Part shown: in pieces, positions 1 through 64,000 of the stretch
Layout: each line of letters opens with the position of its first letter
Position numbering within the stretch: position 1 is the stretch's first letter
NCBI GenBank assembly: GCA_951406725.2
Contig: OX597820.1
Coordinates: 62,868,001-62,932,000 of the forward strand
Reading direction: 5' to 3'
Length of the DNA stretch: 64,000 bases
DNA from: Octopus vulgaris
Lineage: Eukaryota
The notes under the pieces: generated by a model
Seen by the model: the letters and a program-made list of their open reading frames with translations, nothing else
The model's database searches: none
What the model was told of the DNA's origin: nothing
Program-made: the position numbers and the translations under genes

Positions 1-160
1 CCCGTACATTAGCGGTTCGGCAAAAGTGACCGATGGAATAAGTACTAGACTTACAAAGGTTAAGTCCCATGGTCAATTTGGTCGGCTAAAAAAGGCAGTG
101 CTCAAGCATGGCCACAGTCAAATGACTAAAACAAGTGAAACAAGTGAAAGAGTAAAGAGT
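1..160 (+). mobile_element. SINE family A, 3' portion (cut by window start)
   Basis: Reverse complement of the 1325-1475 segment (agcggttcggcaaaag-gaccgat-gaataagtact...aaacaagt-aaagagtaaagag); followed by (TA)n/(TG)n. Confidence 0.85.
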
Positions 161-161
161 G

Positions 162-235
<74 letters not shown>

Positions 236-469
236 CGTGCGTGCGTTTGTATGTATGTATGTACGTATGTATGCACGTATGAAAGTCTGTGTGATATACA
301 ACACCATTAAATTCCATACCGCATTATGGTGGAATAGTTCTGTAATTACTTGTATTGACACTGATTATGAAGAACCTCTCACCTCATCATTAATTAATCA
401 GAATCTATAAAACGAAACTACATTATCAATATTCCACGAACATTTCTAATCCACATACATTTCCTATAA

Positions 470-582
470 CTGCAGCTGCTGTTGTTGTTGTTGTCACTAC
501 TGCTGTTGCTGCTGTAGTTGCTGTTGTCGCTTCTGCTGCTGCTGCTACTACTACTACAACTACTACAACTAATACAACAACA

Positions 583-637
<55 letters not shown>

Positions 638-975
638 GTGTTGCTGCTGCTACTGCTATTACTACTACTAAGGATAAGAATAATATCAATAGTAATGATA
701 AAGATGATAATTAAAATATCAATAATTACCGAATTAATAACAAAGAAGAACGACGGTAATAATAATAATAGTAATAATAATAATAATAATGATAATAATA
801 ATAACAATAATAATAATAATAATAATAATATCAATAATGATAGTAATTACAATGATAATAATAATAATTGTGATAATGATGATGATGATAATGATGATGG
901 TAATGATGGTGTTGACGATGATGATGGTGATAATTATGAGGATGAGGAGGGGGTGAGGATGACGGTGGTGGTGAC
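470..975. repeat. Compound trinucleotide microsatellite (GCT/CTA/AAT/GAT)n
   Basis: Directly visible; the source of the poly-L/S/N/I ORFs in the track. Confidence 0.95.
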
Positions 976-1324
976 GATAATGAAAATAGATGAGAAATGA
1001 AGAAATTAGCATAAACCTTATACCACATGCTAGATCCATAATAACCAACGAAGATCATGATATCAAGAGGAAAAATTCTTCAGTATCCTGGATTGGTAAT
1101 GTCCTGCAATTCTTCGTTGAAGCAAATCAAATGATGTTAATCGTGTGAGTGGAGGAAAAAAAAACTTCAATGAACTATTAAGCCAGCTAGAATTAACACG
1201 TGATCAGATGCTAAAGTAGGAACATGCACTGGTTACTAAAAACAGTATTATTTGAACTCCAAAACATTCGAGAACGATGACATACTTGTCAATCACATAC
1301 TCCCGCCACATACACACCTTACAA

Positions 1325-1736
1325 GCTCTTTTACTCTTTTACTTGTTTCAGTCATTTGATTGCAGACATGGTGGAGCACCACCTTTAGTTGAAGAAATCG
1401 ACCCCAGGACTTATTCTTTGTAAGCCTAGTACTTATTCCATCGGTCTCTTTTGCCGAAGCGCTAAGTTACGGGGAGATAAACATACCAGCATCGGTTGTC
1501 AAGCGATGCTAGGGGGAAAAACACAGACACACAAACGTATACACTCACATGCATATGTATATATACATATATACGACGGGAATCTTTCTGTTTCCATCTA
1601 CCAAATCCACTCACAAGGCTTCGGGCGGCCCGAGCCTATAGTAGAAGACACTTGCCTAAGGTGTCACGCAGTGGGATTGAACCCGGAACCATGTGGTTGG
1701 TAAGCAAACCACTTACCACAGAGCCACTCCTACACC
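1325..1736 (-). mobile_element. tRNA-derived SINE family A, full length
   Basis: Minus strand begins with a tRNA-like head carrying an A box (TGGCTCTGTGG) and B box (GGTTCAATCCC), has an internal (TA)/(CA) tract, and closely matches copies at 25711, 28738/29890, 43425 and 63328. Confidence 0.9.
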
Positions 1737-2351
1737 TATCAAGATAACAATATACAACAGCCACTGAGATTTCTGGAAGAGACCAGCTACCGCTGAACCA
1801 AGATTTTATAAAATACAGAAGAAGATGGACTAAAAATTATATATGTCTTAGATTGAAAATTCATAAGACGAAATGATTTTATTATTCAATCGTAAGTACC
1901 GAGGAAGGTCAGTCTGCACTAACAAAGCATTTCGAACGTTAAAATAAAGATTATTCACGTCATAACGTAAAATAAAAAAAAAAAACTCTGATGTTATTAC
2001 AAAGTAATGAGAAAACTATCATGGTCTACCCTATAGCCATAACAAAAAGTTTCTTCCAAAGAAACGCAATTAGCTATCACGCAGCATGATTGAATGACAG
2101 TGATCGCCTTCTGAAAACTGTTGAACGAAACCCCTGGGGGTAGTAAACTGTAAACAGTTAATGAGTTGGAAGATATCGAGATATTTGTAATGGGTTGTAT
2201 CGAACCGGAATGGCTGGACAAAACTAGCATCATGTTATGCAATATATCATAATGAGTGTGACGTTACAAAGATGTGTCGAATCTATGATCAGAGTTACAT
2301 TTTAACTAGGAATATAAACGTTGATATCTATTCTAAATTTAGAGTATCAGA

Positions 2352-2587
2352 CTAGCTGTTTTGACCCGTGCTTCGCTCGGGTTTTGGTGGTGATGGCAAA
2401 AAAAACGGTAGCCGCGAGCTACTTGCAACCCTCCTCACACCATTGTCCACCCCATTTTACTCCCAGTGTAAATTTTGGGCGCCAATCCGACCCTATCTAC
2501 CGCCCCTTAAACCGTTCCCATCCCAAAATGTGACAAATAACCAAGAAATCAAACAACTTTTTCGCATTTCAGCTTTATAGATACTGA
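2352..2587 (-). mobile_element. Short non-autonomous Helitron
   Basis: Minus strand reads A|TC...hairpin ACCCGAGC-GAA-GCACGGGT...CTAG|T: canonical 5' TC, subterminal hairpin a few nt before the 3' CTAG, insertion between A and T, no TSD. Confidence 0.75.
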
Positions 2588-5500
2588 TAAGGATCACTCA
2601 AACCATGCAATTGAATAACCGAAAGGAAGAAGAAAACTACGAAATAGTGCTGCGTATAAAATATATAATAGCTATTCAAACGTCGGATGGCATTAATTGA
2701 AATATCTTGTCTCTGAGAAACTTCTCTTGGGAGGCTTTCTGCGTACAAATACAGAGCTTACTCATGTTTTTCTCAAACACTGGTGTTTCGTCAGAATTTC
2801 TTATTTTTCGTGATGACTCAGTTTTTTTTTTAATACACAATGTCTCTTAAAGTAATGTTTCTCTGAGACAAAGTATTACAGCACGTGAACTTTTGCATTT
2901 GTATACAGATTATAAATGTTAAACACATTTTCACATACCTTAAACTGATGCTGTTTTAGCTGCATATATTGTATAACGTATAACCAGGCCAACTTTGAGA
3001 CAAATAGTGCAGGTTTTATTTTCTGATTTCTATGTTAGAACGAGTATTTCAACTGAGCTCAAAATGCTTGTGGGTTGTTCCTTAACCAAAAGACCAAATC
3101 CTATCGAAAAACTGGTCTATGACAAGCTGCCGACACTATTTTCAACAAGTCTGTTTTTAACACTCTGAAAAGAAATTTCTCTTAGACATCCTACTTCTAG
3201 ATATTATTCACTTCCTGTGCGTTCATTGATGGGAAGTTATATTTACGTATTTAAGAAACATCAGGTCACTAACAAAAGCTGAACTCAGTTCTACAAATAG
3301 ATGTTTTAAATAGGCGTCACTTGCCATACTAGTTACAAATTACAATTTCACGCACTGTATTTGATTGAGACTGGGAAGATAAAGGCAAAGCTTAATTTGG
3401 CATATTACGTAACAGAACAAATCCCGTCCAATGTTCCGGGATACGGTCCGATGTCATACATTTTCCACTACATGCATCAAGCTCGAAGCGCACTGCCATG
3501 TCACGAGTCCGAAATCTATTTGTAACAAGGCATTTGTGGGCGTGCTTATAATTACACTGTACCGTTTTCTACCAGAATAATTCCCGGTTCTGTTGGAATC
3601 TGTAGTAGACTACCGGTGAGAGGTCACGAAACATGTCCGGTATATGACCATAAATCGTACAGTTCAAACCATCAAATTCAACGATTTGCCTTCGCATAAC
3701 CGTACATTACGTATCATATCTCAATTTGTAGCATCTACGTGGCCTCTGGCAGGAGACGGGCTGCTGAATAATTGTCATTTTCTATATAGCTCAAAATTAA
3801 CTGATCACTGCTGTGGTCTTCAACAAAATTTTATGAATTGTAGTTGAATGTATTCAACAAACATCTGCTCTTTACTCCCGAGGATATTTATCTCCTTTTT
3901 TTTGTCAGCAGCACAATAATTTCTCTTTCCTAGTTTGGTTCTGAACCTATTCATCAAAAAATAATTTGTGGTTGGTGAAACATCCTTAACGTGTGACATA
4001 TTGAATCAAACTCTGAACAATGAGATATCTTAAGATCGAGTTCTGCAATGAAAAATGTATTTACGTGTCCCCAACATGCTAATGTCAATGCAGGGGGCAA
4101 ATTTATGAAATATAAATCTTTAATTATATAATAATATATCATATGAAACACACAAACACATGCGAGCGCGCTTTCAAATTATAGATGGTGGTATAGTAAC
4201 GTTTTTTCTACACTAAATCGTCTTAATGTTGCATTTTATTGAAGTCGAATTACGAATTCTAATCAGTAGTAACGAACATTCATTGAGTTAGTTACAAAGA
4301 AGGAATGCAGGCTCATCGACACCAATTGAGGGTTACAGGTTGCTTGTTGAGATGACATTATTGACAAAAGCAATGTGCACAAATCAGGAAGAAATTTTAA
4401 AATTAGGAAAAAAGCATTGAAGGAAACCTTGAAGTGAGAGACCACCAACTGCGACCATTGATATGATTCAGCAGAGAGCAAATGAATTCATTTGGATGGA
4501 CAGAAATCTAAAACTTAAGGAGTTTTGACCTATTGAATATTGGTTAAAATATATCAGAAATGTAAGCAAATTGTATAACTTGGCAGTTGATACCGAATTT
4601 CAAGAAGGCGGGTGTAGAAATTGGCTATCATTCATTACAAGGACTTGAAACCAATGAAGTTATGAATTTTTTTCCATCCTGGTGACAATATATGGAATGT
4701 TGGCATAACTCAGTGATCCATAACAGAAGGCTCAGTTCACGGAATGGCGTCACACCAGTGCAAGAGAAATGAAATGTGCTTAGGTTGAGGACGACTAGAA
4801 TGATATATTTGTGTTTTTTGACACAGCTTCGGTGTGGTGCAATTGAACCTCTATCAGTTCGGTCAGATGGAGAACATTCTTCAGAGTTAGCGATTTGCTG
4901 ATACAAGGAAGGGTAATTTGGCCTTGACGACATTTGTACAACTGTGCACAACTGAAATCTTTCAAATAGAATTCGAGAATCCGTTTCAGGATGGCGCAAA
5001 TGCATAGCTTGTGATAGAGATGATGTTCAGTAACACAACTGTATAGAGAAAGAGTTACTCTAGCAACATGCACAATTGGAACAACTTCTGTTAGCTAATA
5101 AAAAATTCATGTCCGCTTTTCCATTACTTTCGGTAGAATTCTCGCGTATAATCACGCGTAACAAATCGCATGTATACTTGAATTGTATGTTCAAATATAT
5201 TAAACCAACGGGAAACAATTTCGCACAATGACTACACACAAGCATAGGAAACACAATGATAAACAAAATATTACCATAGATACACAAGCATCAACAGAAC
5301 AGTAAAGAAGAAAAGGGAACATTGCCACATACACACATACATACTCATACAAAAATATTACAAACAAGATCCATCACATGTACACTTATACTTTTCATAT
5401 GAAGGGAACTATCTCACAAAAACACATAGCAGCATTTACATATTCATAATCATTATCAGTCTGAAAGCAAATGATTTTCGTGTTATAACTTTCTGTCATA

Positions 5501-5920
5501 TCTAATGTTATATCTTGATTACTTATGACCCAATCAACAAGGGAGCCAATCACTAAAATTGCCTGTTAGGGAAAACACGCCATCAGAAAAATTGCAATTT
5601 TAATTGTTGTCAACAATGAAGTATCACTAATGTTGAGAAATAAATATGCGCGCGCGTGTATGTGTGTGTGCGTGCCCGATGTGTATGTGTGCATGTGTGT
5701 GTATATGTGTATGTGAATGCATGTATATTTGAATGCATGTGTGTAGTTATCCTTACAAACTTACACATGTGAACTGCTGTGTATGTGCGTTTCTCTTGGC
5801 ATGCGTCTCTTCGTTTTTGCGTGTATGAATATATGTATATAAATATATATAGGCACAAGCATGTATGTATGTATATATATATATATATATTCTCCATACG
5901 TGTGTATATAAATGTATAAC

Positions 5921-6208
5921 ATGGCTGACAAAGAAGACACCGAGAATTCTCCTGCCCAGGATATAGTCGTCACCAAATATAAAATGGTTGGCGACATGGT
6001 AAATAGAATCCGAAAACTTGTCATTGGAGGATGTAAAGCTGGTAAATCTGTCATCCTAATTTGCAAATTTGGAGATGAATTATTGCTTGAAGAAACATCT
6101 AAAGTATTCAATAATGATAAAAACATGAAAAATGGTTTGCTATTTCCTACTTGCATATCCATCAACAACTGTGTGTGTCATTTCGCACCCTTGGAAAGCG
6201 AATCAGAG
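5921..6208 (+). pseudogene. PA2G4: Intronless N-terminal fragment of proliferation-associated protein 2G4 (EBP1)
   Basis: MADKEDTENSPAQDIVVTKYKMVGDMVNR...EETSKVFNNDKNMKNGLLFPTCISINNCVCHFAPLES matches the PA2G4 N-terminus (VVTKYKMGGD...EETGKIF...[20 protein letters not shown]). Homology stops abruptly at a (TA)n tract after about 96 codons. Confidence 0.85.
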
Positions 6209-8349
6209 ATTATATATATATATATAGATCCACTCTCAAGTCAACAGGTGGAAGGCCGCATTCTCCATCTGTATCGCAGCCCCGTGGAACAAGCTACCAC
6301 AGCTTCTGGACATCTGTGGCGACTATGTATAAAACTGTATATAACAATAATCATTTTTTTACATGGCTAAACATATTGTGCTCTTCTGCCAATAAATTTG
6401 ATTTGATTCGATAAATATACCTATATTCATAAGCCTAAATATATGTGTGTTTGTGCATATGTATATTTAGATAGAAAGGTATGCATATACATATATATGT
6501 ACATATATGAGTGTGTGTCTGTGTGTGTGTTCGCCCAATAGTGTTTAAGTATCACTACTTGCCGAAGGGAAAAAGAGCAATGTTTCATGAAGTTTATTGC
6601 CTCAATGTAACAGCTAAACTGCTGTGTCAATTTGAAAGCATGAAAACCGCAATCCTTGAAAATAAGATGGAAAAATATACATTAATCAATGCAAATCATA
6701 CCATAACGTAAAAGCTAATGTCATGACTTAACTGGTGGTGACTACATCGAAGATTTCGAAAATATATTTCAACAGCTAAAGGTTCAAAGACCCATAGATT
6801 TTACTATCTTCGCAAAAAGACAAAGAAATGTTTGCAAGGCCGTTGCACCTTTCTCCTATCAGCTATCCCCGCAGAAACCAAAATTGCGTCCAAATTTGCC
6901 ATCTTGTCACCCACCAACACTAAAAACAGGGACTCCAATGGAAACTTCTAGAGGTCCGAGGAAATTAGATATCTGACATTCCAGGTTCAAAACAATGGTC
7001 GATATCAATAGATCCTGAACCTTCCGAAATAAAAAAAAGCAACAGTTCCACCACTCAGTGGCGGTCGACTTGGTGGTACGTAGAACTCGTAGCCACCGAA
7101 AATAGGCATGAATTCTTAAAGCTCTGAAATTCTTGCCTCGCAGATGACCAACGCAGCTATATCTAGTGGCATGGTGTCAGTGTGCAAGTGGCTCTACTTC
7201 CAAGGTGACTCAGGCTACGTGAATTTACATTGCCTACTCTGTATAAGGTTAAATTCGTCATAATGTGTTTGAGATTGTGTTTTACTTGAATCACACACCT
7301 TTTCATATCAATGAATATTAAAGTAACATCCTTTTTGTTTTGGAGAGTAGGATTTCTCTGGGCCCAGACTTCCGAAATTCTAGACATGTTCACAAAAATT
7401 TCACAAAAATTCTCTCAGGTCAGATGTTCCTAAAACATAGTTCAGCTTCTTCAGCATATGTACGCACAGATATGTATCTTTTTGACGATACAGAATTGTT
7501 TCTATTTCTGTTTGGTCTAAAACGCGATGAATTATACTGAGCTTTTCATTTTCTTTCTGCTTTAGTCTGTTGATGTATATTTCTCCGCCGCTGTTAAATG
7601 TTCCTGCTTATTATTTAGTAGGATGATATCGAACACTTTTATGATCTTGACACAATAAATATTTATTACTCTGTTATCACTGCTGATGCTGTTGCTGGTG
7701 TCGCTAGTATCATAATTTTCGCAACCATTATTGTTTTTTATTGGAGTGTTGTAGCTGTTGTTCGTTATGGTAGCAATTCACGATTTGTTTCTGTTGGTGA
7801 CTTTACGAGCCGCTTTGCTTGCTATGACAATATTTTTGCTGCTAGATATGTTGTATCTGTTGTTATATTTGTTACCTTTAATGTTATACTGTTGTTATAA
7901 CCTCCTCCCATCATATGACTAGTCAACAAGGATGACGCCCTTTTGATATATTTTCATTTTTTTTTCAGAATATTTTCTTTCAGAATATGTTCTTTCATTT
8001 AATATGTCGTACCGTAGAACGAGTAAGGAAAACGGTTGGTAACTGCTCTCTGATTATTGTCAGCGAAGAAACAAGGCAACTGAATAAAACTAGCATACGA
8101 TTTTAAACCGCAAAACAAGACACAAAGACACGCAACTTCCGAAACAAGAGTGGCTACGTGGATAGGTAATATCAACAATAAAAAGGTCAACAGCAACATT
8201 CTTCTTCTTCTTCTTCATCTTCTCCTTCCCCTTCTCCTCCTCCTCCTCCTCCTCCTCTTGTTCTTATCCTCCTCCTCCTCCTTCTTCTCTCCAGTTCTCT
8301 CCTCCTCCTTCTTCTTCATTTTCTCCTTTAAAAAAATTTTTCATTAACA

Positions 8350-8535
8350 CAGCGAGCTAGCAGATTCGTTGGCACGTCGGGCAAAATGCTTAACTGTATT
8401 CCGTCCGTCTTTACATTCTGAGTTCAAATTCCGCTGAGATCGACTTAGCCTTTCATGCTTTCAGATTCCATGAAATAACCACTTGAGCAGTGGGGTCGTT
8501 ATAATGCACTATTCAGGCCTAGTGCTTATAGTAGA
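8350..8535 (+). mobile_element. tRNA-derived SINE family C
   Basis: gcgagctagcagattcgttggcac...gagttcaaattccgc (A/B boxes), then gcctttcat...ggggtcg; reverse complement of copies at 9778, 23128, 26545 and 53870. Confidence 0.8.
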
Positions 8536-8539
8536 AAGG

Positions 8540-8602
<63 letters not shown>

Positions 8603-8668
8603 GTTGTTGTTGTTGTTGGTATTGTTATTGTTATCATCATCATCATCATCATTATTATTATCATTATC

Positions 8669-8702
<34 letters not shown>

Positions 8703-8705
<3 letters not shown>

Positions 8706-9090
8706 AATGTTTGGCTTTTTCTTTGCATTTGTACAAGTTGGCTTCAAGTTTCATTAAGAGACCTCAAGAAACAAGTTAAGAGTTCAAGAGAAGCGAAAGG
8801 TCGGCGGGAGCTTTCTTAGAGAAGCAGAGGGTCGGCGGGCGCTTTCTGTCTTCTCCCATCCCTATCATCTTATATCGTTATCATTCGCCCCATCAACGCT
8901 TGTCCAGCCAGCAAAGCTGCTCATATTTGTACTGCCTTTATAGCAAATAAAATGAACAAAATTTAGAAGTTCAAGTTGGTGTTATGCCTAGGGTGCCATA
9001 ATTTTAGCTTTGCACAGGGTATTGTTCAAGGGAATGTCTGTCCAATCATAAGTAAATTAGAAGTTTGTTTTAAAAGTAATTTGATTATAA
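8703..9090 (-). mobile_element. 3' UTR fragment of an R4/Dong-type LINE, interrupted by an insertion at 8789-8962
   Basis: Minus strand aligns with 23460-23660 (aaaacaaactt...atggcaccctaggcataacac...cttgaggtctct...agccaact) and ends in a long (TAA)n tract at 8541-8703. Confidence 0.75.
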
Positions 9091-9469
9091 GATAATAGTG
9101 TGATGTCAAGATGACTGTAAAAAGTTTTTGCTATCATGTACATTGAACAGTACTTTTGAGAAATGCATACATATTAAAATACTTTAAAAATCACATACAC
9201 AGTGTTTTTCGTAGGATGTGAGAAGTTCTCATGCACATTTTAAAATAATCCCTTTTTCGATATCGTGGCATCTGATATAGGGAGTAATCAGCCCCTTAGA
9301 TACACTTATGTAGGTTGTGTCACTCATCCCGATGAAGACGTTTGATTTTTATCTCAAATCAATCAATATAATGTTTGGCCTATTTACATCTATCTTTCTG
9401 TCAATTTGAACTGTAAGGAGGAGAACAGTCGATTACATGGACCCAATAACTCGACTTGTTTCATAATAA

Positions 9470-9775
9470 CAAAAGCAAGAAATACGTCGATAAATATATC
9501 AGAGAAATTACAATTGAAATGAAAGCAGAGCAAGTCCAAAAAACTGCTCTACTGAGGAGAGCTAAGATTTTGAGATTGATATTGGATGTTGAATCTCTTC
9601 CACGATAATTAACAACCAAGTATCAAAGCTTATTATTTGCGGAGAGGGACCTCGTGAGACCTCTGACAACAGGCTGCCATCCGCTCTTGCAGAATCAACG
9701 AGTAGCTATGATGGTTATATTGAGTTTCGTATATTGAGTTTCGACAACAACAACGACAACAACAATAATAATAAT
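9470..9775 (+). mobile_element. 3' end fragment of an R4/Dong-type LINE
   Basis: Translates KYVDKYIREITIEMKAEQVQKTALLRRAKILRLILD, the RLE C-terminal QKxALLGxAxILR motif; similar to 23070-23120; ends in (AAC/AAT)n. Confidence 0.65.
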
Positions 9776-9777
9776 AG

Positions 9778-9955
9778 TCCTTTCTAGAAGGCCTGAAATC
9801 CGAAGGAAATCCGATTACATGGTACTTAATTTATCGACCCCGATAGGATGAAGGGCAAAATTCGCTTCGGTTGTATTTGAACTCAGAATGTACGGACAGT
9901 CCAAATGCCGTTAAGCATTTTGTCCCGTGTGCTAACGATTCTGCCACCTCGATGT
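9778..9955 (-). mobile_element. SINE family C, diverged copy
   Basis: ggtacttaatttatcgaccccgataggatgaagggcaaa...tttgaactcagaa...gtgctaacgattctgcca matches 53960-54100. Confidence 0.8.
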
Positions 9956-9968
9956 CTCAGTGATAAGG

Positions 9969-10005
<37 letters not shown>

Positions 10006-10609
10006 TAATAATAATAATAATAATAATAATGATGATAATAATAATAATAATAATAGGAAAAGACGTGAATAAAACTAAGTACTATCTGTGTCAATATACT
10101 AAACATACATTTGGACTAGGTTGTGCAGTGAAACAAAATAATAAAAATTACTGAAATATGAAAATATTAAGAAGAAATGGCGAAAGGAATAAAATATGAA
10201 ATAAGTTCCAAAACAAATATGAAGTTGATAAAAATGATAGAGGAAACTCGAAAACAAAACAAAACAAAACAAAAAAAAATACCGATACCAAATAAACTCA
10301 ACTCTATAACATCGAATACAGAGTAGAACTGAGCGATAAACATAACTTTGAACTAGCAGTGCAGAGGCAGTACGGTAGTCTATAACTGCAATAAAACAAT
10401 AGCAATGAAGACATAAATGAGTTGTAATTTGCTACGAATCTTATCACTCATGATGTCTTTGTCAGCAGGTGGAGAATGTAAAACTAGAATAAAAGCCGTT
10501 CTGGTTGGATAATTAAATTGGTTGTACGAGACATAGACAGATAGAATTGTGAATATTAGGTGATTAAGAGTAAATAGGTCGGAATTAATACGACATTAGT
10601 ACGTATACG

Positions 10610-10611
<2 letters not shown>

Positions 10612-10674
<63 letters not shown>

Positions 10675-11396
10675 ATACATGTATATATATATATATATAC
10701 ACATATATATATATATATGTATATACATATGTATATATATGTATATATATAGATATATATATATAGATATGTATATATATGTATATATATATGTGAATAT
10801 ATGTATATATATGTGTATATATATATGTGTATATATGTATATATATATATATGTATATGTGTATATATATGTATATATATGTATGTGTATATATGTATAT
10901 ATATGTATATATATATACATATATATATACATATATATATACACATCTATATATACACATCTATATATACACATATATATACATATATATATATACATAC
11001 ATATATATATACATATATATATTAATATGTATATATATATACATATACTTATATATGTATATATATATATATATATAAATATACACACACACATATGTAC
11101 TCAGGCTCACACAGTTTGGTAAAAATCGAGAGTAACACTCAAATACGTCGTATGAAATATATTCTACATACACACGCATGAATGTATGTATGTATTTGCG
11201 TACACACGCAGACATATAGACAGGGAGAGATATATATACACATGCATACATTTAAACACACCCACATTCATACTAACAAATACACGTATAATATATTTTG
11301 CTGTTGCATTTCTCTATTACTATCGACTTACACTAACGTATATCCTGAGTCATATACATATGAATGTATATGGATATAAACTTTCTACTACGCACG

Positions 11397-11464
<68 letters not shown>

Positions 11465-11550
11465 GTATATATATATGTATATATATATATATTTATGCAT
11501 ATATATAAATGGGTATATATATGTATATATATAAATGTGTATATATATAA

Positions 11551-11605
<55 letters not shown>
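10612..11605. repeat. Long degenerate (TA)n/(TATG)n microsatellite region
   Basis: Directly visible; produces the YIYI ORFs. Confidence 0.95.
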
Positions 11606-11609
<4 letters not shown>

Positions 11610-12032
11610 CCAACTACCTTACATATATCTAAGAGAACGGAAAATAAAATATAAATAAACAACAAAGAAATAGGAAAAAATTGGAAAAATGAAATAACAT
11701 ACGTGAAAAAGAATGAATCGATTATGTTAGGTAAAGATAGAGGAAGATGAAATGTCTATTGTTGATAATAATTCCTTTCTAACGGCCACCAGCTGTCTGA
11801 TTATACCAATGATTTTCAATGGAATTGCCGCAGTACTTTCACTGGTTTGGTTGTTAGCCGCCCATAGTGCATGGTGAAAATGGTGAGATTGTTAGATTTG
11901 TAATATCTACTTATAAGAGATAGCCTTTGAACAAGAGGACAGTAAAAAAAAAACAATAGGAAACAACGCTACCCAGACACAAATATCAGTTACTATGAAA
12001 GAAGTGTTCTAGGAAGAAATTGCTTAAATGTG

Positions 12033-12072
<40 letters not shown>

Positions 12073-12196
12073 GAGTGTCTGTGTGGGTGTGTTTACATGT
12101 TAATACATGTACACACACACACTCATATGACTAGGCAGATGAAGAGACGGAAGTCGAAACGTGTGGCCATATCTTAAGGGGCTATGTAATACAGAA

Positions 12197-12278
<82 letters not shown>

Positions 12279-12974
12279 CATATATTTATAGCGTGGTGTG
12301 TGTGTGTGTGTGTGTGTGTGTGTAAGTTTTGTATGTATATTCACATACATACTGTGCATTTTATGATAATCCGTAGTGTGTGGTCAGATATTTTACTCTC
12401 GTCTCTTTTATCTGCTTAGCTATATCATCCGTAGATAATAAACTGAATATATCTAATCAGTAACAGTGCATTCATTATTTATTGTGTGTTATTGTTACTC
12501 TCAGGCGTTCGATGCTCCACTCCCATTTCCTTTTCATCTATTCTCTTACCCCTCATTCTGTACACCAACATTTTCTAACACACTCTGAGACATATGTCTA
12601 TATAAATATACCGCTGAGTTAGAGGAGGAACAAATAAGGAATGAGATACTGACCGGGTGATCGTAATAGTACACAATATACAATGGATTTTATTCAGGCA
12701 AAATAACCTCTATCACTTATCCTGTAAATTACAATTCTATACGAAACTTTCTGTTAAAGGAACTAAAGGATTGTTTTTATAATTCATAGGTAGAATATCT
12801 TGTTAGTTATGGAAAGCTAACTGGAGAAAAATTGCGTTGTCTAAAAACGTTTAAGACTAGGTCTAAGATTTATATTTCCCCCCAAATCCGGGTGACATGT
12901 CCAAACATATTTCTGTTTAATAAACTCTCATCAGTGAATTATAGGTTTCGCCATATTTGATGATGTAGTAATAC

Positions 12975-14015
12975 AGTATCTTTTAGACAAATTGAGACCA
13001 AATTTGCGCAGCTGACTTTGTGGGCTTAACATTTTATTTTTTTTAGAAAGCCTTGCATACTTGAAAATTAAATCTTCTTCTTTATATTTCTTGTAAATAT
13101 CGAACTGTTTCGACAATAGAAAGTCATGGAACAACACAATCGTTCCACCAGTGTAGTTTCGGGGCGTGCCGGCCATACTGCCAATAAAATTGTTAAGTTG
13201 TCGAAACTTCCAAAAGGAACAGTTCATCGTGTTGTGTATAAACAATTTAAAGAAGAGGAAAAGATTGATAAAAAAAGTATTCAAGATTCGAAGTGATTAC
13301 AAGCGCAATCCAAAGGTACTCGCTGTCCTCAAACGTCCGACTGGAGCCAAACCATCTACATCCAGATCCATTAGAACTCTTGCAAAGGAATGGAATATGT
13401 CCCTTTCCACGGTGTGAGAATCCAGCCTCTGTGATGGTATTTGGAACCATGGCTAGCGATAGAAGTGTCATGGATCCACATTTCATTGAGTCTGGCTTAA
13501 AGATCGACACAAAGGAGCATCTCGACATCCTGAAGAAATCTCTGTTACTTTCGGTGGAGCAAAGGTTTGGGTTTGGCAATGCGTTGCTTATTCAGAATTC
13601 TACACCATGCCATGGGTCAAAAGCATCACAGGCCTTCCTTGGTGAGAAGGTGCTATTTTTGTGAGGGCCAAACTCTGGACCAGTAATATCCCAGACCTCT
13701 CTTTTCTCGATTAAATTTTATGGGACGTACTTCAAGCAAGGACCAATGCTTCACCACACACGAGTGTCAACAGTTTGAAAACATGCGTCGTGGGTACGAC
13801 ACGAAGAATCAAAAAGTTGGAGATTGCGGCAGCTGCCAAAAAATTTCGTTATCGTGTGGAGGCTGTAAGTGCCACAAATTGGCGGTCATATTGAGAGATA
13901 AAATGCTTTTGTTGTAATAAATGTTACACTAAAATTACCTGTGTCTGCCACCATTATTTTAGTATTTATAACCAGTTTTATGCACCGTAAAACTTGTCTC
14001 AATTTACCTGCAAGT
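12975..14015 (+). mobile_element. Degenerate Tc1/mariner DNA transposon, DD37D (maT-like)
   Basis: HTH-like SIRTLAKEWNMSLSTV, then PASVMVFG...HFIESGLKIDTKEHLDIL...IQNSTPCHGS and, after a 1-nt frameshift, LWTSNIPDLSFLD (WPxxSPDLNPLD). About 37 residues separate the second and third catalytic positions. Imperfect TIR core aaattgagac/gtctcaattt near 12988 and 13997. Confidence 0.75.
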
Positions 14016-14712
14016 CAATGTTGATTAATATTTTGATAGATGTTCAATCAGATCTAATGGCTCGAGCATACGAATAGAAATGTGTAGACATACTTAATTT
14101 TAAAGCGCTATTTATATGGACAATAATATTTCTCTTAGTGTTAATATGTTTAATGCAACTAGCAATACTATGAATGGTAGGTATGATTTGTTGTGCGTTT
14201 TAACATCACTATATTTAACATGTTTGCCTTTCTCACTATCTGTTCTTCTCCAAGCATTCAAATTAATTTCTCGGCTGCATATTTTCTTCGTCATTGTTCT
14301 TCCACCCACCCCAGAGAGATCAAAAGTGCTGCCCTTAGTTCTCTTATGAAATACAAGTAGCTTATCGAATCCATAATTTAAAGCACTACCAGCTGAAAAC
14401 TCATAAATTTGAAATATGACGCTGCAAGGGCTCCCTGACAATGACAGATATATAAGAAAGACATACTCCGAATAAATATTAATGTCTATTTGGCACCAGG
14501 AACGGAAGGAAAGAAGTATGACAGGCTTGAAGCTTTTCAGTATTTTGTCAAAATGCTTTAAATGACAAAAGCTCAGCACAGTCTAAAACAAAAAGAAAGC
14601 TATCATTTTCAACTTAAAAAGCGAGGAGGGGGAGGAGTGATATAGAAAAATAGATAGCTAGAGAGAGAAAATAAGATTGCGAGATAGCTATATATATATA
14701 CACACACATATA

Positions 14713-14744
<32 letters not shown>

Positions 14745-15321
14745 CATGCATGTAAAACGCAATTTCTCTCCGTCTGTCTGTCTGTTACAATGATAGTGCT
14801 TAAATCAGCGAAACAATATTCTTGAAACATTCCATATATGTTGCACTGACAAATAGAATTTGCCCCTCCCCCAAGACAATGGATGAATTATATGATAAAA
14901 TGAGAAGGCTGCTAAAAGCTTGAGTCTGAGGGAAACTTAGTAACAGAGAGAGAGAGTGACATATCAGTGACGAAGAGAAATGCAGTGGAAATGGGACGAA
15001 AACGTTGCTACAGCTGTCATATACACGCGACGCTGTATACATACTTTTGTAAATACATAGAAAGAGCACACACACACGCGCGCGTCTACAAACAGTGGGG
15101 CGTGTGAAGAATAAGTCACTTTAAGGAGAGAGAGGCTAGGTGATTTTTTTGCTGTCCCTCGCAAAGAAACTCTCACACACATACATACACATATATACAT
15201 ACATATATATATATACATATATACATATATATATACATACATACATATATACATACACATACCTACTATTCACCCTTTTAAACTCGTGATTACCTGTTTA
15301 AAAATATGTCAGTGTGTTTTT

Positions 15322-15382
<61 letters not shown>

Positions 15383-15599
15383 CCTATTGATGTCTGTCCA
15401 CTTTTGTCGGGTCTTCTGTGTTGCTGCAACATATTGTGAGAATTTTAAAATTACGTCAAAATTTCCAAACTTGTTATATTGTAATATTTCTCCACGTCAT
15501 ATCCGATTTTGTTATATTTTTGTACCAGAAAAGTTGCAGCAAATCGTTGCTGATGTTTAAAGTTTAACCAATTTTACTTAATCACAAAACAGGATTTGG

Positions 15600-16229
15600 G
15601 AGAAAATCCATCATCACTACTTCGCGCTGGTCCCAAAATCTGTGAGTATCACTCTGCCTGCTGACGGCTGGACACTAGCCTTGTATGGGTATGGTGATTT
15701 ATTATGCTTCCATTGTTTCCACTGGACTTTAGTCTCGAGATCATTTTGGTGAACCAATCCTGTGTGATAAATCTTCCAAAAATGACCTCGTTTTCTTAGC
15801 ACATTGCCCAAAATGCCTAGAAGCAATTGACTTATTCCTGCTTCTGAAAAGGTGTGAGAGTCTGGAGAATCGATCGTGCTGACAAGTTCCACATGTGCAA
15901 ATGGTCCGGAAGGATTTTTTTTCCACGGACCCTACATCTATCTTCGCTTCTTGGGCTAATTTCCGATTAGTTATACGGTGATCCTCCAAAATAACAGCTT
16001 CTAATTTATGAGTGATGTCTTCATCAATGGCCGAATTTGGTCGTCCAGGAATAGGGGCAGTTTCCACCGATGTTCCACCACATTTGAACTGGCGATGCCA
16101 GTGCTTAACCACATTTTATGATGATGTATCCCGTCCACAAACTTCCTTCATTTCATCGAAAGTCTCTTTTGGTGTATGACATTTCAAGTATAAGAAGCTA
16201 CTCACTGTTCTGCGTTCAACTGCCTCCAT
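15600..16229 (-). mobile_element. Degenerate mariner transposase, N-terminal half
   Basis: MEAVERRTVSSFLYLK...VKHWHRQFKCGGTSVETAPIPGRP...ILEDHRITNRKLAQE...SAR...RFITQD, with stops and frameshifts; bipartite HTH and GRP motif typical of mariner. Confidence 0.85.
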
Positions 16230-16383
16230 TATAATACCTTAGTCCACTTCAGTAGCCGTAAAAGACAAACGAAACCCAGTAGAAACCTGCAATTTACAAT
16301 GTGACATGTAGAGACATGTATGATTATTTCTCTATAAGTTCTATTTCCTGCAATAAAGGGGAAAGGGTTAGAGGAATCTTTAA

Positions 16384-16419
<36 letters not shown>

Positions 16420-17333
16420 CTTGCTAAATAAATTAATGTTTCTATTAGTTACTTGTAATTCAATATTATAGCTTGTAAAGGTGATATATTAATGAGTATG
16501 TAGTGTTTTATTATTAACTTTTAATTGATGAAATAAAGTATTTCACACATAATTATTATATTATTAGTTAGATTAATTTCATTCATGTTTGTTTTGTTTT
16601 GGAGAAATTTATATAAAACTTTAACTTTTATATTATACTAGTAACTATGGACGACTGGTGGGATTATTATTTGTATGGACTTAAAGATTGGTTGCGATTT
16701 AGCAAATAATTTAGTTATTGGAATTAATACCGATGCAATGTACATTGGTCTATTTTTCTTTGTTGTAGTTTTATAAAAGTTTGTGTTTAATCCTGCTTAT
16801 AAATTGATTCATTAAAAGACTGGGTTATCAAGCTTTCACTTTTTTATACAATGAAAGACGGTAGAGATTATAAGCTTTGTATGACTTGATGGATTGGTCG
16901 CTGTTTAGTTACGTATTTAGGAGTTAGATGTAATTTACTTATTGAATTTATTTACCGATACGGTTGTACATAGGTAAATGCGTTTGAAAGTTGTTGTTTC
17001 CTTGGTTTGTTTGTTCCCAAACAACACTTATTTTAGTGCTGTTGATACCGCCGGATTGAATGGTGCTGCCCAGGTGTCGAAAACATAATGATATCCGTGG
17101 TTCAGCTGATGATGGAGGTATGCTGGATTGTTGGTATGGTTGTTTTGTATATGTGGAATAGTATTATAACACATCCTTCTGATATATATATATATGTATA
17201 TATATATATCTTATGTATTGGCTTAAGTTTTTCATTGTTTGATTTGCCTAATAGTGGTTTTATCTCTAATTTAATATAATATGTATATATGTATATATGT
17301 ATATATGTATATGTGTGTGTGTGTGTTTGCATA

Positions 17334-17448
17334 TACGAGGGGTTCTCCAAAAGAAACGGGTACTTTGCAATGTCGTTTAATCACTTAGCATTACATGCAT
17401 GTTTACACTTGTATGGCCTTCAAAGTATCTTCCATTAGAATCACTGCA
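17334..17448 (-). mobile_element. Mariner 3' end fragment with TIR
   Basis: TACGAGGGG...aaaag terminus typical of mariner TIRs; the minus strand encodes the terminal YFEG motif. Confidence 0.55.
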
Positions 17449-17449
17449 A

Positions 17450-17785
17450 AACAAAAACGCACCTCGTGGCTGTAAGGCCCCGCCTGATGACGCTGGTCGG
17501 AAGATTTGATGCCTGAGGAGAGGCTAGCGGTGGAAGCCTGAACTACAACGGTCTCGTCCCCTCAGATAACGTTTCCGGTTACGCTTGTGAACCCCAGTCT
17601 TCGCCATGATAGATCGTTAGCCACTACACACATTTTTTTCTCTCCTTGTTTTCTATGTCCCTTTCTGTAGAAGAGCGTAGGCTCGAAACGTAAAAGACTT
17701 TTCCTATTCCTGAGCGTTATACTAATGCATCTGTTTGTTTTGTACACCACCTGTCTTCGTCTTTTGCTGTTTTTTCGTAAACTCT

Positions 17786-17790
<5 letters not shown>
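17450..17790 (+). mobile_element. Penelope-like terminal-repeat fragment with hammerhead-like motifs
   Basis: 17610-17788 is homologous to 54762-54947; both contain ctttctgt(a/g)gaagagcgtaggctcgaaacgt and end directly at (TA)n. Confidence 0.6.
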
Positions 17791-17870
<80 letters not shown>

Positions 17871-18689
17871 CTATTTATCAATTTGTCGATCAGTGAATTC
17901 CAACATATTTTATTCGTCCTGTTATCATTTTGAAAAAAGATTGTAATTTTAAACATAAATTTTTAAACCTATTACTGCCAATAAAATTGCATTTTATTTG
18001 GATTCCGTTTCCTTTTTGGGATTTCATGTTTTTCTTTCTCCGTTAAGATAAACCAGTCCCCGATTTTATCTTTCCAATGAAAACATAATCCAACGGATAG
18101 GGACGTCAAGATGATTCCTCACTTTTAAGGCGGAGATGGGACCATGGCGAAGAAGGGACAAATCAAGTTGGATATTTCGTTGAAAGCTTGTTTGCTTTTT
18201 CTAGGAGATATCAAAATGGATCTTAGGCAAGAAGGTTAGCAACGGAGGGGGCAATAGTTGTGACGTATAGATGTAAATTGTAACTTTGAAATGTGGTTGT
18301 TGTCAGAGAAATCTGTTGCGTTGTGTGTATCTCTAGCGCAAAGATATACACATTTTATTCTGAAATATGTATGCGTGAGCGTGTGCCAACGTGGATGAGT
18401 GTGAATGTGTGCGTGTAAGTGTCTGTGCGTAGGAGTAAATGTCAGTAAGTGAGTGTGAGTGTGTACATGTGTGTGTGTGTGTGTGTGTGTATGTATAAAT
18501 TTATAATTACTGTTTATACTCATTACTTTTTCCGTATGGTTGCATATTACAACACATAATTATATAGCTGTATATTCTTAAGTGTGTATCATCTCTCTCT
18601 CCTTCGCTGCCTGTCTGTCTGCCAGTCTGTTTGTCTGTCTGTCTGTTTATCTGCCTGCCTCTCTCTCTCTCATCACCCTCTCTCTCTCT

Positions 18690-19135
<446 letters not shown>

Positions 19136-19469
19136 AGAGAACTAGATATCTTCAACTGATATCAAACTGATCAATCAAACCTACAAATACGTTAGGATTA
19201 TCAACCGTCATGAACAGTTGAAGTAATAAGCTAAAATAAAACGATGTCTTATTGGAGTCACATTTGCGAATGGCGGAACGGATTTGCCCAAGGACAAACT
19301 TCTCTTCTTGCTATCAATGTTTCGTCGTTTCTGCATTTATACTTATCTTCATAGTTGTTGTTGATATTGTTGTTGTTGCCATTGTTGTTGCAGCTGTAGT
19401 CGTCGTTTTTGTTGTAGTTTTCTTCTTCTTATTTCTTCGTGTTCTTGTATTTCTACTTCTCGTTCTCGT

Positions 19470-19806
19470 CCTTCATTTTCTTCCTCTTCTTCTTCTTCTT
19501 CTTCTTCTTCTTCTTCTTCTTCTTCTTCTTCTTCCCCTCCTTCATCATTTTCTTCTTCTTCTTCTTCTTCTTCATTTTCTTCTTCTTCTTCTTCTTTTTC
19601 TTCTTTTTCTTCTTCTTTTTCCTCTTCTTCATTTTCTTCTTCTCCTCCTTCTTTTTCTTCTTCTTCTTCTCTTTCTTTTTCTTTTTCTTCTTCTTCTTTT
19701 TCTTCTTCTTCTTCTTCTTCTTCTTCTTCTTCTTCTTCTTCTTCTCCTTCTTCTTCTCCTTCTTCTTCTCCTTCTTCTCCTCCCCCTTCTTCTCCTTCAT
19801 CTTCTT
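19470..19806. repeat. (CTT)n/(CTC)n polypyrimidine microsatellite
   Basis: Directly visible. Confidence 0.95.
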
Positions 19807-20409
19807 GGTTGTTGTAGCGGCGATAGCAGTAGTCGTAATGATCGCCATCTTATGGGGTTTTTTTCCATCTTGATGTTGTTATAGTTATGTAAATTTATCG
19901 TCGTCATGTTAATAACCTTATTTTGCTGCCTTCGATCATCACTATAATCATTATTAATCACCACTGTTATCAATGCGAAAACGAGCAACAGCATTAGCGC
20001 CACCACCACACCATTACTGCCACCACCACCACCACCACCACCACCACAACCAACACAACTAAGGCCATCACTTTCACCGCCACTAACACCACCACTGCCA
20101 CCGCAACCAAGTCTTCTTTGTACCCACCCTCTCTCTTTAGCATAACAAAAACGGAATGAAGTCCGGACTTTGTAATATTCATTACATTTCTTGATATACT
20201 GTGTTCAAATCCCAATAAAATTTCATTTTCACTCCTTGGCATTTCTTCCATGCGAGATGAAGCGTTCGATATCAAAATCTGCAGATTTTGATATCGCTAA
20301 GAAGTGAACATACTGTAAAATTTAGTTCAGCGCTTATAACAATCTGAGTTGAAATTCAAAGAGTATTAATATGGACTTTCGTCAAGATACTCCAAGCGCC
20401 GTCGTAGTC

Positions 20410-21080
20410 GCAGTGGTGTCTTTGTTTTAGTGGAGATCCTGGCTGTGATGGTGGTCGTGGCTGTATTGGTGATCGTGGCTGTGGTGGTGGTCTTGGCTGT
20501 GGTGGTATTCGTGGCTGTGGTGGTATTCGTGGCTGTGGTGGTGGTCGTGGCTGTGGTTGTGATTGTAGCTGTGGTGGTGGTTATGGCTGTGATCGTTGTT
20601 GTGGCTGTGGTGGTGGTCATGGATGTGGTAGTCGTTTTGACTGTGGTGGTGGTCGTGGCTGTGATGATGCTCGCGGCTGTAGTGCTCGTCGTGGCTATGG
20701 TGGTGTTGGCTGTGGTGGTAGTTGCAGCTGTTGTGGGCGTCGTAGCTGTAGAGGTGGTTGTGGCTGTAGTGATGGTCGTGGCTGTGATAGTCATCATGAC
20801 TGTGGTAGTTGATGTGAGTGTGATACTCTCATGCCTGTGTTGGTGGCCGTGGCTGTGATAGTGGTCACGGCTGTGGTAGTCGTTGTCAGTGTGATGGTGG
20901 TCTTGGCTGTGGTGTGGTCCTGACGGTGGGAGTCGACGTGACTATGGTGGTGGTCGTGGCTATGTTAGTAATTGTGGCTGTGGTGGTTGTCTTTAGTTGT
21001 GGTGGTCGTCGTATCTGCCTTGGTCGTCGTGACTGGTGGTCGTCGAGGTTGTGGTGATGGCCGTCGCTGCGGTGGACGTC
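20410..21080. repeat. Degenerate GTG-rich minisatellite (unit about GTGGCTGTGGTGGTGGTC)
   Basis: Recurrent gtggctgtg motif with roughly 18-nt periodicity. Confidence 0.85.
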
Positions 21081-21169
21081 TTTTGCATTAGCAGTGCAAA
21101 CATATTCACCTTCATACTCGTATCATGGCCGTTGACGTCGTCATCGTCGACGAGTTCACCGAGTTACGA

Positions 21170-21345
21170 AAGCGTACTGGAAATTTCTAGGCTTTAAGGG
21201 TGTCACGAGAGACCTGGATGGAGGCCCAAATCTTGGAGTTTTTTGCGGGGCCTTGAAAAATTGAAGGGGCGCTACAATAAAAGTATGAATTTGAGAGGGG
21301 AATATGTTGAATAAAAAATCTTAATTAACTGATTCTCCCGTATCT
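21170..21345 (+). mobile_element. Mariner-derived MITE-like fragment
   Basis: Homologous to 33140-33290 (ggctttaagggt...tggaggccca...gggaatatgttgaat...taattaactga); GEYVE-stop is a mariner C-terminus. Confidence 0.6.
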
Positions 21346-22115
21346 TCTTTTACTCAAAGCGAGGAAATATTTCATCAAACTCTCGAATTTATTGTCATTT
21401 TACTGGAAAGTTAAGCAGCAATATGTTGAGAAAGAAAAGAATTCTTCCAATGCCAGAAATGAAGCCAAAAATTTCTAAATTTCATTTTAGTTACCAGAAC
21501 TTCAAATTATTAATATTTCCAACCTGGGAGTTATGCACTCACATATTGCTGATAACAATTTACCTTATTTTTTAGAAGTGTGGTGTGGGTAAAATAAGCA
21601 ACAGTAAAAACAATGTGTAACACAAATCACTTATGTTACTCTTTAAATAACCATGCATGACTTTTGGAAAAAGTTTTAAAAATCTATTTGCTAGTTATTT
21701 GGTTTCTGTCTTTACGCTATTCTTTTGTTTTAAGTTTTTTTTTTTTTTGTCTAGATAGATTCCGATAACGCAGATTCACCTATTGCAAAATAGAAGAAGC
21801 CGGAAATGATCATTCAATCTCATCCTAGAGTAATTAAAAAATATGTATATATAAATGTGTATATATATACACATACACACATACATGCTTACATAAAGAC
21901 AGATACACGCTCATAGAAACAGGCACGCACACACACATACAAACACAGGTATGGTAACGGAGACACGAAAAATAGAATTCCGCTTATGGATACATGTATA
22001 TCTTTATACATATTTAGAAGAAGCCCCAGAGTGACACTTGGGCTGAGTGTTTCGTGCGTTGGAACTTATCAAAATTGATAATAATATTATTATTAATAAT
22101 AATAATAATAATAAT

Positions 22116-22169
<54 letters not shown>

Positions 22170-23122
22170 CATGATTGACAATTAACAAGGAACTACACCC
22201 CCAAAGCGATGCTGACACACTCTATGGGCCTAGAAACAGGGGAGGAAGAGGTTCCGTAGGATGCAAGATCTTTGCTGTTAACGAGAAGATCAGTCTGGGA
22301 TGTAAATCAAACAGCAGAGTGAATCCTTGCTTATCGCTGTTACAATTAATAATATAATACATATCGAAAATGTGATGCACCCACAAAAATTTAGCAAACA
22401 AGATGAAGGAAAAAGAGTAAACAACTGGAAAAGAAAACCACTGCATGGGCAATATCTCTGAGAAATCGAAGGAAAAGACAAGATCAATGCTTGCAGATCG
22501 CTAGGAAAAAGTGATCTGAAAGGATGCACTGAGGCATCGATATGAAGCGCCCAGGAACAAGCTCTGAGAACCAATTACACCAAGTTCCAAATAGATAAGA
22601 GTAGGGAATCGTCCCTTACAAGGATGTGTGGCTGCAGAAACAAACAATCTCACATACTGTGAGCGAATGTAGCAAGCTGGCCCAAAAGCATTACAAAAGG
22701 AAGCATGATAACGTGGCTAAGTTCGTCCACTGGAGGATGTGTGGAAAGTGCGGCCTGAACGGAAAACGGAAATGGTATGAACTTGAACCAGATGGAGTCA
22801 TCGAGAACAAGGAACATAAAATACTGTTGGATTTTACAATTCAAAGTGACTCCCTGATCGAGGCTCAGAGATCAGATTTTGTGGTAGATAAAGGATAAAA
22901 GGAAACCAATTTCATAGATATTGAAAACTTGGAGATGCACGTACAAGTGACAAAGTACCAGAAAGATTGAAAAATAGAGACTACTAAAACACGAAATTGC
23001 AATTATGGGGACTAGGAGGAGAGAGTCTGTCATTCCAGTAGTCGTACGGGCACTCGGAGCAGTAACAAACAAGTTCGAGAAATAAGTCAGAGAAATCGGA
23101 ATCGACATGAGAGCAGAGCAGC
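22170..23122 (+). mobile_element. Degenerate 3' part of an R4/Dong-type LINE
   Basis: LHPQSDADTLYGPRNRGGRG, AQEQALRTN, TISHTVSECSKLAQKHYKRKHDNVA...HW...WYELEP...ENKEHKILLDF...IPVVVRALG, collinear with the 56385 ORF; begins at (TAA)n. Confidence 0.85.
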
Positions 23123-23127
23123 ACCCA

Positions 23128-23223
23128 CCCCAAAGGATGAAAGTCAAAGTCGACCTCGTAGAGACAGGCGAAATACTGCTAAGCCTTTCGTCCAGCGCAC
23201 TAACGATTCTTTCAGCTCGCCGC

Positions 23224-23224
<1 letters not shown>
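23128..23224 (-). mobile_element. SINE family C fragment inserted in the LINE
   Basis: aaaggatgaaagtcaaagtcgacctc...gcactaacgattctttcagctcgccgc matches 53990-54105. Confidence 0.75.
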
Positions 23225-23258
<34 letters not shown>

Positions 23259-23292
23259 ACTAAAATAATACCTGTTGTCAGAGGTTCCCTAG

Positions 23293-23665
23293 GGACTAAA
23301 ACAATACCTGTTGTCATTGGTGCTCTTGGAATGATATCAAAAAGGGTTGATTGCTACCTAGCACAGATACCAGGAAACCATAAAATGGCAGAAATTCAAA
23401 CGATAGTGTGCATGGGAACTGTCCATAGCCTACGTAAGATACTGTCTATGTAATCTCAAATTTTAAAACAAACTTATAATTTTCTTATGTTTTCTTAAAC
23501 ATTCTCTAGAACAATACTATGTGCAAAACCAAATATATGGCACCCTAGGCATAACACTAACATGAACTTCTAACTTGTTGTCTCTTGAGGTCTCTGGGTG
23601 AGACTTGGAGCCAACTTCTAAAAATACAAAGCAAAGGTGAAACGTAAAATAAAGTCAAAATATAG
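23293..23665 (+). mobile_element. Second R4/Dong-type 3' end (RLE C-terminus plus 3' UTR)
   Basis: TKTIPVVIGALGMISKG...IPG...EIQTIVCMGTVHSLRKILSM-stop aligns with the end of the 56385 ORF; flanked by (TAA)n on both sides. Confidence 0.85.
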
Positions 23666-23690
23666 TAATGATAATAATAATAATAATAAT

Positions 23691-23739
<49 letters not shown>

Positions 23740-23794
23740 TTAATAATAATAACAATAATAATGACGATGATGAGGATAGGATAAGGAGGAGGAA

Positions 23795-24095
23795 ACCACC
23801 TTCGGTCATGAATGACCATGGGATTGCACCTAGAAAGTTACCTTCCGATGCATGAATCCGGGCAAAGTAAGGCTGTTTGTGGAAGGCCTGCAGTCGCCCA
23901 TGCATATCAGCCTCCTCTCTTCACACCACTGATGTTATCCAAGGGGAAGGCAAAGGCCGATACAATTTGGCATCAGTGATATTGCAACTCATTTCTACAG
24001 CTGAGTTAACTGAAGCAACGTGAAATAAAGTGTCTTGTTCAAGAACACAACACGCAGCCCGGTCCGGGAATCTAACTCACAACCTTACGATCATA
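23795..24095 (-). mobile_element. CORE-type tRNA SINE family B
   Basis: Minus strand has a tRNA-like head, then gtgttgtgttcttgaacaagacactttatttcacgttgcttcagttaactcagctgtagaaatg (CORE-like domain); matches 30345 and 63790. Confidence 0.85.
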
Positions 24096-24687
24096 AGCTG
24101 ATCTCTCCTGTTCGAATGTTGTAATGCACGCATTTGTATGTGTCAAATACATAGCTAGAGGCAATGGCCTCTTGGAGCTAATCAACGGCAGCATTCGTCC
24201 TATTTTCTTGGACTGCTATTTTAGCTTGGCGATAACTATTAATATCCAGCACTGCTGCCGTAGTTTCCTTTAGAGGTATTTAGAAATATTAATATTTCTA
24301 TTATATATATACACGTTTTTATCCGAGGGAAGGCAATGCGAGCAACAACCACAGGAACATCAGAAAATCCACACAATGACCAAACACATACAAATCTTCA
24401 TATACTCATTTATATCTATAAAGCCCGACATTTAAAAATTTAAAAATTTAGTAATATATAAATATATCATATAATAATATAAATTTTGCATATAACACCT
24501 TGAATTTACGCTTAAAACATTTAGTATAAATTTGTTACAATAAGAGAAATAAATATAATAATAATAATAAATAAAAATAAAGCATACAAGGCATATTAAA
24601 AGACGGATTAAAATTCTAGCGAAATGTACGTAGAAGATAATAATTATACAAGTTTACAAAAATATAAGTTTACAAAGATACACAGAA

Positions 24688-24778
24688 GTCCATCTACGGG
24701 CCGTTTCGGCGACGCGCCAATTGATATTATTAGACGTATCATATACTTAAAATTGGTACTCCCCTCATCAGGATGTCC
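24688..24778 (-). ncRNA. Type I hammerhead ribozyme
   Basis: Minus strand: CATC-CTGATGA-GG...CCAATT...AATTGG...CC-GAA-ACGG-C-CCGT-A-GATG. Complete core, stem I CATC/GATG, long stem II, short stem III, GUA cleavage triplet. Confidence 0.8.
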
Positions 24779-25177
24779 TATACATACAACATATAGTAAA
24801 CGTAAACAAATACACAATCACATACCGGCCATATTCAGAACCGAGACATTAGGTACTACCAGAAATTTTTCTCCGATCCTGAATGCTACTTTATACGCAT
24901 ATAATTCGACCCAGCAGCCATTGTAAATGGTATGCACGCAGCGCAATCTGGATCATTTCACTTCTGCACTTATTTTATTTTATTTTATTTTATTTCAATC
25001 TTTTAAATTACCACATACATGCAAAGCCACATATTCGAGTTCAAGTCCTTGACACATTTTATACTAATAGATATTTTTTTTAATGATTTTTTCTTTTAAT
25101 AATTACATTACTTTAGTTTTATTTCATTTACTACTTACTATGCTTACTAAATTTAATTCAATTGTTATTGCTTAGCT

Positions 25178-25687
25178 CTAACTTTTATTGCTATTTCTGT
25201 TTCTAAATTTCATATGGAACGTCGAGTGGATCCTATGAGTACACGCTGGTATTGCATCAGTGAACATATTTAACACTGCGTTGTTGTAATTTTTCAATAT
25301 ACTATATGCTTCCCTTATGCATAAACCGCATCTAGTGGACGCAATTCTATAAGGGGAGGCATGCGCAAGGATAGCCCATGATATTTTAAATTCAACATTC
25401 CTTTCCTTAAGGTCATTAACATGTAATGCCAAAGTTGTAGAGGTCCTATATTTAGGATTGTCGAAAGAGCTCAGGTGGGATCGGTACCTCTGCTTAAAGT
25501 CTACTGTGCTTCCAATATATATTTTTCTCTGGCCTCCTTCAGTCTCGACACTACATTTATAAACTACATTTTCCTGACAACAATTTCCTCTAATCGGACA
25601 TACTGATGGGTCGCCACAATTACATTTCTTCATTAGAGCACTTCTATTTCCAGTCCGTTGTATATCTTGAGCGTTGTTGTCACTCAA
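25178..25687 (-). CDS. Penelope-type GIY-YIG endonuclease domain (fragment, RT missing)
   Basis: CNC...CP...C...NVVYKC...IYIGST.DFKQRY.SH..SF...TTLA.H...W.IL...CGLC..E...LN...C.H: GIY-YIG (VVY/YIG) with the Cys/His motifs typical of Penelope-like elements. Confidence 0.85.
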   Translation of the reverse strand: MSDNNAQDIQRTGNRSALMKKCNCGDPSVCPIRGNCCQENVVYKCSVETEGGQRKIYIGSTVDFKQRYRSHLSSFDNPKYRTSTTLALHVNDLKERNVEFKISWAILAHASPYRIASTRCGLCIREAYSILKNYNNAVLNMFTDAIPACTHRIHSTFHMKFRNRNSNKS

Positions 25688-25710
25688 GATATAAATTTAT
25701 ATTTCGTATA

Positions 25711-26122
25711 CTCCTTTACTCTTTTACTTGTTTCAGTCATTTAACTGCGGCCATGCTAGAGCACCGCCTTTAATCGAGCAACTCGACCCCGGGACTTATT
25801 CTTTTGTAAGCCCAGTACTTATTCTATCGGTCTCTTTTGCCGAACCGCTAAGTAACGGGGACATAAACACACTAGCATCGGTTGTCAAGCACTGCTAGGG
25901 GGACAAACACAGACACACAAACACACACACGTATATATATATATATATATATATATATACGACGGGATTCTTTCAGTTTCCATCTACCAAATCCACTCAC
26001 AAGGCTTTGGTCAGCCCGAGACTATAGTAGAAGACACTTGCCCAAGGTTCCAGGCAGTGGGACTGAACCCGGAACCATGTGGCTGGTAAACAAGCTACTG
26101 ACCACACAGCCACTCCTGCGCC
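25711..26122 (-). mobile_element. tRNA-derived SINE family A, full length
   Basis: Head GGCGCAGGAGTGGCTGTGTGG...GGTTCAGTCCC on the minus strand; matches 1325-1736. Confidence 0.9.
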
Positions 26123-26544
26123 TATATATATATATATATACAGTGACTGAGACAAGGTGGGGGAGAAACAGAGACAGCGACACATACATAGATAGATTCC
26201 TACATACATAAGTATATACATCTATGGATCAACTATGACTGATTCATATGTTGATTCTCTTGTTGTTTAATCGGTTTAATCAGCCTTGATTAAGCAGAAG
26301 ATATATGACAACAATTCAGTCATCACCATCTCGTTGTTCCTGTTAATATCCTTTGTCTTCTATACGGTGCGACTTCAGGACTACAGCATTGAACGGATCG
26401 TGTTTTTGAAAATGGTATTAACTGGAAGATCTGAATTGGATTTGGATTTTATTTGTAGTAGGTTATGCGGTCACAACTACTAAGAACTCCGTCAGCACAG
26501 CACCAGCCCTCCCCCACCACAACCATTACACTCATTTCAATAAT

Positions 26545-26675
26545 TATTTCTACTCTAGACATGAGACTTTGAAAACTTTTGGGGGAAGGGGGCTAGTCGA
26601 CAACATCGACCCCAGTGCATAACTGGTATTTATTTCATCGAACCCGATAGCATGAAAGGCAAAGTCGACTTCAGT
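26545..26675 (-). mobile_element. SINE family C fragment
   Basis: atcgaccccagtgcataactggtatttatttcatcgaacccgatagcatgaaaggcaaagtcgac matches 53950-54012. Confidence 0.7.
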
Positions 26676-27179
26676 GACTCATTTCAATAATGCCATAACG
26701 AAGATAAATGCTATCACCAATATGACCACCACCACCACCACCACCACTACCACCACCACCACCATCACCACCACTATGGCAATCACTACCACTACACCTG
26801 ACACCACCAAAATCAACACCACCACCTTCTAGAAGTCTCTATCACTACTATCACCACGAACAACAAAATGTTGGAAGCTGCCAAGTCGATTCGAATGCTA
26901 TCGGTGGTGTATATGCTGCTAGTATCGTATGAATATTTGTGGTGCTTAAGTTTGGTGGGACCTCGGTTGGAAGCTGCGTTGGTGATGCTGATTTCATGAT
27001 TTCGTTGCTTAATTAATTAGGTATTATATGTACAATGTTTAGATACTAAATCTGACAAAGTAGTGTAATTAGGTACTAAAAATGACTTGTGCTGTATAAT
27101 TACATTGTATTAATGTACGCATTCGAAACGTTGCGTCTGATTTAATCAACACATTGATTGGATCTCGAATATATTCTGG

Positions 27180-27735
27180 CACTGGTGATTGTGGTGGTTT
27201 GCGTGGTGATAGTGTTGGTGGTGGTGGTTTTGGTGGTGGTAGTGGTGGTGGTGGTGGTGGGTGTGGTGCATTTGGTGGTGGTAGTGGTGATGGTGTGGTG
27301 ATTGTGGTGGTGTTGAAGGTAATAGTGGTGGTGGTGCTTTTGGTGGTGGTAGTGGTGATGGCAGTGGTAGTGATGGTTTTGGTGGTGGTAGTGGTCGTGG
27401 TGATAGTTTTGGTGATGGCTTTATTGGTGGTAATAGTGGTCGTGGGTGTGGTGGTCTTTCTGATAGGGTGGTGGTGGTGGTGCGTGATGGTGTTGGTATT
27501 GGTGGTATTAATTGGGGAGGCGGTGGTGGTTTTGGTGTCAGTCTTCAATATGGTGATAATAGTGATAGTGGTGAAGATGCAGTGGTGGTGGTGGTGATGG
27601 TGGTGGTATCGTTGTCGGCAGTGGTAACGGTAATGGAAGATATTAATGGTGGTGGTGGTGGTGCTGTTACGGGCGGTGGTACTCGCGGTAGAAGCACTGG
27701 TGGTGATGGCCACAGGTGGCCGTGATGGTGGTTTG
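27180..27735. repeat. Degenerate (GGT)n microsatellite
   Basis: Directly visible; inverted relative to (ACC)n at 26720-26860. Confidence 0.9.
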
Positions 27736-27949
27736 GGCTCTTTGTGGTCTCAGTGCTGATGTGCAGCGTATGTGTCAAATAATTCTAGGATAATTGATGA
27801 GATAAAGCCTAGTTTGTGGGGGGAGGGATATATGGGGGTAGGGGAGCTGATGTGGCTGATAAGATAATAGAACATAATGTAAGTTTGCTATTTCCTTAAA
27901 CATTCATATCGGTCAGATCAGCGGCACTGTGCTACCTACAGACCTAGTG

Positions 27950-28151
<202 letters not shown>

Positions 28152-28737
28152 ATACATACATATACATGTATATATGTACACGCACATCTGTATGTGCATG
28201 TGTGTGTGTGTATGTTTATGAGATTATTCGAAATTTAAGAGAGATAACAGATTAACAGCTTTCGATAGATGCCTATTAATCTGAAAAGTAGCGACAACTG
28301 GGCCACACTCTCCTTGTAAGATGATATTGAAAATATTGGAGATGCGGATGCGGTAATAAAGAAGACTGTTAGAAGACGAATAGAGGAATATGAAGTGGGG
28401 GGCGACGGAGGAGGGAGAGGGTGAGAGAGAGAGAGAAGGTGAGAAGGTTAAAGAAGAAGAAGAAGAAAAAAAAAGAAGAAGAAGGGCAACAAGAAGAAGT
28501 AGAAGAAGAAGAAGAAGAAGAAGAAGAAGAAGAAGAAGAAGAAGAAGAAGAAGAAGAAGAATGGAAACTATTTTCTTTAGTGAAAGTCAACCAGATTATA
28601 ATCTTCAAATTTATTTAGGTATGATACATGCAGCGTTGCAATGTTCAATGTGTCCCTCATGCTGTAGGCTAGACACACGCATATCCACCAAAAAGAAATA
28701 TATAATAATTATTTATATGTGTATTCTATTAATTGCC

Positions 28738-28945
28738 TCAGTCATTCGACAGCTGCCATGCTGGAGCACCGCCTTGAAGGGTTTTAGTCGAACGTATCGA
28801 CCCCAGGAATTCATTTTTTTAAAACCTTGTACTTATTCTAACGTTCTATTTTGCCGAACCGCTAGGTGATAGTGACGTAAACACTCCAACTCCGGTTGTC
28901 AAGCGATTACAAGGTAGCAAACAGAAACACAAATACACACACATA
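28738..28945 (-). mobile_element. SINE family A, 3' half (split copy)
   Basis: tcagtcatt...ccatgctggagcaccgcc...tttgccgaaccgctag...cggttgtcaagcgat; the matching 5' half lies at 29890-30052. Confidence 0.85.
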
Positions 28946-28956
28946 GGTATAAACTA

Positions 28957-29004
<48 letters not shown>

Positions 29005-29010
<6 letters not shown>

Positions 29011-29507
29011 TTAAGGGTAAAAATTGATATTAGTCAATTAAAACCAGTGGTCTAGCATATTAAAAAGAATCCAAAGATTAAAATATTTATATATACCAAT
29101 TAAGGACTGAACACGAAAAAGTGGACAGTCAACATGCTAGATATAGACGTCAAATCGCCATTCTCCACAAAGATTATGTTCTCAAATAAAATAACATTCA
29201 GCACAAGCCAAAGCAATAAATAGGACAAATGAAAATATACGAAATAAAATAATCACCTGTGTACCGAACGGTTTCAGTTATTAATATCACAAGGATATCT
29301 GTAACTTCGTCAGCACAGTTTGTTATGAACATAATTTGCTGGACTAGATGAAAAACGATACCGGAGTCTCGCATGCATAAAGTTCAACCGATTAAGTTCG
29401 AGTGTATCTTTTATTTTATTTGAGAACATAATCTTTGTGGAGAATGGCGATTTGACGTCTATATCTAGCATGTTGACTGTCCACTTTTTCGTGTTCAGTC
29501 CTTAATT

Positions 29508-29517
<10 letters not shown>
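29005..29517 (-). mobile_element. Non-coding Penelope-like/retrozyme-like element with a 100-bp perfect inverted repeat
   Basis: 29095-29194 is the exact reverse complement of 29411-29510; the loop contains a hammerhead; flanked by (TA)n. Confidence 0.75.
29257..29318 (-). ncRNA. Type I hammerhead ribozyme
   Basis: Minus strand: CTGTG-CTGACGA-AGTTA...ATATC-CTTGT-GATAT...TAACT-GAA-ACCG-TT-CGGT-A-CACAG. All three stems are Watson-Crick, the core is intact, and the cleavage triplet is GUA. Confidence 0.88.
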
Positions 29518-29560
<43 letters not shown>

Positions 29561-29566
<6 letters not shown>

Positions 29567-29889
29567 GAGGAATGACCACTAAAGTGGACACCGAACGGTT
29601 TCAGTTATTACGGTATTATCACGAAGAGTGTGTTCTCAAGTTATCTGCGTGTTTGCATACGTTGTTATTAACAAGTGAAACCATGGTACGTAGGTAAACG
29701 TTTTATTATTTCGTATATTTTCATTTGTCTTGCTCATTTTTACATTTTGGCGTTTCCTGAGTATTTTCTTGAGAACACATTCTTCGTGATAATGGCGATT
29801 TGACATCTATGTTTAGCATATTAGTTGTCAACTTTAGTGGTCATTCCTCTTAATTTTGTATGTAACACAAATTTTAATCTTCGGGTTAA
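29561..29889 (+). mobile_element. Diverged relative of the 29005-29517 element, opposite orientation, also with inverted repeats
   Basis: 29700-29885 aligns with the minus strand of 29070-29250; 29561-29590 pairs with 29826-29855 and 29615-29640 with 29768-29793. Confidence 0.7.
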
Positions 29890-30052
29890 TCTTTCAGTTT
29901 AATCTACCAAAATCCACTGATAATGCTTTGGTCGTCTAGAAGATATAGAAGAAGACTATAGCCTTCCTCCGACCAAGGTACCACGCAGTGGGATTGAATT
30001 TGAAGCTATGTGGTTGGGAAGAAAGCTTCTCCCCACACAGTCACGCCGCCTG
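29890..30052 (-). mobile_element. SINE family A, 5' half (split copy)
   Basis: tctttcagttt...ctaccaaaatccac...acgcagtgggattgaa...atgtggttgggaag...cacacag matches the head of family A. Confidence 0.8.
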
Positions 30053-30262
30053 CACACCGTAAGCAAAAAGAAATAAAGTAAAATCAAACAATACAGTATC
30101 TCACTATAGGTTAAAAATTGATTTAAACGAATTCTCGCTTTTGATATTGATGTCCGGAAAGAAAAGAAAAGGAATTTTCCGACTGATCCTTTCGTCCGTA
30201 TTTTTTTTATCGCTGTCAGCTTACTTCCCAGGCAATCAATCAGTCTATGTATGTATATATAC

Positions 30263-30295
<33 letters not shown>

Positions 30296-30344
30296 TGTAT
30301 GTATGTATGTATGTATGTATGTATGTATGTATGTATGTATGTGT

Positions 30345-30655
30345 GCATAGCTCAGTGATTAGAGCGTCGAACTGACGACCGTGAGGTTATGAGTTCGAAA
30401 CCCAAACCGGGCTGCGTGTTGTTTTCTTGAGCAAGTCACTGTATTTCGCGTTGCGCCAAATCACTCAGCTGTAGAAAGGAGTTGCGACGTCACAGGCGCC
30501 AAGCTGTATCGGCCGTTACCTTTCTCTTGGTGGCGTGGAGAGCGGAGGCCTGTATGCATGGGCGACTGCTGGTTTTCTATAAACAACCTTGCCCGGACTT
30601 GTGCCACGGAGGGTAACTTTCTAGGTGCAATCCCACGGTAATTCGCGACGGAATT
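30345..30655 (+). mobile_element. CORE-type tRNA SINE family B
   Basis: tagctcagtgattagagcg (A box), gagttcgaaaccc (B box), ttgagcaagtcactgtatttc...cactcagctgtagaaa (CORE-like), tail gtaactttctaggtgcaatccca. Confidence 0.88.
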
Positions 30656-31050
30656 ATGTTTCCGATGTATGCATTAATATAAAAATGTATGTATGTACGT
30701 ATGCATGTATGAATGCATCTATCTATCTAAACAACAATAACTTGGAGTTTGCGATAAATTTATACGCCTAATAGAATAGAAAATAGAGGCAGCTTTGAAC
30801 TATATCCCAGGCCATCCCCATCTATAAACCAACGCTAATTTTATTTATTTATTTTTTTTTGTCTTTTAGGGCACTGATATGGTCAGATTCAGGTTATTTA
30901 ACTGATTGGACTTTCATAAAAAGTTTTCAAAATTCAAAGGTACTGTCAATATTTATTATCAGAGTTGTGATCTAGTGATTGGTGGAGCACTGGGATCAAT
31001 ACGAATTAAACATATACTGATATTATAATTAACAGTGAGAGGGATAGAAA

Positions 31051-31083
<33 letters not shown>

Positions 31084-32132
31084 AGAGAGGAGAGAATAAG
31101 GGGAGTGGCAGTAGTTAGATAGAAGTTAAATAGTGAGGGTAAAAGAGGGAAAGTTCTAGTGAATGAATGAATAACCGAATGAGTGACTTAGAGTGAGTGA
31201 AACGATCAGGGTGCAATTAAGAGAAGTAATGTAAAAGTTTACATGGTATATACATGAAAAGAAAAAAATATATGCCAGAAATGTTCAGCTTTTACTTTGT
31301 ACGGAAGCAATAACTTTTAACTAATGTAATTATATGTGCTTACGAATAAGGTTTCTCTGTTGAAGTTTCTAGATTCTGTATAATGAGTTGTCCTCTCGTC
31401 GTCTGTACCATTGTTAGAAATGTTACGTTAGGAAGTAGTAAAAAAATTCTTTTTTTCCTGGAAGGTTAATTGACAAAGTATAATACACTGTGTTTGTGAA
31501 TCTCGTCTAATTTAACCAATAAAGTTTGGAACATCATTGTGAAGAAATACATAATCTGTCACCACAGCCGCTCTGCAGCTACAACGACGACGGAGACGAC
31601 AACGTTAACACAATTTCAGACGACAGCTCAGACGAGAGGGCAAAAACACGACAGGAGACACAAACCGATAGTTCGTTTGTCAAAGCATTTTGTCATTCTC
31701 TTGAATGGAAATGAATAATGATGAGAACATCAATGGAGAGGAAGACGATGACCATTAAGGTGATGCGGAGGATGAGAATAATGATGAGAAATCAGAGAAG
31801 TTGAGAATGAAGGATATATGTGGACGAGGGTGATAACATTTTGGCGTCAGTGTGATCAAGGCGATAATAAGCATGATGTATTGGAATAAATGAATACGGT
31901 ACACATACATAGCAATTCTTACGCACAGCGACACAAACGTATATCATATGTGTATTTAGTTGTGTGTACGTGTGTGTTACAGTATGTGTATGTTTATATT
32001 CTATGCCATCTAGCTAGCTAATTATCTACACACATTCATACATATATATGCGTGTGTGTACATATATATACACTCATTCATATACACCCACTCATATATA
32101 CGTATATACACTCACTCATATATACATATATA

Positions 32133-32189
<57 letters not shown>

Positions 32190-32314
32190 TCATATATATA
32201 CGTATATACATATATATACGTATATACACACTCACTCATATATACGTATATGCATACAGATTTCGACAGGTACATATTAAGACACACAAAATACCTATAT
32301 AAATAAGCACGCAT

Positions 32315-32356
<42 letters not shown>

Positions 32357-33126
32357 ACTCTCACTCTCTCACACATACACATGCTTCACACATGCTTCAG
32401 GACTTACGAGTATTGGACGGAAAAGCATGAATATGTTGGAGGTACTCAGTGTTCGCACAGATAAGTAAAACTGAAAAGTTTTGAAAGTTAAAAGCGGAAG
32501 TAAATTCATTCATATTTCGGTAGATATTAAACATTTCTTCAATGTTTGGCTTCACAATTAACTATTTACAAATTTGAGCTCGTAAGTATGAGTACGTATA
32601 CATAGATACACGCCAAGTATATGTTTAGTTATGTTACATTCTGTTAAGGACGTAGTAAAGTACGTTACAAAGCTTGTCTACATTCAGATTTCATCCGCTG
32701 CTATCCAGTAGTAGTAGTATATTTAGTTCAAGATTTGCACTTGGGCTTCAGTAAATTGTGAATAGATAATTCAATAAGTTAGAGTCAACAAGAAGGAGTG
32801 TGTTTGGACTTTTATTTGCAATCACTACAATTGTTCTACGCAACGTAGTTGTCCAGAATTGTAAGTATCTACACAACCAAATACGTACAATCACGGAGAA
32901 CTATTTTGCGTAGAAACAATTGTAGTGATTGCAAATAAATATCTAACCATAGTCCTTCTATATATTATATAAACAAGAAATTTTCCTTTCAAAATTTTCA
33001 AAAAATTTCATGCTCATTTTCAACATTTTGCAACTTCATGTTTTCTGAGAAAAACTGAGATTTCCGTGAATTGTTTGTGTATCCATAATCTTCATATGTA
33101 CCAGTTGTATTTGAGTACCAGTTAGA

Positions 33127-33337
33127 TTAGAGAGTGTGGTGAAAACTTTCTGGCTTTAAGGGTTTTGCAAAGCTCTTGACTGGAGGCCCAACCTTCCAAG
33201 TCATTTTACATGCCTTAGAAAATCTGCAAAAATTGTGTAAATCTGATAGGGGAATATGTTGAATGAAATCATAATTAACTGATGCTTCTGTTTTTCTTCT
33301 TACCCAAGTCAGGAATTTTTCAACCTCCACTCCTGTA
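33127..33337 (+). mobile_element. Mariner-derived MITE
   Basis: Imperfect TIRs (tagagagtgtggtgaaaactttctgg / tcaggaatttttcaacctccactcctgta), internal GEYVE-stop; second copy at 21170. Confidence 0.6.
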
Positions 33338-33354
33338 CATGCATACATACATAC

Positions 33355-33448
33355 ACTCACACACACACACACACAATATATATATATATATATGCATATG
33401 TATGTATATATACGTATATATATCTATATGTATATATATATTTATATA

Positions 33449-33509
<61 letters not shown>

Positions 33510-33516
33510 GTACATG

Positions 33517-33612
<96 letters not shown>

Positions 33613-33613
33613 C

Positions 33614-33644
<31 letters not shown>

Positions 33645-33791
33645 CATTTTATTTGAGTATTTCCTGCCAGCAGAGAAAGAGCCGCTTTTCTAACCTAGAT
33701 CCAAGGCTCCTTCATTGGAATTTCAACATCATCAGCAGGGTATTTTTTACGTATGTATGTATGCAGATTTGTATGTTTTGTTTTCTTGTAC

Positions 33792-33822
<31 letters not shown>

Positions 33823-33985
33823 TGTATGTATGTATGTATGTATGTATGTATGTATGTATGTATGGATGTATGTATGTATGCATGCATGTATGTATGTATG
33901 TATGTATGTATATATGGCTGGATGTATGCATACATGCATGTGTGTGTGTCTCTCAGTATATATATATATATATATATATATACGT
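33355..33985. repeat. (TA)n, (CA)n and (TATG)n microsatellites
   Basis: Directly visible. Confidence 0.95.
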
Positions 33986-34382
33986 ATATCTCAATTAATG
34001 ATATATGCATATGTGTACTATATGCATGACTGTGCGTACATACACGTGCATCTGCCTGTGTGTATGTGGGCGCGTGTGTGTCCTTAAAGAAGTGGAGATA
34101 TATAATCAGATTTAATTACTTAGTTCTACTATAAGAAGCGAAGCAGTCAAAGCTGAGTGCTTGCCAGCATCCCAGGCCCCATTGAAATCAAATAATTTTA
34201 CTGGTCCTCGAGAGACAGTAAATTTTCATCTAACTGTCAGTTCCGAGAGAACTAATTTTTTATACTAGTAATATCTGTTAGCTACTATACTCGCCTATCA
34301 CTTTACTTTAATTTGATTTAAATTGAGTTTTAAAAAGTGGTCACTTGTTTTGCTCAGAATGCGTTAAGTCACTATATACACA

Positions 34383-34452
<70 letters not shown>

Positions 34453-34821
34453 TGTGTGTGTTTGTGTGCTATATTTATTTATAGGGATGTATATATATAT
34501 GTATGTATATGTAAGTATGTGTATATGTATGTATATATATATATATCAAAGTGTAAGATCGTTATTTATATACCGATCTTATCAGGTGGCCAGCATGGGA
34601 ATAAAAACCTTCAGAGGTCATAATTATTATTAAAATTATAATTTAGGGTATCTCAGAGGTACCATCACGCTGGAAATAGCACCCAAAACTTGAATCTAAA
34701 GCCACATTAACTGTTCATATGAACATTTAATGTGGTTTTAGTGTCCAGTTGTGGATGATATTTCCAGTGTGGTGGTATCTCTTACATACGATAAATTATA
34801 ATTTTAATAATTTTGATTATG

Positions 34822-34892
<71 letters not shown>

Positions 34893-34898
34893 ACACAT

Positions 34899-34941
<43 letters not shown>

Positions 34942-35560
34942 TATTGTGTATCTTAATATGACTATATATAAACATTATTTTTTACGTTCTAGGTATTCTT
35001 CTGGTCATATGTTTATTTCTAAATCTATTATATTGATCTACTTCTCTGTTCCTTCTTGTCTGCCCATCTCCTTATATAATCACTCTTTGAACAAAACATA
35101 AGCAAAATAAAAAAAAAATTAAAAACAAACAACCATACATAACCACACACAGACATACACACTCACAAACACTTGTATGTATGCCTCTGCCATTAATGCG
35201 TTTTCGTGCGTGTAAACAACGATTTTGTAGTCACACACACAAACGTAAATACGTTATAACTTATTTGAAAATATGAATCATTGTGAATGTATGAATGGGT
35301 GAATGTATGTGCGCGTATATATACATATATTAATGTATGTATGTATGTATGTATATGTGTGTGTTTATGAATGTGTGCGTCTGTATTTGCGTGTCTGCGC
35401 GTGTGAGTGTATACGTATTAGTGGTTACGAGAGCTTGTGTGCGCGCACAGTTATGTTTCTTAGGCAGAAAAATTGCCTTTTGAAAAAGTGATGTTCAGCT
35501 TAGCTAGTACGAAAAGTGCAGCACATACCCACAGAAATTCAATACAAAACATTCACAGTT

Positions 35561-35605
<45 letters not shown>

Positions 35606-36479
35606 CATAAGTATATGAGTCTACCCTTAATGTGTGTTTCTTGGGTGTTTGTGCATATAGATATCTCTAACTTAAATGCACATCATCGTATATAATACAC
35701 TTAATACATGCATACATGCATACGCACATACATACATATGTGTGTGTGGGCGAGTGTGCATGTATGTATGCTTCTATGTATTCATACATATACCTCCATG
35801 CGCACATGTATTATTCAGTCCTACATATGCACATCTGTTGTGTGTATTTCAATTTATATTTATCTCTTTATGAACTATTCTTTATAGAATTCATTTCATG
35901 TGTTAGGAATGGTGAATCTCGTCTTCTTTCATTCTGAAAAATAGAAGAAAATTCTGTTTTCTTTTTCATTCTAATACATACTCATACAATTCCTCGTTTT
36001 GCCTTTACTCAACCCTTTTCATATAATCTTTTCGTTTAAATATTTTTCTATATTTCTTCTTCTTACTCTTGTCGCACAAACATTCTTTTCAGCACCGCTA
36101 AAGCGGCTAACAATTATTTCCAAATCTTTCTTCATGGAAACTTTATGTAGTATCCTCCGATATAAAGAACAAAAATAAAATAAACAGCCATAGCAAATAC
36201 ATAAACATAAAGGAATCAAACTATATATGCAAAAAAAGAAACAGCATAGAGAGAAAGTGATTATACAACCAAGCGCATGAGTAGGTTGACTACGTGGCAC
36301 ATGATACACATGAAGTAACATTAATTACTACAATCACTGGTCGATCAGCACGTTCCGGTGTCGTACGTAAACACGTTGCGCTTTTTCAATGCAAGCCTCG
36401 ATTGTCGTATAGATAACTTACAAAAGTAGAAAAGAAATGCCCTTTTCTTAGTCTTTTTTTTCCCATTATTAAATTTGTT

Positions 36480-37060
<581 letters not shown>

Positions 37061-37328
37061 TCGACCTCGCCGTTGTCAAAAGCTCTTGATTTCATGTTCG
37101 TTTTCAGTGCTATTCTTTTTCTTACTATCGAGCGTTGAATGTTTTGGATGTATTTTCGTTGCAAAATTCATTTATTTTTTGTTTACATTTGTTTTTGTGA
37201 TTGCTCTTTTTGTATATTTTTCCATCTTAGATTTGTATTATATTATCCTATATTGATATTATTGGGTATGTTTTTACCACGTGTGTGTGCGTGCATGTTG
37301 ATGTTTACACACACACATATGTCTGAAT

Positions 37329-37417
<89 letters not shown>

Positions 37418-37809
37418 TGTGTGTGTGTTTGCATCAGTCTCTATATGGTTAGACATGAATGGACACGCATCTGAAAAATCTACGTAATATTTGCTAGGCT
37501 AACACTTTATAATGTGCTTCGTGTGTCTTTTTCTCCGTGTATATGCGCGTGTATTTCTGTGTATCTATATCAATATAGCCACACACATGTATTATACATG
37601 TTTAGAATTGCCGATGCATGTGTACACATGTATGGTTATCCTTAAGACTATCCATCTGTGTGGTTAGCTTCACAAGCCACGTTGCGTTTCGTGAGCTTGG
37701 AAATATCGGACAAAGCACGGTTGGAATCTTTCACCCTGTATAGCACAATTCTCTTGCTGGGAGGTGAAATAATGTAAAGGAATTATGTATATACGTAAAT
37801 CCACCCATT

Positions 37810-37810
37810 C

Positions 37811-37879
<69 letters not shown>

Positions 37880-37917
37880 CTTATCTATGTATCTATCTAT
37901 ATCTATCTGTCTCTCTG

Positions 37918-37949
<32 letters not shown>

Positions 37950-37987
37950 CCTATCTATGTATCTATCTATATCTATCTGTCTCTCTG

Positions 37988-38062
<75 letters not shown>
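37810..38062. repeat. (TCTA)n microsatellite
   Basis: Directly visible. Confidence 0.95.
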
Positions 38063-38199
38063 GTCTTTGCATATATATGCATATGTTTCTGTGTGCGTTG
38101 TATTAATATATATATATATAAGTAGATATATATGTTTATATATGTGTATGTGTGTGGGTGTATGTACATTTATGTTTACATGGTATATATATATATATA

Positions 38200-38252
<53 letters not shown>

Positions 38253-40349
38253 CATGCATATTATATAGTTTTATATTATATATATATGTATATAGTACAA
38301 TATTGCCTGAAGGGGTACCATATATTCGTGGAGTTAGTGCCAAGAAGAAGTATGAGAGTGTAAGCATAATAAGGACTACATGACACAGTAGGATGCGAAG
38401 AAGAGAGAGAGAGAGAGAGAGGGAGAGAGAGGGAGAGAGAGACGAGAGGGAGAGATACAGAAAGAAAGAGCATGAAGTACATAGATATATACCTACATAC
38501 ATGTGTGTATACAAATGCATTCACGCACGCATGCACACGACGTTGTAGAGAAGTTATATAAAGAGGGAGATATAGAAAGAGAAAAAGAAGGAAAGAGAGA
38601 GAGAAAGAGAGAGAGTTATAGAGACGTTGAATTTTAAGAGATACATTTCGAGAAAGAATGTGTAGGCTGGTATATATGCAAAGACTGGGGGAAAGCGAAT
38701 GATAAGATGCGGAAGGACAGAATTAGAGACAGTAAGAGGTGATGGACGAAATATTGAGAGAGTGAAACTGTAAACTAAACAAAGAATTTTATTGATGAAA
38801 CAAAAAAAGAAGAAATATTCAAGTTACAATTTAAGGAAAGATAACCTTTGGTTGTAATTGTCAGAAGATATGTAGAGGTAAAATGATCGAAACGATGTAT
38901 ATTGCTGCTGGCAAGTGGATCGTGAGTTCAAATTACTTGAGGTGTTTCATTTTTTTTTTTTTTTTCGGTGACAATTCTGCATTACACAAACTTTTCTCAA
39001 TTCTTCATATGCTGTCTTCCGGCAAAGGTCGCTTACTTGACATTATTACTCCATCGCACCTTCTGGAAATAAAAGCTGCATTTCCTCATATTCTTACATA
39101 ATCCCTGCTTAACCAGAAAAAAAATCAAAAGAAAAATACAAAGGATATGCTGAGCAAGGTAGTTCCTGACATATAAAAAGACGTTATGGTTACGGTTGGA
39201 AAGTCTTTTGTCATATTTCTTCTCATTGCTATCTGTTGTGGTACCACTCAATAATAACAACATCAGTAGAGCGCTTCTATATCATTGCTCAAAGTGGTAA
39301 AACATGGTTAGAATACATCTTCTATAAAAACTCTTATTCTCTTACAATTGACGCAAACATTCCTTAATTTTACTCTGAACACTTATGACTGAAAATAAAA
39401 GATGGGCTGGTCATGGCTGGAATACATTTGATGTCAGATCTCCTTAGACTTGAACTGACGTAAACTACATTAACATGAGACAGCTTCATGTAGCTCATGA
39501 AGGTTGGAAGTGCTTTCATCCATTATCTGAATAAAAAATATAACGGTGAGGTTTGCAATATTTTTGACCATGTATCTTATTGATTCCTTTAATTAAGAAA
39601 GATAATTACATTAGGAAATAGTTTTAAATAGGGGATACAACAGAATTAAATAACGATTAGTTATTGATGCTGCCGTCATTCAGCGAATTTATATTGTACT
39701 TGAACAGTTCTATGATCAGAAGTATTCTGTCCATAAATACTTATCTCAGAAGTGTCTGTTTAGAAGTATGTAGAAAAGCATTATCAAACAGAGCCGGGTC
39801 AGTCTATGCTTCAAACGATAAAGTGTGACTTGAGTAATGTTTCGCTTCCATTTATAGTATGTCAAGTTATCACGAAGAGGACAATTCCTTATCACAGTTA
39901 CATAATGTTTCCTTGCTAAAGACAAAGTTGAACCCAGATCGTCAAATTACGAACGTATTGCAATGTACTATATTTAGCCCTGTTGTCGACATTTTGAGCT
40001 CATTTAGCAACACCCCTACTAGCCATAAGTATATATCCAGGTATTGTGACATGAACTGATAATTTGCGAGATGTGTGGTCCCAATTTTAAAGAAAAAAAC
40101 AAGGCTGCAAAATATATTCGTTTATATTACTATTTATTAATGAGCACGCTATGCGGATAGATATGCTCCTTTGATATTTTGTTGATCAGAGGTATCAGGC
40201 AAAAGCGTAAAAGCCCTATTAATTATATCCACTCTAGCATTTATTTTATCTACTGACAATGATTATATTGAGACTCGAGGGATGAAACCTAAAGTTGGAT
40301 TCGATAGTATTTGTATCCACGATGTAAAGCACTTATACTAAAAGTATCA

Positions 40350-42495
40350 ATGCAGTTGAACAAAATTTTGAGGGTTATATCAATTCACCGGACCAAAGTA
40401 CGGTAATAAGATAATAAAACAGCATGACACTAATTTTTTAGCAAACACTAATTCAGGTGATATTGGTAATCTTATGGTACTCTTTATGAATATAAAATCT
40501 TGTTTGCTCGATCAAATCAACATAGTGATCTATAAATACCGCGCATATACTAAATTTCCAAAACAAAAAAGTGACTAATATTGTAAAACATTGCTTGTAA
40601 GTAGTTAATGTATTAAACTACATTTAGTCACTATTGAATAAAACTATACACTTAGAAGAAATTTACTACAAAAATTTACAGTATTGATTTCAATATCAAG
40701 GACAGTAGCATGAAGTTCAAGAAAAGTGAAGCCAATAAAAATTTACCCTCATGTACGGATCGGTTCACACTTGGTACCTTGTTTCAATATTATTGATCAC
40801 ATGATGAAATCTTTCACCATGCTCATGACAGATCTTTCCCAAATCCAAAGGAAATAAATCTAAATAGATATTTATGGACGTTTTAACCCTTTGTGTATCG
40901 AATGAATCCGGAAGGTTATCTATGTTTGCCTTGTAATTCGGGATCCGGCTCTGTTAGACAAAGATTTTTACTGTCTTTAATGCTGCGTCATAAAACCGTC
41001 GTTCAACGTCATTCAACGAATCTCTGAACACCTGATTTTTCATCGATTTTCTTTAATCTTTACTTCGCTTAATCGAGAACAGATATCTTTCAGCAACTTG
41101 ATTCTTTGCCCCTCAGGAGCCAGTAACTTCATAAAATATTTGAAGATTAGATTCTAAGTTTAATATATAACGATGGTTCCAAAATTAACTCATGCGAAAC
41201 TAGTGGTACATATAGAACGTTTTTATTTCCTGGTTTCCGTTTATGCCGTGCTGATCAATTTTGCCGATTATAGTGCTCATTTCGATCTGTCTGTCTCACA
41301 CGAACAAGAAGCAGCACATCATGGTGTAGACCTTTTGTATTTCAGTTAAAAAAACAAAAAACATGATCTTCGAGATACTTTCAGTTTCCGCATGAAATCA
41401 TCATACCTGACCATGGAAAGTAACATCTTGACAGTGTTGTATGACTCTTTTACCTTCCTCGAATAACCCACAAGTCTACCTGTGTACTCATTCCGGCCAA
41501 ACACAAGGAGCGTCTTTAAACTGGAAACGCTGTTGTCAATGAATAACCATCAATATGTCTTGACATCAGAAGCAATTTCCAATATCATTATCTAACTAGT
41601 AATAAACCAAACCCAGTTCATCATATTAGTGCAAAATACAACAAACATCTTCTTGTTTCGATTCCTTGAGCTAAGCCACCAAATTCTCTGAACAGTGTTC
41701 CACCAGGTAAGTATCAGTCTTGGAAAATCCCAACATTCGAACAAAATTATCCAGCTTTTCTTGACTTATTTTAGCGCATGATTGAGGAATATCAGAATCT
41801 TTATCCTCCAGTTAATCTTCACATTTAGTTTCTTAATCAGAATCATCATCTGACTAACTCAATGGTTGATTGCTTGGCATAGGAGGAATTTTATCTTCAT
41901 ATGATTGAGGTCTTATGGCAGATGGCAAATTAGGACACATGATATACGTTGCAGTATTTTTTTTTATTAAACTCTTCAAAATTAGTAATGCAAAAGTAGC
42001 AATGTTTATTTCGTTCTCACCCTGCCATTGGTGTGGCAAATGAATTTTCGTCACGTTGTCTCCTCTGGGCCACAAGGAAAGCCTATTATTGCGACCTTTT
42101 TGCATACAATATGTGTGGTGTAAAAGATTTATCTTGGTCTCCAAATTTCATCTTGAGGTAATCCTTGTATCTTGCTTGTACGAGAGGCATCATGTTTCTC
42201 CTACATTCTTTAAATGCATACTCTCAACATATGTAGCAAAAGTGATCTTAGTCATAGTGACTGGCATGGCTTGAAGCTAGGCAAATTGAAGAAATAAAAG
42301 ATCAACAGTTCACGAGTAAACAAAGCAATAACCAGTATAATATAAGTCACATCTGAAACGTATTCAAATCAAAGTGTTAAAGATAACGACCTAATCTAAT
42401 ATGTATTGTATATATTTTTACAACGATCTCATAAAAATCATCCCTTGAAAATTATCCCGTGAAAACGAAACCTTATTCATTTTGTCATGTAGTGT
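40350..42495 (-). mobile_element. Fossil Chapaev3-like (CMC superfamily) DNA transposon
   Basis: Minus-strand pieces across frameshifts: DHFCYIC...YKDYLKMKFGDQDKSFTPH, CPNLPSAIRP, SQEKLDNFVRMLGFSK, WLFIDNSVSSLK, PGNKNVLYVPLV...LYIKL, SEVKIKE, LDLFPLDLG...EHGERFH...ETRYQ. Termini approximate. Confidence 0.75.
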
Positions 42496-43423
42496 AATTA
42501 GCGATAAAATAAGGATTTTTTTTTTTATTGACAGAGATTTGAACATGAAACATCGAAGAAAATATCTGAATGTTGGGAGATATTTCGTTCAGTGCTTTCC
42601 CTGCCATTACGACGCCTCTCTCTACTGGAAAGAAACAGTGTAGAAAACAATTGAGAAAGGTCTTTAGGTCTCAGATTAATCAAATATCTCGTGTTAATAC
42701 AGCAAGAACACATGAATTGTGGTTGGTTCCTTCCTTTCTTCCTGCAAATCGCAAAGGTTATGAGCGCGGAACTACATCTTCTGACTTAACTATAAACATG
42801 ATGATATTGTTTCCTGGAAGAGTGAATAACATGACGCGGCTTAGAAATTAATTTGCTTTACCAACATTGTATTACATTCGCTAGATGGCTTTCCTAATCC
42901 GTTGCCCAGTAAACTACAAAAATCTAGCTGTTGGAAGTGTTCAATGGCCTCCTTTACAAGTTGTAGTCATTAGAGCTTTGTTATTCATGCTATCATTATT
43001 CGATCCTGATCTTTGCATTCTGTGTTCAAATTTCACGAGTTTGACTTCCTTTCTTTTATCTTTTCAGGGATCCCATAGTTTAAAACACCATTTCACTAAT
43101 AAAGATTACTGGTATTGTTAAAACGCCGGGAAAGAAAGATAGTGTATCTGCGTTCTGATTTCAAACTCCATGTAGAAATTTCAATACTCCTCGATAGATA
43201 GGGTTAATCACTCAACTAGAGACTATATTTGACATTGTACGATGTGGAAGAGAATTTGGAGTCCATTCGGCTACAACCAAACCATGTTTCAAATCTGAAG
43301 GTAACCCAATGTATCTCTGAATTATTACTACTGCAGTAACGAACAGGCAACAACATTTGCATACCTCGCAAGAGTCCTAAGCACTGACGTTCCCTCTAAG
43401 AGTATGTCATAAGATATTGCGAT

Positions 43424-43424
<1 letters not shown>

Positions 43425-43470
<46 letters not shown>

Positions 43471-43632
43471 CGGCGGAGTTCTTTCAGTTTCCGTCTACCA
43501 AATCCACTCACAAGGTTTTGGTCGGCTCGAGGTTACAGTAGAAGATACTCGCCCAAGGTGCCACGCAGTGGGACTGAACCCGGACCCATGTGGCTGGGAA
43601 GTAAGCTTCTTACCACACAGCCACACCTGCAC
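43425..43632 (-). mobile_element. SINE family A, 5' half
   Basis: tctttcagtttccgtctaccaaatccactcacaagg...ccacgcagtgggactgaacccgg...taccacacagccac. Confidence 0.88.
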
Positions 43633-44077
43633 CTGTTACATCAAAGATATAATTATCATCATAGTTATCTTTTGGATTATTGGCAGCTATTTCAACCAGG
43701 CAACGAAGAGGCATTCTCGTGACGTAACAATAGCGTGTTTTATTTCAAAACGATTTACAAGACGCCGTTCCCTTTTCTGTATATTGTATTAAAAGTAACC
43801 AAGCTTGACTCGGCTTTCCCGTAGTGACCTTCTACTTTAGCTGTTGGGAAAAGTGTATCTAGGACCACAGTACCTAAAGTATTTAATTTATTGTAAAGAA
43901 TATATTTGAAGAAAAATTATCTATTAACGAAGTATTTATGATTCAGAAACTCAGTCTTGTTATGGGAGTACTCTTCTAACTACTATTCTACCTCTGTCTG
44001 TCTGTCTGTCTCTCACCCCCTCTGTCTCACTCTGCACACACATACATACGCACACACACACAAACACATACACACAC

Positions 44078-44113
<36 letters not shown>

Positions 44114-45849
44114 GGAGAGAGAAAAATTACACGCACTCTTCTTCTTCATTGTGTTTACACAACAGCAGGGGATAAACATCTACGTCATTTTTTCTATGTA
44201 GTCTCCTTCTTTTTCGATGCACTTGGTTCACGCATCCAGATGATTGCGCATTCCATCTAAGAATAATATTACGAAACGATAATAATTATGAAACTATAAT
44301 ACTTATCAAAAACACAAAGTAAACACATGCGCATTTAACACCATTTTATACATCAAGAATCGAAACCGAATGTCCTCAACCAACGTGCTTTACCATGCTT
44401 TCCACTCAACCAAAATATCGAGACTTATTCAATCAGTTGAATGTTAGAATGAAACTAAATTGTCTCCTCGTTTGAAAGATATTTCAAGGGTTCCATTATT
44501 TAACCAATTGTACATATTCGCGTTGACTCTGTCAGATAGAAACAGCAGCTAAGTCTCCTTCACATACACTACCATTTTAAAAAAATGGTTGCATAGTATA
44601 AGTTATATATGCATCATTAGCGTAAAGTAGGAGAAATAGTCAAAGATGATATCGACAAATCTAATTACAAATGCGTTCGATTGGAACTGACTTGTGTATT
44701 AGCAATAGTACGTGCTGCTATTTGAATTAAATGCTTTTATTCGCTTTTGACAGCAAACAATATCATAATCCGTTAAGAAATCATTTCCCTTTCTTCCATG
44801 AAATATAAGACCCCAGCAACCATGGATAAAGCAACCACTCTATAAATGATTGTAATCAGAAAAGAGCAGGTTACGTATATCATTACTTTTGTCAGCCTGA
44901 CATGACTGAGCAAGCCTACAAGCAAATGCTTGAAAAATATCACTTCTCTTTATTGTCTACTTGTATCCTTCTCGTTTTAAGATGGTAAGTTAAATTTGGA
45001 GTGGATATTTCAGAAAAGAATATCTCCCATTGAACTATGGCTGTTTTTCAAACGGTTGTAAAGAATCGTCTACAATAAAAATATAAAAGATACGAGTGTA
45101 AAGTTCAGTTCTTCATGTATTTTGCACCCTTCAGCTTTTAATTTTCATCAACTGAATTTCATTTAAAGGAACTGCGAGTTGAATTTCTGGTTTTCTCTGC
45201 ATATATTTGATTATTACGATATCTTGAGAAAAATATCCTAGTTATGGCTAAACTCTGAGGAAGAAAAATAACGTTTGATGTCATTTTACGTAATGTAAAC
45301 TTGCTGAAAATTTTGCATAGAAGTACTTCAGACTTCAAGAAATCTAATTTTCAAGTAATGTTTCCATCTGTTAAAAGAAGGGCTTCATATTTTCCTTCCT
45401 CTAAAGCTACACTTTATATCTCTCCCCCAGAATTAATTAAACGCTTTTGATGTCATCAGATAAAACGACTTCTTCATATTTGGCTTCTTTACATGTCATA
45501 CTTCCTAACTTAGTCATTGGATATTTAAACACACCCAACAAATAACCTTCAGATTTTCTTGAGAGTTAATTTGACATGAGGCGCTGGGAATAGAATGTCA
45601 TCTAATTTCACTATATTCTATTGCTGTATAACGTATAACACAACAATACGCTACTGTTTTTTAGAGTCACACCTTCCTTTCTTATATAAAGTTCCATTCA
45701 TCATACGTGGTTTCAAAGAGAACTGTCGAAGTAAACTATACACACACACACATACACAGAGACACACACGCTAACACATGAATGTATATATGTATTTATA
45801 TATTCATAGTCCACCAATATATATATATATATATATATATGCGTGTGCG

Positions 45850-45893
<44 letters not shown>

Positions 45894-46412
45894 GACGGAT
45901 GTTTTTGAAGAATTCACAAAATCATTAATTCTAGCTGCAAACAACTTTTATTGACATCAATGTGTTTGTAATTGAATTAGCATTTGTCAAAATCCTGTAT
46001 GGAAACCAACATACATCATGTGGTGTTCGTTTTCTGAAGTTCGTCTCTACAGCATTGCTCTGTACGTAGTATCATGCTTTCCACTCTGGCTCAATAGCCA
46101 GTGTCCACAGCTCCATGGCTCCACCTGAACAGAAAACAAAATGCTAAGACACCACGGACCGAATAGTACCTGTCGAACACGTGTCTCTCCGCTTGGGGTT
46201 GAATAATAGGTTAGTAAAAAGAGACACAAATAAGAAAGAAGAAAACAAAGGACCACTGATGCGGTCACAGGAGTGTGACGAAAGAATTCTGGTCGAAATA
46301 AGATTAAGATTAATTTAAAAAATAAATAACACTGAAGCAAAGTAACACCAAATATATAGTACGTGTGATTTTATTGGCTAAACTGGCAAAATGACCATTC
46401 CCAAATATAAAG

Positions 46413-46458
<46 letters not shown>

Positions 46459-46891
46459 CAATTTAGAAATATGTATGTACGAATGTATGATTTTATCCTT
46501 AATTCTATAAAGTAAATTTGAGGTCATCTTAGCTTTATATAGAGTCTTGGCTTCATGTAGTCTCTGATTTTTTTTCTGTGGCTTATGGAGCTATACTAAA
46601 TGATGATTAAGTTGTATGGAGAATTCTGACGGGAAATTATTGTAAAAGAATTGACCGTTTAAAATTAGATTTGTGTTATTGTCTATTGTTGAATCAAGCG
46701 TTTGGGAATGTGACATTTTATTCAGGTGTACTTGTAGGTGTATCAGATTGGGGTCATGCTGTTTGAACTTAAAGATTTAGTTCTTTCGTATTTTAAGGCT
46801 ACTAAAAATGTGAGTAGATGTAATAGAAAACAATATATTTATCATATTACAAGTACCATTACAAAAAAAAAAATTACATTGAAGGTGAATA

Positions 46892-46933
<42 letters not shown>

Positions 46934-47391
46934 GCAAACCTACCTGAAAGCCAGAGGTTAAATTTTCGGAAGAGCAATCAAATAGCATCAACAACAATTA
47001 CACGGCAGTTCGAAATCGCCAGACCAAGTACTTTGCAAGTAACGTAACGCTGGAAAACCAAATTCAAAATTAAATTAAGAGATTAAATAATATTTGTTCA
47101 ATTATTCATTAAAGTTTAAGATTATTAAAGTTTTCTTATTCCTTGCTACATATGTTCATTTATCTCTGGACCACATTATAATACGATACAAATTATTGAG
47201 CTCATAAACCCTTATGCCATATAATGTAAGAGTAATACTTATACAGTACTTTCCCTAAGCGTCGTGCATTTCTATGTAGAGCTAGAATGATTCAACGTAT
47301 CCGGACGAGGATAAACGTTTATCTTCCTGTTTCAAAGTAGTGAATAAATTTAGTGATATATATATATATATATATAAAATAATAAATAAAT

Positions 47392-47636
47392 GCGCTCTTT
47401 TAAAGCCTAGCCAAGCTCATGGGCCCGGTTTCCTGGTTTCTATGGCGAATGTGTTCCCCAGCTGGACGGGACGCAAGTCCATTTCAGGTGTACTCATTTT
47501 TGCCAGCTGATTGAACTGGAGCAACGTGAAAAGAAGTGTTTTGTTCAAGAATTCAATGCCACGCCCGGTCCAGGAATCGAAACCACAATCTTACGATCGT
47601 GGTGTTGACACCCTAACCACTAAGCCACGCGCCTCC
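47392..47636 (-). mobile_element. CORE-type SINE, alternative-tail subfamily B'
   Basis: Head gcgcgtggcttagtggttagggtg...gtttcgattcctggacc and CORE as in family B, but tail ccatagaaaccaggaaaccgggcccatgagc...ggctttaaaag as at 53700-53750. Confidence 0.82.
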
Positions 47637-47691
47637 ACATATATAGATATATATATCTATATATGTGCATACACACACACACACACACACG

Positions 47692-47796
<105 letters not shown>

Positions 47797-48179
47797 TACT
47801 GAACGGGAAACGCAGTTTTAACAACGTACATGTTCGGAAAGAAAAGCATTAAATAAACGTTGGACCTCGAATTTGGATATCGAACAAGAAATTCACTTGT
47901 GGTTATGAATTTATAAAAAAATAATTGTTCGTGCGTAATTTCATTTTCAGTATTGTGTCACAGTATGAAAACACCTTTAGTGGTTTTGGGTCGTCCTTCA
48001 TCAGATTCATTAAATTAATGAAAGAACCAAAAACAACTTGACGTACACATGATTGAATATCTCTGCTATTTGTGTTCAGAAATAAAATTTAAATGTGTGT
48101 TACAGATGCACATAATCACAGTCTAATACTTCGCCTGCGACGCCTACAAATTGTCAGAAGTAAATCAATGTATGCCTAG

Positions 48180-49330
48180 GATATGTCAACGCTAAAGTTA
48201 TATTTTCTGATGTAAGAAACAAATGATACGTCTTATGTCATCAAGGGTCACCCTGAAGCTAATTACTAATGTCATAAAAACATCTACAAAAACCGTGTCA
48301 TCCAACAAATGTTAACTTTCTAACATTTCAATTCAATTGTTATTGATTCTATGCTCTTAAGCTAAAGGAAATTTAGTACACTATCGAATATTTGCACTAG
48401 TTGGCACAGAATGTTGCCCATGGGAAGCCATCGAAATTCTGTATCAAGGAGTAATTTGTCAAATTCTACTTTGTTTTCGGCACTCATTCGTTAAAATGTT
48501 CGATCAAATTCTGCTGCAATTTTGATATGATTGATTATCTTCACAGGAATCAGGAGTAATTGATGCTTGTCTGGATGGAGGTATTTTGTTGCAATGAATC
48601 GATCACCGAATCGCAGTGATATATGTTGCTTATTTATTTTTTTGAATATGATATGTGTGTCTGATATCAACCAACAATAACGTAAGCTCCACAGTTGCAC
48701 AAAAAAAAAATAATTTTATTAATGGGAATATTTTTTTCAGAAACTAAACAACTATTTATTGAGACAAAGATAGATTGACTCTATGCATCACTCTCCTGCT
48801 TTTCGTTAAAATATCATCTCTTCCTCAAATGCATCATAATCATATATAGCCACCAGGAAAACCACAATATCATCAACATTTGGTTCATCCAGATGTAAGG
48901 ATATCGCTGTTCTCGAAGCTTTTCAATTACTTGATATTTTACGTCATCTAACGCGCTATCGATCTGAATTATCGTAGTTTCTGTATATAACTGTATAATT
49001 ATACCTCGCAGCTTGTATCGCATCTATAAAACTATATTCATTACGCACCAACGATTTGATCCTAGTGGGCCATTCTGCTTCTGATGATCGTTACTATTAT
49101 ATGACAAATCGGTTGTTATGGGCAAACATCACCATGACTTTGTTATAGTTTTATTTTTGTTTCCTCTTTTTTTCCTTGGGTATCTAAAGATATTCAAACT
49201 GCTTTATTTTTGAGTGATTGGGAACTCTGGTATGGTGGTCACACAAAATGGCTTGCTTGAAAGATACATTTAAAATATTTGCTTACAAATAAGACACTTT
49301 AGGAGACGAGGGTTGAATAAATCCTAATTG
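48180..49330 (-). mobile_element. Fossil hAT transposase (Buster/Charlie-like)
   Basis: Minus-strand pieces CLICKQ (BED-like), IDSALDDVKYQVIEKL, LHLDE, EKNIPINKI, VKIINHIK...DRTF, EFDKLLLDTEFRWLPMGNIL (HTEVRWLSxG motif); many stops and frameshifts. Confidence 0.75.
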
Positions 49331-49688
49331 AATGTAATAAAAAGGTAAAAAATTGTTAAAGATGTTACAGGAAGATGCTATTGAAGAACAATAAACATTG
49401 GTCAACTTTAGATATTAAAAAAAATGTGAAAAGTGAAGATATGAATAATTTAACTCTCATTTCTGGTATAGCAATTGTGTATGCGCTATAGTTGTAGTTT
49501 AGGAGTGTAATACATTCATCAATTTCCATATCGCTGGTATAACCTATTTGTGTAAAATTGCAAATGACTGTCACTTGTAATTTTTGTGAAATGATCAGTT
49601 AGTGATGACAGTTTTATGGTTTGTTATATCAATGTGTAAATAAGAAACAAATAAGATAAGCAGAACGCTCGTCAGTTGTTCCAGCTAC

Positions 49689-50032
49689 GTCCGATACCGC
49701 CCACATTTCACTCTCAGATGCAGCCAGAGAAAGGCATTCTGGTAGAATCTGCTACCCTGGTTGTTTGACCACAGACCTAATGTAACTTTCTTCCTTTTTT
49801 CAGTTTGCTAGTACCATATGTGAGTGATTTCGTTGCATTGCCAATTATACCAATGTACAAATAAATAACAATGACAAGTCGAACACCGATTTCTCCACCG
49901 AAGTCCGGCGCCGCCCACATTTCACCCTCAGAGGCAAATTAACAAATGCAGCCTACCAAAGGCATTCTGGCAGATCCTACTACTCTGGTTGTTGACCACC
50001 GACCTAATGTAACTTCCTTCCATTTTTTAAGT
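49689..50032. repeat. Imperfect direct duplication of about 120 bp
   Basis: ccgcccacatttcac...aaaggcattctgg...ctggttgtt...gaccac-gacctaatgtaactt occurs at 49689-49805 and 49903-50032. Confidence 0.85.
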
Positions 50033-51009
50033 TATTATAACACTGTATTCGAATAATTTGGTAAATATTCACAGTGGATCTATATAACGTGAAAGATATT
50101 CTCTGGTTTAATTTGTAGACGATTTGTTATTGAAAAATAAGTAAACAACTTATAAAATGGGATTGTCATGCGAATTAGTTTCACCTCATTGATAAGAAAA
50201 TTTGCTTCAATGCAAGAAATAACGGAACAGTCTAAGTGATTGCTCCACTTTCTTGTACTTGTAACCGAATTTTTAACTTGTACTTTACTATTTCTATAGA
50301 AAGGACGCACACACTGATGGAAACGTCATTTCTGAATCGTTCAGGATTTTTCTGGATTTACATGCCGAGACCAATCCACCAGTTATACAAAATATTCTAA
50401 CAGTTACTGTGAACCTATTTAAGTAGGCAAAGCAGAAACTAGTGTGCTTTACAGGAGGAAAAGGAAACGAGAATAGGAAAGTCATTTTGGACGAATATGA
50501 TTAGAACTTACTTCTCTTGGCGTCACAATTGTTTTTTTTTGGGTTTTTTTGTCATATTTTAGAAAACAAAATTTGAGTGAATTTTAACTTTTGTTCCCGT
50601 TTGCCCAATGTACCACAATCTCAAACATTCATATGACACATAATCAATAGTAGTTGTGCGAAATCCAAAATACGAGGATAAAACAAAAACGGCAGTATTT
50701 GAATTCAAAACGTGGTTTAGAGGGAATACTTATCGGAAACAAGGAAATATACTTTAACAAGTTGTACTACATTTCTGCAGTTTCAAGCGATTATGGTGCC
50801 TTAAATATTAATTCCTAACACAAACAAAATTTTGTAGTTAACAGGAACGAAATAGATTAGTTGAACTTCTTTAGTTGAATGCTTCTTGCTTTAGTACCCA
50901 AAAAATGTAAGACATCGATTTTGGTGGGATTCGAACTTACAACTTAAAATACAGTAATTCATGCAATAGTTTAGCGACTTTGCCAATCCATTGATTTGCA
51001 TTTCCGAAC

Positions 51010-51915
51010 TAGGTGCATTGAAAAATATCCGAATTCATTTCCTCCCACGAAACCTAAAATAGCGTGGGCAAAACCTATGATTGGGATGTGACACCATCAG
51101 TCTTGCACATGAGTGAACATTTTCGCACCCGTAGGCCGCGTCAGTTCCTGTCGGTTACGTCTAGAATACAGACGTGTAGTGTGCGCTCGTTGGATTTTAA
51201 ATTTTCACCGAACGCATCGAGCAGAGATATTGCATCAATGTTTGTTAAAAGATCGGTAATACTCAAGCGCAAAGCATCCAGATAAATCAACAGGCCTTTG
51301 GCAATGATGCAATGGGTAAAACACAGATCAACGTGTGGCACCTCTGTTTCACACATGACTGCACCTCGGTGAAGAGCGGGGCGTGCTCAATTAGACCATC
51401 CACAAGCTGAAACAAGGAACCGATTGAAAACGATCGGTGAATAGTCGTGGAAGAGCGTCGTGTGATAATCCAGGAAATTGCTCACAAATTAGGAATAAGC
51501 ACGGGATCAGAGCATTCCATTTTAACGGAGAATTTGTGCATGCGGAGAATGTTGACGAAATTCGTCCCCAAGTTACTGGCAAAGCATCAGAAAGAACTCC
51601 GCAGGGAATTCCTTCACCACAAGCTGAACCCTGCAAACCACGATCCAGACTTCCAGAGGACCATCAGCATTGGTGAAAGTTCATGGTCTCTGCTTGATGC
51701 GTTCGGTCATCTTGCGTGAAAACGAAAATCCGACGAACGGGCACTACACGTCTGTAGTCTAGGTATAACAGCTTGGAACTGACACGGCCTACCAATAAGA
51801 AAATGTTTGATCATACGCAGGGAGGATGGCGTCACCTCCCATCGAAGCATTTTTCCGCGCGCCATTAATTTTGGCGGGAAAAATAAAGTCGGATGATCTT
51901 TGAACGCACTTCGTA
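51010..51915 (+). mobile_element. Non-autonomous mariner with about 200-bp inverted termini
   Basis: 51012-51208 is the diverged reverse complement of 51716-51910; the interior encodes a mariner N-terminus (EQRYCI...AFG...RPST...RRVIIQEIAHKLGIS.GS.HSILTENL.MRR..KFVPKLL). Confidence 0.82.
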
Positions 51916-53475
51916 CATACAGTAAAAAAAGGGTTTCTACTAAGATACATGTCATAACTACGGCTTCGTTTTCTTAGGATAGAATACTTTTGAAACCCTT
52001 CAACTATCTCCGGGGAGATTGTGCATGAAGCAGCTGTTAAACGTCCCTCTAAATACGACTTCTCAGCTACCAATATTGGAGATACATTAAATAATACAGT
52101 TCTAGATAGGCAATACATGAGAGAAGCAGATATGATTTTTGGTTTGAACTAATTTCACAATAAATCTGCTCATCGCCTTTGAACTTTGGCTGAAAAAAAG
52201 AACTGCTACGAATGCTGACTAGCACTTCAGAAAAGCAACCTTTCTTTTCTTCTTTAGTTCACATCATACATGAACGTTATGTAGATTATCTAGTGTAACA
52301 TCTTATATATGACTGGTGAGATATGATTTGGGAAGGAAAGGAAAACAAACAAGCACGACGAATCTCTATCATTAAGACTGTTATATTTCTCTCGGTGCTA
52401 GTGGCAGTTTTTCTAAGATATAGATTGTATATCATACACGAGAAGACTAACTACCTCTTACTCACACTACAAAGGCCAGTACTATTAGTTAGCAGATTCA
52501 TGTGGACTGTTGAGTTTTAGTTGAGTAACTTATTGTTTTTTTTGGGAGCCGTTTATTCTCTTTGATCGAGAACATTTATGGCTTTTTCATGAACATTTTG
52601 TCTTTTCTCCTGATGGCACATTCTCATAACGCATTATGAAATGAAAGGTAGTAGGATTTATCAAATGAAAAGCAGTATCTCATGCTGTTCGAGTGACCGT
52701 ATTGTGTTTGTATCCTTTTATAAATGTCGATACGAGCACTGAATTGGCTCAAAGACACTACTGTCGTTATCACTAAATCTTTAACCTAATCAATGTACAA
52801 CGGATGATATCAGTCATCGCCCAATAATTCTTAACAATTTAGTCAAAAATATTGATAAGTAGATATTCTGCTTATATTCAGACATGTAATCTTTTTAAGC
52901 GTAGATTTCATTATCTCCATCACGCATTAAAAGACAGTACTTCCAATTCTAGAATGCATCACACAGTGGACTACATTAATGCTTATAAATACAAAAACAA
53001 TAAAATGTTGTGTGGTATAATCCTCCATATCTTTTAAATAATTGTTCTAACGTTGCCACATATTTCTAAATCTTATAGATAAGCATTAGTCTAATCGCAT
53101 TAAAACAAGTTTGAACAATTTCATTATCGATACTGTTGCCATAATGGTTTCTTATTTCAATCCGAGAAATGGTTTTCTAAAAGGAAAAACCAAAAGACAA
53201 AACGATTAATTTGCTCATCACTATTTCAAAAAGATTCATTAATTAGATTAGTTTTTGCAGATAGTTGCATGCTATACCTATAGTACTGAAGACTGAAATA
53301 CGTGATCAGTTTTACTATCAGAGTGAATAAAGGAAAATGTTACGTTATACGTACATGATAATAAATATATAAATAAAACAAAAATTTCTTCACAGCTCTT
53401 CACGATGTGCGATGTATTCATATTTCGAAGCGCATGCGAACATTCTTATTTACAGGTCACTGTACGTCTTCGTTG

Positions 53476-53760
53476 AAGGCGTAATGACCCACTGGTTAGA
53501 ACAGCGGACTCGCGGTTTCGATTCCCAGACCAGGCGTTATTGAGCGAAAACACCTAAAAGCTCCAAGAGATTCCGGCAGGGGGTGGTGGCGACCCCTGTT
53601 GTACTCTTTCGCCCCAACTTTCTCTCAGTCTCCCTTCCTGTTTCTTGGGTAACGCTGCGATGGTCTGGCCTCCCGTCCAGCAGGGGGGAACACATACGCC
53701 ATAGAAACCGGGAAACCTGGTCCATGAGCCTGGCTAGGCTTGAAAAGGGCGACGTTTATC
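53476..53760 (+). mobile_element. CORE-related SINE subfamily B' (partial deletion)
   Basis: tRNA-like head (ggttagaacagcggactc...ggtttcgattcccagacc) and tail shared with 47392-47470. Confidence 0.75.
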
Positions 53761-53869
53761 GCTTTTTTTAATCATACGTCTTCATTTCTTCGATCATTTG
53801 AACAATCGGAACTCTGTAACATTGAACGGAGATATAAGAGTCTCGGGACTTTCAATCTATAACATAAGT

Positions 53870-54105
53870 TTCTTATTTCTTTACTGCCGAGAAGAGGCTA
53901 CACACAGAGGAGACAAACAAGGACAGATAAAAGGATTAAGTCGACTATATCGACCCCAGTGCGTAACTGGTACTTATTTAATCGACCCCGAAATGATGAA
54001 AGGCAAAGGCGACCCCGGGGGAATTTGAACTCAGAACGTAACGGTAGACGAATTACCGCTAAGCATTTCGCCCGGCGTGCTAACGTTTCTGCCAGCTCGC
54101 CGCTT
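53870..54105 (-). mobile_element. SINE family C, near full length
   Basis: Minus strand begins gcggcgagctggcagaaacgttagcacg...gagttcaaattccc (tRNA-like boxes). Confidence 0.88.
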
Positions 54106-54140
54106 ATAACATATGTTTCAGCCTGCGTAATGTGTGTGTA

Positions 54141-54195
<55 letters not shown>

Positions 54196-54761
54196 GCGTG
54201 CACGCATGCGCATGCGCGCGTATTTGTGTGTGTTAAGGCATTTGTAATGTCTCTCATGAGTACTAATGGTAACATGGAAACAAGTACAAACTGTTGCCTG
54301 GTCAACCCTCGGAGACTAAAGCGGTACTTCTACCTGGGTAAACTGGTGAGGATGGTTCCTAGAAACCCAGCAAAACTAAGACAAGACCTGTGAAAAAGAC
54401 GGGTGAATCACGTATATTTAGAACGAGTATCTAGTAATAGGTGTCAGAGATTTTGACTTTCTGCCATGCGTGCTGGAAGACCACTGGGAGTACAGCACCC
54501 CTCAGCTTGTGTTAAAGCAGGTATCGAAGACAAGGCCGCCCTGATATAAGCCGGATATGCAGGGAGTAGCAATGTACATTTTGGGAATAACTTGCCTACG
54601 CTTGAGCTATCACGGTCCCACACTCCTGAGCCTGTAATCCCTATTAGCAGTAGATATCTTAACTTGTCTCTACATCCTGACAATTGTGTGGAGAGGGTCT
54701 ATGAGATATTGTGCAAGCTTTATCGCACACAGGCATTGCTTTGGCAGTCCGGTATTCGGTA

Positions 54762-54947
54762 TGATGGATTGCTAGCCACTACAGCATTCTTTATTTTGTC
54801 TCCTTGATTATTTCTGTATTCCTTTCTGTGGAAGAGCGTAGGCTCGAAACGTTAAAAACTTTTTCACTTCCCGAGCGTTATACTAATACATCGGTTTCTT
54901 GTCTACACCACCTGTCTTCGTCTTTTGTGTTTTTTGTGAATTCCCCG
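54762..54947 (+). mobile_element. Second copy of the Penelope-like terminal repeat seen at 17610-17788
   Basis: tagccactaca...ctccttg...ctttctgtggaagagcgtaggctcgaaacgt...gagcgttatactaat...tacaccacctgtcttcgtcttttg, ending at (TA)n. Confidence 0.7.
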
Positions 54948-55002
54948 TATATATATATACATATATTATTATTATTATTATTATTATTTCTAAATCTCTC
55001 TA

Positions 55003-55064
<62 letters not shown>

Positions 55065-55761
55065 CTTTAACTAGCCAGAAAAACAATATTGGGTAAACTG
55101 ACTAATATTCGACTTAGAACTGGATAAGCCAATTTGCATCTCTAACATTTTCATGACAACAAGTTTGGAAATTAAATAAATTGTGAGTTAAATGCATGGC
55201 TTGGTTGCTAAAACACTTTAGAGCAAGCTCCTTTATATAGCATTGTGTTACAATGAATGAAAACAATTTGTCTATAATGTGTGTGCGGAAAGTACAAAGG
55301 AGTAGAGTTGCACATATGTTTTAACTCATTTTGGTGTATTCTTTAGTATCTGTGTACCAACTTTAAATATACACACATTGCTTTTAAACCTACTTGCAAT
55401 AACGGTTAAATAAACTAGTTAGCTCAATTTGCATATTTAATAATTTTGTTGCGACGTGTTCCATAATTAAATTACTGGCTTATTAACAATGTTTCATTTA
55501 TTCCTATAACTTAATGTAGAATATATTGGCAGATGTTTTCCTATTTGTTCGCTCCGTTACCGAACAGGCGAGTTGTTTACAACCGACAAAAGATGAATTG
55601 TTAGCTAAAATTTATTCATTATATAAACAAAGCGAAACACTGTTACTATACCAGTAATTTAATGTGTATTTATACGGGTATATATTTATACATCTTATAC
55701 ACTTATGCATGCAAATTACTTTGGCTTTGGTTTAGAATTCATGATTAGTTCATGTACTCTC

Positions 55762-55854
<93 letters not shown>

Positions 55855-56285
55855 TTTCTTTCTTTCTTTCTTTCCCTTTCGCACGTTTTCACTCTCCATC
55901 TTTTCCACACTCTCTCTCTCTTATGTCTCTCTCCTTTGTCTCTTCATCGGGGTACTTATGAATTTTCGCAGTCACGCAGAACCGGAATTTATTGTTTAAA
56001 AGATGAGAGTCTATCAGTCCATAACAATAAGCGGTAATAATAAGGGGGTAATTTAACACAAACTGAACAAGGGAAGCTGGAGAGATATTAAGAATTTCAG
56101 CTGCAAATGTAGCAGCATCTGCAGCGGCGACAGGAGCAGCACCCGCCGCCGCTGCAGCAGCAGGAGGAGGAGGAGCTGTAGTACCAAATATAAAATTTCT
56201 ATTTTAGTTACATAACCAAAATTCGAGAAGACGCAGAAGACGCAGAAGAAGAAGAAGAAGAAGAAGAAGAAGAAGAAGCAGAAGA

Positions 56286-56349
<64 letters not shown>

Positions 56350-56350
<1 letters not shown>

Positions 56351-58321
56351 GATTTCAAAGATTTCAAACTTCCTGAAGCACAATATGTCGTTGTGGAATA
56401 CGAATCTCCAATTATACCACTCTAATGGAGTACTTGCCTCAGAAAATATAAACATCAACTGTGGAATTTTTCAAGGTGACTCACTTTCACCTTTAATATT
56501 CTGCATAGCCCTAATACCCCTTACAAGTGAATTAAACAGAACAGGGTATGGGTATAAAATTGCCAATAAAAAAATAAGCCATCTATTTTATATGGATGAC
56601 TTAAAACTTTATGGTAAAGACAATATTGAACTTGAAGGCCTATTGCGCACCGTGAAAGCATTCAGCGATGACATCGGGATGGAGTTTGGACTTGAGAAGT
56701 GTGCCAAGGCCACTTTCCAGAAAGGGAAAGTGAAGACCACAAATTCAGTCGTGTTAGATGTTGACACAGTCATAAGAGAGCTTGAGCAAGAACAAACATA
56801 CAAATATTTAGGGAAAAATGAAGGGTCTGGTATTCAGCATACATGCATGAAAGAGAAAATCAGGAAGGAATGTTATAGGAGAGTTCGTGCAGTCCTGAAA
56901 TCTGAACTAAATGCACGTAACAAGGTGTTAGCTATAAATTCCCTAGCAGTTCCAGTTGTTACTTATAGCTACAATGTGTTGAACTGGAATATGAGTGAAG
57001 TAAAGAATATAGATAGAAAAATACGCAAGCTGCTGAGTTGTAATAGGATGCACCACCCAAAGGCAGACGTAGATCGCCTTTACCTTCCCAGAGCCCAAGG
57101 AGGTCGAGGCCTGATCCAATTTGAACTAGCTTACAAAACAACCACAATTGGACTGGCCAAATATCTCGAAATATCGAATGACTGGATGCTAAAGCTCGTG
57201 GAAAATCACGAGAGACGAAAGAAGCTTCATTCTATCATCAAGGAAAGCAAAAAATTTGCTATTGATCTCGTGCAGGATACCCAAACTGAACAACCCGAGG
57301 GAAGTACGGCAACTATTGTTGCAAAGAAGGTGAAAATGATGGCAATGAAAAAAGCGCACGAGCAATTGGCTGATAGGTGGGAGGAGAAACCTCTGCACGG
57401 CAAATATGTGACCCGCAGCAAACAAGCTGATGTTGACCAGAAGCAAACCCATCAGTGGCTGCGGAGCTCAGGGCTAAAAGCAGAGAGCGAAGGTTTCATC
57501 CTGGCTGCTCAAGACCAAAGCCTATCAACCCGGAACTACCAGGCCAATGTGATGAAAAATGGAGCAGACCCAAAATGCCGATTCTGCAACGACATGATTG
57601 AAACAGTGGACCACCTAATCTCTGGATGTAAAGTCTTAGCACCAGTGGAGTATAAATTAAGACATGACAGAGTTGGCCAATATCTCCACTGGCTAATAAG
57701 TCGGCATTACAATATCAAAACTGCCGACAAGTGGTATAATCACCACCCTGAGGCTGTAACTGAAGGAGAAAATGTAACCATTCTGTGGGACTTTCCAGTA
57801 CATACAGACCGAACCATCAAGGCCAATAAACCAGATATTGTTGTGAAAGACCAAAACAATAAAGTTTGCTTATTGATCGACATGAGCATCCCCTGTGATC
57901 ATAATATCTCAGCGAAAGAGTTTGACAAGCTCAGAAAATATAAAGACCTACTCATTGAAATTGAGAAAATGTGGCATCTCAAGGCGGTTACAATACCAGT
58001 GATCGTAGGAGCACTAGGAATGATCAAGAAGGGAACCGAAAATTATATGAGAATGATCCCTGGCTTACCATCCCTGCAAGAAGTGCAAAAGATTGTCTTA
58101 ACTGGTACATCACACGTATTGAGAAGAGCATTGTCGATGTGAGAACTGTTGCTGCTCATGTATTTTAATTTAACTTTAAAAAAAAAAAAAAAAAAAAAAA
58201 ATTAACGAACTACTGAGTTTGGCTTAATGGCCTACCAATATACACTATGAGTTTCTTTGCCCTAGAAGTCGGGAAGACACTCGGCAAGAAATGGAAGAAA
58301 ATTTGAAAGAAGAAAAAAAAA
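56350..58321 (+). mobile_element. 5'-truncated R4/Dong-clade non-LTR retrotransposon inserted in (TAA)n
   Basis: Open RT-CCHC-RLE frame, short 3' UTR with hairpin (tttctttgcc...ggcaagaaa), and pure (TAA)n on both flanks. Confidence 0.9.
56385..58142 (+). CDS. Reverse transcriptase (C-terminal part), CCHC zinc knuckle and restriction-like endonuclease
   Basis: GIFQGDSLSPLIF, HLFYMDDLKLY, YKYLG, LYLPRAQGGRGL, CRFC...HLISGC, RHD, KPDIVV...IDMSIP...KLRKY; no stops over 585 codons. The ATG is internal because the element is 5'-truncated. Confidence 0.92.
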   Translation: MSLWNTNLQLYHSNGVLASENININCGIFQGDSLSPLIFCIALIPLTSELNRTGYGYKIANKKISHLFYMDDLKLYGKDNIELEGLLRTVKAFSDDIGMEFGLEKCAKATFQKGKVKTTNSVVLDVDTVIRELEQEQTYKYLGKNEGSGIQHTCMKEKIRKECYRRVRAVLKSELNARNKVLAINSLAVPVVTYSYNVLNWNMSEVKNIDRKIRKLLSCNRMHHPKADVDRLYLPRAQGGRGLIQFELAYKTTTIGLAKYLEISNDWMLKLVENHERRKKLHSIIKESKKFAIDLVQDTQTEQPEGSTATIVAKKVKMMAMKKAHEQLADRWEEKPLHGKYVTRSKQADVDQKQTHQWLRSSGLKAESEGFILAAQDQSLSTRNYQANVMKNGADPKCRFCNDMIETVDHLISGCKVLAPVEYKLRHDRVGQYLHWLISRHYNIKTADKWYNHHPEAVTEGENVTILWDFPVHTDRTIKANKPDIVVKDQNNKVCLLIDMSIPCDHNISAKEFDKLRKYKDLLIEIEKMWHLKAVTIPVIVGALGMIKKGTENYMRMIPGLPSLQEVQKIVLTGTSHVLRRALSM

Positions 58322-58407
<86 letters not shown>

Positions 58408-58520
58408 AAGAAGAAGAAGAAAAGAAGAAGAAGAAGAAGAAGAAGAAGAAGAAGAAGAAGAAGAAGAAGAAGAAGAAGAAGAAGAAGAAGAAGAAGAAGA
58501 AGAAGAAGAAGAAGAAGAAA
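58322..58520. repeat. (TAA)n followed by (GAA)n
   Basis: Directly visible. Confidence 0.95.
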
Positions 58521-58996
58521 GACGAGGCGTTAAATATGATGAAACTGATGTGATAGAGTTATGGGTAATTGAGCAAAACTCCATTAAGGTGTATTGCAGT
58601 TGAAGCATGGCTTGCACTCTTGTATGCAAACGGACACTGTGACATGACTTAATATGACATCAGAGGTATGAGTAAATAAAATATCTAATGTAAGTTTATC
58701 AATGGAGCCAATATGGCAGTCTAGTCCGTGCTGGTAAAAAAATACGATTGTTCTAATTTCAATAGAGCAATTCTAATTTTCCTTAAGTGCTTCCTTAACA
58801 CTCCTCTAAGTTTCACGTATATAGGATTCCAAGAGTTCTGCACATGTTTCTTACGCCGCTTTATGAGGCACATCGGGAATTTAATCTTCTTTAGCTTTGA
58901 TATGTGGGTTTGATGCAGATAGCACAAAATTACTTGGATGGGTGTTATTTTCAAAGGGGCAAAATTTACATGTATGTATGTATATATGTATGCATG

Positions 58997-59030
<34 letters not shown>

Positions 59031-59068
59031 TGTATGTATGTATGTATGTATGTATGTATGTATGTATG

Positions 59069-59100
<32 letters not shown>

Positions 59101-59124
59101 CATACATACATAACCAAAAAAGAG

Positions 59125-59285
59125 GAATAAGGACTTGCTGAAGGCTTCCTTAAGAGATGCTTACATCTATCCTGACACATGGGAAGGAATAGCTATTGAT
59201 AGTAGGAGGTGGAGAAGGTTTGAGAGGACAGCCACTTTTAAGAAATCTCGAGTTGTACATGAGAAAGTAAGGCGGGAACGTGCAC
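59125..59285 (+). mobile_element. RTE-type LINE C-terminal fragment
   Basis: [29 protein letters not shown]...F...R...RRER resembles the RTE KDxLKxSL...WExxAxDRxxWR motif. Confidence 0.65.
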
Positions 59286-59617
59286 ATCTTCACTCGCCTT
59301 TTTCGCCAAAGGTATACGCATATATATACAAACTCATACACACCCACGCGTACCGAAAATGTTCATACATACGTCTATATACGCTCAATCACAAGAAAAA
59401 ACATGATTAAAGATAACAATACAGAAAAAACATAGGGAAGTATACAAAGCGTAAAACCACGTTTATATACGGACATACCCTTATGCACGCATACACATAC
59501 ACGCCCATACATGTACATACCCACACATGTTTATATACACACACACGCATACACCAAAAAAGGATTATACATACGCTCAAAAAAACCGAAAAAATTGTAA
59601 AAATACTGAGTACAAAC

Positions 59618-59653
<36 letters not shown>

Positions 59654-59889
59654 GTATGCCCGCACACACGCACACATCTATATACATACATACCCGCCCT
59701 CTCATACATATTCACACATGCGTACAAATGAATCTATATACACGTCTATATAGGCACAAGAAAAAATGCAGGATGGAAGAGTACAGAAAAAAAATTACGT
59801 GTAAAAATATAGAAATATATGAAAAAATAAAAGGTATAATGAGATAAAAAACTTTTTGGGACATAATATAGAAAGCAAGTTCTATATGT

Positions 59890-60157
59890 ATTCTTGGGGG
59901 GGACCAAAAACGTAACAAAAATTTTGTCACATTTGGGCATGATCCGAAAAGTTCTGTCCTTGAGTTTAGACATGTAGTAGGGTCTAAGCTGCTTTTCCAG
60001 ATAAGCCATCTCTTCATGTCGCATAGACCGCACTTTCCGCTGCCGTTGGTGTAGGGCTTATATTTGGCCAAAATCTTCCAATGGATGTTGTAATTGACAC
60101 CTTTATCTTTTAATGACCATATATGATTGGATAATTTTGTCGCTTTCTTTTTGTTCC
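59890..60157 (-). mobile_element. Penelope-like endonuclease C-terminal fragment
   Basis: KKATKLSNHIWSLKDKGVNYNIHWKILAKYKPYTNGSGKCGLCDMKRWLI...LNSRTELFGSCP...KFLL, collinear with the end of the 25178-25687 ORF. Confidence 0.8.
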
Positions 60158-60304
60158 TCTATTTACATAATATTGAGGTATCTTTCTTTCTTTTATCTTA
60201 CCGTTTTTACCAATATATATATATATATATATAATAGGCCTGTGTATATGTATGTGTTGCTTATATAAGCATATATGGCCTTCTCTTTTTATTTATGTAT
60301 TTGA

Positions 60305-60347
<43 letters not shown>

Positions 60348-61266
60348 CGACTATAAATCGCTGACTTTGAACCAACCCACAAGATGGTGTACCTGCGGTT
60401 CAAGGAAGCCATTTCAAATGCATCCAAAAATTTTACTTGTAACTGTACTCATATTTACTGATTTGCTGTAAAACATGCTTGGCATTGTGCTGTCACCTTA
60501 AAAGCTAATGCGATCGGGCTAATGTTGGTGACGGCGACGACGATGACAATGATGATGATGTCGTTTACGACATTGATGTCATTCTAGCTTGAATTAGTTG
60601 AAAAGTTTTACGATATGAAGTGTTGCTTCGAATATCTTGTTCGAAATTTTAAAGATTTCAAAACAACTTGTTCAATAACATTCTAGAAAATTTTGTTGAT
60701 ATTTTCTTCAAATTCTGACCTAATTCAGGCAATGATAGTTAATCCGAATGTTAGCAGGATATATGACAGACAGACACACCGACATAGGCACGCATGTTCA
60801 CATACATATACGTAGACATGCATTCATATATAAATTCAAACCCTTAATTATTTCTTTCTCTATCTGCACCTCTCTGTCTGTCTCTGGCATTTTCTGAACC
60901 TGTGTCTCTGTCTGTCCGTTTCTCTGTATATACATACATACTTACATACACACATACACACACAATCTCGAGCATATGGATGTATATATTCATAGACATA
61001 TATATAGACATACAACACTCGCGTACACACGTATTTACATATGTATATACATACGCTTTCTCCTCATAAATACAACATCTTAATAAAATGCTCTCTGGAT
61101 TTTGAAATACACATACGCATATAAACATATGTATACCTAATAAGCGATCAATCTGACATGTACGCATACCTAGGGGCAAACATTTTATTCATACATACGT
61201 ACATAGATACATGCTTGCATACATACATAGATACATATATACATACATACATACATGCTTGCATAC

Positions 61267-61321
<55 letters not shown>

Positions 61322-61505
61322 CATACATACATACATACATACCTACATACATACATACATACATAGCCATGCATACGTATAAATTTATGTACAGGTCTAT
61401 AAACACAAACTTGTCGAGAAAGAATTTAAAAAAGAAATAAAGTTGAATCTGTGTTGTTGACGTAGCATTGGAACAGGAACAGTAGTAGGCACCCACTACC
61501 GTCAG

Positions 61506-61591
61506 CTTCATCTTCATCTTCATCTTCATCATCAACATCATCATCATCATAATCCTCATCATCGTCGTCGTCATCATCATCATCATCACCA

Positions 61592-61660
<69 letters not shown>

Positions 61661-61715
61661 TCGTCGTCGTCGTCGTCATCATCATCGTCATCATCGCCAT
61701 CATCGTCCTCATCAT
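61506..61715. repeat. (CAT)n/(CGT)n microsatellite
   Basis: Directly visible. Confidence 0.95.
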
Positions 61716-61766
61716 CCTAAGCTTTTAGTTACTGGAAGTTCATGTTTTATTATACATGTTCCAGAT

Positions 61767-61805
<39 letters not shown>

Positions 61806-62088
61806 CTTATATATTTATTGCTTTATTTACAATGGCTTTTGTTCCTGTGTTTTGATTATTATATATGTGATTTGCTTTGTTTTGTTCTGATTTTCCTTCT
61901 TTTTTTTTCTTTTAAATTACATTCCAAGAAAATGTTCCTTTGTTTTCCAGCTCTCACCTATTGGGAATATAGAAAATCCGATGGCCTTGAAAGATATTAG
62001 AAGACTTTCGCTTTAAAACATTCTCCAAGAAACCAAATCTAAAGATATATTTCGAAACCTACATACATACACACCTCAAGAAATCTGC

Positions 62089-62144
<56 letters not shown>

Positions 62145-62552
62145 TACAAATGTACATACATATGCTTGCATACTGGTGTAGATATAGATTTATATAAGTA
62201 AAAGGCATCACGCATACCACGACAAAAACTAACATAAAATACAAAAACGACAATGGAACCACAAACAAGAACAACAACAACAACAACAACAGCAACAACA
62301 AGAACGACAACAACAAAAAGCGGCTATTATGACGAGGATTGGATGTAGAATTCAGTTAGATAAAAACAAAATCGTTTCTTTGATTTTCATTCAGAATCTT
62401 CAACAATGAAACGCTATATTTGAATACTGATGCTGAGAAACACAGTCGATATGTGTGTGTGTTTTTGTGTGTGTGTGTATACGTAGATACATACATATAT
62501 ACACATATATGCATATATATATACACACACACACACAAACACACACACACAT

Positions 62553-62607
<55 letters not shown>

Positions 62608-62661
62608 TACATATACACATAGATATATATATACGTGTCCATATATATGTATGTATGTATG

Positions 62662-62749
<88 letters not shown>

Positions 62750-63327
62750 TATTGAGAGAGACATATACACAGACAGAGACACACATGGACACATATATAT
62801 ATATATGTATGTATGTATATATATATATATATGTACGTACGTGTAGGAGTGTTCTGCGTTTTAACATGAATGTTTGTTTGCTTCAGCGTATCTATGGACA
62901 TATCTTTCTGAACATTTTCCCTCAAATGCATTTGATGTATAAATAAACACATGCACATGCACGTACAAGCATGCTCAAAAGTACATACTCATTTATTCAG
63001 AGGCACACACAAATAAATGTTCCTGTCCACATATGTTTATATATAAATACAATTATATTTGTTATATAGTATATTCCTACAGAGGAAATAATACAAAATT
63101 CGATCTGTATACTCCTAAAACATGTTATATCACCCTTTTTTTATATTATACACGATACATTACAATTAGACAGTTATACACTAATACAAATATACATAAA
63201 TACGTGTGTGTGTAGAAGGTGGTTAGTTGTATATATATATATATATATATATCATATTTATATATATGTGTGTGTGTGTGTGTGTGTCTGTGTGTGTGTG
63301 CCTGTGTCTGTGTGTGTGCGTGTGTAT

Positions 63328-63730
63328 ACTCTTTACTCTTTTATTTGTTTCAGTCATTTGACTGCGGCCATTCGGAAGCGCCGCCTTTAGTCGAGCAAAT
63401 CAAACCCAGGACTTATACTTTTGTAAACCTAGTACTTATTCTATAGGTCACTTTTGCCGAACTGCGAAGTTACGGGGACATAAACACATCACCATCGGTT
63501 GTCAAACGATGTTGGGGAGACAAGCACAGACGCACAAACACATAGACACACATACATATACATATATACGACGGGCTTGTTTCAGTTTCTGGCTACCAAA
63601 TCCACTCACAAGGCTTTTGGTCGGCCTGAGGCTATAGCAGAAGACACTTGCCCAAGGTACCAAGCAGTGGGACTGAATCCGGAACCATGTGGTTGGTAAG
63701 CAAGCTACTTACCACACATCCACTCCTGCG

Positions 63731-63732
<2 letters not shown>
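63328..63732 (-). mobile_element. tRNA-derived SINE family A, full length
   Basis: Collinear with 25711-26122 and 1325-1736. Confidence 0.9.
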
Positions 63733-63785
<53 letters not shown>

Positions 63786-63788
63786 GTA

Positions 63789-64000
63789 ATGAATGACCAT
63801 GGGATTGCACCTAGAAAGTTACCCTCCTAGACACAAGTCCGGGCACGGTTGTTTATGGAAGACCAGCAGTCGCCCATGCATACCAGCCTCCCCTCTCCAC
63901 GCCACCAGTGTTATCCAAGGGAAAGACAAAGGTCGATACAGCTTGGCACCAGTGACGTCGCAACTCATTTCTACAGCTGAGTGAACTGGAGCAACGTGAA
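63789..64000 (-). mobile_element. CORE-type SINE family B (cut by window end)
   Basis: atgaatgaccatgggattgcacctagaaagttacc...caactcatttctacagctgagt matches 23808-24025. Confidence 0.88.

Follow-up and report, generated by a model that had tools for sequence, protein, structure and literature searches.

Animal genomes harbor non-LTR retrozymes, which are non-coding, low-GC repeats whose tandem units carry a type I hammerhead ribozyme with a weak, palindromic stem III, which range from monomers to multimers, and which co-occur with Penelope-like elements (PLEs) (the cited portions of PMC7229834 and of bioRxiv 10.64898/2026.07.22.740005). Retrozyme RNAs include linear and circular monomers; a PLE has been proposed as their helper, with the re-ligated circle being copied repeatedly (PMC7229834, same portions). 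Movement of animal retrozymes by Penelope machinery has thus far been proposed from this co-occurrence and from pLTR homology, which the cited part of the preprint gives for 24 of 57 Xenopus families; just one of nine retrozyme dimers is described there as cleaved in vitro. The preprint, in that part, sampled no cephalopod, the words 'octopus' and 'cephalopod' have no occurrence in the main text of PMC7229834, and 'ribozyme' has none in the main text and supplement, as available, of an Octopus repeat annotation (PMC13282606).

PLEs themselves have a distinctive insertion anatomy. EN+ PLEs of the Hydra clade insert at (TA)n, are 5'-truncated, form partial tandems and inverted 5'-truncated copies, and carry a tail at one end only and a hammerhead near the 3' end (PMC8557442, excerpts; the one-sided tail is described in excerpts of PMC3846280 as well); Hydra elements have already been listed for Octopus (Hydra-1_Obim, PMC8557442). 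For the PAc Poseidon element in vitro, two adjacent RT start sites bound the tail, both strands of an AT-rich target are cut and extended with priming on each, uncleaved RNA is the main substrate, and hammerhead mutants still insert (PMC11167929, excerpts). Non-autonomous PLE derivatives occur among Chlamys elements (e.g., MRC1) as multicopy head-to-tail insertions; as a rule, the 3' end of these resembles that of the autonomous partner, and hammerheads are missing from most Chlamys elements (PMC8557442, as excerpted).

Here a hammerhead-bearing insertion from Octopus vulgaris is compared with these systems. It lies within a 64,000-nt stretch of DNA (termed the window) and can be read with good confidence as a truncated, inverted copy of a non-coding hammerhead unit of ~508 bp, which is likely a non-LTR retrozyme and was likely pasted in trans by Penelope machinery. 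In the literature searched no description was found of this family or of cephalopod retrozymes; supplements and repeat libraries may list the family.

Anatomy of the insertion

The locus consists of two insertions of related elements (family A and its older subfamily B) within the TA tract of a SINE, as follows (E1 and E2 denote two recurrent 3' end sites of the family):

28722 to 28959, minus strand: left part of the host SINE, from BLAST against uninterrupted copies in the window
28960 to 29005, no strand: (TA)23 target tract to the left of the family-A insertion
29006 to 29411, minus strand: long arm of the family-A insertion, a 5'-truncated pass of the 508-nt unit from unit position 189 through E1 to E2
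29006 to 29091, minus strand: ~86-nt tail between E1 (~29092) and E2 (~29006)
29257 to 29318, minus strand: type I hammerhead motif with a weak, near-palindromic stem III; predicted cut between 29262 and 29261
29409 to 29513, plus strand: short inverted arm, covering the terminal ~105 nt of the unit up to E1
29510 to 29561, no strand: (TA)26 tract separating the family-A insertion from its subfamily-B neighbor
29562 to 29640, minus strand: inverted arm of the subfamily-B neighbor, ending at E1
29641 to 29889, plus strand: sense arm of the subfamily-B neighbor, retaining just the 3' half of its hammerhead and with its tail cut short where the SINE resumes
29890 to 30052, minus strand: right part of the host SINE, from BLAST

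The strand of the SINE is presumably minus, by analogy with octopus-type SINEs. Its two parts had been described as halves of one element split at an internal (TA)n, and so they are: 28722-28983 and 29890-30047 match 25717-25959 and 25969-26116 of another copy in the window, where the halves are thus contiguous. The inverted arms, originally given as identical over 100 bp, are indeed identical, and slightly longer: 29088-29194 and 29411-29517 agree over 107 bp, with 111 of 112 positions matching when the comparison is extended over 29083-29194. The two arms overlap by 3 nt at the inversion junction. An assembly artefact is an unlikely origin of the inverted arm, since the inverted layout recurs, with other junctions, at 77 of the 133 loci examined.

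The subfamily-B neighbor (29562-29889) is 74% identical to family A and 82-92% identical to its own relatives. Within its inverted arm, a 21-nt patch (29590-29610) equals family-A sequence at 29263-29283 and replaces the neighbor's own sequence there; this suggests either an insertion templated locally or a jump from one family RNA to another. Subfamily B appears to have entered the TA tract first and later to have lost its right end, and family A to have entered to the left of it afterwards. The family-A copy had been called young, a description that needs tempering: it has 5 private substitutions in 314 sites, and its nearest copies are 2.2-3.6% away, so that its youth is moderate. Because it retains one hammerhead and less than one full unit, it is probably inert, a dead end.

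The hammerhead motif and the repeat family

The minus strand of 29257-29318 contains the elements of a type I hammerhead: the CUGANGA (here CUGACGA) and GAAA core, an NUH (here GUA) cleavage triplet and three stems, of which stem I is open; upon mapping of the motif, the putative cut falls between 29262 and 29261, as first predicted. The initial annotation's description of a perfect ribozyme with fully paired stems holds for stem I (CUGUG/CACAG) and stem II (AGUUA/UAACU, continued by a further 6-bp stem), and fails for stem III: pairing of ACCG with CGGU would close a 2-nt loop, so that in the monomer the stem has 3 bp and the loop 4 nt. All 4 bp can form only in a dimer (predicted self-dimer energy, -11.2 kcal/mol). 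Moreover, the catalytic fold (-12.1 kcal/mol) lies 4 kcal/mol above the predicted minimum (-16.2), in which the core is paired with the stem III region, and in the whole minus-strand transcript the pairing probability of stems I and III is ~0 in a model that omits tertiary contacts. The hammerhead is thus predicted to misfold, and to be non-catalytic, as a lone unit.

A strict hammerhead descriptor has this site as its sole match in the 64,000-nt window, and it matches nothing in 200 dinucleotide-block shuffles of that sequence. No Rfam family reaches its gathering score in the window, and no hammerhead family is among the 21 Rfam matches at E<=10 over 28600-30200; this reflects the coverage of the library and not a defining feature of hammerheads. 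Among 34 hammerhead variants of the family, 96% of 646 cells are paired (22-44% in controls with a slid alignment) and two-sided changes occur at 7 of 19 pairs, where the relatedness of the sequences makes the cell counts overstate the number of independent events. In distant subfamilies, stems I and III are re-formed from different sequence, stem III staying near-palindromic. The structure is therefore maintained by compensatory change.

The family is multi-copy, ORF-free and arranged head to tail. In the genome there are 65 matches to the exact hammerhead-core pattern, 1,965 to the family's 3' 19-mer and 2,588 to the tail-hairpin pattern (with no matches to the reversed control in each case), and the best 40 of 1,544 candidates from a DNA search of the same genome are copies of 83-97% identity. 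The 508-bp unit occurs in arrays of 2-7 units, in which units differ at 0-2 positions (a 5-unit array) or at 2-6 positions (a 7-unit array). Related subfamilies have units of 505-534 bp that are 80-91% identical, and across the family tandem units span 505-564 bp; these lengths lie inside the 51-972 bp range of the preprint (bioRxiv 10.64898/2026.07.22.740005, cited portion) and exceed the ~170-400 nt of the retrozymes in the cited portion of PMC7229834. As originally noted, the unit has no ORF of consequence: in a doubled natural unit the longest ATG-initiated ORF is 44 aa in the sense and 56 aa in the antisense direction. The family exhibits the genomic attributes of a non-LTR retrozyme--short, low-GC, tandem, non-coding hammerhead units and dispersed copies alongside co-existing autonomous PLEs--and the initial view of it as a non-autonomous, ribozyme-bearing, retrozyme-like retroelement with Penelope traits is supported.

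More distant young families have hammerheads of their own and have a tail region or E1 context in common with this one. Family D (L191:3621-4135 and L246-L265) is a 564-bp hammerhead tandem family with copies 96-98% identical, with the same two-ended scheme as family A and with a ~86-nt tail homologous to that of family A. Family F (L219:2865-3190, minus strand, and L366-L385) is very young (98-100% identity), carries a hammerhead and is likewise arranged head to tail.

Insertion ends, template RNA and the search for a parent

The 3' ends of family copies fall at two fixed sites, E1 and E2, ~90 nt apart, and 86 of 102 such ends abut TA-rich sequence. The 133 loci comprise 77 inverted insertions (with both 3' ends facing outward), 55 single copies and one irregular case. 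The inverted insertions pair the two sites almost strictly: 66 are E1+E2, three are E1+E1, none is E2+E2, and eight include an unclassed end; of the single copies, 30 end at E1, 21 at E2 and 4 elsewhere. On chromosome 1, where 40 loci were drawn from the first 100 of the 1,965 listed matches with end type disregarded (a choice that favored lone matches and long arrays), 22 of 25 inverted insertions are E1+E2. (For these counts L003 was replaced by L061 and same-place duplicates were removed beforehand. The fragmented or complex loci L020 and L061 were left out of the 133-locus, 100-arm and homogeneity counts, and three neighboring separate segments were left out of the last of these as well.) Arm lengths and inversion junctions differ at each locus; 22 of 40 junctions overlap by at least 2 nt and eight carry inserted bases instead.

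The window insertion conforms to this rule, its long arm ending at E2 and its short arm at E1; accordingly its inverted repeat represents the 3' end copied once more, over a shorter length that depended on where cDNA synthesis happened to stop. Since the inverted arm is made at insertion and its junction differs from locus to locus, the hammerhead lies in the loop of an inverted repeat by accident, and the initial framing, with the inverted repeat as part of the element, is not supported; the mirror-image arm is likely a by-product of insertion and not a functional RNA hairpin. A MITE or foldback DNA transposon was also considered and rejected: there are no fixed terminal inverted repeats, the arms vary per locus, and 55 of 133 loci have no inversion.

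Tandem and inverted insertions, a one-sided tail and a microsatellite target are together characteristic of Penelope-type insertion. By comparison, (TA)n targeting, two fixed 3' ends and inverted twin-ended insertions are absent from the descriptions in the cited portions of the retrozyme papers. In PAc Poseidon, as far as the excerpts of PMC11167929 go, the start sites do not differ between strands and show no homology to the target, whereas in the octopus family the coupling of E1 to E2 in inverted insertions is almost strict, and each site resembles the target in being TA-rich. No description of such an end-pairing rule for a retrozyme was found in the literature searched.

What RNA was copied can be asked of the arms themselves. 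Among 100 arms, 73 cross the predicted ribozyme cut site (at loci picked for holding a hammerhead), and 5' ends fall within 3 nt of that site in 2 of 189 cases, compared with 2.65 expected. A cleaved linear monomer can therefore be rejected as the template, since with such a template E1 arms could not exceed 170 nt and 5' ends would lie at the cut. Each insertion, moreover, carries one variant: both alleles of a subfamily-diagnostic site turn up within a locus in 8 of 950 coverings, close to the 1.0% at which passes of a locus differ in any case, as against a 41% mismatch between loci, and 16 locus-private alleles, distributed over 14 of 50 multi-pass loci, are common to all passes. This pattern would fit a circular template or a homogeneous multimeric one; alternatively, a single dominant source array that is itself homogeneous, or gene conversion acting on the arms, could account for the homogeneity. 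A circular fold of the unit gives z=-3.9 against 40 shuffles, a value that is suggestive only. Public sequencing runs (four, three of them presumably RNA) cover parts of the unit as contigs, a level of data that is blind to transcript ends, strand, circles and edits.

The strongest competing account accepts the family and its Penelope-type insertion and dispenses with the circle: a homogeneous tandem source would be transcribed into a linear multimer that serves uncleaved as the template, and the hammerhead would be kept for another step, such as transcript trimming or turnover. Free passage of cDNA across the cut site, the predicted misfolding of the monomer hammerhead and the insertion by PAc in vitro with no need for hammerhead cleavage (PMC11167929, cited portion) all agree with it. 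So does a modest surplus of 5' ends over unit positions 161-180 (13 versus 5.0 expected), where several arms of 1.7 to 2.7 units begin, as a transcription start would produce; this excess, however, concerns one bin of 26 in a sample partly selected by a query ending nearby. (A larger pile-up, 15 versus 4.6 at positions 160-190, shrank once subfamily-matched references were used.) Set against this account are the small size of the differences between units within arrays, as given above, together with the near absence of mixed subfamily alleles and the presence of the 16 private alleles in all passes. A linear multimer is accordingly somewhat unlikely as the template.

It is considerably less likely that the unit is the pseudo-LTR of an unsampled autonomous Penelope, and each copy an ordinary 5'-truncated inverted end, as one of the initial suggestions (a truncated Penelope end) had it. 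Standard PLE anatomy does include inverted 5'-truncated ends, a tail on one side, (TA)n targets and hammerheads, many PLE families in this genome have hammerheads in their UTRs, and the DNA searches scored the best 40 of 1,544-2,284 candidates. Yet of the 100 arms, all 37 that exceed one unit run into another unit and none into an ORF, unlike run-on copies of the Hydra-like family X (see below), which continue into the beginning of the ORF. This, together with arrays of 5-7 units and the lack of any Penelope ORF continuous with a unit at any locus examined, disfavors the suggestion. Apparent ORF links at L061, L067, L192 and L108, like the Penelope ORF fragments found near family copies, are separate insertions; in the closest case an old ORF, cut in mid-endonuclease, is joined through a short inversion. 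The unit contains neither the RT-plus-GIY-YIG ORF of an autonomous EN+ Penelope nor a remnant of any of 123 PLE proteins (best tblastn match 18 aa, E=0.01). No autonomous PLE with unit sequence was found among 159 loci of several families in a genome that has many more: three loci gave profile matches to the unit, of which two are separate neighboring elements and the third has E=0.023, and neither families X, Y and Z nor 70 loci around other endonuclease C-termini show UTR homology to the unit. In this respect the family departs from the Xenopus retrozymes with pLTR homology mentioned above (here no homologous pLTR was found) and from the Chlamys derivatives, in that it has a hammerhead and no sequence partner among the sampled PLEs. 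It departs from Hydra-clade PLEs, as described in the excerpts of PMC8557442, in the absence of an RT-GIY-YIG ORF, in a tail of 86-92 nt versus 30-40 bp, and in a canonical, not minimal, hammerhead ~170 nt upstream of E1.

The genome nevertheless offers candidate helpers in three young autonomous families. Family X carries the defining motifs of the Hydra clade (RWK, DKT, CxCX5C, CxxC and CxH); its tail is ~67 nt long, and its classed inverted insertions follow the E1+E2 rule in 9 of 9 cases. Family Y is likewise Hydra-like, its frames being 727 aa long, and family Z has a ~35-nt tail and also targets (TA)n. Judging from its zinc-finger linker, we take family Z to be Neptune-like. Dozens of intact, near-identical ORFs occur, both Hydra-like (727 aa; L146-L175) and Neptune-like (784 aa; L216-L245), which indicates current activity. 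A Hydra-clade RT-GIY-YIG protein is favored as the most likely helper on account of the (TA)n target and the long tail, as judged from sequence features. The length of that tail at the same time counts against the Penelope reading, inasmuch as 86-92 nt exceeds both the published 30-40 bp and the ~67 nt of family X.

Several further observations concern PLEs and other retroelements in this genome. Family X has, by eye, an apparent hammerhead (L098, ~2298-2360) in which the core reads CCGAAGA where CUGANGA is the norm and the stem III loop is a single base; one descriptor applied to one copy of the Neptune-like UTR found no hammerhead. At L219 the E1 end of a young family-F copy runs directly, without a TA tract, into a truncated young family-Z ORF, which may represent a template switch or else two insertions in one tract or nested insertions. 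At L061 (G000:C2, ~69.507-69.519 Mb) family-A copies, a 70-bp duplication and two opposed family-X copies are interleaved. The window itself also contains a truncated, inverted-end copy of family X (59913-60233, minus strand, ~90% identical), an older Penelope endonuclease fragment (25181-25696, minus strand) with a canonical-looking hammerhead in its 3' UTR (~24690-24780, minus strand), and a LINE fragment consisting of a 617-aa open frame with an RVT_1 and a weak zf-RVT match (56289-58139, plus strand). The hammerhead row for Hydra-1_Obim in the available supplement of PMC8557442 has a 12-nt stretch, GAAA plus stem III, that equals several subfamily-B copies; this is a weak hint of kinship with Hydra elements and possibly reflects ribozyme constraint only.

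That the inverted arm arose by fold-back of the first cDNA, and not by a second priming on the RNA, is very unlikely as a general account. The arms of one insertion do carry one variant, and self-priming has been proposed for PLE palindromes (PMC3846280), but fold-back requires nested arms; it is contradicted at five loci (L019, L021, L127, L133 and L138), where the E1 and E2 arms each have unique sequence, and could still hold for a minority, for instance the three E1+E1 cases. Least probable of all is a host-read hairpin, that is, a 107-bp duplex formed upon read-through and offered to ADAR or Dicer while the hammerhead cuts its loop: the identical arms are indeed predicted to form a long duplex whichever strand is taken (-231 and -239 kcal/mol), but arm lengths and junctions vary at every locus as by-products would, the window copy (with the private substitutions noted above) gives no sign of selection, and inspection of the window's long ORFs, as distinct from gene annotation, recognized no host exon.

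Proposed mechanism and significance

Amplification through the preferred route, by way of an RNA circle inserted by Penelope machinery, would proceed as follows. A tandem locus would be transcribed, and two hammerheads would pair through their palindromic stem III and excise a monomer, which a host ligase would circularize; because a lone hammerhead is predicted to misfold, the circle would be spared from cleavage. Next, both strands of a (TA)n tract would be nicked by the RT-GIY-YIG protein of a Penelope, most likely a Hydra-clade one, and the two strands would each prime cDNA synthesis on one shared template, one at E2 and one at E1. Both cDNAs would stop at variable points and be joined head to head, often through microhomology. 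At the window locus, an E2-primed arm of ~405 nt and an E1-primed arm of ~105 nt would thereby have yielded the 107-bp inverted repeat with its single hammerhead.

The family is best regarded as a further non-LTR retrozyme, one that inserts in the manner of a PLE. More tentatively, and with less than even confidence, it may belong to a long-lived radiation of at least six lineages of ~0.5-kb hammerhead circle RNAs, which would have lost all sequence likeness to autonomous Penelopes and would parasitize the Penelope enzyme by way of a conserved ~90-nt tail; every insertion would then result from twin priming on a single circle, with a different fixed start site for each target strand.

To the existing case for Penelope-driven movement of animal retrozymes the family adds evidence from the insertion sites: the target, tail and inversion signature are those of an active Hydra-like element in the same genome. 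Because its copies are short, ORF-free, often very young and equipped with two start sites, the family provides a compact substrate for testing trans-mobilization by Penelope, and it is suited as well to probing the strand pairing of start sites and the need for the hammerhead. If the proposed radiation of circle lineages is true, it would constitute direct genomic evidence for the proposed step from circular RNA to genome in animal retrozymes, and the use of E1 on one strand and E2 on the other would amount to a rule by which Penelope integration is resolved.
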